From: Squalus acanthias
Lineage: Eukaryota
DNA length: 64,000 nucleotides
Reading direction: 5' to 3'
NCBI GenBank assembly: GCA_030390025.1
Contig: JASTWF010000034.1
Span: 4,402,001 to 4,466,000 of the forward strand
In this document: positions 1 to 64,000 of the stretch, one piece after another
Numbering within the stretch: the first letter of the stretch is position 1
Layout of the letters: each line of letters opens with the position of its first letter
Position numbers and translations under genes: made by a program
The notes under the pieces: generated by a model
What the model was told of the DNA's origin: nothing
What the model saw: the letters and a program-made list of their open reading frames with translations, nothing else
Database searches by the model: none

Positions 1-1780
1 TAGATTGGTGAATAAAATTACAGTTAATTTTTAATTTAGACATGAAACCTTCTAAACTGGGGAATAAAGATATTGTTGACTGTTAATTTGACATGATACC
101 CTCTAAACCGGGGTATTAAGTTACAGTTAATTGTTTATTTTGACCTGATACCATCTACATCGTGTAAAAAAGTTACAATCACTTTTTAAGTTGACATGAT
201 ACTCCCTACATCGGGTAATAAAGTTACAGTAAATTGTTAACTGAGACATAATGAACTCTACATCGGGGAATAATCTTGCAGTTAATTTTTAATTTGACAT
301 GATTCACTCTACACCAGGGAATAAAGTTACAGTGAATTGTTAATTTAGACATGATTCCCACGACACCGGGAAATGAAGTTACATGTAATTGTTAATTTAA
401 CATGATATCCTCTACACTGGGGAGTAAAGTTACAGATTATTGTTAATTTGACATGATACCCTCTACACTGGGGAGTAAAGTTACAGTTAATTGTTAATTT
501 AGACATGAGTCCCTCTACACTCGGGAATAAAGTTGCAGTTAACTGTTAATTTTGAAATGATGCCCTCTACACCTGGGAATAAAGTTGCAGTTAAATGTGA
601 ACTGAAACATCATACCCTTCACACCGGGGAATATTTTTACAGTTAATTGCAAATTTTGACAGGATGCCCTCTTCACCGAGGAATAAAGTTACAGTTAATT
701 GTTAATTTGGAGATGATACCCTCTACGCCGGGGATTAAAGTTACAGTTAATTGTTTATTTGACATGATTCCCTCGACACCGGGGAATAAAGTTACAGATA
801 ATTGTTAACTTAGACATGATGCCCTCTGCACAGGGAATAAATTTACATTAAATTGTTAATTGAGACATGATAACCTCTACACTGGGAAATAAAGTCACAT
901 TTGATAGTTAATTTTGCATGATATCCTCAACACCAGGGAATAAAGTTACAGTTAATTGTTAATTTGGACATGATACCTTCTACACAGGGGAATAAAGTTA
1001 CAGTTAATTGTAAATTTCGACACGATACCCTCTATATCGGGAATAAAGTTACTGTCAATTGTTAATTTAGACATGATTCCCTGCACACCATCGAATAAAG
1101 TTACAGTCAATTGCTAATTTTGAGATGATATCCTCTACACTTTGGAATAATGTTACAGTTAATTGTTAATTTTGACATGATGCCCACTACACCGGAGAAT
1201 ACACTTAAATTTAATTTTTAATTTGTCATGAAAACCTCTACACTGGGAATAATGTTACAGTTGATAGTTAATTTTAGATGATATCCACTACACTGGGGAA
1301 TAAAGTTACAGTTAATTGTTAATTTTGACATGAAGCCCACTACACCAGCAACTAAAGTTGCAGTTACTTGTTAATTTGACATGATACACTCTACACCGGG
1401 GAACACAGTTAGAGTTAATTGTTAATTTGTCATGATGCCCAGCAAACTGGGCAATATATTTAAAGTTATATTTTAATTTGTCATGAAAACCTCCACACTG
1501 GGGAATAAAGTTACAGTTGATTGTTAATTTTAAATGATACCTTCTCCACTGTGGTACAAAGTTACAGTTGATTGTTAATTTTACATGATACCCTCAACAC
1601 AGAGGAATAAGGTTACAGTTAAAAGTTTATTTGACATGATACCCTCTACACCGAGGAATAAAGTTACAGTAAATTGTTAATTTAGAAATGAATCCCTCGA
1701 AACCGGGGAATAAAGTTACACTTAATTTTTAATTTGAAATGATACACTCTACACCTGGGAATGAAGTTACAAATAATTGT

Positions 1781-3765
1781 TTATAGTTATATAAAAAGAA
1801 AAAGGGTGGCTAAAGTAAATGTTGGTCCCTTAGAGGATGAGACCGGGAAATTAATTGTGCGAAATATGGAGATGGCAAAAACACTGAATGAATATTTTGT
1901 ATCAGTCTTTACAGTAGAGGACACTAAGAATATCCCAACACTGGACAAACAGGGGGCTATAGGGGGAGAGGAGCTAAACACGATCAAAATCACTAAGGAA
2001 GTGGTACTCGGTAAAATAATGGGACTCAAGGCGGATAAATCACCTGGACCTGATGGCTTACATCCTAGAGTCTTGAAGGAAGTGGCGGTAGGGATTGTAG
2101 ATGCATTGGTAATAATTTTTCAAAACTCCCTGGATTCCGCTAAGGTCCCGGCAGACTGGAAAACTGCTAATGTAACACCCTTATTTAAAAAGGGCAATAG
2201 ACAGAAGACTGGTAACTATAGACCGGTTAGCCTAACATCTGTGGTAGGTAAGATTTTGGAGTCCATTATTAAGGAAACAGTAACAGGACATTTGGATAAT
2301 CATAATTTAATAGGACAAAGTCAGCATGGTTTTACGAAGGGGAAGTCATGTTTGACAAATTTGCTGGAGTTCTTTGAGGAAGTAACATATAGAGTGGATA
2401 AAGGGGAACCAGTGGATGTAGTGTATTTAGACTTCCAAAAGGCATTTGAAAAGGTGCCACACAAAAGATTATTGCTTAAGGTAAAAAATCACGGGATTGG
2501 GGGTAATATTCTGGCATGGATAGAGGATTGGCTATCTAACAGAAAGCAAAGAGTTGGGAGAAATGGTTCATTCTCAGACTGGCAATCAGTAACTAATGGT
2601 GTTCCACAGGGGTCAGTGCTGGGTTCCCAACTCTTTACAATCTATATTAACGATTTGGAGGAAGGGCCCAAGTGTAACATATCAAAATTTGCAGATGATA
2701 CAAAGATGGGAGGGAAAGTAGTGAGTGAGGAGGACATAAAAAACCTGCAAGGGGACATAGACAGGCTAAGTAAGTGGGCAGAGATTTGGCAGATGGAATA
2801 CAACACTGGAAAGTGTGAGGTGATGCACTTTGGCAGGAAAAATCCTAGAGCAATTTATTATCTTAATGGCAAGAAACTGGAGAGTACTGAAGTGCAAAGG
2901 GATCTGGGGGTCCTGGTGCACGAAACTCAAAAGGTTAGTATGCAGGTGCAGCAAGTGATTAAGAAGGCAAATGGAATGTTGGCTTTCATTGCTAGGGGGA
3001 TAGAATATAAAAATAGGGAGGTATTGCTTCAGTTGTACAAGGTATTGGTGAGACTGCACCTGGAATACTGCATACAGTTTTGGTGTCCCTACTTAAGGAA
3101 AGACATACTTGCTCTCGAGGCAGTGTAAAAAAGGTTCACTTGGTTAATCCCGGGGATGAGGGGGTGGTCATATGAGGAGAGGTTGGGTAGATTGGGACTC
3201 TACTCATTGGAGTTCAGAAGAATGAGTGGCGATCTTATTGAAACATATAAGATTGTGAAGGGGTTGGATCGGGTGGATGCGGGGAGGATGTTCCCGATGA
3301 CGGGTGAGACTAGAACTAGGGGACATAGTCTTAGAATAAGGGGCTGCTCTTTCAAAACTGAGATGAGGAGGAACTACTTCACTCAGAGGGTGGTAGGTCC
3401 ATGGAATATGCTGCCACAAAAAGATGTACAAGCTACATCATTAAATAAATTTAAAACAGAAATAGACAGTTTCCTAGAAGTAAAGGGCATTAAGGGTTAC
3501 GGGGAGCGGGCAGGAATTTGGACATGAGTCTAGGTTCGGATCGGTCATGGCCCTGTGGGTAGTGGAGCGGGCCCAGGGACCGTGTAGCCTGATTCTGATC
3601 CTACTTCGTGTGTGCAATTCTGTTAGATGCAAGAGATGGTTCTGTGATAGATAATAGATTGGCGGTTAGAATCAGATCAGCCATGATCTTATTGAATGGC
3701 GGAGCAGGCTCGAGGGGCCGATTGGCCTACTCCTGCTCCTATTTCTTATGTTCTTATGTTCTTAT
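1781..3765 (+). mobile_element. 5'-truncated CR1-clade LINE (HER1-like), RT region of ORF2 plus 3' UTR
   Basis: ORF 1761-3128 has [37 protein letters not shown] and KFADD. It continues in the same frame past a single TAA (3126-3128) to 3527. The element ends in the CR1 3' motif and a (TTCTTATG)n tail. Confidence 0.95.
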
Positions 3766-6700
3766 GACATGATGCCATCTACAACGGGGAGTAAAGTTAC
3801 AGTAAATTGTCAATTTAGAAATGAATCCCTCGAAACCGGGGAATAAAGTTACACTTAATTTTTAATTTGACATGATGCCCTCTACGCTGGGGTATAAAGT
3901 TTCAGTTAATTGTTAATTTCGACAGGATGCCCTCTAGATTGGTGAATAAAATTGCAGTTAATTTTTAATTTCGACATGACACCTTCTAAACTGGGGAATA
4001 AAGATATTGTTGACTGTTAATTTGACATGATACCCTCTAAACCGGGGTATTAAGTTACAGTTAATTGTTTATTTTGACCTGATACCATCTACATCGTGTA
4101 AAAAAGTTACAATCACTTTTTAAGTTGACATGATACTCCCTACATCGGGTAATAAAGTTACAGTAAATTGTTAAATGAGACATCATGCCCTCTACATCGG
4201 GGAATAAACTTACAGTTAATTTTTAATTTGACATGATTCACTCTACACCAGGGAGTAAAGTTACAGTGAATTGTTAATTTAGACATGATTCCCACTACAA
4301 CGGGAAATTAAGTAACATGTAATTGTTAATTTAACATGATACCCTCTACACTGGGGAGTAAAGTTACAGTTTATTGTTAATTTGACATGATACCCTCTAC
4401 ACTGGGGAGTAAAGTTACAGTTAATTGTTAATTGAATCATGAAACCCTCTACACTGGGGAATAAATTTACAGTTAATTGCTAATTTTGACATGATGCGCT
4501 CTACACCGGGAAATAAAGTTACAGTTACATGGTAATTGAGAAATGATGCCCTCTACAATGGAGAATAAAGTTACAGTTAGTTTTTAATTTAGACATGAGT
4601 CCCTCTACACAGGGTAATGAAGTTACAGTTAGTTTTTAATTTAGGCATGATACCCTGTATACCGGGAAATAAAGATAGAGTTAATTGTTAATTTGTCACG
4701 ATGTCCTCTGCACCGGGTAAAAAAGTTAAAGTTAATTGTTAATTTTATATATGATACCCTCTACACTGGGGAATACAGTTATAGTTAATTGTTAATTTAG
4801 ACATGATACCTTCTACAAATGGGAATAAAGTTACATTTAATGGTTTATTTAGACATGATTCCCTCTACACCGGGGAATATAGTTACAGTTAATTGATAAT
4901 TTTGACAAAATACCTTCAGCAAAGGGGAATAAAGTTACATTTAACGGTGTATTTAGACATGATACCCTCCACACCGGGGAATATAATTACAGTTAATTGA
5001 TAATTTTGACATGATACTTTCTACAAAGAGGAATAAAGTTACATTTATTGGTTTATTTAGACATGATACCCTCTACACCGGGGAATAAAGTTACAGTTAA
5101 TTGTTGAATTGACATGAAACCGGGTACACTGTGGAATAAATTTACAGTCATTATTTTAACATGATAATCTCTACACCGGATAATTAATTTACAGTTACTT
5201 GTTAATTTCGACATGATACCTTCTGTACAGTTGAATAAAGTTACAGTTAATTGTTAATTTGATATTATGCCCTCTAAACCAGGGAATAAAGTTACAGTTA
5301 ATTGTTAATTTAAACATGATGCCCTCTACATCGGGGAATAAAGTATAGTTAATTGTTAATTTAAACATGATGCCCTCTATACTGGGGAATAAAGTTACAG
5401 CAAATTGTCAATTGAGACAGGATTCCTTCAACACCGGGGAATATAGTTACAGTTAATTGTTAATTTAGACATAATTCCTTCTCCATCGGGGAATATAGTT
5501 ACAGTTAATTGTTAATTTCGACATGATACCCTCTAAACCGGGGTATAAAGTTACATTTAATGGTTTATTTAAACATGATTCCCTTGACACCGGGGAATAT
5601 AGTTACAGTTAATTGCTAATTTTGATATAATGCCCTCTACACCGGGAAATAAAGTTACAGTTAATTGTTAATTTGATATCATACCCTCTACACCGGGGAA
5701 TAAAGATAAAGTTAACTGTTAATTTGTTATGATATCCTCTACACCGGGGAGTAAAGTTATAGTTAATTGTTAATTTAGACATGATGCCTTCTACAAAGGG
5801 GAATAAAGTTACATTTAATGGTTTATTTAGACATGATGCCCTCCACACCGGGGAATATAGTTACAGTAAATTGTTAATTTAGACGGGATACCCTCTACAC
5901 CGGGGAATAAAGTTACAGTTAATAGTTAATTTAGACATGATACCCTCTAAACCGGGAATAAAGTTACATTTAATCGTTTATTTAGACATGATTCCCTTGA
6001 CACCGGGGAAATTAGTTACAGTTAATTGCTAATTTTGATATAATGCCCTCTACACCGGGAAATAAAGTTACAGTTAATTGTTAATTTGATATGATATCCT
6101 CTACACCTGGGAATAAAGTTATAGTTAATTGTTAATTTAGACATGATGCCTTCTACAAAGGGGAATGAAGTTACATTTAATGGTTTATTTAGACATGATG
6201 CACTCCACACCGGGAATATAGTTGCAATAAATTGATAATATTGCCATAATACCCTCTACACCGGGAAATAATTTTACAGTTAATTGTTAATTTAGATGGG
6301 ATACCCTCTACACCAGTGAATAAAGTTACAGTTAATTGTTAATTTATACATGATACCCTGTGCACCATAGAATAAAATTACAGTTAATTGGTAAATTGAA
6401 ATGATACCCTCTACACTGTGGAATAAAGTTACAGTCATTTTTTTAACATTGTAATCTCAACACCGGGGAATAAAGTTACAGTTAATTGTTAATTTCGACA
6501 TGATACCCTCGGCACCGGGGAATAAATTAATTTTCAATTTTTAATTTAGGCATGAAACCCTCTACAGCAGGCAATAAATTTACAGTTAATTTTTAATTTG
6601 ACATGGTATCCTATTCACCGTGGAATAAAGTTACAGTTAATTGTTACTTTAGACATGATACACCCTACCCCGGGGAATAATTTTACAGTTAATTGTTAAT

Positions 6701-9700
6701 ATGACATGAAGCCCTCGACACCGGGGTGTAAAGTTACATGTTAATTGTTAATTTGACATGATACCCTCTGCACCGGGGAATAAAGTTAGAGTTAATTATT
6801 AATTTGACATGATGCCCACAACACTGGGGAATAAATTTAATGTTAATTTTTAATTTGTCTTGAAAATATCTACACAGGGGAATAAAGTTACAGTAAATTG
6901 TTAATTTAGACATGATACCCTCTACACCGAGGAATAAAGATACAGTTAAATGTTAATTTGACATTGATACCATCTGCACCGGGGAATTAAGTTACAGTTA
7001 ATTGTTAATTTATCAATGATTCCCTCTAAACTGGGGAATAAAGTTACACTTAATTGATCATTTGAAATGATACACTCTGCACCTGGGAATAAAGTTAGAA
7101 TTAGTTTTTAATTTGACATGATACACTCTACACCCTGAAATAAAATTACACTTAATTGTTAATTTAGACATGATACACTATTCAATGGTGAATTAAAATT
7201 ATACTTAATTTTTAATTTGACATGATGTCCTCTACAATGGGGAATAAAGTTTCAGTTAATTGTTAATTTTGACAGGATGCCCTCTGCATTGGTGAATAAA
7301 ATTACAGTACATTTTTAATTTAGACATTATACCTTCTACAGTCGGGAATAAAGTTAAAGTTAATTTTTAGTTTGACATGTTACCCACTAAACCGTCGTAT
7401 AAAGTTATAGTTAATTGGTAATTTAGACATGATACCCTCTGCATCCGGCAATAAAGTTACAATCAATGTTGAATTTGACATGATACTCCCTACATCGGGT
7501 AATAAAGTTACAGTAAATTGTTAACTGAGACATGATACCCTCTACACCGGGGAATAAAGTACAGTTAATTGTTAATTTGACATGATTCACTCTACACCGG
7601 GGTATGAAGTTACATGTAATTGTTAATTTGACCTGATACCCTCTACACTGGGGAATAAAGTTACAGTTAATTGCTAATTATGACATAAATGGTAATTGAG
7701 ACATGATGCCCTCTACACCGGGGAATAAAGTTACAGTTCATTGTTAATTTAGACATGATACCTTCTGCACAGTTGAATAAAGTTACAGTTAATTGTTAAT
7801 TTAGACATGATTCCCGTCACATCGGGGAATAAAGTTACAAATAATTGTTAATTTAGACATGATTCCCCTTACACCCGGGAATAAAGTTACAGTTAATTGC
7901 TAATTTTGACAAGATACCCTCTGCACCGGGGAATAATTTTACACTTAATTGTTAATTTTGACATGATTCCCTCTACACGGGGGAATAAAGTTACAGTTAA
8001 TTGCTAATTTTGACATGATGCGCACTACACCGCGAAATAAAGTTACAGTTAAATGGTAATTGAGACATGATGCCACCTACACCAGGGAATAAAGTTACAG
8101 TTAGTTTTTAATTTAGACATGATATCCTGTGTACCGGGGAATCATTTTAAAGTTAATTGTGAATTTTGGCATGAACCCCTCTACAACGGGGACTAAAGTT
8201 ATATGTTAATTGTTAATTTGACATGATACCATCCACACCGGGGAATAAAGTTGGTGTTAATTTTTAATTTTACCTGATGCACACTACACGGGGGAATAAA
8301 TTTAAATTAATGTTTAATTTGTCATGTAAACATCTACACTGGAGAAAAAAGTTACAGTTGATTGTAAATTTTACATGATACCCTCTACACCGGAGAATAA
8401 AGTTACAGTAAATTGTTAATTTAGACATGATACGCTCTACACTAAGGAATAAAGATACAGTTAAATATTAATTTGACATGATACACTCTAAACCAGGGAA
8501 TAAAGTTACAGTTAACTGTTAATTTAGACATGATGCCCTCGAAACTGGGGAATAAAGTTAAAGTTAATTGTTACTTTGACATGATACCTTCTACACCGGG
8601 GAATAAATTTACATTAAAATGTTAATTAAGACATGATACCCTCTACAACGAGGAGTAAAGTTACAGTAAAATAATAATTAGACTTGTTTGCCTCTGCACC
8701 GGGGAATAAACGTACAGTTAATTGTTAATTTGACATGATGCACTCTACACCAGGGAATAAAGTTACATTGAATTGTTAATTTAGACATGATTCCCGCTAT
8801 TCCAGGGAATGAAGTTACAGTTAGTTGTTAATTTAGACATGATACCCTCTACAACGGGGAATAACATTAAAGTTAATTATTAATTTGATATGATGCCCTC
8901 TGCACCAGGGAATAATGTTACAATTAATTGTTAACTTAATCATCATACCCTCCACACCGGGGAATATAGTTACAGTTAATTGCAAATTTTGACATGATGC
9001 TCTCTACACCGGGGAATAAATTTATGGTGAATTGTTAATTTAGACATGATTCCCTCTACACCGGGTAATGAAGTTAGATGTTTTGATAATTTGACATGAT
9101 GCCCTCTACACTGGGGAATAAAGTTACAGTTAATTGTTAATTTAGACATGATACCCTCCAAACCGGGGAATAGTGTTAAAAATAATTCTTAATTTAGACA
9201 TTATACCTTCTGCAAAGGGGAATAAAGTCACATTTAACTGTTGAATTAGATATGATTCCCTCCAAACCAGATAATATTGTTACAGTTTATTCTGAATTTA
9301 CACATTATACCTTCTGCAAAGGGAAATAAATATACATTTAATTGTTAATTTATACAGTATTCCCTCCACTCCGGGGAATATAGTTACAGTTAATTGCTAG
9401 TTTAGACATGATGCCCTCTAAACCAGGGAATAATGTTACAGATAATTGTAAGATAAAGCATCATACCCTCCACCCCGGGGAATACATTTACAGATATTTG
9501 CTAATTTTGACATGATGCCCTCTACACCGGGCAATAAAGTTACAGTTAATTGTTAATTTTGACATGATACCCTCTACACCAGGGAAGAAAGTTACAGTTA
9601 ATAGTTAATTTGACATGATGCCCTCTACACCAGTGAATAAACTTTCAATTAATTGTTAATTTCGACAAGATGCCCTCTACATTGTTGAAAAAAGTTACAG

Positions 9701-11880
9701 TTAATTGTTAATTTCGACATAATGTACTCTACACCAGGAAATATAGATACAGTGAATTGTTAATTTGACATGAATCCCTCTACACCGGGAATAAAGTTAC
9801 AGTTAATTGTTAATTTAGACATGATTCCCTGTACACTGCGGAATAAAGTTAGAGTTAATTTTTAATTTGACATTGTGTCCTCCACAGCGGGAATAATTTT
9901 ACAATTAATTGTAAATTTCAACATGATACCCTCTACACTGGGTAATTAAAATGACAGATAATTGTTTATTTGACATGATGCCCTCCACACCGGGTAATAA
10001 AGTTACAGTTAATTTGTTAATATGACATCATGCCACGGCACTGGGGAATAATTTTAAAGTTAATTTTTAATTTGTCATGAAAACATCTACACTGGGGAAA
10101 AAAGTTAGATTTGATTGTTAATATTAAATGATAACCTCTACACCGGGGAATAAAGTTACAGTAAATTGTTCATTTAGAGATGATACCCTCTACAGCGGAT
10201 AATAAAGATACAGTTAAATGTTAATTTAACATGATACCCTCTACATCGGGGAATGAAGTTACAGTTAATTGTTAATATAGAAATGATTCCCTCTAAAATG
10301 GGAAATAAATTTACACTTAATTGTTAATTCGACATGATACACTTGAAACCAGGGAATAAAGTTACAATTAATTGTTAATTTAGACATGGTGCCCTATACA
10401 CCGGGTAATAAAGTTACAGTTAATTGTTAATATGAAATGATGCCCTCGAAACTGGGGAATAAATTTAAAGTTAATTGTGAATTTGACGTGATACTCACTA
10501 TACTGGGGAATAAAGTTACAGTTGATTGTGAATTTGACATGAGACCCTTTACACTGGTGAATACTGTAATAGTCATTTTTATAAGGCTTGGTAACCTCTA
10601 CACCGGGCAATAAAGTTACAGTAAATTCATAATTAAGACATGAAACCCTCTACACCGAGAAGTAAAGTTAGAGTTAAATATTAATTTGACATGATTGCCT
10701 CTGCACCGGGGAATAAACTTATAATTAATTGTTAATTTGACATGATGCACGCAACACCAGGGAATAAAGTTACATTGAATTGTTAATTTAGACATGATGC
10801 ACGCTATTCCAGGGAATGAAGTTACAGTTAATTGTTAATTTGACTTGATGTCCTCTACACCGGGGAATAAATTTGCAGTTAACTGTTAATTTAGTCATGA
10901 TACCTTCTAAACAGGGGCATGCAGTTACAGTTAATTTTTAATTTTTACATGAGGCACTCTACAGAGGGAAATAAAGTTACAGTTAATTGTTAATTCAGAC
11001 ATGATACCCTGTATACCGGGGAATAAAGTTACAGTTAATTGTTAATTTGGCATGATGCCTTCTTCACCGGGGAATTAACATTACAGATGATTCTTTATTT
11101 AACTTGATGTCCTCTACACCGGGAATAAATTTACAGTTGACTGTTAATTTAAACATAATACCATCTACAACGGGGAATAATATTAAAGTTGATTATTAAT
11201 TTGATATGATACCCTCTTCACCAGAGTATAAATTTACAGCTAATTTTTAATTTAGACATGTTATCCTCTACACCAGGGATTAAAGTCACATTTAATTGTT
11301 AATTTAGATATGATTCCCTCCACACCGGGGAATATAGTTACAGTTAATTGCTAATTTAGACATGATTCCCTCTAAACCGGTGAATAAAGTTACAATTAAT
11401 TGTTAATTTAGACATGCTATCCTCTTCCCCAGGGAATAATCTTACAATTAATTGTTAACTTAAACATCATACCCTCCACACCGAGGAATATAGTTACAGT
11501 TAATTGCTAATTTTTCAATGATGCGCTCTACACAGGGAAATAAAGTTACAGTTCATTGTTAATTGGGACATGATGACCTCTACACCGGGGAATAAAGTTA
11601 CAGTGTATTGTTAATTTAGACATGATTCACTCTACACCGGGGAATGAAGTTACATGTTTTGTTAATTTGACATGATTCACACAACACCAGGGAATAAAGT
11701 TAGAGTTAATTATTTATTTGACATGATGCCAACTATATTGGGGAATATAGAGTTAATTTTTAATTTGTCATGAAAACATCTACACTGGGGAAAAAAGTTA
11801 CAGTTGATTGTAAATTTTACATGATACCCTCTACACCGGGGAATAAAGTTACAGTAAATTGTTAATTTATACATGATACC

Positions 11881-14800
11881 CTCTACACCGAGGAGGAAAG
11901 TTACAGTTAAATATTAATTTGACATGATTGCCTCTGCACCGGTTAATAAACTTATATTTAATTGTTAATTTGACATGATGCAGTCTGCACCAGGGAATAA
12001 AGTTACATTGAATTGCTAATTTAGACATGATTCCCGCTATTCCAGGGAATGAAGTTACAGTTAATTGTTAATTTGGCATGATGCCCTCTACACCGGGATT
12101 AAAGTTACAGTTAATTGTTAATTTAGACACGATACCCTCTACACCGGGGAGTTAAAATAACAGATCATTGTTTATTTGAATTGATGTCCTCTACATCGGG
12201 GAATAACATTAAAGTTAATTAATAATTTGATATGATACCCTCTTCAGCAGAGTATAAAGTTACAGTTAATTTTTAATTTAGACATGATATCCTCTCCACC
12301 AGGGAATAAAGTCACATTTAATTGTTAATTTAGGCATGATTCCCTCCACACTGGGGAATATAGTTACAGCTAATTGCTAATTTAGACATGATGCCCTCTA
12401 AACCGGGGAATAAAGGTACAGTTAATTTAGACATAATATCCTCTACAGCGAGGAATAAAGATACAGTTAAATGTTAATTTAACATAATACCCTCTACACC
12501 GGGGAATTAAGTTGCAGTTAATAGTTAATTTAACATGATACCCTCTACACTGGGGAATAAAGTTACAGTTGATTGTGAATTTGACATGATAACCTTTACA
12601 CTGGGGTGTACTGAGACAGTCAATTGTTTAAAAGACTTGATAACTTCTGCACCGGGCAATAAAGTTACAGTAAATTGTTAATTCAGATATGATACCCTCT
12701 ACACCGAGGAGTAAAGTTACAGTCAAACATTAAGTTGACAAGATTGCCTCTGTATCGGGGAATAAACTTACATTTAATTGTTAATTTGACATGATGCCCT
12801 CTACACTGGGGAATAAAGTTACAGTTAATTGTTAATTTAGACATGATACCGTCTACAACGAGGAATAAAATTACATTTAATTGTTAATTTTGACATGATT
12901 CCCGCTACACCGCATAATATAGTTACAGTTATTAGCTAATTTTTACATGATGCGCTCTACACAGGGAAATAAAGTTAGAGTTAATTGTTAATTTGACATG
13001 CTGCCCAATATATTGGGGAATAAATTTAAAGTTAATTTTTAATTTGTAACAGTTTATGTTAATTTGACATGATGTACTCTACACCAGGAAATAAAGTTGC
13101 ATTGAATTCTTAATTTAGACATGATTCCTGCTATTCCAGGGAATGAAGTTACAGTTAATTGTTAATTTAGAAATGATTCCCTCTAAACCAGGGAATAAGG
13201 TTACAGTTAATTGTTTATTTCGACATGAAACCCTCCACACCCGGTAATTAACAGTTAATTGCAAATTTTGACATGATATCCTCTACTCCATGGAATAAAG
13301 TTACAGTTATGTGTTAATTTAGTGAAGACGCCCTCAACACCATGGAATAAAGTTACTGTTCATTGTAAATGTTGACATGATATACTCTACACCAGGGAAT
13401 AAAGTTACAGTTAAGTGTTAATTTAGAGAAGATGCCCTCTACACCGGGGATTAAAATTACAGTAAATTGTTAATTTTGACATGAAGCCCTCTACAACGGG
13501 GAACAAAGTTTCAGTTAATTGTTAATTTCGAGAAGATGCCCTCTACATTGTTGAATAATGTTACAGTTAATTGTTAATTTTGACATGAAGCCCTCTACAC
13601 CGGGGACTGCAGTTACAGTTAATTGTTAATTTAGACATGATTCCCTCTACACCAGGAAATGAAGTTACATGTAATTGTTAATTTGACATGAGACCCTCTA
13701 CACCGGGGAATAAAGTTAAAGTTAATTGTTAATTTGGACATGATACCCTCTACACCGAGGAATAAAATTATATTTATTTTTTAATTTAGACATGATTCCT
13801 GCTACACCGCGTAATATAGTTACAGTTATTTGCTAATTTTTACATGTTGCACTCTACACAGGGAAATAATACTACAGATAATTGTTAATTCAGAAATGAT
13901 ACCCTGTATACCAGGGAATAAAGTTACAGTTAATAGTTAATTTGACATGATGCCCTCTACACCGAGGAGGAAAGTTACAGTTAAATATTAATTTGACATG
14001 ATTGCCTCTGCACCGGTTAATAAACTTATATTTAATTGTTAATTTGACATGATGCAGTCTGCACCAGGGAATAAAGTTACATTGAATTGCTAATTTAGAC
14101 ATGATTCCCGCTATTCCAGGGAATGAAGTTACAGTTAATTGTTAATTTGGCATGATGCCCTCTACACCGGGATTAAAGTTACAGTTAATTGTTAATTTAG
14201 ACACGATACCCTCTACACCGGGGAGTTAAAATAACAGATCATTGTTTATTTGAATTGATGTCCTCTACATCGGGGAATAACATTAAAGTTAATTAATAAT
14301 TTGATATGATACCCTCTTCAGCAGAGTATAAAGTTACAGTTAATTTTTAATTTAGACATGATATCCTCTCCACCAGGGAATAAAGTCACATTTAATTGTT
14401 AATTTTGGCATGATCCCCTCCACACTGGGGAATATAGTTACAGCTAATTGCTAATTTAGACATGATGCCCTCTAAACCGGGGAATAAAGGTACAGTTAAT
14501 TTAGACATAATATCCTCTACAGCGAGGAATAAAGCTACAGTTAAATGTTAATTTAACATAATACCCTCTACACCGGGGAATTAAGTTGCAGTTAATAGTT
14601 AATTTAACATGATACCCTCTACACTGGGGAATAAAGTTACAGTTGATTGTGAATTTGACATGATAACCTTTACACTGGGGTGTACTGAGACAGTCAATTG
14701 TTTAAAAGACTTGATAACTTCTGCACCGGGCAATAAAGTTACAGTAAATTGTTAATTCAGATATGATACCCTCTACACCGAGGAGTAAAGTTACAGTCAA

Positions 14801-16028
14801 ACATTAAGTTGACAAGATTGCCTCTGTATCGGGGAATAAACTTACATTTAATTGTTAATTTGACATGATGCCCTCTACACTGGGGAATAAAGTTACAGTT
14901 AATTGTTAATTTAGACATGATACCGTCTACAACGAGGAATAAAATTACATTTAATTGTTAATTTTGACATGATTCCCGCTACACCGCATAATATAGTTAC
15001 AGTTATTAGCTAATTTTTACATGATGCGCTCTACACAGGGAAATAAAGTTAGAGTTAATTGTTAATTTGACATGCTGCCCAATATATTGGGGAATAAATT
15101 TAAAGTTAATTTTTAATTTGTAACAGTTTATGTTAATTTGACATGATGTACTCTACACCAGGAAATAAAGTTGCATTGAATTCTTAATTTAGACATGATT
15201 CCTGCTATTCCAGGGAATGAAGTTACAGTTAATTGTTAATTTAGAAATGATTCCCTCTAAACCAGGGAATAAGGTTACAGTTAATTGTTTATTTCGACAT
15301 GAAACCCTCCACACCCGGTAATTAACAGTTAATTGCAAATTTTGACATGATATCCTCTACTCCATGGAATAAAGTTACAGTTATGTGTTAATTTAGTGAA
15401 GACGCCCTCAACACCATGGAATAAAGTTACTGTTCATTGTAAATGTTGACATGATATACTCTACACCAGGGAATAAAGTTACAGTTAAGTGTTAATTTAG
15501 AGAAGATGCCCTCTACACCGGGGATTAAAATTACAGTAAATTGTTAATTTTGACATGAAGCCCTCTACAACGGGGAACAAAGTTTCAGTTAATTGTTAAT
15601 TTCGAGAAGATGCCCTCTACATTGTTGAATAATGTTACAGTTAATTGTTAATTTTGACATGAAGCCCTCTACACCGGGGACTGCAGTTACAGTTAATTGT
15701 TAATTTAGACATGATTCCCTCTACACCAGGAAATGAAGTTACATGTAATTGTTAATTTGACATGAGACCCTCTACACCGGGGAATAAAGTTAAAGTTAAT
15801 TGTTAATTTGGACATGATACCCTCTACACCGAGGAATAAAATTATATTTATTTTTTAATTTAGACATGATTCCTGCTACACCGCGTAATATAGTTACAGT
15901 TATTTGCTAATTTTTACATGTTGCACTCTACACAGGGAAATAATACTACAGATAATTGTTAATTCAGAAATGATACCCTGTATACCAGGGAATAAAGTTA
16001 CAGTTAATAGTTAATTTGACATGATGCC
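11881..16028. repeat. Near-identical 2074 bp tandem duplication (higher-order repeat) within the satellite
   Basis: 11881-13954 matches 13955-16028, including diagnostic variants (e.g. CAGAAATGATACCCTGTATA at 13891 and 15965). Only a few substitutions seen. Confidence 0.9.
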
Positions 16029-19000
16029 CTCTACACCGGGAAATAAAGCTGGAGTTAATTGTTAATTTGACATGATGCCCAATACACTGGGAAATAAATT
16101 TAAAGTTAATTTTTAATTTGTCATGAAAACATCTCCACTGGGGAAAAAAGTTACAGTTAATTGTTAATTTGTCCTGATAACCTCTGGAACGGGAATTTAA
16201 AATGAGAGTTAATTGTTAAAGTAGACATGTTACCCTCTACAACGGGTAATAAAATTAAACTTAATTATGAATTTGATATGATAACGTCTTCACCAGGGTA
16301 AAAAGTTACAGTTAATTGTTAATTTAGAAATGATATCCTCTACACCGGGGAATAATGTTACAGTTAATTGTTAATTTGACATGATTCCCTCTACACCAGG
16401 AAATGAAGTTACATGTAATTGTTAATTTGACATGATACCCTCTACACCGGGGAATAAAGTTACAGTTAATTGTTAATTTAGACATGATTCCCTCTACACC
16501 AGGAAATGAATTTACATGTAATTGTTAATTAGACATGATGCCCTCTGCACTGAGGAATAAAAGTACATTTATTTGTTAATTTTGACATGATTCCCGCTGC
16601 ACCGCGTAATATAGTTACAATTATTTGCTCATTTTTACATGATGCACTCTACACAGGGAAATAAAGTTACAGTTAATTGTTAATTCAGACATGATACCCT
16701 GTATACCGGGGAATAAAGTTACACTTAATTGTGGATTTGACATGATGCCCAATACACTGGGGAATAAATTTAAATTTAATTTTTAATTTGTCATGAAAAC
16801 ATCTACACTGGGGAAAAAAGTTACAGTTGATTGTTCATTTTACATGATACCCTCTACAATGTGTAATAAAGTTACAGTAAATTGTTAATTTACACATGAT
16901 ACCCTCTACACCGAGGAGTAAAGTTACAGTTAAATATTAATTTGACATGATTGCCTCTGCACCGGGGAATAAACTTATATTTAATTGTTAATTTGACATG
17001 ATGCCGTCTGCACCAGCGAATAAAGTTACATTGAATTATTAATTTAGACATGATTCCCGCTATTCCAGGAAATGAAGATACAGTTACTTTTTAATTTGGC
17101 ATGATGCCCTCTACACCGGGAATAAAGTTACAGTTAATTGTTAATTTAGACATGATAACCTCTACACCGGGGAATTAAAATAACAGATAATTTTTTATTT
17201 GACTTGATGTCTTCTACACCGGGGAATAACATTAATGTTAATTAATAATTTGATATGATACCCTCTTCACCAGAGTATAAAGTTACAGTTAATTTTTAAT
17301 TTAGACATGATATCATCTACACCAGGGAATAAAGTCACATTTAATTGTTAATTTAGACATGATTCCCTCCACACCGGGGAATATAGTTACAGTTAATTGC
17401 TAATTTAGACATGTTACCCTCTACAGCGAGGAATAAAGATACAGTTAAATGTTACTTTAACATGATACCCTCTACATCGGGGAATGAAGTTACAGTTAAT
17501 TGTTAATTTAGAAATTATTCCCTCTAAACCGAGTAATAAAGTTACACGTTATTATTAATTTGACATGATACACTTTAAAACAGGGAATACAGTTAAAATT
17601 AATTGTTAATTTAGACATGATGCCCTCTACACTGGGTAATAAAGTTACAGTTAATTGTTAATTTGACATGATACCCTCGAAACTGGGGAATTTAGTTAAA
17701 GGTAATTCTTAATTTGACATGATACTCTCTATACTGGGGAATAAAGTTACAGTTGATAGTGAATTTGACATGATAACCTTGAAACTGGGGCATACTGTAA
17801 CAGTCAATTGTTTATAAAACTTGATAACCTCTACAGCGGGCAATAAAGTTACAGTAAATTGTTAATTAAGACCTGATACCCTCTACACCGAGGAGTAAAG
17901 TTACAGTTAAATATTAATTTGACATGATGCACTGTACACCAGGGAATAAAGTTACATTGAATTTGTTAATTTAGACATGATTCCCGCTATTCCAGGGAAT
18001 GAAGTTACAGTTAATTGTTAATTTGGCATGATGCCCTCTACACCGGGAATAAAGTTACAGTTAATTGTTAATTTAGACATGATGCCCTCTACACCGGGGA
18101 ATTAAAATTACAGATAATTGTTTATTTGATTTGATGTCCTCTACACCTGGGACTACAGTTACAGATAATTGTTAATTGAGACATGATACCCTCCACACCG
18201 GGGAATATAGTTACAGTTAATTGCTAATTTAGACCTGATTCCCTCTATACCGGGGAATAAAGTTACAGTTAATTGTTAATTTAGACATGATGCCCTGTAC
18301 ACCGGGGAATAAAGTTACTGTTAATTGTTAATTTAGACATGATACCTTCTACACAGGAGAATTGAGTTACAGTTAATTGTTAAATTAGCCATGCTTCCCT
18401 GCACACCGGGGAATAAAGTTACAGTTAATTGATAATTTAGACATGATGCCCTCTACACTGTGGAATAATGTTACAGTTAATTGTTAATTTTGACATGAAG
18501 CCCTCCAGACCGGGGACTACAGTTACAGTTAATTGTTAATTTAGACATGATTCCCTCTACACCGGGGAATAAAGTTAGAGTTAATTGTTGATTTGAAATG
18601 ATGTCCTCTACACCGGGGAATAAAGTTACAGTAAATTGTTAATTTAGACATGATTCCCTCTACACCGGGAAATTAATTTACATTTAATTTTTAATTTGAC
18701 ATGATATTCTCTGCACCGGGTATAAAGTTACGGTTAATTGTTAATTTAGAAATCATTCCCTCGAAACCGGGGAATAAAGTTACACTTAATTGTTAATTTG
18801 ACATAACAATCTCTACACTGGAGAATAATGTTACAGTTAATTGTTAACTAAGACATGATACGCTCTACAAAGGGGAATTAAAATTACAGTTAATTGTTAA
18901 TTTGAAATGATGCCCTCGACACCGGTGAAGAAATATTAAAGTTAATTGTTAATTTATCATGATACCCTCTACACTGGGGAATTATGTTACAGTTGATTGT

Positions 19001-20240
19001 GAATTTGACATGAAACCCTTTACACTGGGGAATATTGTAATATTCAATTGTGTATCAGAATTGATAACCTTTACTTCGGGCAATAAAGTTACATTGAGTT
19101 TTTAATTTAGACATGATACCCTCAACAACGAGCAATAAAATTACAGTTAATTGTTAATTTGACATGATGCACTCTACACCAGGGAATAAAGTTACATTGA
19201 ATTGTTAATTTAGGCATGATTCCCGCTATTCCAGGGAATGAAGTTACAGTTAATTGTTAATTTGACATGATGCCATCAACACCGGGAATAAAGTTACAGT
19301 TACTTGTTAATTTACACATGATACCCTCTGCACCGGGGAATAAAGTTACAGTTAATTGTTAATTTAGACATGATACCCTCTACAACGGGGTATAACATTA
19401 AAGTTAATTATTTATTTGATATGATACCCTCTTTACCAGGGTATAAAGTTACAATTAATTGTTAATTTAGACATGATATCCTCTACACCGGGGAATAAAG
19501 TTAGAGTTAATTGTTAATTAGACATGATTCCCACTACACTGGGGAATAAATTTAAAGTTAATTTTAAATTTGTCATGAAAACATCTACAATGGGGAAAAA
19601 AAGTTAAAGTTGATTATTAATTTTACTTGATTACCTCTACACCGGGAATAAAGTTACAGTTACTTGTTAATTTAGACATGATACCCTCTGCAACGGGGAA
19701 TAAAGTTACAGTTAATTGTTAATTTGACATGATACCCTCTACAACGTGAAATTAAATTTAGAGTTATTTGTTAATTTGACATGATACACACGACACTGGG
19801 GAATAAAGTTATATTTAATTGTTAATTTAGACATGATACCCTCTACAACGGGGTATTGCATTAAAGTTAATTATTTATTTGATATGATACCCTTTTTACC
19901 AGTGTATAAAGTTACAGTTAATTGTTAATTTTGACATGATATCCTCTACACCGGGGAATAAAATTACAGTTAATTGTTAATTTAGACATGATACCCTCTA
20001 CACTGGGGAATGAAGATACAGTTAATTGTTAATTTAGACATGATTCCCTCTACTCCGGGGAATGAAGTTACAGTTAATTGTTAATTTAGAAATGATTTCC
20101 TCTAAACCGGGGAATAAAGTTGCACTTATTTGTTAATTTGACATGATACACTCTACAACAGGGAATAAATTTACAGATAATGTTTAACTTAGACATGATG
20201 CCCTATGCACAAGGAATAAAGTTACAGTTAATTGTTAATT

Positions 20241-20314
20241 AAGATCCCGGTTGAGGCCGTCCTCATGGGTGCGGAACTTGGCTATCAGTTTCTGCTCGAC
20301 GATTTTGCGTTGTC
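20241..20314 (-). mobile_element. Short fragment of a Penelope-like element (GIY-YIG endonuclease C-terminus)
   Basis: The reverse complement translates to RQRKIVEQKLIAKFRTHEDGLNRDL, matching the E..LI..F.T...GLNRD motif of PLE endonucleases. Confidence 0.8.
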
Positions 20315-21855
20315 TACACCTGGGAATACATTTACAGTGAATTGTTAATTTAGACATGATTCCCTCTACACTGGGGAATAAAGTTACAGTTAACTGTTAA
20401 TTTTGAAATGATGCCCTCTATACCGGTGACTAAAGTTACAGTTAATTGTTAATTTCGACAAGATGCCCTCTACATTGTTGAATAAAGTTTCAGTTAATTG
20501 TTAATTTCTACAAGATGCCCTCTACATTTTTGAATAAAGTTACAGTGAATTGTTAATTTCGACATTATTCCCTCTACACCGGGGAATGACGTTACAGTTA
20601 ATTCTTAATTTGACATGATGCACTCTGCACCGGGAATAAAGTAACAGTTAATGGTTAATTTAGAAATGATTCCCTCTACACCGGGGAATTACAATTACAG
20701 TTAATTGTTAATTTTACATGATGGCTTCTACACCATGGAATAAAGTTGAAGTTAATTTTGTATTTGATATGTTACGCTCTACACCAGGGAATAATGTTGC
20801 AGTTAATTGGTAACGTAAACATGAAACCCTCCACACTGGGGAATAAAGTTACAGTTTACTGTTAATTTAGAAATGATATCCTCTACACCAGGGAATAATG
20901 TTACAGTTAATTGTTAATTTGACATGATACCTCTACACCGTGGATTTAAAATTACAATTAATTGTAAATTTGACATGATGCCCTCTACACCGGGGAATAA
21001 AGTTTCAGTTATTTGTTAATTTCGACTAGATGCCCTCTACATTGGTGATTAAATTTACAGTTAATTGTTTATTTGACATGATGCCCTTTTCACCTGGGTA
21101 TACATTTACAGTTAATTGTTAATTTAGATATGATATCCTCTACACCAGGGAATAATATGACAGCTAATTATTACCTTAAACATCATACCCTCCACACCGG
21201 GGAATATAGTTACAGTTAATTGATCATTTTTACTTGATGCTCTCTACACAGGGGAATAAAGTTACATTAAATGTTTAAGTTATACAAGATGACCTCTACA
21301 ACGGGGAATAAAGTTACAGTTAATTGTGAATTTAGAAATGATACCCTCTAAATCGAGGTATAAAGTTACAATTAATTGTTAATTTGACATGATGCCCTCT
21401 ACACCTGGAGTAATGTTAAAGTTAATGGTTAATGTAGAAATGATTCCCTCTACACCGAGGAATTCAAATTAAAGATAATTGTTAATTTGACATGATTTAC
21501 TCTACACCGGGGAATACAGTTACAGGTAATTGTTAACTTAGACATGATGCACTCTGCACTGGGGAATAAAGTTACACTTAATGTTTAATTTGACATGATG
21601 CCCTCTACAGCGGGGAATAAATTTATGGATAATTGTTAACTTGGACATGATGCCCTCTACACAGGGAATAAAGTTACATTAAATTTTTAATTTAAACATG
21701 AGAACCTCTTCACCGGGAAATAAAGTAATAGTTAATTATTAATTTGACATGATACCCTCTACACCGGGGAATAAAGTTACAGTCAATTGTTAATTTCGAC
21801 AGGATGCCCTCTACGTTGTTGAATAAAGTTACAGTTAATTGTTAATTTAGACAAT

Positions 21856-22589
21856 GGCCCAGAAATTGATCTCGCTCTGTTCCCGCGGGGGTAAGCCTTC
21901 CCCGCGATGTCTCACCTCGCTTATGCTTTTTCTGATCCAGCTCGCACGAAATTGATGTTCCAGACATCAGCTGTGCTGGGCTTGCGTATCCCAGCGGCGT
22001 AGTTAATTCGTGCGAGCTGTGGGATCACGTGACTCAGTTAGAGCCAATGGCAGCACACCATCTTCCATTCATAAGTCTCACAGCTATTATGAATCTTACA
22101 CCCCCCCCAAAATAACAGCTAAACCTCAATTAAATTTAAAAAAAAAACCATCACATTAATAAAATAAGTATAGTTAATTAAATTAACCATTTTAAATAAA
22201 AAATTAAATTTTTGAAAAAATTTAAAATCTTTTAAAAAGTTATAAAAATAAACTTACCTGTCTTTAAAGTCTATAAAAAAGATATACCTGTAAAAAAAAA
22301 TTCAAAAAAATACTTAATTCACTACTTACCTTCTTAAAAGCGGGTCTTACTCCTCCTTTTTACATTTCCAAAATCTTCCCTACTTACCTGCGCGTCCAAA
22401 GCATGAAGTGCACAGCGTGCGCGCAGCCTGTAGCGCGCACGCGATGCAGCCAGGCCCCGCCCCCTTTTCGGAAGAGCAATTGCCGGTTTTCAGCGCATGC
22501 GCAGGGCATGCAGAAAACCGGCAATTGGAGTGGGAATACGCGAGAGTATGCAGTGCGTACTCTCGCGTCCCGGGATCAATTTTCGGCCC
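21856..22589. mobile_element. Non-autonomous DNA transposon (MITE), PIF/Harbinger-like
   Basis: Imperfect TIRs GGCCCAGAAATTGATCTCG and (reverse complement) GGGCCGAAAATTGATCCCG. A 3 bp direct repeat AAT lies at 21853-21855 and 22590-22592. The satellite resumes on both sides and there is no transposase ORF. Confidence 0.8.
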
Positions 22590-25217
22590 AATATGTACTC
22601 TACACCTGGGAATACATTTACAGTGATGTGTTAATTTAGACATGATACCCTCTACACTGGGGAATAAAGTTAGAGTTAATTGTTAATTTGACATGATGCC
22701 CTCTACATCGGAGACTAAAGATACATGTTAATTGTTAATTTGACATGATACCCTCTACACCGGAGAATACAGTTAGAGTTAATTGTTAATTTGACATGAT
22801 GCCCTCGACAGTGTTGAATAAAGTTACAGTTAATTGCTAATTTAGACATGATTCCTTCTACTCCAGGGAATGACGTTAAAGTAAATTCTTAATTTAGAAA
22901 TGATTCCCTCTACACCGGGGAATTGAAATTACAGTTAATTGTTAATTTGACATGATGCCCTCTACACCGCGGAATAACGTTGACGTTAATTTTGTATTTG
23001 ATATGTTATCCCCAACAGCACGGAATAATTTTACAGTTAATTGTTAACGTAAACATCAGAAACTCCACACCGGGGAATAAAGTTACAGTTAATTGTTAAT
23101 TTGCCATGATATACTCTACACCTTGGAATTAAAATTACAATTATTAGTTAATTTGACATGATGCCCTCTACACCGGGGAATAAAGTTTCAGTTATTTGCT
23201 AATTTAGACATGATATCTTCGACACCGGGAAATAAAGTTACAGTTCATTTTTAATTTGTCATGATAACCTCTACACTGGGGAATAACGTTAGAGTTGATT
23301 GTGAATATGACATGAGACCCTTTAGACTGGAGAATACTGTTTCAGTCCATTGTTTATAAGATTTCTTATCCTCTAAGCTGGGGAAAACAGTTACAGTTGA
23401 TTGTTAATTTGACATGATACCCTCTACACCGGGGGAAAAATTTACAGATAAATTTTAAATTGACATGATTGCCTCTGCACCGGGGAATAAAGTTAAAGTG
23501 AATTGTTAATTTAGACATGGTTCCCTCTACACCGGGGAATGAAGTTAAAGTTAATTGTTAATTTGACATGATGCCCTCTACAACGGGACTAAAGTTACAG
23601 TTAATTGTTAATTTAGAAATCATTCCCTCTTAACCAGGGAATAAAGTTACAGTTCTTTGTTAATTTTACACGATAAACTCTACACCAGTGAATGAATTTG
23701 CAGTTAATTGTTAATTTCGACATGATACCCTCTACAACGGGAAACAAAGTTACAGTTAATTGATAATTTGACATGATACCCTCTACAAAGGGAAATTAAA
23801 ATTACAGTTAATTGTTAATTTCGACATGATGTCCTCTACACCGGGGGATAAAGTTAGAGTTAATTGCTAATTTAGACATGATACCCTCTACAACGGGAAA
23901 TTAAACTTACAGTTAATTGTTTATTTGACATGATGCCCTCTTCACCTGGGTATAAAGTTACAGTAAATTGTTAATATAGATATGATATCCTATACACCAG
24001 GGAATAATGTTACAGTTAATTGTTAACTAAAACATCATACCCTCCACACCGGGGAATGTAGTTACAGTTAATTGATAATTTTGACTTGATGCTCTCTACA
24101 CCGGGGAATAAAGTTACATTTAATTGTTAAGTTATACAAGATGCCTTCTACAACGGGAAATAAAGTTACAGTTAATTGTTAATTTAGACATGATACCCTC
24201 TAAGCCGGGGTATAAAGTTACAATTAATTTTTAATTTGACATGATGCCCTCTACACCGGGAATAAAGTTACAGTTTATGGTTAATGTAGAAATGATTCCC
24301 TCTACACCGGGTAATTAAAATTACAGTTAATTGTTAATTTGACATGATGTCCTCTACACCGGGGAATAAAGTTATAGGTAATTGTTAACTTAGACATGAT
24401 GCCCTCTGCACTGGCGAATAAAGTAACTGTTAATTGTTAATTTGACATGATGCCCTCTACACCGGGGAATAAATTAACTGATAATTGTTAACTTAGACAT
24501 GATGCCTTCTGCACAGGGAATAAAGTTACAGTAAATTGTTAATTTAGACATGAGAACCTCCACCGGGAAATAAAGTAACAGTTAATTATTAATTTGACAT
24601 GATGCCCTCTACACCAGGGAACAAAGTTACAGTTAATTATTAATTTGACATGATGCCTTCTACACCTGGGAATAAATTTACATTGAATTTTTAATTTAGA
24701 CATGATTCGCTGTACACTGGGGATTAAAGTAACAGTTAATTGTTAATTTCGACATAATACCATCTACCCTGGCGAATTAAAATTACAGTTAATTGTTAAT
24801 TTGACATGCTGTCCTCTACACCGGGGAATAAAGTTACAGTTAATTTTAATTTGACATGATACCCTCTACAACGGGAAATTACAATTACAGTTAATTGTTA
24901 ATATGACATGATGTCCTCTACACCGGGGAATAAAGTTGCAGTTCATTTTGTATTTGTTATATTACCCTCTACACCAGGGAATAATTTTACAATTAATTGT
25001 TAATGTAAACATCAAACCCTCTCCACCGGGAATAAAGTTACAGTAAATTGTTAATTTAAGCATGATACCCTCTACAAGGAGGAAAAATGTTACAGATAAA
25101 TGTTAATTTGACATGATTGTCTCTGCACCAGGGAATAAAGTTAACGTGAATTGTTAATTTAGACATGATTCCCTCTATTCCGCAGAATTAAGTTACAGTT
25201 AATTGTTAATTTGACAT

Positions 25218-25801
25218 TGTTGATAAAAAATGAATTCACTTGAGTCTCTCTCAAAGCAGAAGATCACAGTTTATTTAACAGAGCGCATTGGGAGAAGAGC
25301 CATAGACCCCGCGGTCTAGTAATCAACTTCTCGTCGTTACAGTGGTATCAGAACTTGATTTAGACATTATAGAGCCGGATACGCAATTCATTACATACAA
25401 ATGTCTCCACCAAATCACATTCCCCTAGCAACAAGCCCCTTACCCAATCATATATCTCCACCACTGACTTAATTATAATCTGCACTATAAGCTAAATTTT
25501 CTTGTTACTTCTCTTCCGAAACTGTAAACATACAGAGTGTTGCGCCACATTTGCTTGGCCGGACTGGCTAGTCATGCGGTGATTGATTCTCAATTGTAAC
25601 CGTTGGGCTTTTATCGTAGTCGTTTGTTCCTTATTGGTGGGCTTCAGCTATCTCGCACGTACGCATGTTGACAGTAGACATTACTCATCACACTGTATCA
25701 GAGAAGCCATCTGTCTTGTCTTATTTACGAGTTCACCTTTTACAGCACGTTCTTTAAATCTTTACGTTGCTTCTTTAAGCCCTATAATTTACACCCTAAC
25801 A
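25218..25801 (-). repeat. ERV 3' LTR (584 bp)
   Basis: The minus strand begins TGTTAGGG and ends TCAACA, with AATAAA near 25270. It is directly preceded by a purine-rich tract and is homologous to 31020-31386. Confidence 0.9.
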
Positions 25802-25819
25802 GTCCCTCCTGTTGGTCCC
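25802..25819 (-). other. Polypurine tract
   Basis: Minus strand reads GGGACCAACAGGAGGGAC immediately 5' of the LTR TG. Confidence 0.7.
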
Positions 25820-25995
25820 TGATCAAAACTCTTTTCTGACAGGGAACCAGCATCATGCGGATTTCTGGTAATGTAAGTCGATCTTTGATACAGCATTTGG
25901 CAGTACTTCTTAGTATTCTGGCCTGATGTTCTGTATGTTTACATTCCAGGGGCTCACAGTCCGTTAGTCAGACTGTGGCATCCTTGTATACGGAC

Positions 25996-27146
25996 TCATA
26001 TCCACACATTTCTCTCTCCAGGTGTCAATTGGTTAACCATCATGACACTTACAGCATGCCATGACATTTGAGCGCAACAACATTTTAACAATAGGACCAG
26101 ACCATACATCACTAATATTATAACAAAGAACAAAATCAATCCTTGTACTACTGATGTCCCGAGTGATCCCAACCATCCAGTTGCCCAGCCCCAAAGGGTG
26201 GATGCTGGAGGTTGTTTTAATTTTTTTTACTTCTTCCTGTATGCGTGATGCCAAGTCAGTTATTGCTTCCGAGTTGTCTGGTATGTAGGTGCAGCATTCT
26301 GTACCTATTAGGGCACAGGTTCCCCCTTTTACTGCCAACACATAGTCAAGGGCCATCCGATTTTGTAGAGCTACTGTGCGGAGGTTTGCCATGTCTGCAT
26401 TAACCTTAACTAGGGCTTCAGTAGTATCGTTGGCCACCTGCTGCAAGACGGGGGCCAGGTGAATGGATTCCCTTGCCAATTTACCAGCTCCATAGCAGGA
26501 TAACGCAATTGCCCAGAATCTTTCAGTCTCCGTGATGGCTCGTCTGGCTCTCCCGTGGAGGTCCTTCAGTGAACCCATGTGATATATGTAGCGTTCAACA
26601 TAAGCCAGATAACAAGAACGCGTCCATTCTCGGGGCAACCAGGATAGGCCCTATGACCGCACACGAAATGAGTCCCGTTGTAGGGGGTATACTTATTTAC
26701 CTCTGGGGGGTCCGATTGTACCTCGTTCTCAGGAACGGTGGTAGATAGGAAGCGTTATATATTGACTGTGTTCACCCACTACAATATTCTGAGTTGTACC
26801 CATGACGTTGGAGCTTTGCCATAGTGATGCCGTCTGTCTTGGCTTCATAACAGCCCTCACTTGTGCATCCTGCTCTAACTCCAAACATCTAACTGACCGT
26901 CTCATCATCACTATGTGGGATTGGTTGTAGGGGGACTCCGTCCTCCGAGTGCGTGGGGACATGGGCGCAGACCCAACAGCTGGCAACATCAACTCTCTTG
27001 GCATATGTGTATGACATATATAAAAAGGTGTTCACCCATAACCCTGTTTTGGCCCATGGGTGCACTCTAGCCTGAGTCCTCCCGAGGCTACATATTATGA
27101 TTATACAAACAAGAAAACTACACATGATATTGCGTAACACGTTCAT
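25996..27146 (-). pseudogene. env: Gamma-type retroviral envelope, disrupted and short in SU
   Basis: Signal peptide plus CWVC (26889-27146). Furin site RARR, immunosuppressive domain LQNRMALD and CX6CC (CALIGTECC) in 26033-26638. After a frameshift near the T-run at ~26221-26228, the TM anchor GLILFFVIILVMYGLVLLL and KCCC tail follow. Confidence 0.92.
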
Positions 27147-27250
27147 CTTATCACTTTATGTTAACAATGTCCCAAAGGCTATATCGCCAACCGAACCGCT
27201 TTGTTGCTTGTAGATTTTATTTTCCTGTGGGGGTGAATAGAATACGGTCA

Positions 27251-27484
27251 TTAGGCTGGTTCCTCGATCATAATCAATTGGATTCCCTCCTCCTGCTCGA
27301 CCGATTGGAGTCGATGGGATTGTTCCCATACATACTTCACGATACATCCCATGGCGTATCCCATTATGACAATGCATATTGTCCATACCAACGTTCGTAC
27401 CAGCACCCACTTCCATTCTTTGTATTGTCTATCGTATTCTTCACTTCCCACAAAAGGTACTTGCTCTGGTGTAGCCCCCATCAA
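27251..27484 (-). CDS. Putative small single-pass membrane accessory ORF between pol and env
   Basis: 77 aa ORF on the proviral sense strand with a hydrophobic segment (WVLVRTLVWTICIVIMGYAMGCIV) flanked by charged residues. No recognisable homolog. Confidence 0.35.
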   Translation of the reverse strand: MMGATPEQVPFVGSEEYDRQYKEWKWVLVRTLVWTICIVIMGYAMGCIVKYVWEQSHRLQSVEQEEGIQLIMIEEPA

Positions 27485-27962
27485 GAGGGAGAAGGAAGAT
27501 CCCAGAGTCTATGTACCGGCACTGTTAGGGGGCAGGCAGTGCGATATGTCTGTAGACACGGGAGCTTCTGTATCCATTACCGATTTACCCCTTCCCCTCA
27601 CCAAACAAAGGATAGACATAGTGGGGTTAGGAGGGGAGCGTTTACATGCATTTAAAAGTGAGGTACAAGTATTGGAATTAGCGGGACAACTATTACCCGC
27701 ACAATTTTATGTATGCCCAAACAGTGAGGGGACTATCTTAGGAATAGATTTGTTAAAAGAATTTAATTTGTTAATAGATTCACGACAAGGAAAGTTAACC
27801 TGGGTACAGGGAGACGGGAACAAAGTAAACTGGGGAAAGCCACTTTGCCATTTGGCAACAGTAGGAAGTGCAAAAATCGTGGCCCGGGACGGGAAGGAGG
27901 AAGGAGACTTTGGGAATATATGCAAGGCAATGAAGTCAGTATGGACGACCTCAAAACAGGAC
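27474..27962 (+). pseudogene. pro: Retroviral aspartic protease plus start of RT (inverted relative to gag and env)
   Basis: VDTGAS catalytic motif, IVGLGG flap and ILGIDLL. Ends at SVWTTSKQD, the typical RT N-terminal W...D position. Confidence 0.9.
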
Positions 27963-28820
27963 GACCCATTAAGATACAGATGGCCCACCAACAACGGCCG
28001 AGGGGCCCATGGGAAATTATACAAATAGACTTTATCGGACCACTCCCCACGTCAAGGGGTAAGAAGTATTGCCTGTTAATAATAGACCAGTTTACTAGGT
28101 GGGTCGAGGCATTCCCAACCCGGAACTGTACTGCCACCACCATGGCACGAATAATGGCAGAGGAAATAATTCCCAGGTGGGGAATACCGATCCAAATTGA
28201 CTCAGATCAGGGAACTCACTTTACGGGAGCAGTAGTGAAGAATGTATGCAAGTGGATGGGCATAAGCAGAAATTCCATATTCCGTACAATCCCCAAAGTT
28301 CTGGAATGATGGAACGAATGAACCAAACCTTGAAAACAGCCTTAGCCTAGGCTTTAGGGGACAAACATTGGGTAGATATGTTACCAGCACTCTTATGAAA
28401 CTAAAAGCCACTCCAAACCGAACAACGGGCTTATCACCATATGAGCAAATGACGGGGAGGGCAATGCAACTCTCCCATGGCATAATAACTGGAGGAGAGA
28501 ATGTGGGTCCTCTAAAGGATAGGCTCCGAAGGTATGTCCTCGAATTAAGCAGTTAATTAAAGGAAATGAGGCAGCAAACGTGGGACAGACACGAAGAAAA
28601 GGATAAGGATTTAGAATTGACCGCGTTCCCATATATCCCTCCAGCCGGGACTAAGTTAATATTTAAAGGTTTACCAGGGAATCCCGAGCTTGCCCCAAAA
28701 TGGTCAGGACCATATCGGATTTTACTTAGTGGAGATACGTGTGCTTGCATTGATATGAAGGGCATGGGACGATGGAAGCACTGGACACAGCTAAAAGTCT
28801 ATGACCCTTCGCCAGCTTAA
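27957..28820 (+). pseudogene. pol: Retroviral integrase core and C-terminal domain, lacking the HHCC zinc finger (inverted relative to gag and env)
   Basis: PWEIIQIDFIGPLP, IIDQFTRWVEAFP, IDSDQGTHF, PYNPQSSGMMERMN (after a frameshift), TGLSPYE and PKWSGPY (GPY/F), with internal stops. Confidence 0.92.
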
Positions 28821-28836
28821 ATAGGGCCGCAGCTAG

Positions 28837-30529
28837 TCAGTGGTCGCCAACATGTTCCTTTACATACTGCAGGAACTTTTGATACATATCAATGGTCCCG
28901 GTCTGGTTTGGCTCTTCCTTTTTTGTCCAACACCTCTCGGTTGAATGTCCCGGTCTTCCGCAATTGGGGGCCCTACATTCTTTTGCCATATGACCCAACT
29001 TCCCACAGTTAAAACATGCCCCTTTCTTTCTTTGCGACAGTTCCCGTATCCCTGCGGCCCCTACTCTTTCTTGTTTTATTACTAGTGTTTGTCTCGCCTC
29101 TTTGGCATCTATCTGACACGCCCACTGGACCGCCGCATCATATGTATTCGCCGGCACTATTCCCATTTTTAATATCGCTTGGTGGGATTGGGACAACCCG
29201 TCCTTAAACATTTGAATAAAGGGCTGGTCTGTCATCTGGGGATTTGCTTGTCCCGATGATTCCTGGTATACGACGAACAGTCGTTCGCCATAATAACTAC
29301 TGCTTTCCCCTTTCCGCTGTTTTATTATCATTATAAGTCCCCAATTTGGTGAGGATCCTCCTAAGGCTGCCTGGACCGCTGCTTTAAAGGGGTTGTAGCC
29401 CGCGAGTTGGGCCGCCTTGTCCGCAATTAAGGCGATACGGCTGGTACAGCCACTGTCTCGGTGACCGTTTTGGTTATCCACCTCCCTCCATTTGTCAGCC
29501 GGGCATTTAGCCCGTACCAGCTGGGGGATATCCCGAGGATGGAGGTCGTGGATATCCCACATCTCCTCGAGATTTCTCCAAAATTCTCCATTTGTGCTAC
29601 GGGGCTTGAATGTTCCCAAACCTTTCAATATTGTTTGTGATTCTAAGTGGCTAAAAGCTTTGTACTTGGCTGTGGTATTCTGTACCGTTCCCTTTCTTTT
29701 TAAAGGGGCTGCCTTGACTACGTTTGGGTTCTTTCTGTGTAATTTCCTAATATCTATTTCTTCCACCTGTGCACTGGCTACGTTTTCTTCAACCATTTCT
29801 TGTTCAAGAGCTTACTGTGCTGCAAATATCAGCGGCATGGTTCCCTCTTTGTTCCTGATTTTGTATTTTCTGGTGCGCCTTTATTTTTATTACTGCTGCT
29901 AGTGTTGGAGCCTTTGCAGCTTCAAAGAGCGCCTCTACCCTCCGCTATTAATGCAAAATTTGGTATGTACCTCCGACTGTTATTAAAGAGTCCTAACACT
30001 TTTCTGACCTCACCTTACCGAGACGGGTCTTGGCATCTCTTGGATCGCCTTCCGTCGGTCTTGTGCCATGGTCCTTACCCCCTTGGACATTTGTTGTCCC
30101 AAATATGTGACCGTAGTCTGCCCAATTTGTGCCTTTTTCGGGTTTACTTTGAACTCTCCTGTTTCTAGGGCTTGCAGAACCACCACCAGGGCGGCAGCAT
30201 GCCCTCTGCTGTCTTCTGATGCTATCAACATATCATCTATATATTGTAACTCTTGTTCTAATTCAAGAATTATTTTATTTTTACTTGCAAGTCTAGTGTG
30301 GAGTCGCTGCACCTTGTTCGTTAATGCAACAAATTGGTTTACTAGTATTACCCTCGCCTTTTTCGTCTTTTTCTGTTATTGACCCTCTACCACTCTCTTT
30401 TACCTTCGGATTCTGGAGCGGATCCCACCCCTCCTTCGTCATCTTATCAACTAAACCCTTCCGGTCGTCTGCATAGATCCTAGTAAGGGACCCCATTGGG
30501 CCCCATTCTATTTGTTTCCCCGACGCCAT
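28837..30529 (-). pseudogene. gag: gag, interrupted by a 507 bp pol-derived insert
   Basis: N-terminus MASGKQIEWGP at 30529. Capsid MHR-like IKQRKGESSSYYGERLF. Zn knuckle CFNCGKLGHMAKEC and a second partial knuckle NCGRPGHSTERC. TGA stop at 28837-28839. Confidence 0.9.
29738..30249 (-). pseudogene. pol: RT (YIDD to thumb) fused to RNase H C-terminal fragment, embedded in gag
   Basis: LQYIDDMLIAS..FKVNPKKAQ..VTYLG..KVLGLFNNSRRYIPNFALIAE (RT), then ALFEAAKAPTLAAVIKIKAHQK..EQRGNHAAD (RNase H H-loop and GN.AD). Confidence 0.88.
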
Positions 30530-30999
30530 TTGCAGTCCAACTTACAGTCTTACCTGGTGCTGAGTTCCTCTACTCGGGCTTGTTCTTGATACTTTAAAGA
30601 CCTTCAATTTGTTAATCAGTCACAACACATATATATATTTGCTGACTGCACGATCCCAGGTTGCTTTGGAGCCTCTACGCTTACTTGATCCTGACCATCA
30701 CGTGGGACTACGTCCTCTTAATTCAGGCTCAGGCTAGGTGTTTGAAACAGGCACCCTCCTTGTCCGTGTCTTTCCATCACTCACTCATTCCTTTGCGACA
30801 TTTATCACTACACAGTGTTCCCTTTAGGACTTGCGATCCACACCCTAACAATTGTGTTCTCCTACCTCTCACAGACCTTACTTGATTCGTGATGCTACGG
30901 CACTGTCACTCCACCTTTCCAGGTGACTCAATTTCTGGACGGTCAAAATTGACTTCTCGTCCGAGTTCACTGGTGCGGGCGGTCTTTCAGGTCCAGAGC

Positions 31000-31017
31000 A
31001 TCCTGCCGACTACGCCA
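31000..31017 (-). other. Primer binding site complementary to tRNA-Ser
   Basis: Plus strand ATCCTGCCGACTACGCCA equals the 3' 18 nt of vertebrate tRNA-Ser(AGA/TGA) and lies 2 nt from the 5' LTR end. Confidence 0.88.
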
Positions 31018-31019
31018 AT

Positions 31020-31386
31020 TATTGGTGAACAATGAATTCACTCTAGTCTGTCTCAAAGCAGAGGATCACAGTTTATTTAACAGAGCATTCTGGGAGAAGA
31101 GCCATAGACCCCGAGGTCCAGTAATCAACTTCTCGTTGTTACAGTGGTATCGGAACTTCTTTTATACATTATAGGTTTGGGTATGCAATTCATTGCATAC
31201 AAATGTCTTCACCCAATCACATTCCCCCAGCAACAAGGTCCTTAATTATAATCTGCACTTTAAGCTATATTTTATTGTTACTTCCCTTCCAAAACAATAA
31301 ACATATGGAGTGTTGCGTCACATCTGTCTGGCCAGACTGGCTAGTCATGCGGTGATTGTTTCTGAAGTGTAACTGTTGTGCTATTA
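31020..31386 (-). repeat. ERV 5' LTR, truncated in U3
   Basis: Aligns to 25218-~25613 with many substitutions and a ~30 bp deletion. Homology stops before the LTR start. Confidence 0.88.
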
Positions 31387-31409
31387 TTGCCATGGCATAG
31401 GAGTTTATT

Positions 31410-31910
31410 CAAGTGCGGGGAGTCAAAAGGACTTTGATAGTGGTCGGCGACTGTATAGTCAGTGGGATAGATACTGTTCTCTGCAGCCACGGGCGAGAGT
31501 TCCGAAGGTTGTGCTGCCTGCCCGGTTCCAGGGTTAAAGATATCTCCTGGCAGCTGGAGAAGAATTTGGATTGGGAGAGGGAGGATCCAGTTGCAGTGGC
31601 CCATGTAGGAACCAAAGACGAGGAATGATGCTGTTTGGGGAGCTAGGATCCAAATTAAAAAGCAGATCCTCAAAAGTAATAATCTCTTGATTAATAGCTA
31701 GGCCACGCACAAATTGGCACAGGGACAAACAGATCAGATGATTTAAATGCGTGGCTAAAAGTGTGGTGTGGAAGAAAGGGATTTGATTCATTTGGCACTG
31801 GCGCCAGTACTGGGGAAAGAGGGAACTGTTCTGTTGGGACGGTCTCCACTTAAACCGGGCTGGGACCAGTGTCCTGGGAAATGGAATAACTAGGGCTGTA
31901 GGTAGGGTTT
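31410..31910 (+). mobile_element. CR1 LINE ORF1 fragment (SGNH esterase-like)
   Basis: IVVGDCIVSGID..CCLPGSRVKDI..VAHVGTKD, with downstream DGLHLN; degenerate. Confidence 0.8.
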
Positions 31911-32349
31911 GGAACTACAAAGGGTGGAAGTGTCAGGTGAGGGGAAATTTAGAAATCTAAAGAGACACGTCAAGACAATGGAGCAGTGTAGTCATTTGGG
32001 TAATTACAAGCAGAGAATACAGATCACAATATTTATCTTCTCTGCATCTACAGAATGCTTAGTTCCCATGTGCAAAGGCGAGAAAAACTCGGAGTAGACT
32101 CGGTTTGCTGTCCCTCCACCCGTAGGATTCGCAAAGCTTTCCCTGTGTAGGTCGGGCGGAGCATATGTGACCACAACATGCAAGAACTTTGTAATGGCAG
32201 GGAAGGAGGGGTAGTGGCCTAACGGTGCCTCCCAGGTTAGGATTCTCTCGGTGTGGACCATTGCTAAGGATGCACGAGGAAGCGTCAGTAACCCTTGTGG
32301 CTGCTCCCCTCACATCGGGGGTACTGTGATGGACTGGAAGCAAAGTGAA

Positions 32350-32790
32350 GGAGGTCTATAAGGGTGATGAGAGATTTTTTCCCAGAGGAATTCATTCGAT
32401 CAGTGGGGCTGAGTATAGAAGTTTGATGCGTGTTCTAATTGAAGAGTTTAAGATGATCAAATGGATTTGAGACGGTAGCTGGACAGAAACACAATCTTCT
32501 GGTGGAGGTGTCGAGATAAATGGAGGCAAAATCTCAAAACTGGAGCTGGTACATTCAGTGGTGATGTCAGGAAGCGGTTCTTCCCACAAAGGCTAATTAA
32601 ATCTGGAACTCCCTCCCCAAAACACAGTTGAGTCTAGGTTATTGATAATTTTAAAAATGAGATTGATCTACTTTTGTTAGCAAAGTGGATTAAAGGTTAT
32701 AGAACTTTGGCGATAACTAAGAGTTCGGAACAGATTTACCTCATACAATGACAACAAGAGGAATATGTGGATGTGACTCATGTCCCTATA
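32350..32790 (+). mobile_element. Old, diverged CR1-like 3' fragment
   Basis: Eroded similarity to the CR1 ORF2 C-terminus (TTCTTCCCACAAAGG..TGGAACTC..GAGATTGAT..GGATTAAAGGTTAT). Confidence 0.5.
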
Positions 32791-33043
32791 TTCCTCTTCT
32801 ATGCGTCTGGGGAAAGCTTAGTTCCTAGTTGCAAAGGAGAGGGAACATATGTGGAGATATTGGGAGACATTGAATAATGGGACTTTATATTAGGAGGTTG
32901 GGAAACTAGATTCATTAAACCTATTATTGGGCTCTCTGCTCTCTGCCTCGGGCTTCATTGGACGGGGGATGCGTTAGGACAGGGCCCTAAGACTAATGGG
33001 CAGATCCTGAAACCTGTGCTCCAGTCCAGGGAGACGGCAGCAG

Positions 33044-33240
33044 GAGCAGAGCCTGGCCATGTAACCCTGTCATACCGCCAGTGGGCGGGGCCTGCGCTGG
33101 TTACTGTGTGATTGGCTGCTGGCTCCCTTTGTGATGTCAGCTGGAGACAGGTTTTAGCTCCTGGTTACAATTCATCAGTTGTAGTTACCGTGGGCAGGAG
33201 CTGGAGTAGGCAGCGGACACTGTGAGTGAGTTTAGTCCAT
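33044..33240 (+). promoter_or_regulatory. Promoter-like module plus splice donor (copy 1)
   Basis: GGGCGGGG, reverse CCAAT (GATTGGCT), TGATGTCA, then GTGAGTTTAGTCC. Paralogous to 54831-55041. Confidence 0.45.
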
Positions 33241-33283
33241 GCACATGGGGGGAAGGCCAAAAAAGCACAATGTTTTAAATTCA

Positions 33284-33822
33284 TTCATGGGATGTGGGCG
33301 TCGCTGGCAAGGCCAGCATTTATTGCCCTTCCCTAGTTGCCCTAGAGAAGGTGGTGGTGAGCCGCCTTCTTGAACCTCTGCAGTTCGTGCGTTGAATGTA
33401 CTCCCACAGTACTGTTAGGGAGGAAGTTCCAGGATTTTGACCCAGCGACGATGGAGGAATGGCGATATACTTTCAATTCAGGATGGTGTGTGATTTGCAG
33501 GGGATGTGCAGGTGGTGGTGTTCCCATGCCCCTGCTGTCCTTGGCCTTCTAGGTGGAAGAGGTCACGAGTTTGAGTGGGGCTGCCGAAGAAGCCTTGGCG
33601 AGTTGCTGCAGTGCATCTTGTAGACACTGCATTTGTAATTAATACACATAGTAATTAGTACACACTGCATTTGTAATTAATATACTTAGTAATTTGTACA
33701 CACTGCAGCCACGGTACGCCGGTGGTGGAGGGAGTGAATGTTTAATGTGGTGGATGGGGTGCCAATCTAGCGGGCTGATTTGTCCTGGATGGTATCGAGC
33801 TTCTTGAGTGTTGTTGGAGCTG
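33284..33822 (-). mobile_element. Non-LTR retrotransposon 3' fragment (second LINE family)
   Basis: Minus-strand SKSWNFLP..LQRFKKAAHHHLL C-terminus and GCTGGCCTTGCCAGCGACGCCCACATCCCA 3' end. A second copy is at 49905-50427. Confidence 0.8.
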
Positions 33823-35480
33823 TAATTGCTCTGTTTATCCCCTCATCCCTTTTTAAACAATAGTTCAACGTTAGCAGTTCTCCAATCCTCTGGCACCACT
33901 CCTGTAGCCAGGGAGGATTGAAAAATGATGGTCAGAGCCTCCGCAGTTTCCTCCCTTGCTTCTTTTAATAGCCTCGGATAGATTTCTACTCTCAAGGATG
34001 CTAAACCCCTTAATTATACGTCTCTTACTATGTATATACCGTCAAATATTTCACTATCTTCTTCCTTAACTTCAACGTCATCATCGTCCCCCTCTTTTTT
34101 GAATACAGCTGCAAAGTATTCATTAAGTACCTTTCCCACATCCTCCGCCTCCAGACATAGATCACCATTTGGTCCCTGATAGGCCCTACTCTCTCCTTAA
34201 TTATCCTTTTGCTCTTTATGTAATTATAAAAGATGATTGTGTTTTCTTTGATTCTACTTGCCAGTATTTTTTCATGCCTTCTTTTTGCTTTCCTAATTTC
34301 CTTCTTAATTTCACCCCTACACTTTCTATAATCTTCTAGGCTTTCTGCAGTATTGAGCTCACGGTATCTGATCGAGGCTTCCCTTTGTTGCCTTATCTTA
34401 CCCTGTATGCACCTTGTCATCCAGAGGGCTCTAAGTTCAGCAGTTCTACTCTTTTTCTTTGTGGGAACATGTTTACCCTGAACTCCATGTATCTCCCTCT
34501 TGAATGCCTCCCACTGCTCTGACAGTAATTAATCTTCACGGAACTGTTTCCAGTCAACTTTTGCTAAATCACTTCTCAACCTAGTAAAATTGGCCGTCCC
34601 CCATTTTAGAACCCTTACTCCTGTGTTTTTTCTTTGTCCTTATCCATAATTATGCTAAAACGAACTGAATTATGATCACTGCCCGAAAAATGCTCTCCCA
34701 CTGATACTCCTTCCACCTGCCCAGCTTGATTCCCCAAAACTAAATCCAGAACTGCCCCGCCCCCCTCTTGTTGGGCTTGCTACGTATTGGCTAAAAAAAT
34801 GTTCTCTAGAATGCAATTTAGGAATTCTGTGCCCTCTTGTCTTTTACACTGGTAATATCCCAGTTAATATTGGGCTAAATGAAATCTCTCACTATTACTG
34901 CCCTATTGTTTTTGCATTTGTCAGAAATTTGCCTACAGATTTGCTCAGACTGTTTGGGGTCGATAGTACAATCCCAGTAAACATAGAAACATAGAATCTA
35001 GGAGCAGGAGTAGGCCATTCGGCCCGTCGAGCCTGCTCCGCCATTCAATACGATCATGGCTGATCATCCAAATCCAGTACCCTGTCCCTGCTTTAATCCC
35101 CACAGTACACATATCCCACCCTACCCCCGTAACCCCACGTATTTAATTCCCCCTAACATACCCCATCCTATCCCCATAACCCCACATATTTAATCCCCCC
35201 TAACACTAAGGGTCAATTTATCATAGCCAAATCAACCTAACCCACACATTTTTGGACTGTGGGAGGAAACCGGAGCACCCGGAGGAAACCCACGCAGACA
35301 CGGGGAGAATGTGCAAACTCCACACAGACAGTCACCCGAGGTCAGATTCGAACCCGGGTCTCTGGCGCTGTGAGGCACCAGTGCTAACCACTATGCCACC
35401 GTGTTGCCCAGTACTGTGATTGCCCCTTCTTTTTTTTTAGTTTGACCCATATAGCCTCATTTGATGATCCTTCTGACATA
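33823..35480 (-). mobile_element. CR1 ORF2 fragment (endonuclease to tether region), split by a SINE
   Basis: YRKCRGEIKKEIRKAKRRHEKILASRIKEN..FYNYIKSKR..ERVGPIRD. The sequence resumes after the SINE. Confidence 0.8.
34981..35409 (-). mobile_element. tRNA-derived V-SINE (HE1-like) with CR1-derived 3' tail
   Basis: Minus strand: box A TGGCATAGTGG, box B GGTTCGAATC, V core GTGTGGAGTTTGCACATTCTCCCCGTGTCTGCGTGGGTTTCCTCCGG, CR1 3' motif and (TTCTATGT) tail. Flanked by (CC)CAGTA repeats. Confidence 0.9.
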
Positions 35481-36767
35481 CCACCGTATTTACCATTTAT
35501 TTATTGAGGCAACATACCCACTGACACACTGTGTACATCATAACACCGCCAGGGACATACTTTGAACTGTAAAACGCTCCCACTGACCACAGGAATATTA
35601 ACACTCTGACAGAAACCACCAGTTAATATTAACACTCTCACTGACACATTCTGTCCTTATTATTATACAGTCAAGGGCTGACAGTAATCAATAAAACATT
35701 CCCACAGAACCTTGGCTCATATTTACAATAAGAGGGAGATAAATCCCCCATCAATATTAACACAGACCACGTGTAATTATTAATTGAATCACAGAACACC
35801 TTGCACACAGTAAAACACTGCTAGCGACATTCCTTGTGCAAAAATATTCTCCCACAAATGCACAATATACATTAACACACGCATATAGACACATTGTTCA
35901 TGGTAACTATGTGTCATGTGTTCCTGTAGGCAAATCTCATTCACTCTGTCGCCTGGCCTGTCTCAGCTCTCTCTCTCGCTCTCTGTCATCCTCAGTCACT
36001 CTGTATTTATCTGCTGTTTACTGTATATAGAGGAGCTGACGCTGAGACACGCGCGCGCTTCACAGTACCAGTTGGAGAGAGGGAGAAAAGGTGAGAGAAA
36101 GGGCGAGGCAAAGGAAGAAACAGGGGACAAGGGAGAGACAGAAAGTGAGTGATAGGGAGAAGAGCCAAAAGGGAGAAACAAGCAGGGTAAGACAGAGCGA
36201 GAGAGACAGAGTCAGACAGAGACAAACAGATAGACCAGGTGAGACACAGGGAGAGTGAGAGATCGGGTTATTGAAAGATAGAAATAAAGGGAAATGAGAG
36301 AAAGAGAGAGACATAACATGAGAGATAGGGAGTGAGAAAAACTGTCCCCATCAAATACTCCCAGGACAGCTATAACAAGGGTTGGATACAGAGTAAAGCT
36401 CCCTCTACACTGTCCCATCAAACACTCCCAGGGCAGGTACAGCACGGGTTAGATACAGAGTAAAGCTCCCTCTCCGTTGTCCAACAAACAATCCCAGGGC
36501 AGATACAATACGGGTTAGATGCAGAGTAAAGATGCTCTATGCTGTCCCTTCAAACACTCCCAGAGCAGGTACAGCACGGGTTAGATACAGAGTGAAGCTC
36601 CTCTACACTGCCCCATCACACACTCCCAGGGCAGGAGCAGTACGGGTTAGATACAGAGTAAAGCTCCCTCCACACTGTCCCATCAAACACTCCCAGCGCA
36701 GGTACACAACGGATTACATACAGAGTAAAGCTGCCTCTACACTGTCCCATCAAATGCGCCCAGGGTA

Positions 36768-38012
36768 GGAGATGGGGAATGAGGAAATGGCTGAGAAATT
36801 AAATAAGTACTTTGTTTCTTTCTTCACAGAGTAAGACACAAAAATCCTCCGAGAAATACGAGAAAACCAAGGGTGTGGTGAGAATGAGGAACTTAAAGAA
36901 ATTATTATTAATCAAAAAACATGGATTGAGAGTTGCTTAACTGACAGAAAACAAAGTGTAGGGAGAAACGTGTCTTTTTCAGGATGGCAGGCTGTGACTA
37001 GTGGGTTCCGCAAGGATCAGTGCTTGGGCCCCAGCTATTCACAATCTATATCAATGAATTGGCTTAGGGGACTAAATGTAACATTTCCAAATTTGCTGAT
37101 GATGCAAAGCTAGGTGGCAGTGAAGTTGTGAAGAGGATGTGAAGAGGCTTCAAAGGGATTTCGAAAGGCTCAGTGAGTGGGCGAGAACATGGCAGATGGA
37201 ATATAAAGTGGATAAATATGAAGTTAGCAACTTGGGTAGAAAAAACAGAGAGACAGAGTATTTCGTAAATAGTGAAAGTTTGGGGAATGCAGATGCTCAA
37301 AGGGCTCTGGGTGTCCTTGTACATGAGTCACTGAAAGTGAATGTGCAGGTGCAGCAAGCCATTAGGAAGGCAAATGGTATGCTGGCCTTTATTACAAGTG
37401 GATTTGAGCACAGAAGTAACGATGTCTTACTCCAATTATATAGGGCCTTGGTGAGACCACACCTGGTGTACTGTGTACAATTTTGGTCTCCTTATCGAAG
37501 GAAGGAAATACTTGCCATAGAGGGAGTGCGACAAAGGTTCACGAGATTGATTCCTGGGATGGCGGGACTGTCGGAAATGAAGAGATTGAATAAACGAGTC
37601 CGGTTTTCACTTCAATTCAGAAGAATGAGCGGGGATCTCATTGAAGCATACAAAATTATTAAACGGCTTGATAGGGTGGATGCTGCGAGAAAGTTTCACT
37701 TGGCTGGTGAGTCTAGAACCTCAGGATAAAGGGTAGGCCATTCAGGACTGAGATGAACCTAAATTTCTTCACACAGAGGGTGGTGAATCTTTGGATTTCC
37801 CTACCCCTGAGGGTTGTGGAGGCTGTCATTGGTATATTCAAAACAGAAGTCGAGAGATTTCTGACCAGTAAAGGCATCAAGGGATAAGGCGATAGGGCCG
37901 CTGGATGTAATTGAGGCAGAAGATCAGCCATGATCTCATTGAATGGCGGAGCAGATGAAGGGCCGAAGGGCCTTCTCCTGCTTCTATTTCTTATGTTCTT
38001 ATGTTCTTATGT
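36768..38012 (+). mobile_element. CR1 LINE 3' fragment with internal deletion
   Basis: KFADD region, ORF 37139-37729 (YRALVRPHLVYCVQFWSP), 3' motif and (TTCTTATG)n tail. Confidence 0.92.
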
Positions 38013-38890
38013 ACTCCCAGGGCAGATACAGCCCGGGTTAGATACAGAGTAACGCTCCCTCTACACTGGCCCATCAAACACTCCAAGGGCAGATACAGCC
38101 CAGGTAAGATACAGAGTAAAGCTCCCTCTACACTGTCCCATCAAATACTCCCAGGGCAGTTACAGCTCGGGATAGTTACAGAGTAACGCTCCCTCTACAC
38201 TGTCCCATCAAACACTCCCAGGGAGGTACAGCACGGGTTAGATACAGAGTAAAGCTCCCTCTACACTGTCCCATCAAACACTCCCAGGGCAGGTACAGCA
38301 CGGGTTAGATACAGAGTAAAGCTCACTCTACATTGTTCCATCGAATACTCCCAGGGCAGTTACAGCCCGGATTAGACACAGAGTAACGCTCCCTCTACAC
38401 TGTCCCATCAAACACTCCCAGGGAGGTACAGCACGGGATTAGATACAGGGTAAAGCTCCCTCTACACTGTCCAATCAATTACTCCCAGAGCAGTTACATC
38501 ACGGGTTAGATGAAGACTAAAGCTCGCTCTACACTGTCCCATTAAACATTGCCAAGGTAGGAACAGCATGTGTTAGATACAGAGTAAAGCTCCATCTGCA
38601 CAGTCCCATCAAACACTCCCAGGGCAGGTACAGCACGGGTTAGATGCAGAATAATGGTCCCTCTCCACTATCCCATCAAACGCTCCCAGGGCAGGTGCAG
38701 CACGGGTTAGATAGAGAGTAAAGCTCCCGCTACATTGCCTGATCAAACATACCCAGGGCAGTTACAGCACGAGTTAGATACAGAGTAAACCTCCCTCTAC
38801 ACTATCTCCTCAAACACTCCCAGGGCAGGTACAGCACGGGTTAGATACAGAGTAAAGATCCCTCTACACTGTCCCATCAAACACTCCCAG

Positions 38891-41800
38891 GGCAGGTTCA
38901 GCACGGTTTACATACAGAGTAATGCTTCCTCTGCAATGTCGCATCCAACACTCCCAGTGTAGGTATAGCACGGGTAGATACAGAGTAAAGAACCCTCTGC
39001 ACTGTCCTTTCAAATACTCCCGAGTAAAGAACAGCACTGGTTCGATTCCGAGCAAAGATCCGTCTGCACAGTCTCATCAAACAATTCCAGTGCTGAAACA
39101 GCACGGATTAGATACAGAGTAAAGCTCCCGCTACACAGTTCCATCAAAGAAACCCAGGTATAGGGAGCAAGGGTTTGATACAGAGTAAAGATCCCTCTGC
39201 ACTCTCCCATCAAACACTCCTAGGGCAGATACAGCACGGATTAGTTACAGTGTAAGCTCCCTCTGCACTGTCCCATCAAACAATCCTAGGGCAGTTACAG
39301 AACGGGTTGGGTAAAGAATAAAGCTCTCTCTTCACTGTCCCATCAAACACACCTAGGGCAGGTACAGCACGGGTTAGATAACGAATAAAGCTCTCCCTTC
39401 ACTGTCCATTCAGACAGTCCCTAGTCACGAACAGCACGGGTTAGATTCATAGTTAAGATTGTCTGCACAGTCCCATCAAACACTTCCATTGCAGGAACAG
39501 CACGGGGAAGATACAGAGTAAAGCTCCTTCTAAATTGTCCCATCAAACAATCCTAGGGCAGGTACCGCACGGGTTTGATACAGAGCAAAGTTCCCCCTGG
39601 GCTATCGCATCAAACACATCCAGGTATAGACAGCACTGGTCAGACTCAGAGTAAAGCTCCCTCGACACTGTCCCATCAAACACTCCATGGGTAGGTACAG
39701 CACGGGTTAGATACAGAGTAAAGCTCCCTCTACACTGCACCGTCAAACATTGCCAGGGTAGGAACAGCACGGGTTAGATACAGAGTAAAGCTCCCTCTAC
39801 ACTGTCCCATCAGACTCTCCCAGGACAGGTACTGCACGGGTTAGATACAGAAAACAGCTACCTCGACACTGTCCCTCCAACACTCCCAAGGCAGGTACTG
39901 CACGGGTTAAGTACAGAGTAAAGCTCCTACCACAGTGTAGAGGGAGCTTTACTCTGTATTTAACCCATGCTTTAACTGCCCTGAGAGTGTTTGATGGGAT
40001 AGTGTAGCGTCTACACTATCCCATCAAACACTCCCAGGGCAGACAAAGCATCGGTTAGATACAGAGTAAAGCTCCCTCTACATTATCCCATCAAACACTC
40101 CCAGGGCTGATACAGCACCAGGTTAGATACCGAGTAAAGCTCCCTCTACACTGTCCCATCAAACACTCCTAGGGCAGATACAGCACGGGTTAGATACAGA
40201 GTAAATCTCCCTCCACACTGTCCCATCAAACACTCCTAGGGCAGATACAGCACGGATTAGATACAGAGTAAAGAACCCTCTACACTGTCCCATCAAACAC
40301 TTCTAGGGCAGATACAGCACAAGTTAAACACAGAGTAAAGCTCGCTCTACACAGTCCCCATCATGCACTTCGAGGGCAGGTACAGCACGGGTTAGATACC
40401 GAGTAAAGCTCCCTCTACACTGTCCCATCAAACACTCGGAGGGCAGGTACAGCACGGGTTAGATACAGAGTAAAGCTCCCTCTACACTGTCCCGACACAC
40501 ACTCCCAGGGCAGGTAAAGCACGTGTTTGATACAGAGTAAAGCTCCCCCTACATTGTCCCATCAAACACTCGCAGAGAAGGTACAGCACTGGTTAGATAC
40601 AGTATAAAGCTCCCTCTACACTGTCCCATCAAACACTCGGAGGGCAGGTTCAGCACGGTTTACATACAGAGTAATGCTTCCTCTGCTCTGTCGCATCCAA
40701 CACTCCCAGTGTAGGGATAGCACGGGTAGATACAGAGTAAAGATCCCTCTGCACTGTCCTTTCAAATACTCCCGAGTAAAGAACAGCGCTGGTTCGATTC
40801 AGAGCAAAGATCCGTCTGCACAGTCTCATCAAACAATTCCAGTGCTGAAACAGCACGGATTAGATACAGAGTAAAGCTCCCGCTACACAGTTCCATCAAA
40901 GAAACCCAGGTATAGGGAGCAAGGGTTTGATACAGAGTAAAGATCCCTCTGCACTCTCCCATCAAACACTCCTAGGGCAGATACAGCACGGATTAGTTAC
41001 AGTGTAAGCTCCCTCTGCACTGTCCCATCAAACAATCCTAGGGCAGTTACAGAACGGGTTGGGTAAAGAATAAAGCTCTCTCTTCACTGTCCCATCAAAA
41101 ACACCTAGGGCAGGTACAGCACGGGTTAGATAACGAATAAAGCTCTCCCTTCACTGTCCCATCAGACAGTCCCTAGTCACGAACAGCACGGGTTAGATTC
41201 ATAGTTAAGATTGTCTGCACAGTCCCATCAAACACTTCCATTGCAGGAACAGCACGGGGAAGATACAGAGTAAAGCTCCTTCTAAATTGTCCCATCAAAC
41301 AATCCTAGGGCAGGTACCGCACGGGTTTGATACAGAGCAAAGTTCCCCCTGGGCTATCGCATCAATCACATCCAGGTATGGACAGCACTGGTCAGACTCA
41401 GAGTAAAGCTCCCTCGACACTGTCCCATCAAACACTCCATGGGTAGGTACAGCACGGGTTAGATACAGAGTAAAGCTCCCTCTACACTGCACCGTCAAAC
41501 ATTGCCAGGGTAGGAACAGCACGGGTTAGATACAGAGTAAAGCTCCCTCTACACTGTCCCATCAGACTCTCCCAGGACAGGTACTGCACGGGTTAGATAC
41601 AGAAAACAGCTGCCTCGACACTGTCCCATCCAACACTCCCAAGGCAGGTACTGCACGGGTTAAGTACAGAGTAAAGCTCCTACCACAGTGTAGAGGGAGC
41701 TTTACTCTGTATTTAACCCATGCTTTAACTGCCCTGAGAGTGTTTGATGGGATAGTGTAGCGTCTACACTATCCCATCAAACACTCCCAGGGCAGATAAA

Positions 41801-42401
41801 GCATCGGTTAGATACAGAGTAAAGCTCCCTCTACATTATCCCATCAAACACTCCCAGGGCTGATACAGCACCAGGTTAGATACCGAGTAAAGCTCCCTCT
41901 ACACGGTCCCATCAAACACTCCTAGGGCAGATACAGCACGGGTTAGATACAGAGTAAATCTCCCTCCACACTGTCCCATCAAACACTCCTAGGGCAGATA
42001 CAGCACGGATTAGATACAGAGTAAAGAACCCTCTACACTGTCCCATCAAACACTTCTAGGGCAGATACAGCACAAGTTAAACACAGAGTAAAGCTCGCTC
42101 TACACAGTCCCCATCATGCACTTCGAGGGCAGGTACAGCACGGGTTAGATACCGAGTAAAGCTCCCTCTACACTGTCCCATCAAACACTCGGAGGGCAGG
42201 TACAGCACGGGTTAGATACAGAGTAAAGCTCCCTCTACACTGTCCCGACACACACTCCCAGGGCAGGTAAAGCACGTGTTTGATACAGAGTAAAGCTCCC
42301 CCTACATTGTCCCATCAAACACTCGCAGAGAAGGTACAGCACTGGTTAGATACAGTATAAAGCTCCCTCTACACTGTCCCATCAAACACTCGGAGGGCAG
42401 G
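38891..42401. repeat. ~1752 bp near-identical tandem duplication within the 67 bp satellite
   Basis: Matching ORF pairs at offset 1752 (38898/40650, 39010/40762, 39543/41295), with shared inverted units. Confidence 0.9.
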
Positions 42402-43062
42402 TACAGCACGGGTAAGATACAGAGTAAAGCTCTCTCTACACTGTCCCATCAAACATTCCCAGGGCAGGTAAAGCTCGGGCTAGATAGAGAGTAAAGGTCC
42501 CTCTACACTCTCCCATCAAATACTCCCTAGTCATGAACAGCACGGGAGAGATTCATGGTAAAGTTTGCCTGCACAGTCCTATCAAACACTTCCATTGCAG
42601 GAACAGCACGAGTTAGATACAGAATAAAGCTCCCTCTGCACTCTCCCATCAAACACTTCCAGGGCAGGTAAAGCACGAGTTAGAAACAGAGTAAAGCTTC
42701 CCTCTACACTATCCCATCAAACACTCCCTGGGCAGGTGCAGCACTATTTAAATACAGAGTAAAGCTCCCTCTACACTGTCTCATCAAAAACTCCAGTGCA
42801 GGTACAGAACGGGTTACATATGTAGTAAAGCTCCCTCTGCAATGTCCCATCAAACACTCCCAGGGCAGGTATAGCTCGGGTTAGATACAGATTGAAGCTC
42901 CCTCTACACTGTCCCATCAAACACTCCCAGGGCAGGTACAGCACGGGTTAGATACAGAGTAAAGATTTCCTGCACAGTCCCATCAAGCACTTCCATTGCA
43001 GGAACAGCACGGGTTAGATACAGGGTGAAGCTCCCGCTCCGCTGTCCCATAAAATCACACCT

Positions 43063-43247
43063 CGGCAGATAGTCAGGATGATTTAATTTAGTTGTCTGCA
43101 ATTGTAAGGTACACATGCATTGTTCTCTATCTATATATGCTTTGGCGATTCTGTATCTTTTTACTTCACCCGACGAAGGAGAAGTAAGCTCCGAAAGCTT
43201 GTCATTTCAAATAAAACTGTTGGACTATAACCGGGTGTTGTTCGACC
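43063..43247 (+). mobile_element. Penelope-like element terminal fragment with degenerate hammerhead motif
   Basis: CCCGACGA-A-GGAG-aagtaag-CTCC-GAAA-GCTTGT followed by AATAAA and CTGTTGGACTATAACC. Confidence 0.7.
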
Positions 43248-44637
43248 TCATAAAATACTCCCAGGGGAGCTACAGTTCGGTTTAGATACTGAGTAAACTC
43301 CCTCTACACTCTCCCATCAAATACTCCCTAGTCAGGAACAGCACGGGTTAGATTCATAGTAAAGATTTCCTGCACAGTCCCATCAAGCACTTCCATTGCA
43401 GGAACAGCACGGGTTAGATACAGAGTTAAGCTCCCTCTACACTGTTCCATCAAACACTCCCAGGGCAGGTACAGCACGTGTTAGGTACAGAGTAAGCTCC
43501 TTTTGCATTGCCTGATCAACCACAACCAGGGCAGGTAGAGCACGAGTAAGAAACAGAGTAAAATTCCATTTACAGTGCCCCACCAAACATTCCCAGGGCA
43601 TGCACAGTCCGGGTTAGAAACTCAGTAAAGCTCCCTCTGCACTGTCCCATCAAACACACCCAGGTATAGACAGCACGGGTTAGATACAGAGTAAAGCTCC
43701 CTCTGTACTCTTCCATCAAACAATCCCAAGGCAGGTACAGCACGGGTTAGATAGAGAGTAAAGCTTCCTCCACCCTGCCCCATCAAACATTCCCAGTATA
43801 GAGACAGCACGGGTTAGATACAGAGCAAAGCTCCCTCCACCCTGCCCCATCAAACATTACCAGTATAGAGACAACACGGGTTAGATACAGAGTAAAGCTC
43901 CCTCTACACTGCCCCATCAAGCACTCGCAGGGCAGCTACAGCACGGGTTAGATACAGAGTAAAGCTCCCTCTATACTATCCCATCAAACACTCCCAGGAC
44001 AGGTACAGCACGGGTTTGATTCACAGTAAAGCTCCCTTTGCACTGTCATATAAAATACTCGCTAGTCAAGAACAGCACGGGTTAGATTCAGTGTAAATTC
44101 CGTCTGCACAGACTCATCAAACACTTTCAGTGCAGGAACAGCACCGGTTAGATCCAGACTAAAACTTTCTCTACAATGTCGCCATTAAACACTCCCAGGG
44201 CAGGTACAGCATGGGTTCGATACAGAGTGAATCTCCCTCTACACTGTCCCACCAAACAGTCCCGGGCCAGGTACAGCACGGGTTAGATACAGAGTAAAGA
44301 TTGCTCTACACTGTCCCATCAAACACTCCCAGGGCAGGTGCAGCACGGGCTAGATACAGAGTAGAGCTCCCTTTGCATTGTCCCATCAAACTCTCCAAGG
44401 GCAGGTACAACACAAGTTAAATACAGAGTAAAACTCCCTTTGCATTGTCCCATCAAACTTTCCAAGGGCAGGTACAACAGAAGTTAAATACAGAGTAAAA
44501 CTCCCTTTACACTGTCCCATCTAAGACACCCAGGGCAGGTGCAGCACGGGTTAGATACAGAGTAAAGCTATCTCTACACTGTCCCATCAAACACTCCCAG
44601 GGCCGGTACAGCATGGGTTAGATACAGAGTAAAGCTC

Positions 44638-45968
44638 ACAGAATCATAGAATCATAGAAGATAGGGTCAGGAGTAGGCCATTCGGCCCCTCGAGCCTACT
44701 CCGCCATTCAATGAGATCATGGCTGATCATCCACATTAAGTACCCTGTCTCTGCCTTCTCCCCATATCCCTTGACCCCTTTAGCCTTTAGAAATATATCT
44801 AACACCTTCTTGAATATATTTAATGAGTTGGCCTCAAATGCCTTCTGTGGTAGAGAATTCCACAGGTTCACCACTCTTTGGGTGAAGAAATTCCTCCTCA
44901 TCGCTGTCCGAAATGGCTTACCCCTTATCCTTAGACTGTGACCCCTGGTTCTGGACTCCCCGGCCATCGGGATCATCCTTCCTGCATCTAGTCTGTCTAC
45001 TCCTGTTAGAATTTTATAAGTTTCAATGAGATCCCCTCTCATTCTTCTAAACTCCAGCGAGTATAATCCCAATCGACCCAATCTCTCCTAATACGTCATT
45101 CCTGCCATCCCAGGTATCAGTCTGGTGAATCTTCGCTGCACTCCCTCCATGGCAAGAACATCCTTCCTCAGATAAGGCGACCAAAACTGCACACAATACT
45201 CAAGATGTGGTCTCACCAATGCTCTGTACAACTGCAGCAAGACATCCTTTTTCCTGTACTCGAACCCCCTCGCTACGAAGGCCAACATACCAATTGCCTT
45301 CTTTGCCGTCTGCTGCACTTGCATGCTTACCTTCAGCGACTGGTGCACAAGGACACCCAGGTCTCGTTGCACTTCCCCTTCTCCCAATCTATTGCCGTTC
45401 AGATAATAATCTGTCTTCCTGTTTTTGTCACCAAAGTGGATAACCTCGCATTTATCCACGTTATATTGCATCTTCCATGCTTCTGCCCAATCACCCAACC
45501 TATCCAAATCATTCTGGAGTTTCTCGGTATCCTCCTCACAGCACACACGCCCACACAGCTTTGTGTCATCTGCAAACTTGGAGATATTACATCTAGTTCC
45601 TCTACTAGATCATTAATATATATTGTGAATAGCTGGGGTCCTAGGACCGATCCCTGCGGTAACCCACTAGTCACTGCCTGCCACTCGGAAAAAGACCCGT
45701 TTATTCCAACTGTTTGCTTCCTGTCTGCCAACCAGTTCTCTATCCAACTCAGTACCGTTCCCCCAATCCCATGTGCCTTAACCTTACATGCTAATCTCTT
45801 ATGCGGGACCTTATCGAAAGCCTTCTGAAAGTCCAAATACACCATATCACTGGTTCTCCCTTATCTATTTTATCAGTTACATCCTCAAAAAATTCAGCAG
45901 ATTAGTCAAGCACGATTTACCTTTTGTAAATCCATGTTGACTTTGACCGATCCTGTCACAGTTTTCCA
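44638..45968 (-). mobile_element. CR1 LINE 3' fragment
   Basis: [22 protein letters not shown] and RPHLEYCVQFWSP; tail (ATTCTATG) at ~44640. Confidence 0.93.
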
Positions 45969-46726
45969 CCCAAGTGGCTAACCTTGTGAATTATACTTGT
46001 GTACGAAAGACTGATACTTGGATGTTTTTAGTAATAACTTGTATAAGTGTGCGTGTAGAATAGTGAACCTCACATTAACCAAATATCTATATTCAGTGTG
46101 ACCTGTAATGACTTGTGCATAAATTGCTAAGGCTTGCTCAAAATGTAACTGCAAAGCCAGCCAGGACTAGTCATGACTAGCTCTGATAACGGACAGTATC
46201 GCAGCTTACGCAGTTTATGAGGGCTTGTGCTGCCTGTACCAGGGAAGCTAGAAATGAGAGAGATAAGGTCAATTCCAGTGGGGTGAAGAACTATAAACAA
46301 GATGACGATGAACAGGAAAATGTTGTAGGAAAAATACTGGAAAGGCGAGGCCAAGATGATAAACTTAGCCTGAGTGACAATGGTGTTTTGATCATTAGAA
46401 CCTATTAAAAAAGGTGATTTTGTTAAAGACCATATATGGACAATGCCCGCATGAACTTTTGATAAGATATGGGTTAAAACCTGAAAACGCGAAAACCAAC
46501 TTTACACAGACCTACTGCAAGAACAAAGGAACAGACTGAAGATGACGTCACCTGTGTCCGAGAGGTTCCAGAGACCAAGGGCTGTGAGCTACTCGTTAAA
46601 CTATCGCCTGCTGTTCAGTCTATTACGCTGTAAGCTTAATAAATCTTGATCTATTGATCAAACACACTGGCTGCTGCCTATTGGTGTCTTGTCGAAGAAC
46701 TCTCAGAGATCATGAAGATCTTAAAC
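45969..46726 (+). mobile_element. Possible solo or partial LTR
   Basis: Non-coding block between two transposon fragments with TAAGCTTAATAAATC near 46630 followed by a U5-like end. Termini are not convincing. Confidence 0.3.
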
Positions 46727-46729
46727 TTG

Positions 46730-48646
46730 TGTGTCATCTTTCTCTTCTGCATGCATCTACACGGTGCTAGCCTTGTGGCTTCAGCAGAGGTCGAGGCAGC
46801 CTGCTCTCTTCCCTGCTGCCAAGGAGGTGGAGAGTAGCTTGCTGCACAGAAGTGAGGCCATGAGGACCCACGTCTATGCTGACATCCCTCCTAGAGAGGA
46901 GGTCTATGAGCCTCTGCCATCTATTCTCTATACATAGCCATCTATCCTCCATAAAGACCATGTGCTTCTCCGAGTGGCGCATTAGCTGCTCCATGTAGCT
47001 GCCCATTCTGTCCATGGAGGAGCCTACAGTCACCATCGTCTGTGACATGGTAGTGGTCATGTTGGCGATGGGCTCCTCCATCCTCTGACCATTTGCATAC
47101 ATCGCGCTCGCAAAACCTGTCAGAGCCCCCTGCACTTCTTGCTGCACCTCCAGGATCGCCCTCTTTCTAGATGGCCCCCGAGGCTCAGCGTCTGCATGCA
47201 GCTGAGCGGAGCTGGGTTCGTCCTGCACCCTCCGGCAAGGAGTCTCCACTGCTCTCCCTTTCTCCACCATCTGCTCTTGCACACTTGTGAGTTGTGAGAC
47301 AACAGGTGACAACACTACTCTATGTCGTGTGGGACCCACCGAGGTGTGCGTATCTGCCCTTGTGCTGGGTGCGCTTATGTCTGGTGATGTTGCACCCTCA
47401 GAGTGTGGAGGCTCGTCTGAGGAGTCGTCTTCCTCTTCCTCCTGGACAGTGGAGGGTGGGGGGAGCTCTTGATGCACCATTGGGAGAGTGAAGATATGAG
47501 TTAGATATGTCATGTTAAGAATGGGTACAGATACCATTATGCACATGGTGACCATTCAGTGACATCAGTGCCCATATGAGTGACTGATGTATGCCATGTA
47601 ATTCTGTCACCAGGTTGCTGAGATGTCCCCCTCGCTCCATCTCCCACCTCCAGCTTCTCGGCGACTCCAGATATTTCTAAAGCAGCCTCCTCTGCTGTTG
47701 TAAGGTTTGTAAATGATGGAATGCCACCGCCGGTTATCCCCTTCTCCGGCTTATTGTGGGCTCACTTTTCCTGCAAGGAGGGAAAGAAGAGAAGGTTGAG
47801 TGAGCGTGATGGAATGAATGTAAGGAATGGATTGGGTATATATTTAGAGGGTGACTGTGACGGAGTTGGGTGCCAAAAACAAGTGTCCTCCTTGTGTGTT
47901 GTTCGTTGGTATGATTGCACTAGGATGAGGGTGAGTGTGAGGGAAGGCTTGTGAGATTGGGATGTGATAATGTAAATAGAAAGAGAGGGACGGGTGGACG
48001 TGCAAGGTATGTTGGTGTGAGTAAGAATGTGCAGGGGTAGGGTTGGGAAGGCAGAGTGATGGGGGTGTGATGAGAGGCACAGCAAGATGAAGGTTAGTGT
48101 AGCTTTGTACTCACGTTTCCTGATCTAATGAGATAATTGAAACATTTGCAGCACTGCACCCAGGTCTTCCTGACAACATCCCTGCTGGTGACCCCCTCTG
48201 CAATCTCCAACCAGGCTGTGTTGGTGTCCTGGGGAGGTCTCTTCCGTCCATTGGAAAAGAAGATGACCATCCTGAATGCTTTGAGTCCCTTTATAAACAT
48301 ATGGAGGGAGCAATCGGACAACCTGGGTGCAGCCCTCTGCCTCTGTGCAGTCATTGTTAGTGTTTGCAGCACTCCAATACTGTCGTGCACTGACAGCATT
48401 ATGTAAACATTGACATTCAAGTCCATTGTGGCCATGGCCCCTTTAAAGATCCCGGCTGAAAACGCGTCATCGATAACGTCAACAGACCAGACCCGTCTAA
48501 GTGTTCCGGGTAACGCACTGGGCGGGCTCAATAGGCCCCATTAAGGTAAAGTCGTTTTCAGCAGCGGGCTGGAGCCAGCAGTCGGGTCACGACCCGCCAT
48601 GGCGACCTCCCGCACCGGACCTGCCCAGGCAGGAACAATTACGGCC
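46730..48646 (-). mobile_element. Harbinger-like transposon fragment carrying a degenerate spliced Myb/SANT DNA-binding gene
   Basis: Exon 1: RAAPRLSD..AWLEIAEGV..RKTWVQCCKCFNYLIRSG, GTGAGT donor at ~48113. Exon 2 after TTGCAG at ~47770: EK*AHNKPEKGITGGGIP..LTTAEEAALEI. Acidic exon 3 lies in ORF 46767-47555. TIR-like AATTACGGCC at 48637-48646. Confidence 0.75.
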
Positions 48647-48654
48647 GTGGTTTT

Positions 48655-49062
48655 TCCGGTCTTGAGGAGTCCGTGGGCCATATCTATTTTCAGTGTGACA
48701 GGCTGCAGCCTCTGTATCGTTACTTGAAGTGGCAGCTCCTCAGCTATTGGTTATATTTTAGCCCCAGGCTCCTAATCATTGGCCGCCTGGTGCAGAGTCG
48801 GGTGAGTAAGGCGGCGGATCTTCTCCTGGACCTGCTTTTGGACTTGGCTGAAACAGCAATTTGTAGGTTCAGGGTGGGCGTGCCCCATGGGGTGCGAGGG
48901 TGTCTCTGGGTTCCTGCCTCTCTTCCGCGGTCTTGTCCGTGCCCAGGTGGCCATGAGAGGGTGCATGCGGTGTCCACTGGTACGTACGATGCCTTCCGCG
49001 ATCGGAGGGCACCGCAGGTCAGTGAGGTGATAATCGACCCTCACAATCACATTGTGATTTAA
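48655..49062 (+). mobile_element. Tx1/L1-clade LINE ORF2 C-terminal fragment
   Basis: EESVGHIYFQCDRLQPLYRYLK (end of the CCHC zf-RVT domain) followed by LLLDLAETAI. Confidence 0.7.
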
Positions 49063-49086
49063 TTATTGTTTGTGTGTGTGGCTGTG

Positions 49087-49207
49087 TTGTCCATACTGAT
49101 TACTGGAATAACAACAGAACATGCTGAAAACACTCAACAGGTCAGGCAGCATCGAGGAGAGAGAAACAGAGTCAGCGTTTTGGTTCGAGGGCCCTTCGTC
49201 AGAACTG
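49087..49207 (-). mobile_element. Penelope-like terminal fragment with degenerate hammerhead motif
   Basis: Minus strand TTCTGACGAAGGGCCCTCGAACCAAAACGCTGACTCTGTTTCTCTCTCC..GATGCTGCCTGACCTG. Confidence 0.65.
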
Positions 49208-49369
49208 TTACTGGACATTTGTGGTGTGATGGGACACTTGCCTTACTGGTTTAATGACCCCGTCTGGTGACACTAGGGCAACTTAATGTCAGCCCGCTAC
49301 AGGTAGTGAACAAAGGCGAATCTGAAAATGTGAATGATCACTTCACCAATTGGAGCTTTCAATGGCGGT

Positions 49370-49880
49370 GTGCTTACCCAGGATCACCCGCGCGGCAGAA
49401 AGTGCCCGATCAATGACTACAGGAGCACAGTGCGCAGGCGCAGGGCAGTGGAGGGGTCCGATCATTCGCAGTGCGCGTGGTGACGTGGAGAGTAATGGCG
49501 GATCAACGTCGGCAAATGGTGGAGAGAAACACAGTCAACGGTTCAGGTCAATGACCTTCGTCGGAGCATTTCCTGTTATACTAATGGCCGAACAAGCGAC
49601 TCAAGATGTGGGAGGCGATTCCGGGGGACGGGGCGCAATAGGCGCCGTGGCTGGGCTAGGAAGCCTCACAAAAACCCGGCGTAGGCCTGAACACCCGCGT
49701 CGCCAGGTCCGGCCGCCGGGGTGCCTGTCGGCCATCTTGCGAGAGGATTTCTCCGCGGCGACAGGCCCCGGTCACCCCGGCAACCGACCGCCATCTTGGT
49801 GAAGGAAGGTGGGACTTGTCCCCGCGCCGCCATCTTGGACAGGGCGTGGTCATGCGCATGCGCGGCCCTCTCCCAGTGCA
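49370..49880. promoter_or_regulatory. CpG-island-like segment with YY1- and NRF1-type motifs
   Basis: CpG-rich. GCCATCTTG at 49731, CCGCCATCTTGG at 49788 and 49827, GCGCATGCGC at 49854. Confidence 0.5.
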
Positions 49881-49904
49881 GGTGCAGCATTTTTATATTC
49901 GTTT

Positions 49905-50427
49905 ATGGGATGTGGGCGTCGCTGGCAAGGCCACCATTTATTGCAGTATCGCAATTGCCCTTGAGAAGGGGATGGTCAGATGTTTTCTTGAACCGCTGTA
50001 GTCCGTGTTGTGAAGGTCCTCCCACAGTGCTGTTAAGTAGAGAGTTACAGGATTTTGACCCAGCGACAATGAAGGATCGGCGATATACTTCTAAGTCAGG
50101 ATGGTGTGTGACTTGGAGGGGAAATTGGAGGTGGTGATGTTCCCATGCACCTGCTGCCCTTGTCCTTCTATGTGGTGGTGGTCGCGGGTTTGGGAGGTGA
50201 TACCGAAGAAGCCTTGATGAGTTGCGGCAATGCATCTTGTAGATGGTACACACTGCAGCCACGGTACACCCGTGTAGGAGGGAGTGAATGTTTAAGATGA
50301 TGGACGGGGTGTCAATCAAGCGGGCTGCTTTGTCATGGATGGTGTCGACCTTCTTGAGTCTTGTTGGAGCTGTACTCTTTAAGGCAAGTGGAGATTATTC
50401 CATCACACTCCTCGAACACGTGCTGTA
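49905..50427 (-). mobile_element. Non-LTR retrotransposon 3' fragment (same family as 33284-33822)
   Basis: Direct sequence similarity to 33284-33822; ORF 49903-50319. Confidence 0.8.
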
Positions 50428-50650
50428 GAACTGGAGCCAAGCAGAGCAGAGGGAGGGAGAGAGTGGGAGAGGGGCAAATATATGGTGCAATGGGTAAGGA
50501 TTTCAGGAAAGGGAGTGTGTGTGTGGGACAGGAATTTACAACTTTTGGGGGAAACACGAGAGGAAATACTGTTCCACAGAAACTACAATTGTCTGTTCTG
50601 AATTTCTGTCCTGTACTTACAGTGATGACTTTTGTAAACTCCTTTTACAG

Positions 50651-51035
50651 GGTATTAGAAGGGAAGGATTTGCAGACAAGAAACTCAAACCAAACCGTGG
50701 GAATGTGGAGACTGTGAGAAGGGATTCAATTATCCATCTGAAATGCAAATTCATCAGCGCAGTCGCATTGGGAAGAGACTGTTCACCATCTTCGTATGTG
50801 GGAAGGGATTCAGTCGGTCATCCATGCTGCTGAAACACCAGCGAGTTCACACTGACGAGAGACTGTTCAGTTGCTTTCACTGTGGGAAGAGATTCAGTCA
50901 TTCCACCTAATTGAACACCAGCATGTTCACAGTGGAGAGAATCAGTTCACCTGCTCCGTGTGTGCGAAGGGATTCACAAGTTCATCCAGTCTGCTGAAAC
51001 ACCAGCAGATTCACTCTGACAGCAGACCTTTTAAA
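50651..51035 (+). pseudogene. C2H2 zinc-finger gene exon remnant (about 4 degenerate fingers)
   Basis: Acceptor TTTTACAG at 50650. [56 protein letters not shown] and [23 protein letters not shown], with frameshifts and lost Cys/His residues. Confidence 0.85.
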
Positions 51036-51397
51036 AGTTATTTTAAGTATTGGTATGTATAGCTTATTAAATAGAATACACTGGTTCACATATCAAATTA
51101 TATCAATATTAAGCTAGAATAACTAGTGATTAAGTTAGGTTAAAGCACATTCTGGATAAACACACATCTGCTGCCAAGCATGGGTGAGTGTGAAGATTGA
51201 ATTTAATGCCAGCAGGGTGTCTGGCGGACTGCTGGGGAGTGTGGCCAGAGAATCAGTCCCTTTTGTAAAGACATTGGAAGTTGTGAGGGCTTGAAGGTTA
51301 CAGAAGCAGGCAATTAACACTCCTGTGTGGGAGAGTAATGAACAAACTAATAGTGATTAATGGGCAAGCACAACGAATAATAACAGTTCACCGCCAC

Positions 51398-51865
51398 GCT
51401 AAAACAGCAGCTCACCTCCCCACTAAACCAGCAGCTCACTGGTCCACTAAACCAGCAGCTCACTGGCCCACTAAACCAGCAGCTCACTGGCCCACTAAAC
51501 CAGCAGCTCACTGGCCCACTAAACCAGCAGCTCACTGGCCCACTAAACCAGCAGCTCACTGGTCCACTAAACCAGCAGCTCACTGGCCCACTAAACCAGC
51601 AGCTCACTGGCCCACTAAACCAGCAGCTCCCACGCCCACTAAACCAGCAGCTCACTGGCCCACTAAACCAGCAGCTCACCGGCCCACTAAGTCAGCAGCT
51701 CACTGGCCCACTAAACCAGCAGCTCACTGGCCCACTAAACCAGCAGCTCACTGGCCCACTAAATCAGCAACTCACTGGCCCACTAAACCAGCAGCTCACT
51801 GGCCCACTAAACCAGCAGCTCACTGGCACACTAAACCAGCTGCTTGTCTCCCCACTAAGCAAGCT
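51398..51865. repeat. 24 bp minisatellite (CACTAAACCAGCAGCTCACTGGCC)
   Basis: About 19 highly homogeneous copies. Confidence 0.95.
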
Positions 51866-51892
51866 ACTCGCCACCCAACTGAATCATAGTGT

Positions 51893-53268
51893 TATTGTGA
51901 GGGCTGTGGGGTATTTCTGTGTGTTACAGTGAGGGGTGTTGGGTATATCACTGTTACAGTGAGGGGTGTGGGGTATTATCAGTGTTACAGTGAGGGATAT
52001 ATCAGTTTTACAGTGAGGGATATATTAGTGTTACAGTGAGGGGTGTGGGGTATATCAGTTTTACAGTGAGGGGTGTGGGGTATATCAGTTTTACAGTGAG
52101 GGGTGTGGGGTATATCAGTGTTAGAGTGAGGGGTGTGGGGTATATCAGTGTTACAGTGAGGGGTGTGGGGTATATCAGTGTTACAGTGAGGGGTGTGGGG
52201 TATATCAGTGTTAGTGAGGGGTGTGGGGTATATCAGTGTTACAGTGAGGGGTGTGGGGTATATCAGTGTTACAGTGAGGGGTGTGGGGTATATCAGTGTT
52301 ACAGTGAGGGGTGCGGGGTATTATCAGTGTTACAGTGAGGGGTATATCAGTGTGTTAAAGTGAGGGGTGTGGTGTCTATCACTGTCACAGTGAGGGGTGT
52401 TGTGTATATCATTGTTTCAGTGAGGGATATATTAGTGTTACACTGAGGGGTGTGGGGTATATCAGTGTTACAGTGAGGGGTGTGGGGTATTAGCAGGGTT
52501 ACAGTGAGGGATATATCAGTGTTACAGTGAGGGATATATTAGTGTTACAGTGAGGGGTGTGGGGTATATCAGTGTTACAGTGAGGGGTGTGGGATATATC
52601 AATGTTACAGTGAGGGGTGTGGGGTATATCACTGTTACAGTGAGGGGTGTGGGGTATTATCAGTGTTACAGTGAGGGGTATATCAGTGTTACAGTGAGGG
52701 GTGTGGGGTATATCAGTGTGTTTTACTGAGGGGTGTGGGGTATTATCAGTGTTACAGTGAGGGGTGTGGGGTATTATCAGCGTTACAGTGAGGGATATAT
52801 CTGTGTTACAGTGAGGGGTGTGGGGTATATCAGTGCGTTACAGTGAGGGGTGTGGGTTATATCAGTGTATTACAGTGAGGGGTGTGGGGTATATCCGTGT
52901 GTTACAGTGAGGGATGTGGGGTATATCGGTGTGTTACAGTGACGGGTGTTGAGTATATCACTGTTACACTGAGGGGTGTGGGGGATATCAGAGTATTATA
53001 GTGAGGTGTGTGGGGTATATCAGTGTTACAGAGAGTGGTGTGGGGTACATCAGTGTTACAGTGAGGGGTGTGGGGTATATCAGTGTGTTACATTGAGGGG
53101 TGTGGGGTATATCTGTGTGTTACAGTGAGGGGTGTGGGGCGTATCGGCGTGGTACAGTGAGGGGTTTGGGACGTATCGGCATGTTACAGTGAGGGGTGTG
53201 GGGCGTTTTCGGCGTGTTACAGTGAGGGGTGTGGGGCGTATCGGCGTGTTACAGTGAGGGGTGTGGGT
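51893..53268. repeat. ~30 bp G-rich minisatellite (CAGTGAGGGGTGTGGGGTATATCAGTGTTA)
   Basis: Tandem copies with length variants. Confidence 0.95.
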
Positions 53269-53274
53269 TTATCA

Positions 53275-53430
53275 ATAGGGAATTGGATAAGTGCCCGAAG
53301 GAATAAAAAATTGCAGGGCTCTGGTGAAAGTTCGTGGGAGTGGGACTTGCTGAAGTGCTCTTGCAAAGAGCCGGCATGGGCTCGATGGGCCATAAAGCCT
53401 CCTTCTGTACTGTAACCATTCTATGATTTT
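53275..53430 (+). mobile_element. CR1 extreme 3' fragment
   Basis: AGGGAATTGGATAAG..GGCTCGATGGGCC..CCTCCTTCTGTACTGTAACCATTCTATGATT. Confidence 0.65.
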
Positions 53431-53447
53431 ATAGATCCAGAGATGTA

Positions 53448-54520
53448 TAACAACAACAATAACTTGTATTTAAATAGCGCCTTTAACCTAGTAAAACGTC
53501 CCAAGGCACTTCACAGGAGTATTTTAACAGAAACAATTTGTCACCGAGCCACATAAGGATATATTAGGAGATGTAACTAAAAGCTTGGTAAATGTGTTAG
53601 GTTTTAATGAGCGTCTTCAAGGAGGAAAGAGAGGTAGCGTGGCGGAGAGGTTTAGGTTGGGAATTCCAGAACTTAGGGCCTAGGAAACAGAAGGCACGGC
53701 CACCAAATGTTGAGCGATTATAATCAGGGATGCTCAAGAGGGCAGAATTAGAGGAGCGCAGATATCTCGATGGGGTTGTGGGGCTGAAGGAGATTAGAGA
53801 TAGGAAGGGGCGAGGCCGTGGAGGGATTTGAAAACAAGGATGAGAATTTTGAAATCGAGGTGCTGCTTAACCGGGAGCCAGTGTAGGTCAGCGAGCACAA
53901 GGGAGATGGGCGAACGGGACTTGGTACGAGTTAGGACATGGCCAGCCGAGTTTTGGATGACCTCAAGTTTACGTAGGGTGGAATGTGGGAGGCCAGCCAG
54001 GAGTGCGTTGGAGCAGTCAAGTCCAGAAGTAACAAAGGCATGGATGAGGGTTTCAGCAGCGGATGAGATGAGGTAAGGGCGGAGACGGAGGTGGAAGTAG
54101 GCGGCCTTTGTTATGCTGCAGATATGTGGTCGGAAGCTCATTTCAGGGTCAAATATGACACCAATGTTGTGAACAGTGTGGTGCAGCCTCAGACAGATGA
54201 TAGGGAGAGGGATGGAGTCATTGGCTAGGGAACGGTGTTGATGGCGGAGACTGAAAATGATGTCTTCGGTCTTCCCAATATATGATTGGAGAACGTTTTT
54301 GCTCATCCAGAACTGGATGTCGGTCAAACAGTCTGACAATTTAGACACCGTGGAAGGGTCGAGAGAAGAGTTAGTGAGGTAGAGCTGGGTGTCGTCAGCA
54401 TACATGTGGAAACTGACGCTGTATTTTTGCATGTTGTCGTCAAGGGGCAACATGTAGCTGAGAAATAGGAGGGGGCCAAGGAAATATATTTCGGGGGCAC
54501 CAGAGGTAACGTGGGAAGAG
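53448..54520 (-). mobile_element. L2-clade LINE 3' fragment
   Basis: FHMYADDTQLYL, AETLIHAFVTSGLDCSNALL and LHWLPVKQ; 3' end GGCGCTATTTAAATACAAGTT with a (TTG)n tail. Confidence 0.9.
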
Positions 54521-54830
54521 AGGCGAACTGATATTCTGATCCTTTAATCACACTATGATCCCAGCCCCAGACGCATCCCTCACTGCAGAGAGAGAGAGAG
54601 AGAGGCAGAGACAGTGAGGGAGCAGATACGTAGAGAGGGCAAGAAACACTGGGGTAGAGTTTGACTTATTGTAGCTGCTATAGTACAAACCGGGTGATTG
54701 TGAATCAGCCACCCATTTTACACCGATGGAAATAAAACTCGGGAGAGATGTAGGGCAGGATCCCGGTTCATTCCCGGAGACGGGGCTGGTTGTACACCCT
54801 GTGTTCATGCCCAGTGAAACTGCACACCAG

Positions 54831-55041
54831 GAGCAGAGCCTGGTCAATGTGACCCTGTGACACCGAGTGGGAGGGGCTCCGCCGCTTTGTGACATCACTC
54901 CTGGCTGCTGTGTGATTGGCTCCTGGCTTCTGTGTGATGTCACCTGGAGACAGAGCCCCTCCCCTGATTACGGCCCATCAGTGGGATGTCAGTGTGGGAG
55001 GAGCTGGAGTGACAGCTGACACTGGGGGTGAGTTTAGTCCC
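54831..55041 (+). promoter_or_regulatory. Promoter-like module plus splice donor (copy 2)
   Basis: Paralogous to 33044-33240. TGACATCA, GATTGGCT, TGATGTCA and GGTGAGTTTAGTCC. Confidence 0.45.
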
Positions 55042-55514
55042 AATGAACAGGCAAATGGAAAGAATAGAACAATTTAATATTAAAGTAAGTAATTCAAACA
55101 CACTGATTAATTGCAAAAATAAGCACATTGAATGTAATTATGTTCACAAAAATGCTCCCCCTCTATTCTGAGATTAATATAAATCATTTTTCTATTGACA
55201 GTCTCTGGGAGTGAGCAATATCTCAGGAAGATGGAGAGAGAGAAGTCGAATCATCGCCTCACTGACTGGGAATGGAGAAATGTCGCTGGGTTCAGAGAGC
55301 AGATCTGGTGGGACCGAGATGCCCAGTATCAAAGACGGGATAAAACGGGAAGCTTCAACAATGATTGGAAAAGTGAGGAACTTTACTGAGAATCCCATCA
55401 GTCCAGGATTTTGCCGAGGTGAGAGTCTAACCAGATACTGGGAGCTGTTCAACATCTGCCGTCAGGCTCGGCCTTTGATGCGACAAGTTGAGCGGAGCTT
55501 AACTCGGAGATAAA

Positions 55515-56050
55515 CCTTGCCCGTACCTCACCCGGGAGTGTTTGACACTTCCATGTAGAGGGATCTTTATTCTGTATTGACCCCATGATGTACCCGAGCT
55601 GGTTGTGCTTCCTTGTCTAGTGACTAGGGAGCTGTACGCTGCACATGCTGTATTAGAGGGAGCTTTGCACGTCACCCGCGCTGTACCTGCCCTTGGACTG
55701 TTTGATTGGGCAGTGCAAGGGAGCTTTACTCTGCATCTCTCTATCTAACCTGTGCTATACCTGCCCTTGGACTGTTTGATTGGGCAGTGTAAAGGGAGCT
55801 TTACTCTGTATCTCTCTATCTAACCGGTGCTGTACCTGCCCTTGGACTGTTTGATTGGGCAGTGTAAAGGGAGCATTAATCTGTATCTCTCGATCTAACC
55901 TGTGCTATACCTGCACTTGGATTGTTTGATTGTGCAGTGTAAAGAGAGCTTTACTCTGTATCTCTCTATCTAACCTGTGCTATACCTGCCCTTGGATTGT
56001 TTGATTGGGCAGTGTAAAGGGAGCTTTACTCTGTTTATAACCCATGCTAC
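55515..56050 (-). repeat. 67 bp satellite family in inverted orientation (74 bp variant units)
   Basis: GGGAGCTTTACTCTGTATCTCTCTATCTAACC..GTACCTGCCC is the reverse complement of the 67 bp unit plus a short expansion. Confidence 0.85.
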
Positions 56051-56143
56051 ATGCAGGGAGATTGTGACAAATGGAACTCAATCCGGAGAAGTGTGAGGTA
56101 ATGCATTTGTGGAGGGCTATCAAGGCAACGGATCCTACACTCA

Positions 56144-57185
56144 GGAACATAGGAAGAGGAGTCGGCCATTCAGCCCCTTGAGCCTGTTGCCCCATTCAAT
56201 GCGATCATTGATTGATCTGCGATCTAACTCCATAAACCCACCTTTGGTCCATATCCATTAATGCCTTTGGTTAATAAAAAGCAATAAATCTCTGATTTAA
56301 AATTATCAATTGATCTAATATCAATTTTCGTTTGTGGAAGAGTGTTCCAAACTTCTACCACTCTTTGCGTGTAGAAGTGTTTCCTAATTTCACTCCTGAA
56401 TGGATTGCCTCTAATTCTTAGACTGTGCCCCAAGTCCTCGAATCCCCAGCAGTGGAAATAGTTTCTCGCTATCTACTCTATCTGTGCCACTTAATATCCT
56501 GAAAACTTGGCTCAGATCAACCCTTAACCTTCTAAATTCAAGGAATAGTACCCTAATTTGTGTAATCTCTCCTCGTAACTTAATCCTTGAAGTCTGGGTC
56601 TCATTCTGGTAAACCTGCGCTGCACTCACTCCAAGGCCAATATATCCTTCCTGAGGTTTGGTGCCCAGAACTGCTCACAGTACTCCAGGTGTGGTCTAAC
56701 CAGGGTTTTGTATAGCTGCAGAATAACTTCTACCCCCTTGTAATCTAGTCCTTTAGATATAAAGACCTTCTTTCCATTAGCCTTTTTATTTATTTTCTGT
56801 ATTATTTTAATGATCTATGTACCTGGACCCCCAAGTCTCTTTGTACCTCCACTCTTTTTAGCTTTTCATATTTAGAAAGTAACCTGTTCTATCCTTTTGG
56901 GGTCCAAAGTGGATGACCTCACATTTGCTTACATTGAAATCCATTTGCCATAGTTTTGCCCATTCACTTCATCTGCCGATATCCATTTGTAATTTTATGC
57001 TTTCATCTACACTGCCTACAATGCTGCCTATCTTTGTGTCAGCGGCACATTTGGGTATATTACTTTCTATAACATCACCGAATTCATTAATAAATATTGT
57101 GAATAGATGAGGCCCCAAAACACAGCCCTGCCGGACACCACGAGTCACATCCTGCCAATTTGAGTACCTACCCATTATCCCTACG
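56144..57185 (-). mobile_element. CR1 LINE 3' fragment
   Basis: GVRQGCVLGPHLFTIFIN and GHSLRIRGNPFRSEIRKHFYTQRVV; 3' motif at ~56145-56220. Confidence 0.88.
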
Positions 57186-57454
57186 CTGTATCCTGACGCT
57201 TTATAAAGGGTTATAAAGGATTATGCTGGGTTATAAATTATTATAATAGAATATAAAGTATTATACTGATATATAAAGGTTGCTAATAGAATGTAAACTG
57301 TTATAATGATTGACAAAGGATTACCAAGGTTTATACAACATTTTAAAGGGACTTAAATGTGGTACAAAGTGATACTGATTATGATAAAGGACATAATCAT
57401 TTACAAAAGATTTATAAAGGGTTATTAAGGATTATCATTTATAAAGAGTTATAA

Positions 57455-57935
57455 GGCTCCCTCTATACTGTCCCATCAAATACTCCCAAAGCAGGTAGAT
57501 CACGTGGTTAGATACAGAGTAAAGCTCCCTCTACACTGTCCCATCAAACACTCCCAGGGCAGGTACAGCACGCGTTAGATACAGAGTAAAGCTCCCTCTA
57601 CACTGTCCCATCAAACACTCCCAGGGCAGGTACAGCACGCGTTAGGCACAGAGTAAAGCTCCCTCTGCACTGTTCCATCAAGCTTTCCCAGGGCAGGTTC
57701 AGATCATGTTTGATAGAGTAAAGCTCCCTCTACACTGTCCCATTGAATGCTCCCAGGACAGGGGCAGCACGGGTTAGATACAGAGTAAAGCACCCTCGAT
57801 ATTGTCCATCAAACTCTCCCAGGGTACTTAGACATGGGTTAGTTACAGAGTAAAGCTCCCTCTACAATGTTCGAACAAACACTCCCACGGCAGGAACAGC
57901 ATGAGCACGATACAGAGTAAAGCTCCCTCTGCACT
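57455..57935 (+). repeat. 67 bp satellite block
   Basis: About 7 units of the same consensus. Confidence 0.92.
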
Positions 57936-57939
57936 TTTC

Positions 57940-63472
<5,533 letters not shown>

Positions 63473-64000
63473 GCTTTAGCAACTTTAAAAGTGGTTAACT
63501 CCCCAGGTCTGGATGAAATGTATCCCAGGCTGTTGAGAGAATCAAAAGAGGAAATGGCAGATGCCCTGACCATCATTTTTCCAATCCTCTCTGGCTTCAG
63601 GTGTGGTGCCGGAAGACTTGTGTCCTGCCATTGGTTAAAATGGGAGGAAAGGAAAGACCGAGTAATTACAGGCCAGTCAGCCTAACCTCGGTGGTGGGCA
63701 AATTATTGGAAACAATTCTGAAGGACAGGATCAATCTTCATTTAGAAACACGGCTTAATCAAGGATAGTCACACGGATTTGTTAAGGGAAGGTCGTGTCT
63801 GACACACTTGATTGAAGTTTGAGGAGGTAACAAGGAGGGTAGATGAGGATGGTGCATTTGATGTAGTGTATATGGACTTTACCAAGGCTTTTGATAAGGT
63901 TCCACATGGCAGACTGGTCATGAAGTTAAAAGCCCAAGAGATCCAGGGAAAACTATCTAGTTGGATTCAAAACTGGCTCGGAGGCAGGAAGCAGAGGGTA
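63473..64000 (+). mobile_element. CR1 ORF2 RT N-terminal fragment (runs off the window)
   Basis: NSPGLDEMYPRLLRE, NYRPVSLTSVVGK and [14 protein letters not shown]. Confidence 0.9.

Follow-up and report, generated by a model that had tools for sequence, protein, structure and literature searches.

Organization of the provirus

The window, that is, the whole 64,000-nt stretch of DNA analysed, contains a provirus of Retroviridae type at 25217-31389, with two LTRs, a primer-binding site (PBS) and a polypurine tract (PPT), beside a 52-bp satellite. The features of the provirus and of its left flank are as follows.

3765-25217, no strand: array of the 52-bp satellite, about 350 copies, forming the left flank of the provirus and common to the twin locus described below
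25217-25801, minus: 3' LTR, 585 nt, with TG...CA ends and AATAAA at about 25270-25275
25802-25815 (approximate), minus: polypurine-tract-like stretch adjoining the 3' LTR, recognized from sequence
25816-27473, minus: env, with a gamma-type TM, in at least five frame pieces
27474-28827, plus: inverted block of 1354 bp with protease, RT stub and integrase, the integrase with frameshifts and a stop
27474-27495, plus: left arm of an in-register inverted similarity, whose outermost 3 bp are the ancestral microhomology
27957-27961, plus: pol deletion junction common to family copies, with about 2.2 kb (RT, RNase H and integrase N-terminus) absent and a 5-bp microhomology
28806-28827, plus: right arm of the inverted similarity, 14 of 22 positions matching in the un-inverted twin, with base 28824 private
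28837-29734, minus: 3' part of gag with a CCHC knuckle, a UGA stop at 28837-28839 and a 24-nt deletion at 28963
29724-29946, minus: C-terminal half of RNase H with linker, derived from pol and moved into gag, recognized by comparison with longer copies
29941-30249, minus: RT palm piece (YxDD) of pol origin, now within gag and sharing the reading frame of the N-terminal part of gag; junction in 68 copies
30247-30999, minus: leader and 5' part of gag (start codon not placed), from ORFs and comparison of copies
31000-31017, minus: PBS, with 460 exact matches in the genome
31020-31389, minus: 5' LTR, truncated (outer U3 gone), with TATAAAA retained at 31160-31166

On the minus strand, Pfam recognized TLV_coat in the ORF at 26036-26650 (E 1.1e-8), the zf-CCHC of gag in the ORF at 28840-29811 (E 1.2e-6) and RVT_1 in an RT fragment upstream of gag (E 1.6e-9), the last of which was absent from the initial annotation. 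The env TM carries what we take to be an immunosuppressive-domain-like stretch and a CX6CC motif, and the PBS is presumably that of tRNA-Ser. Only 370 of 585 nt are left in the 5' LTR, which ends at 31389, and because its outer end is missing the target-site duplication cannot be read. A search of Rfam over 25000-32000 gave no matches. The usual env start codon lies inside the inverted block. By chance, the inversion brings in another ATG (27474-27481, minus strand) that shares its frame with the first piece of env (ORF 27251-27508), downstream of which env is frameshifted.

The inverted block and its junctions

The initial annotation had placed the LTRs, PBS, gag, env and PPT on the minus strand and the protease and integrase on the plus strand, and ORFs, Pfam and LTR comparison agree on this arrangement. 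Plus-strand matches were obtained to the RVP protease at 27474-28025 (E 4.7e-5), to rve at 27767-28306 (E 6.9e-14) and, weakly and under the curated cut-off, to MLVIN_C at 28557-28817 (E 8.6e-4). The ends of the block, proposed at 27474 and 28827, which are 4429474 and 4430827 on contig C2671, are where matches to the family break. On the left, all 39 non-self matches on the protease side begin at 27471-27476 (query 222-227), alongside one env-only piece; on the right, all 39 non-self matches stop at 28827. In these searches of the 3.7-Gb assembly with junction DNA, the best 40 of 573 and the best 40 of 471 candidates were scored, and among the scored matches only the window itself crosses either inverted junction. 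Compared with natural copies, the junctions are reciprocal, with zero bases lost at either, and the right break lies a short way past the point where env begins. The integrase stop (28818-28820) was correctly placed 7 nt from the right break, and the gag stop lies 9 nt from it. The inversion is confirmed as real in the assembly.

Three finer claims of the annotation were upheld in part. The inverted GCCC/GGGC microhomology at the two ends is ancestral for 3 bp; its fourth position is mismatched in all 31 natural copies that have both ends, and base 28824 is therefore private to the window copy. The reading frame predicted to run from the gag stop into the protease is that of natural copies, and the motif given departs from them at one base that is private to the window; the natural copies settle the parental arrangement. 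Lastly, the block does bracket pol, both ends being within 10 nt of its borders, but this pol is incomplete, with about 2.2 kb missing at 27957-27961.

Copy number and the colinear family

Each inverted junction is matched once in the 3.7-Gb assembly at up to 2 mismatches, compared with 101 matches to the colinear gag/protease junction. The count of copies with the same junctions at independent loci, which had been suggested as a check, thus returned the window only. Among 40 fetched loci, 33 were colinear for all four probes, seven were partial and none was of mixed orientation; 20 of the 40 had been picked from colinear gag/protease matches, and among those 20 a left-junction inversion was not possible. 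Across the family the gag, pro, pol and env domains are colinear. Twenty public runs, seven of them probably RNA, were matched by shared words (best share 0.39), and four of the twenty were aligned to the region. Colinear joints are present in contigs of three of these four (X1, X2 and X11), and one 1796-nt contig goes from gag into protease and integrase. In none of the pieces listed from the four runs are the window's own junctions spanned on a single strand. Letters private to the window locus are replaced throughout in these runs, whose contigs drop rare variants and which are probably without the locus, so that they speak neither for nor against its junctions.

In the longer copies (L016, L019, L020 and L021), pol is longer by about 2.2 kb. 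From this extra stretch come two pieces that, in the window and numerous other copies, are found within gag, and microhomologies of 3-5 bp are present at all four deletion and relocation junctions. The pol deletion junction has 62 matches and the gag/RT-piece junction 68, on many contigs, with the window and its twin included; seven datable copies have LTRs diverged by 0.9-11%. This is a propagated, non-autonomous RT-less lineage in sense orientation, which is presumably helper-dependent. RT template switching, a process that gives 'deletion with insertion', is the likely origin of the lineage; the literature search found no paper with that phrase. With its 60-plus copies carrying RT and RNase H pieces in gag, the RT-less lineage is the better-supported side result of this analysis.

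A second subfamily (L040-L047 and L058) has other pol deletions and a more divergent 5' part of env (77-92% to the window). The window LTRs (25217-25801 and 31020-31389) differ by 13.8% and those of the twin by 11.0%, the family median being 2.8%; the LTR pair of the window and twin is possibly a recombinant of two subfamilies. LTR-based dating of the window copy was rejected, since LTR values so far above the family median do not fit a pol divergence of 4-5%.

An un-inverted twin and the timing of the inversion

On the contig of the window, 221 kb upstream and in the same orientation, lies a twin locus (L015) that is not inverted; its counterpart of the block is at C2671:4208398-4209751. It agrees with the window in its satellite flank, in the truncation of the 5' LTR and in the flank on the right. 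The duplicated segment (window 21.5-47.3 kb against C2671:4203251-4226573) is 26 kb long or more, with an identity of about 93-98%, and the junction of the 5' LTR with its flank occurs exactly twice in the genome, both times on contig C2671. The window block differs from that of L015 at 16 of 1352 bases (1.2%), compared with 4.1-4.9% for nine other loci. The window differs from the majority base of the column at 47 positions; L015 has 37 of these variants as well, 10 are private and at most four are found in any other single locus. Because 37 of the 47 rare variants are common to the window and L015, the latter was not converted from another locus. The insertion is the same, L015 is colinear and the two have private variants in common; therefore, the flip occurred in chromosomal DNA after integration. 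The inversion postdates integration and affects one of two duplicates. Should the duplication be a haplotype left uncollapsed, the pair would be alleles, which leaves the post-integration timing unchanged. The locus is an ordinary but unusually well-polarised structural variant, in which the twin keeps the pre-inversion state, so that both the timing and the mechanism at the junctions are directly readable. Divergence between the window and L015 is 1.2-1.6% inside the provirus and 2.0-2.8% in the LTRs and flanks, the lower value inside the provirus being perhaps due to gene conversion.

The initial annotation had offered two readings, a one-off microhomology-mediated inversion of a colinear parent or a non-autonomous lineage propagated with antisense pol. 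The junction counts and the un-inverted duplicate back the one-off event. A non-autonomous lineage does exist, with junctions common to 62 and 68 copies, but it carries sense pol, whereas the inverted junctions were found once each and the twin of this insertion has the colinear order; within this assembly, propagation with antisense pol is refuted by the single copy of each junction and by the timing of the inversion, and it is extremely improbable. As little can be said for an inversion during reverse transcription with later correction of the twin by gene conversion. Internal inversions are a recognized class of defective proviruses in the available text of PMC10842655, some HIV proviruses being examples, and the lower divergence from the twin inside the provirus could hint at conversion. 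However, the twin's block has 37 of the window's 47 rare variants and no other examined locus fits as donor, making this origin scarcely credible.

An assembly artefact would mean that the contig, which is unplaced and rich in satellite, carries two near-identical duplicates and that the block was given the wrong orientation in one of them. In its favour are the singleton status of the junctions, their duplicated and repeat-rich surroundings and the fact that they are known from the assembly alone. Against it, the two junctions are reciprocal and base-exact, unlike a chimeric read. In addition, the perfect inverted repeat is just 3-4 bp, too short to mislead the graph if the assembly was built from long reads. 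The 10 block variants private to the window copy also mean that the block is not simply that of the twin. Given the exact reciprocal junctions and the private variants, misassembly is unlikely.

Probable mechanism of the inversion

Microhomology at the join is 3 bp in the ancestral state and 4 bp in the window copy, at or above the 2-bp minimum for microhomology. From the breakpoints inward, the ends of the twin's block match at 14 of 22 positions in inverted register. This 22-nt similarity was measured after the fact, and 63 of 20,000 random breakpoint pairs had inverted similarity as good under a null that allows for the choice of window. Counted from the join, 14 of 22 amounts to 64%, short of the 70% that PMC6902434 asks for microhomeology, and a match of 10 of 13 is reached only from 9 nt inward. 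The ends nevertheless resemble an arrangement that the same source describes for template switching, an imperfect match with microhomology on one side; unique inversions are also often end-joining products (PMC7702065). Microhomology-guided repair or replication template switching is the likely cause here, and plain end joining at the 3-bp match fits equally. Very probably, the window holds one defective member of a high-copy family of RT-deleted ERVs. The pol remnant of this member was flipped in host DNA after integration, a short inverted similarity at the two ends being the likely guide of the repair or template switch.

The events may be ordered as follows. A lineage with the 2.2-kb pol deletion and two pol pieces in gag spread to at least 60 loci in normal orientation, as its junction counts show. 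It may have been copied by borrowed enzymes, the 3-5 bp junction microhomologies arising from RT template switches. One insertion beside the satellite then became part of a duplication spanning 26 kb or more, and, as the polarity shows, just one of the duplicates is inverted. The 3-bp microhomology and the 14/22 in-register inverted similarity probably aligned the two ends, and the private fourth base could be either a by-product of the event or its trigger. The resulting copy would be inert, and its fit to the borders of pol would be mostly coincidence.

Small unique inversions formed by NHEJ/MMEJ or MMBIR, as described in the portions available of PMC7702065 and PMC6902434, are likewise balanced and non-recurrent, with short junction microhomology and adjacent imperfect similarity. 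Those inversions are much larger human events; the present one lies wholly within a provirus, has its ends near gene borders and shows a similarity of 64%, under the 70% mark. The available text of PMC10842655 reports four HIV sequences with a large deletion plus an internal inversion, and such defective proviruses, like the window copy, combine a deletion with an internally inverted segment. The HIV inversions are somatic, with no mechanism given in that text, whereas that in the window is in the germ line and postdates integration. A literature search by title and abstract found nothing on a pol-bracketing inversion in a provirus, which does not establish its absence from print. The rearrangement adds one more case to a known class, and most likely reflects one accident of DNA repair rather than an unfamiliar type of virus.

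Position of the ends at the borders of pol

Under uniform chance, the probability that both ends fall within 10 nt of the borders of pol is 2.5e-5, or 3.2e-4 for any two boundaries. The microhomology does not explain where the breaks lie, and the border fit is only partly explained. Selection of the case probably accounts for most of it, as a scan of very many repeat-rich windows would be expected to turn up such examples.

Alternatively, the 22 nt at either end of pol could pair with each other over long range in the family RNA or single-stranded DNA, with a function in, for example, gag-pol readthrough or env splicing, and the inversion would be a footprint of that pairing. The similarity of the arms is family-wide (12-15 of 22 in all 31 copies with both ends), the duplex energy is -18.9 against -8.6 +/- 3.7, with 1.3% of 3000 random pairs as low, and the coincidence with the borders of pol is otherwise without explanation. 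However, no two-sided compensatory change was found in the 31 copies, and the left arm hardly varies. Conservation is expected in any case, since the two arms lie in coding sequence. Some copies fall to -10 kcal/mol, and since each +/-10 nt box offers about 40 diagonals, one this good is probably not rare. Nor was a second inversion at the same sites found among the scored matches and the 40 fetched loci. Functional pairing is accordingly very unlikely, and the repair accident set out above is preferred.

Prospects for antisense silencing

An LTR transcript of the window copy was predicted by the initial annotation to be a plausible silencing or piRNA-type trigger. In its strongest form, the idea is that a dead provirus became a self-promoted 'killer' allele, in which the TATA-bearing 5' LTR would drive 1.35 kb of antisense pol RNA, seeding small RNAs against a still-inserting family, with the twin as a built-in control; there is a slim chance of this. 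Antisense insertions serve as piRNA triggers, and Mu killer in maize is a silencing locus. As for promoter state, TATAAAA is kept in the 5' LTR, the outer U3 is lost, and AATAAA is kept in the 3' LTR. LTRs less than 1% apart were found in 5 of 23 datable copies; the age of these is close to that of the window-twin split (1.2-1.6% in the provirus) or lower, so that targets may have existed. Exact matches to the 21-mers of the block occur in 39 other loci (median 22% per locus, maximum 42%). With its TATA box kept and young relatives present, silencing by the window copy is possible as far as sequence features go.

A balanced inversion, however, forms no hairpin. In known cases, a host transcript is opposed by a whole element in antisense, or a hairpin arises from an inverted duplication, whereas the window has a balanced inversion and a predicted transcript. 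One copy in a satellite would also be expected to add little to the antisense RNA from hundreds of intronic or read-through copies. Antisense ERV transcripts have been proposed as a defence in the available text of PMC6139349, for example HERV-K(C4), and the predicted LTR transcript of the window copy would likewise be antisense, in this case to pol. Most likely, the window copy is inert. Should antisense small RNAs arise from the locus, an internal inversion alone would make an ERV-silencing allele in a vertebrate, with no insertion into a piRNA cluster.

Family placement and minor observations

The RT of a longer copy gave its best PDB matches to foamy RT (147 bits) and MLV-type RT (129 bits), and reached 69% to ERV proteins of fish, amphibians and sharks. 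A quick RT tree of 39 rows, in which no named reference virus was placed, grouped it weakly with proteins of minnow, horn shark and Astyanax (SH-aLRT 83-86). By RT similarity the family is nearest to fish and shark ERV proteins, and it may be an epsilon-like (clade Mu) or snakehead-like (clade Huo) ERV. The epsilon-like and snakehead-like ERVs of fish and sharks have the same gag-pro-pol-env order in the accessible parts of PMC4422223 and PMC6001957; here, in contrast, RT pieces are relocated into gag. The amplification of an RT-less derivative is a feature in common with other non-autonomous deleted ERVs.

An in-frame UGA at the gag/pro border is reported for SSSV, ZFERV and a frog ERV in excerpts of PMC13517186, as in the window family. 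In most copies examined, the UGA at the end of gag (28834-28839, minus strand) is followed by CUA, which is the type II readthrough context of alphaviruses; UGA-CUA was not found among the retroviral contexts in those excerpts.

Elsewhere in the window, a 67-bp array at 38013-44637 has one short motif in common with the 52-bp satellite. In addition, three copies of an 84-bp unit lie at 50774-51020, with a period equal, at the DNA level only, to that of C2H2 zinc-finger repeats.

Follow-up and report, generated by a model that had tools for sequence, protein, structure and literature searches.

Reverse transcriptase and RNase H pieces set inside the gag gene of a rearranged class I endogenous retrovirus of Squalus acanthias

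INTRODUCTION

Intramolecular template switching by reverse transcriptase (RT) is known to yield deletions with insertions (Pathak and Temin 1990, as cited in PMC3187697). Comparable disorder is documented among defective HIV-1 and HTLV-1c proviruses, which carry large deletions, inversions, and microhomology joints (PMC9278108; PMC13427564). Deletion and inversion proviruses account for 1.3% plus 1.3% of an HIV set (PMC9278108), inversions for 1.9% in HTLV-1c, and microhomologies of 4–10 nucleotides (nts) are found in 31% of HTLV-1c proviruses, where RT switching or MMEJ is possible (PMC13427564). Microhomology cannot tell RT switching from MMEJ, and post-integration damage is favored for HTLV-1 (PMC13427564). 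Class I endogenous retroviruses (ERVs), for their part, are known in cartilaginous fishes, the CmiERV lineages II/III being examples (PMC4422223).

The provirus described here lies in 64,000 nts of Squalus acanthias DNA (contig JASTWF010000034.1, positions 4,402,001 to 4,466,000; this whole stretch is called the window, and all coordinates refer to it). It offers a clear natural case of a provirus rearranged at six joints (J1 to J6) with no piece used twice, in which parts of pol stand inside gag. Like the cartilaginous-fish class I ERVs, it possesses the parts LTR-PBS-gag-pro-pol-env-PPT-LTR, gamma-type env motifs, and an MLV-type integrase tail; unlike theirs (PMC4422223), its gene order is scrambled. 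With the RT deletions-with-insertions it shares a probable loss at the joint, filling from elsewhere in the genome, and little or no joint homology, whereas its fixation in the germ line, its ~0.5 kb insert with an older deletion, and the inversion of its remaining pol set it apart from the cases in PMC3187697. The HIV-1 and HTLV-1c defects are somatic and recent, while the shark copy is old and endogenous, and one of its six joints is common to other copies of the family. A literature search of partial coverage returned no report of pol pieces inside the gag of a fish ERV. The feature is real and unusually complex, yet of a known kind, and likely a retroviral copying error.

A DEFECTIVE CLASS I ELEMENT

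The window has the composition of animal DNA, with satellites and LINE-like repeats. Its LTR element occupies 25216–31387 on the minus strand and contains remnants of gag, protease, RT, integrase, and env, recognized in Pfam as zf-CCHC, RVP, RVT_1, rve, and TLV_coat. Judged by its domains and motifs, the element is a defective class I (gamma/epsilon-like) ERV. The pol domains are nearest to MLV-type RT, RNase H, and integrase, and the top PDB matches are RT and RNase H chains of XMRV/MLV type. The integrase is 73–78% identical to the nearest proteins, and the named close relatives include those of the sharks Mustelus asterias, Pristiophorus japonicus, and Heterodontus francisci. Downstream of pol lie the env remnants (26036–27155, minus strand; TLV_coat E 1.1e-8), whose frame is broken by stops and frameshifts. 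They preserve CWVC at 26978, LQNRMALD at 26368, and CALIGTECC at 26317, which are the SU CXXC, the TM immunosuppressive-domain motif, and the CX6CC cysteines of TM, respectively.

An LTR pair and sites resembling a primer-binding site (PBS) and a polypurine tract are all present; the target-site duplication is unreadable, the 5′ LTR being truncated. The 5′ LTR remnant (31018–31387, minus strand) was recognized by self-blastn to 25216–25614 at 80% identity including gaps. It is short of ~200 nts of upstream U3 and adjoins unrelated repeat DNA. Between the two LTRs, 48 of 356 ungapped columns differ (13.5%), in addition to one 29-nt indel. Immediately after the LTR end comes the PBS-like 18-mer (31000–31017, minus strand), presumably a match to the 3′ end of tRNA-Ser; a search for tRNA genes found none. 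At the opposite end, the polypurine tract and 3′ LTR (25216–25810, minus strand) adjoin a 52-nt satellite array. The 3′ LTR itself extends over 25216–25801, and the neighboring array fills most of 1–25200. Referred to the map of a relative, the order within the element reads gag 5′, RT piece, RNase H and linker, gag 3′, inverted integrase, inverted protease, and env.

RT AND RNASE H PIECES WITHIN GAG

The 5′ part of gag (30250–30529, minus strand) is matrix-like with a helix, aligns to the N-termini of the Gag relatives P0123, P0121, and P0127, and is disrupted by a frameshift near 30370. A sequence-only reading of the window had described a gag segment that runs in frame into the QYIDD of RT, and precisely such a passage into LQYIDD is seen, with gag on its upstream side. 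That this flank might itself be divergent RT was considered and rejected: alignments of the flank to RT that ran 10–26 residues past LQY were of the chance kind, the PQG.HNSP motif that precedes Y.DD in Pol relatives is missing, and the flank aligns to the Gag relatives P0121 (61–99) and P0127 (51–93), each at 0 of 300 shuffles. The RT piece proper (29940–30249, minus strand) extends from palm to thumb, is detected by RVT_1, PDB, and tblastn, and corresponds to residues 363–465 of the Pol relative P0277. Its portion from LQYIDD to the thumb (30013–30249) returned the RVT_1 match that the reading had called for as a check (E 2.8e-9), together with MLV/XMRV RT in PDB (E 4.5e-7). A frameshift and a stop intervene near 30010–30012, past which the piece continues in a new frame to 29940.

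At J2 (29937–29944, minus strand), the RT thumb is joined out of frame to the C-terminus of RNase H, with ~295 codons missing. The RNase H piece (29828–29941, minus strand; P0277 761–804) aligns to 5/5 Pol relatives at 0/500 shuffles and to 0/2 Gag controls. A Pfam search with its 38 amino acids gave no match, and PDB gave six weak matches, all of them RNase H chains (E 0.76–0.97). The jump at ~29940 to an RNase H C-terminus is therefore upheld by alignment, with the Pfam profile silent. The linker between RNase H and integrase follows (29735–29827, minus strand), with a frameshift near 29827 and a stop at 29814. It aligns to P0277 810–841, P0003 702–733, and P0017 236–264, each at 0/500 shuffles, that is, to three of five Pol relatives; alignment was not significant in P0004 (20/500) or P0007 (256/500).

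Other copies of the family were available as contigs from four runs, whose codes point to three organisms; the contigs come from individuals other than the window's own (best share 0.35) and cover all 30 bins in 4/4 runs. J2 is the only joint seen bridged in them. A contig of run X1 (record 7) spans 29877–30009 with 15 differences and no gaps, 11% from the window. Contigs of runs X2 and X10 probably bridge it as well, their spans of at least 29887–30015 (X2) and 29892–30010 (X10) being read off the distance-to-end column of the contig table as calibrated on the X1 contig. Pieces from run X4 break off at 29944 and at 29937, the behavior expected of undeleted copies. Because J2 exists in other copies, the deletion is older than the window copy; the jump from RT to RNase H is thus an older deletion common to other copies, not a switch of the window copy's own. 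The family accordingly includes a lineage with an internal pol deletion, present in other individuals and probably in another species.

A separate observation concerns 29945–29986 (minus strand), where the RT thumb DNA, read in another frame, looks like the RNase H sequence that in relatives lies just upstream of the acceptor. Such imperfect DNA similarity may have favored the common deletion, or may be chance. Shifting J2 further upstream on account of this likeness was tried and rejected, since in other copies the variants of the stretch affect third codon positions in the RT frame and the X4 pieces stop at the two positions given above.

TTACA WORDS AND THE RETURN TO GAG

Past the linker, gag resumes with its 3′ part (28837–29734, minus strand), which is capsid-like, bears a CCHC knuckle, and is open to its stop (zf-CCHC E 1e-6; P0121 E 7e-52). 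The sequence-only reading had placed the whole insert between TTACA direct repeats. Minus-strand TTACA does occur at 30245–30249 and 29738–29742, 507 nts apart, and these are the sole two occurrences in 29401–30700. Their role as boundaries may hold for the first word only. It comprises the Leu-Gln codons of the RT LQYIDD, and J1, the gag-to-RT joint, falls at or within it (minus strand), a contig of run X4 (record 32) beginning exactly at 30249. It may be a real microhomology at J1. The second word lies within pol: it comprises the Leu-His codons of the linker, an LH conserved in five of the six relatives listed, and J3, the return to gag, lies just beyond it at ~29735. In X4, the match of a pol contig extends down to 29736 and that of a gag contig starts only at 29734, two of its letters being clipped; 29734 is likewise where the gag pieces of X1 and X2 stop. 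This bracket is good but not final, as it is drawn from few contigs of copies 6–12% different from the window. TTA serves for 24 of the 77 Leu codons in the element (31%). For the second TTACA, a coincidence of codons is the likely explanation.

A literal insertion of pol DNA at a TTACA of gag, as a circle or with target duplication and with no gag lost, is unlikely. It has in its favor that the two words, which share a codon phase, stand at or close to the two ends, that the X4 contig starts exactly at 30249, and that a common 5-mer at two junction windows is expected by chance at 1.1% (±1 nt) or 4.9% (±3) in tight windows, a figure that rises to 15% at ±6. Such an insertion would place a repeat derived from gag at both breakpoints; the 3′ word, as we have seen, encodes the LH of pol, and the conserved LQ and LH, in an element so rich in TTA leucines, explain both words. 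The contigs that bracket J3 put the joint outside the second word, and the skip from 29737 to 30245 is absent among the 15 of 16 contig joints listed, the loose ends listed being 24 of 377. The TTACA signature is mostly codon coincidence, and the pair is a doubtful candidate for a duplicated target or for a working microhomology at both ends. The 507-nt spacing had also been noted to be a multiple of 3, which is without meaning here. No single frame runs through the segment: that of RT reaches a stop at 30012, stops occur in all three frames, and the pieces run in phases 0, 1, 2, and 0, so that the spacing is the sum of two frameshifts and one out-of-frame joint. No fusion protein or working product is encoded.

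The same model also predicts an undiminished gag, and comparison with relatives points the other way. The distance from a conserved helix motif to the AP motif before the capsid is 81, 88, and 81 residues in three Gag relatives and 46 in the window flanks, leaving the site 35–42 residues short. Both flanks could be aligned in 3 of 52 proteins examined, with projected gaps of 38, 45, and 24 residues. A proline-tyrosine motif, late-domain-like in character, is present at the site in 3/3 Gag relatives and missing from the window flanks. Whether gag had been lost was a check proposed earlier, and the answer is likely yes: the insert probably replaces ~110–130 nts of gag (about 35–42 codons) rather than entering cleanly, as estimated from distant Gag relatives that are 29–44% identical and vary in spacer length. 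Gag does not normally include the insert, because two distant intact relatives (L001 and L002, loci from the integrase scans) have the ordinary order gag-PR-RT-RNase H-IN. These scans yielded distant loci only, at 37–54% identity. Neither the gag 3′ piece nor the RT piece gave a match in word-index protein searches, viral and metagenome contigs scanned for relatives of gag yielded none, and P0277 gave no match in a scan of viral contigs.

THE INVERTED POL BLOCK AND OTHER COPIES

The remainder of pol is found beyond the gag stop on the opposite strand. Protease and the start of RT (27477–27962, plus strand; RVP E 8.2e-5) are followed by the integrase core and C-terminus (27957–28820, plus strand; P0277 925–1208; rve E 6.9e-14 and MLVIN_C E 8.6e-4, the latter below its curated cut-off). 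This integrase is frameshifted and missing its N-terminus. J5, the deletion that joins the two, removes P0277 197–924 with an overlap of ~6 nts (27957–27962); some contig pieces stop at 27962 and others start at 27957, and other copies show the undeleted form only. The two ends of the inversion (J4 and J6) are marked by a 4-nt inverted word at 28824–28827 that recurs at 27474–27477, and they coincide almost exactly with the gag and integrase stops. Contigs show opposite-strand joints at 27476/28821 (X2, X4, and X10) and 27479/28832 (X10), and other copies therefore keep pol in sense orientation.

Both pieces inserted in gag fall inside P0277 197–924 and thus derive, as the sequence-only reading had proposed, from the stretch missing in the inverted block. 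The further proposition that much of pol persists in permuted form is half right: pieces did move into gag, and Pol is represented by 641 of the 1211 residues of P0277 (53%), the remainder being missing from the whole 64-kb window. Each Pol or Gag segment of the relatives occurs at most once in the element. A simple cut-and-paste of the piece deleted from the block was rejected, since the insert ends (P0277 363 and 841) mismatch the deletion ends (196 and 925); the same disagreement counts against the TTACA insertion discussed above.

A search for other copies with the same insert had been recommended: J2 is present in other copies, and J1 and J3 to J6 are bridged in none of the contigs listed. 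The window differs from the contigs at ~250 of 5211 places per run, all kinds of change summed. Divergence is uneven along the element (Fisher p 2e-6): 1.1–1.4% in protease and integrase and 4–7% in gag from the contigs listed, which are the longest and not the nearest, beside the 13.5% between the LTRs. Further joints in other copies, at 26157/27142 (X4) and 27895/28491 (X2, X4, and X10), amount to large skips in env and in protease-integrase, and the family therefore holds several deleted forms. Could the order in the window be the artefact of an assembly that joined reads of different members of a high-copy family? The family's complete coverage in every run, the repeat density of the region, and the five of six joints that go unbridged in other runs would suit such a chimera. 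We nonetheless hold it to be very unlikely: J2 is present in an independent run, the joint overlaps of 0–6 nts would be far under assembler overlap lengths, and the inversion ends almost exactly at the gag and integrase stops.

ORIGIN OF THE ARRANGEMENT

The best explanation, to which we give evenly balanced confidence, is that RT switched templates on a genome with an earlier deletion and so produced a deletion with insertion, pol being inverted in a separate event. The locus displays a probable loss at the joint together with same-polarity sequence from elsewhere in the same genome. The donor RNA would already have been deleted at J2, and thus would have been without the stretch from RT thumb to RNase H; a pre-deleted lineage is proposed as donor because J2 is bridged in the X1 contig and probably in those of X2 and X10. 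During minus-strand synthesis, RT would have skipped from integrase to the RT start (J5) and then copied protease and the 3′ part of gag. It may next have jumped onto the skipped, undegraded pol RNA, or onto a co-packaged partner (J3), copied the linker, RNase H, and RT piece, and come back into gag at a more upstream point, in or close to the first TTACA (J1). The inversion of pol between the 4-nt inverted words would be a separate, probably later event at the DNA level; it is taken as separate because it needs a DNA template and the insert stays sense. In support of switching, the insert is still in sense orientation and its source is the skipped interval. That segments are never used twice fits the removal of copied RNA by RNase H. 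This non-duplication is only mildly informative, as a random donor segment would lie inside the missing interval with p about 0.22. On the opposite side of the ledger, the cut 5′ LTR and the differing flanks point to DNA-level mixing of copies. As to whether the joints predate integration, the LTRs are 13.5% apart and only J2 is seen in other copies.

Host DNA repair after integration could instead have made all the joints, including the inversion, by MMEJ, break-induced template switching, or ectopic recombination in this satellite-rich region, the patch being drawn from the pol DNA of the provirus itself or of another J2-deleted copy. We rate this as possible, though short of probable. The DNA template that the inversion needs is congruent with it, as are the overlaps of 4–6 nts at J4 to J6, the truncated 5′ LTR with satellite on one side of the element and other repeats on the opposite side, the LTR divergence of 13.5% with its 29-nt indel, and the uneven contig identity along the element; MMEJ is given as an equal source of such joints (PMC13427564). 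The LTR divergence may reflect age alone, given the ~250 of 5211 differences to the contigs, and the sense orientation of the insert and its provenance in the skipped interval are what the RT path predicts. The sequence-only reading had named both multiple template switches and microhomology-mediated repair as the agents that moved pol into gag. The pieces did move and both mechanisms are live, but J2 was inherited. A single element cannot decide between RT switching and host repair.

A more far-reaching possibility, which we consider doubtful, is that the composite of gag with RT and RNase H constitutes a multi-copy, non-autonomous subfamily, assembled in steps, with J2 preceding the transfer into gag, and copied in trans within several species of cartilaginous fishes. 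It is suggested because J2 is bridged in other runs and because X4 record 32, from another organism, starts at the first TTACA. This contig also crosses the window's RT frameshift without a gap, and hints that the composite exists in another organism; contig ends are frequent. If the subfamily is real, it would preserve, as a series of fossils, the non-homologous RT jumps that one retroviral lineage made one after another, and the order of the jumps could become datable copy by copy.

Two minor features of the window may be recorded. Between the inversion end and env, 27254–27475 (minus strand) holds a 74-codon open frame with a hydrophobic stretch, for which Pfam gave no match and an Atlas search gave weak leads only; loose ends of other copies at 28821 have an ATG right after the integrase stop. 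The frame is possibly what the inversion has left of a small accessory gene for a membrane protein. Outside the element, inverted repeat arms at 39873–40082 and 41618–41835 (147 nts, 92% complementary, ~1.6 kb apart) lie inside a 67-nt satellite array.
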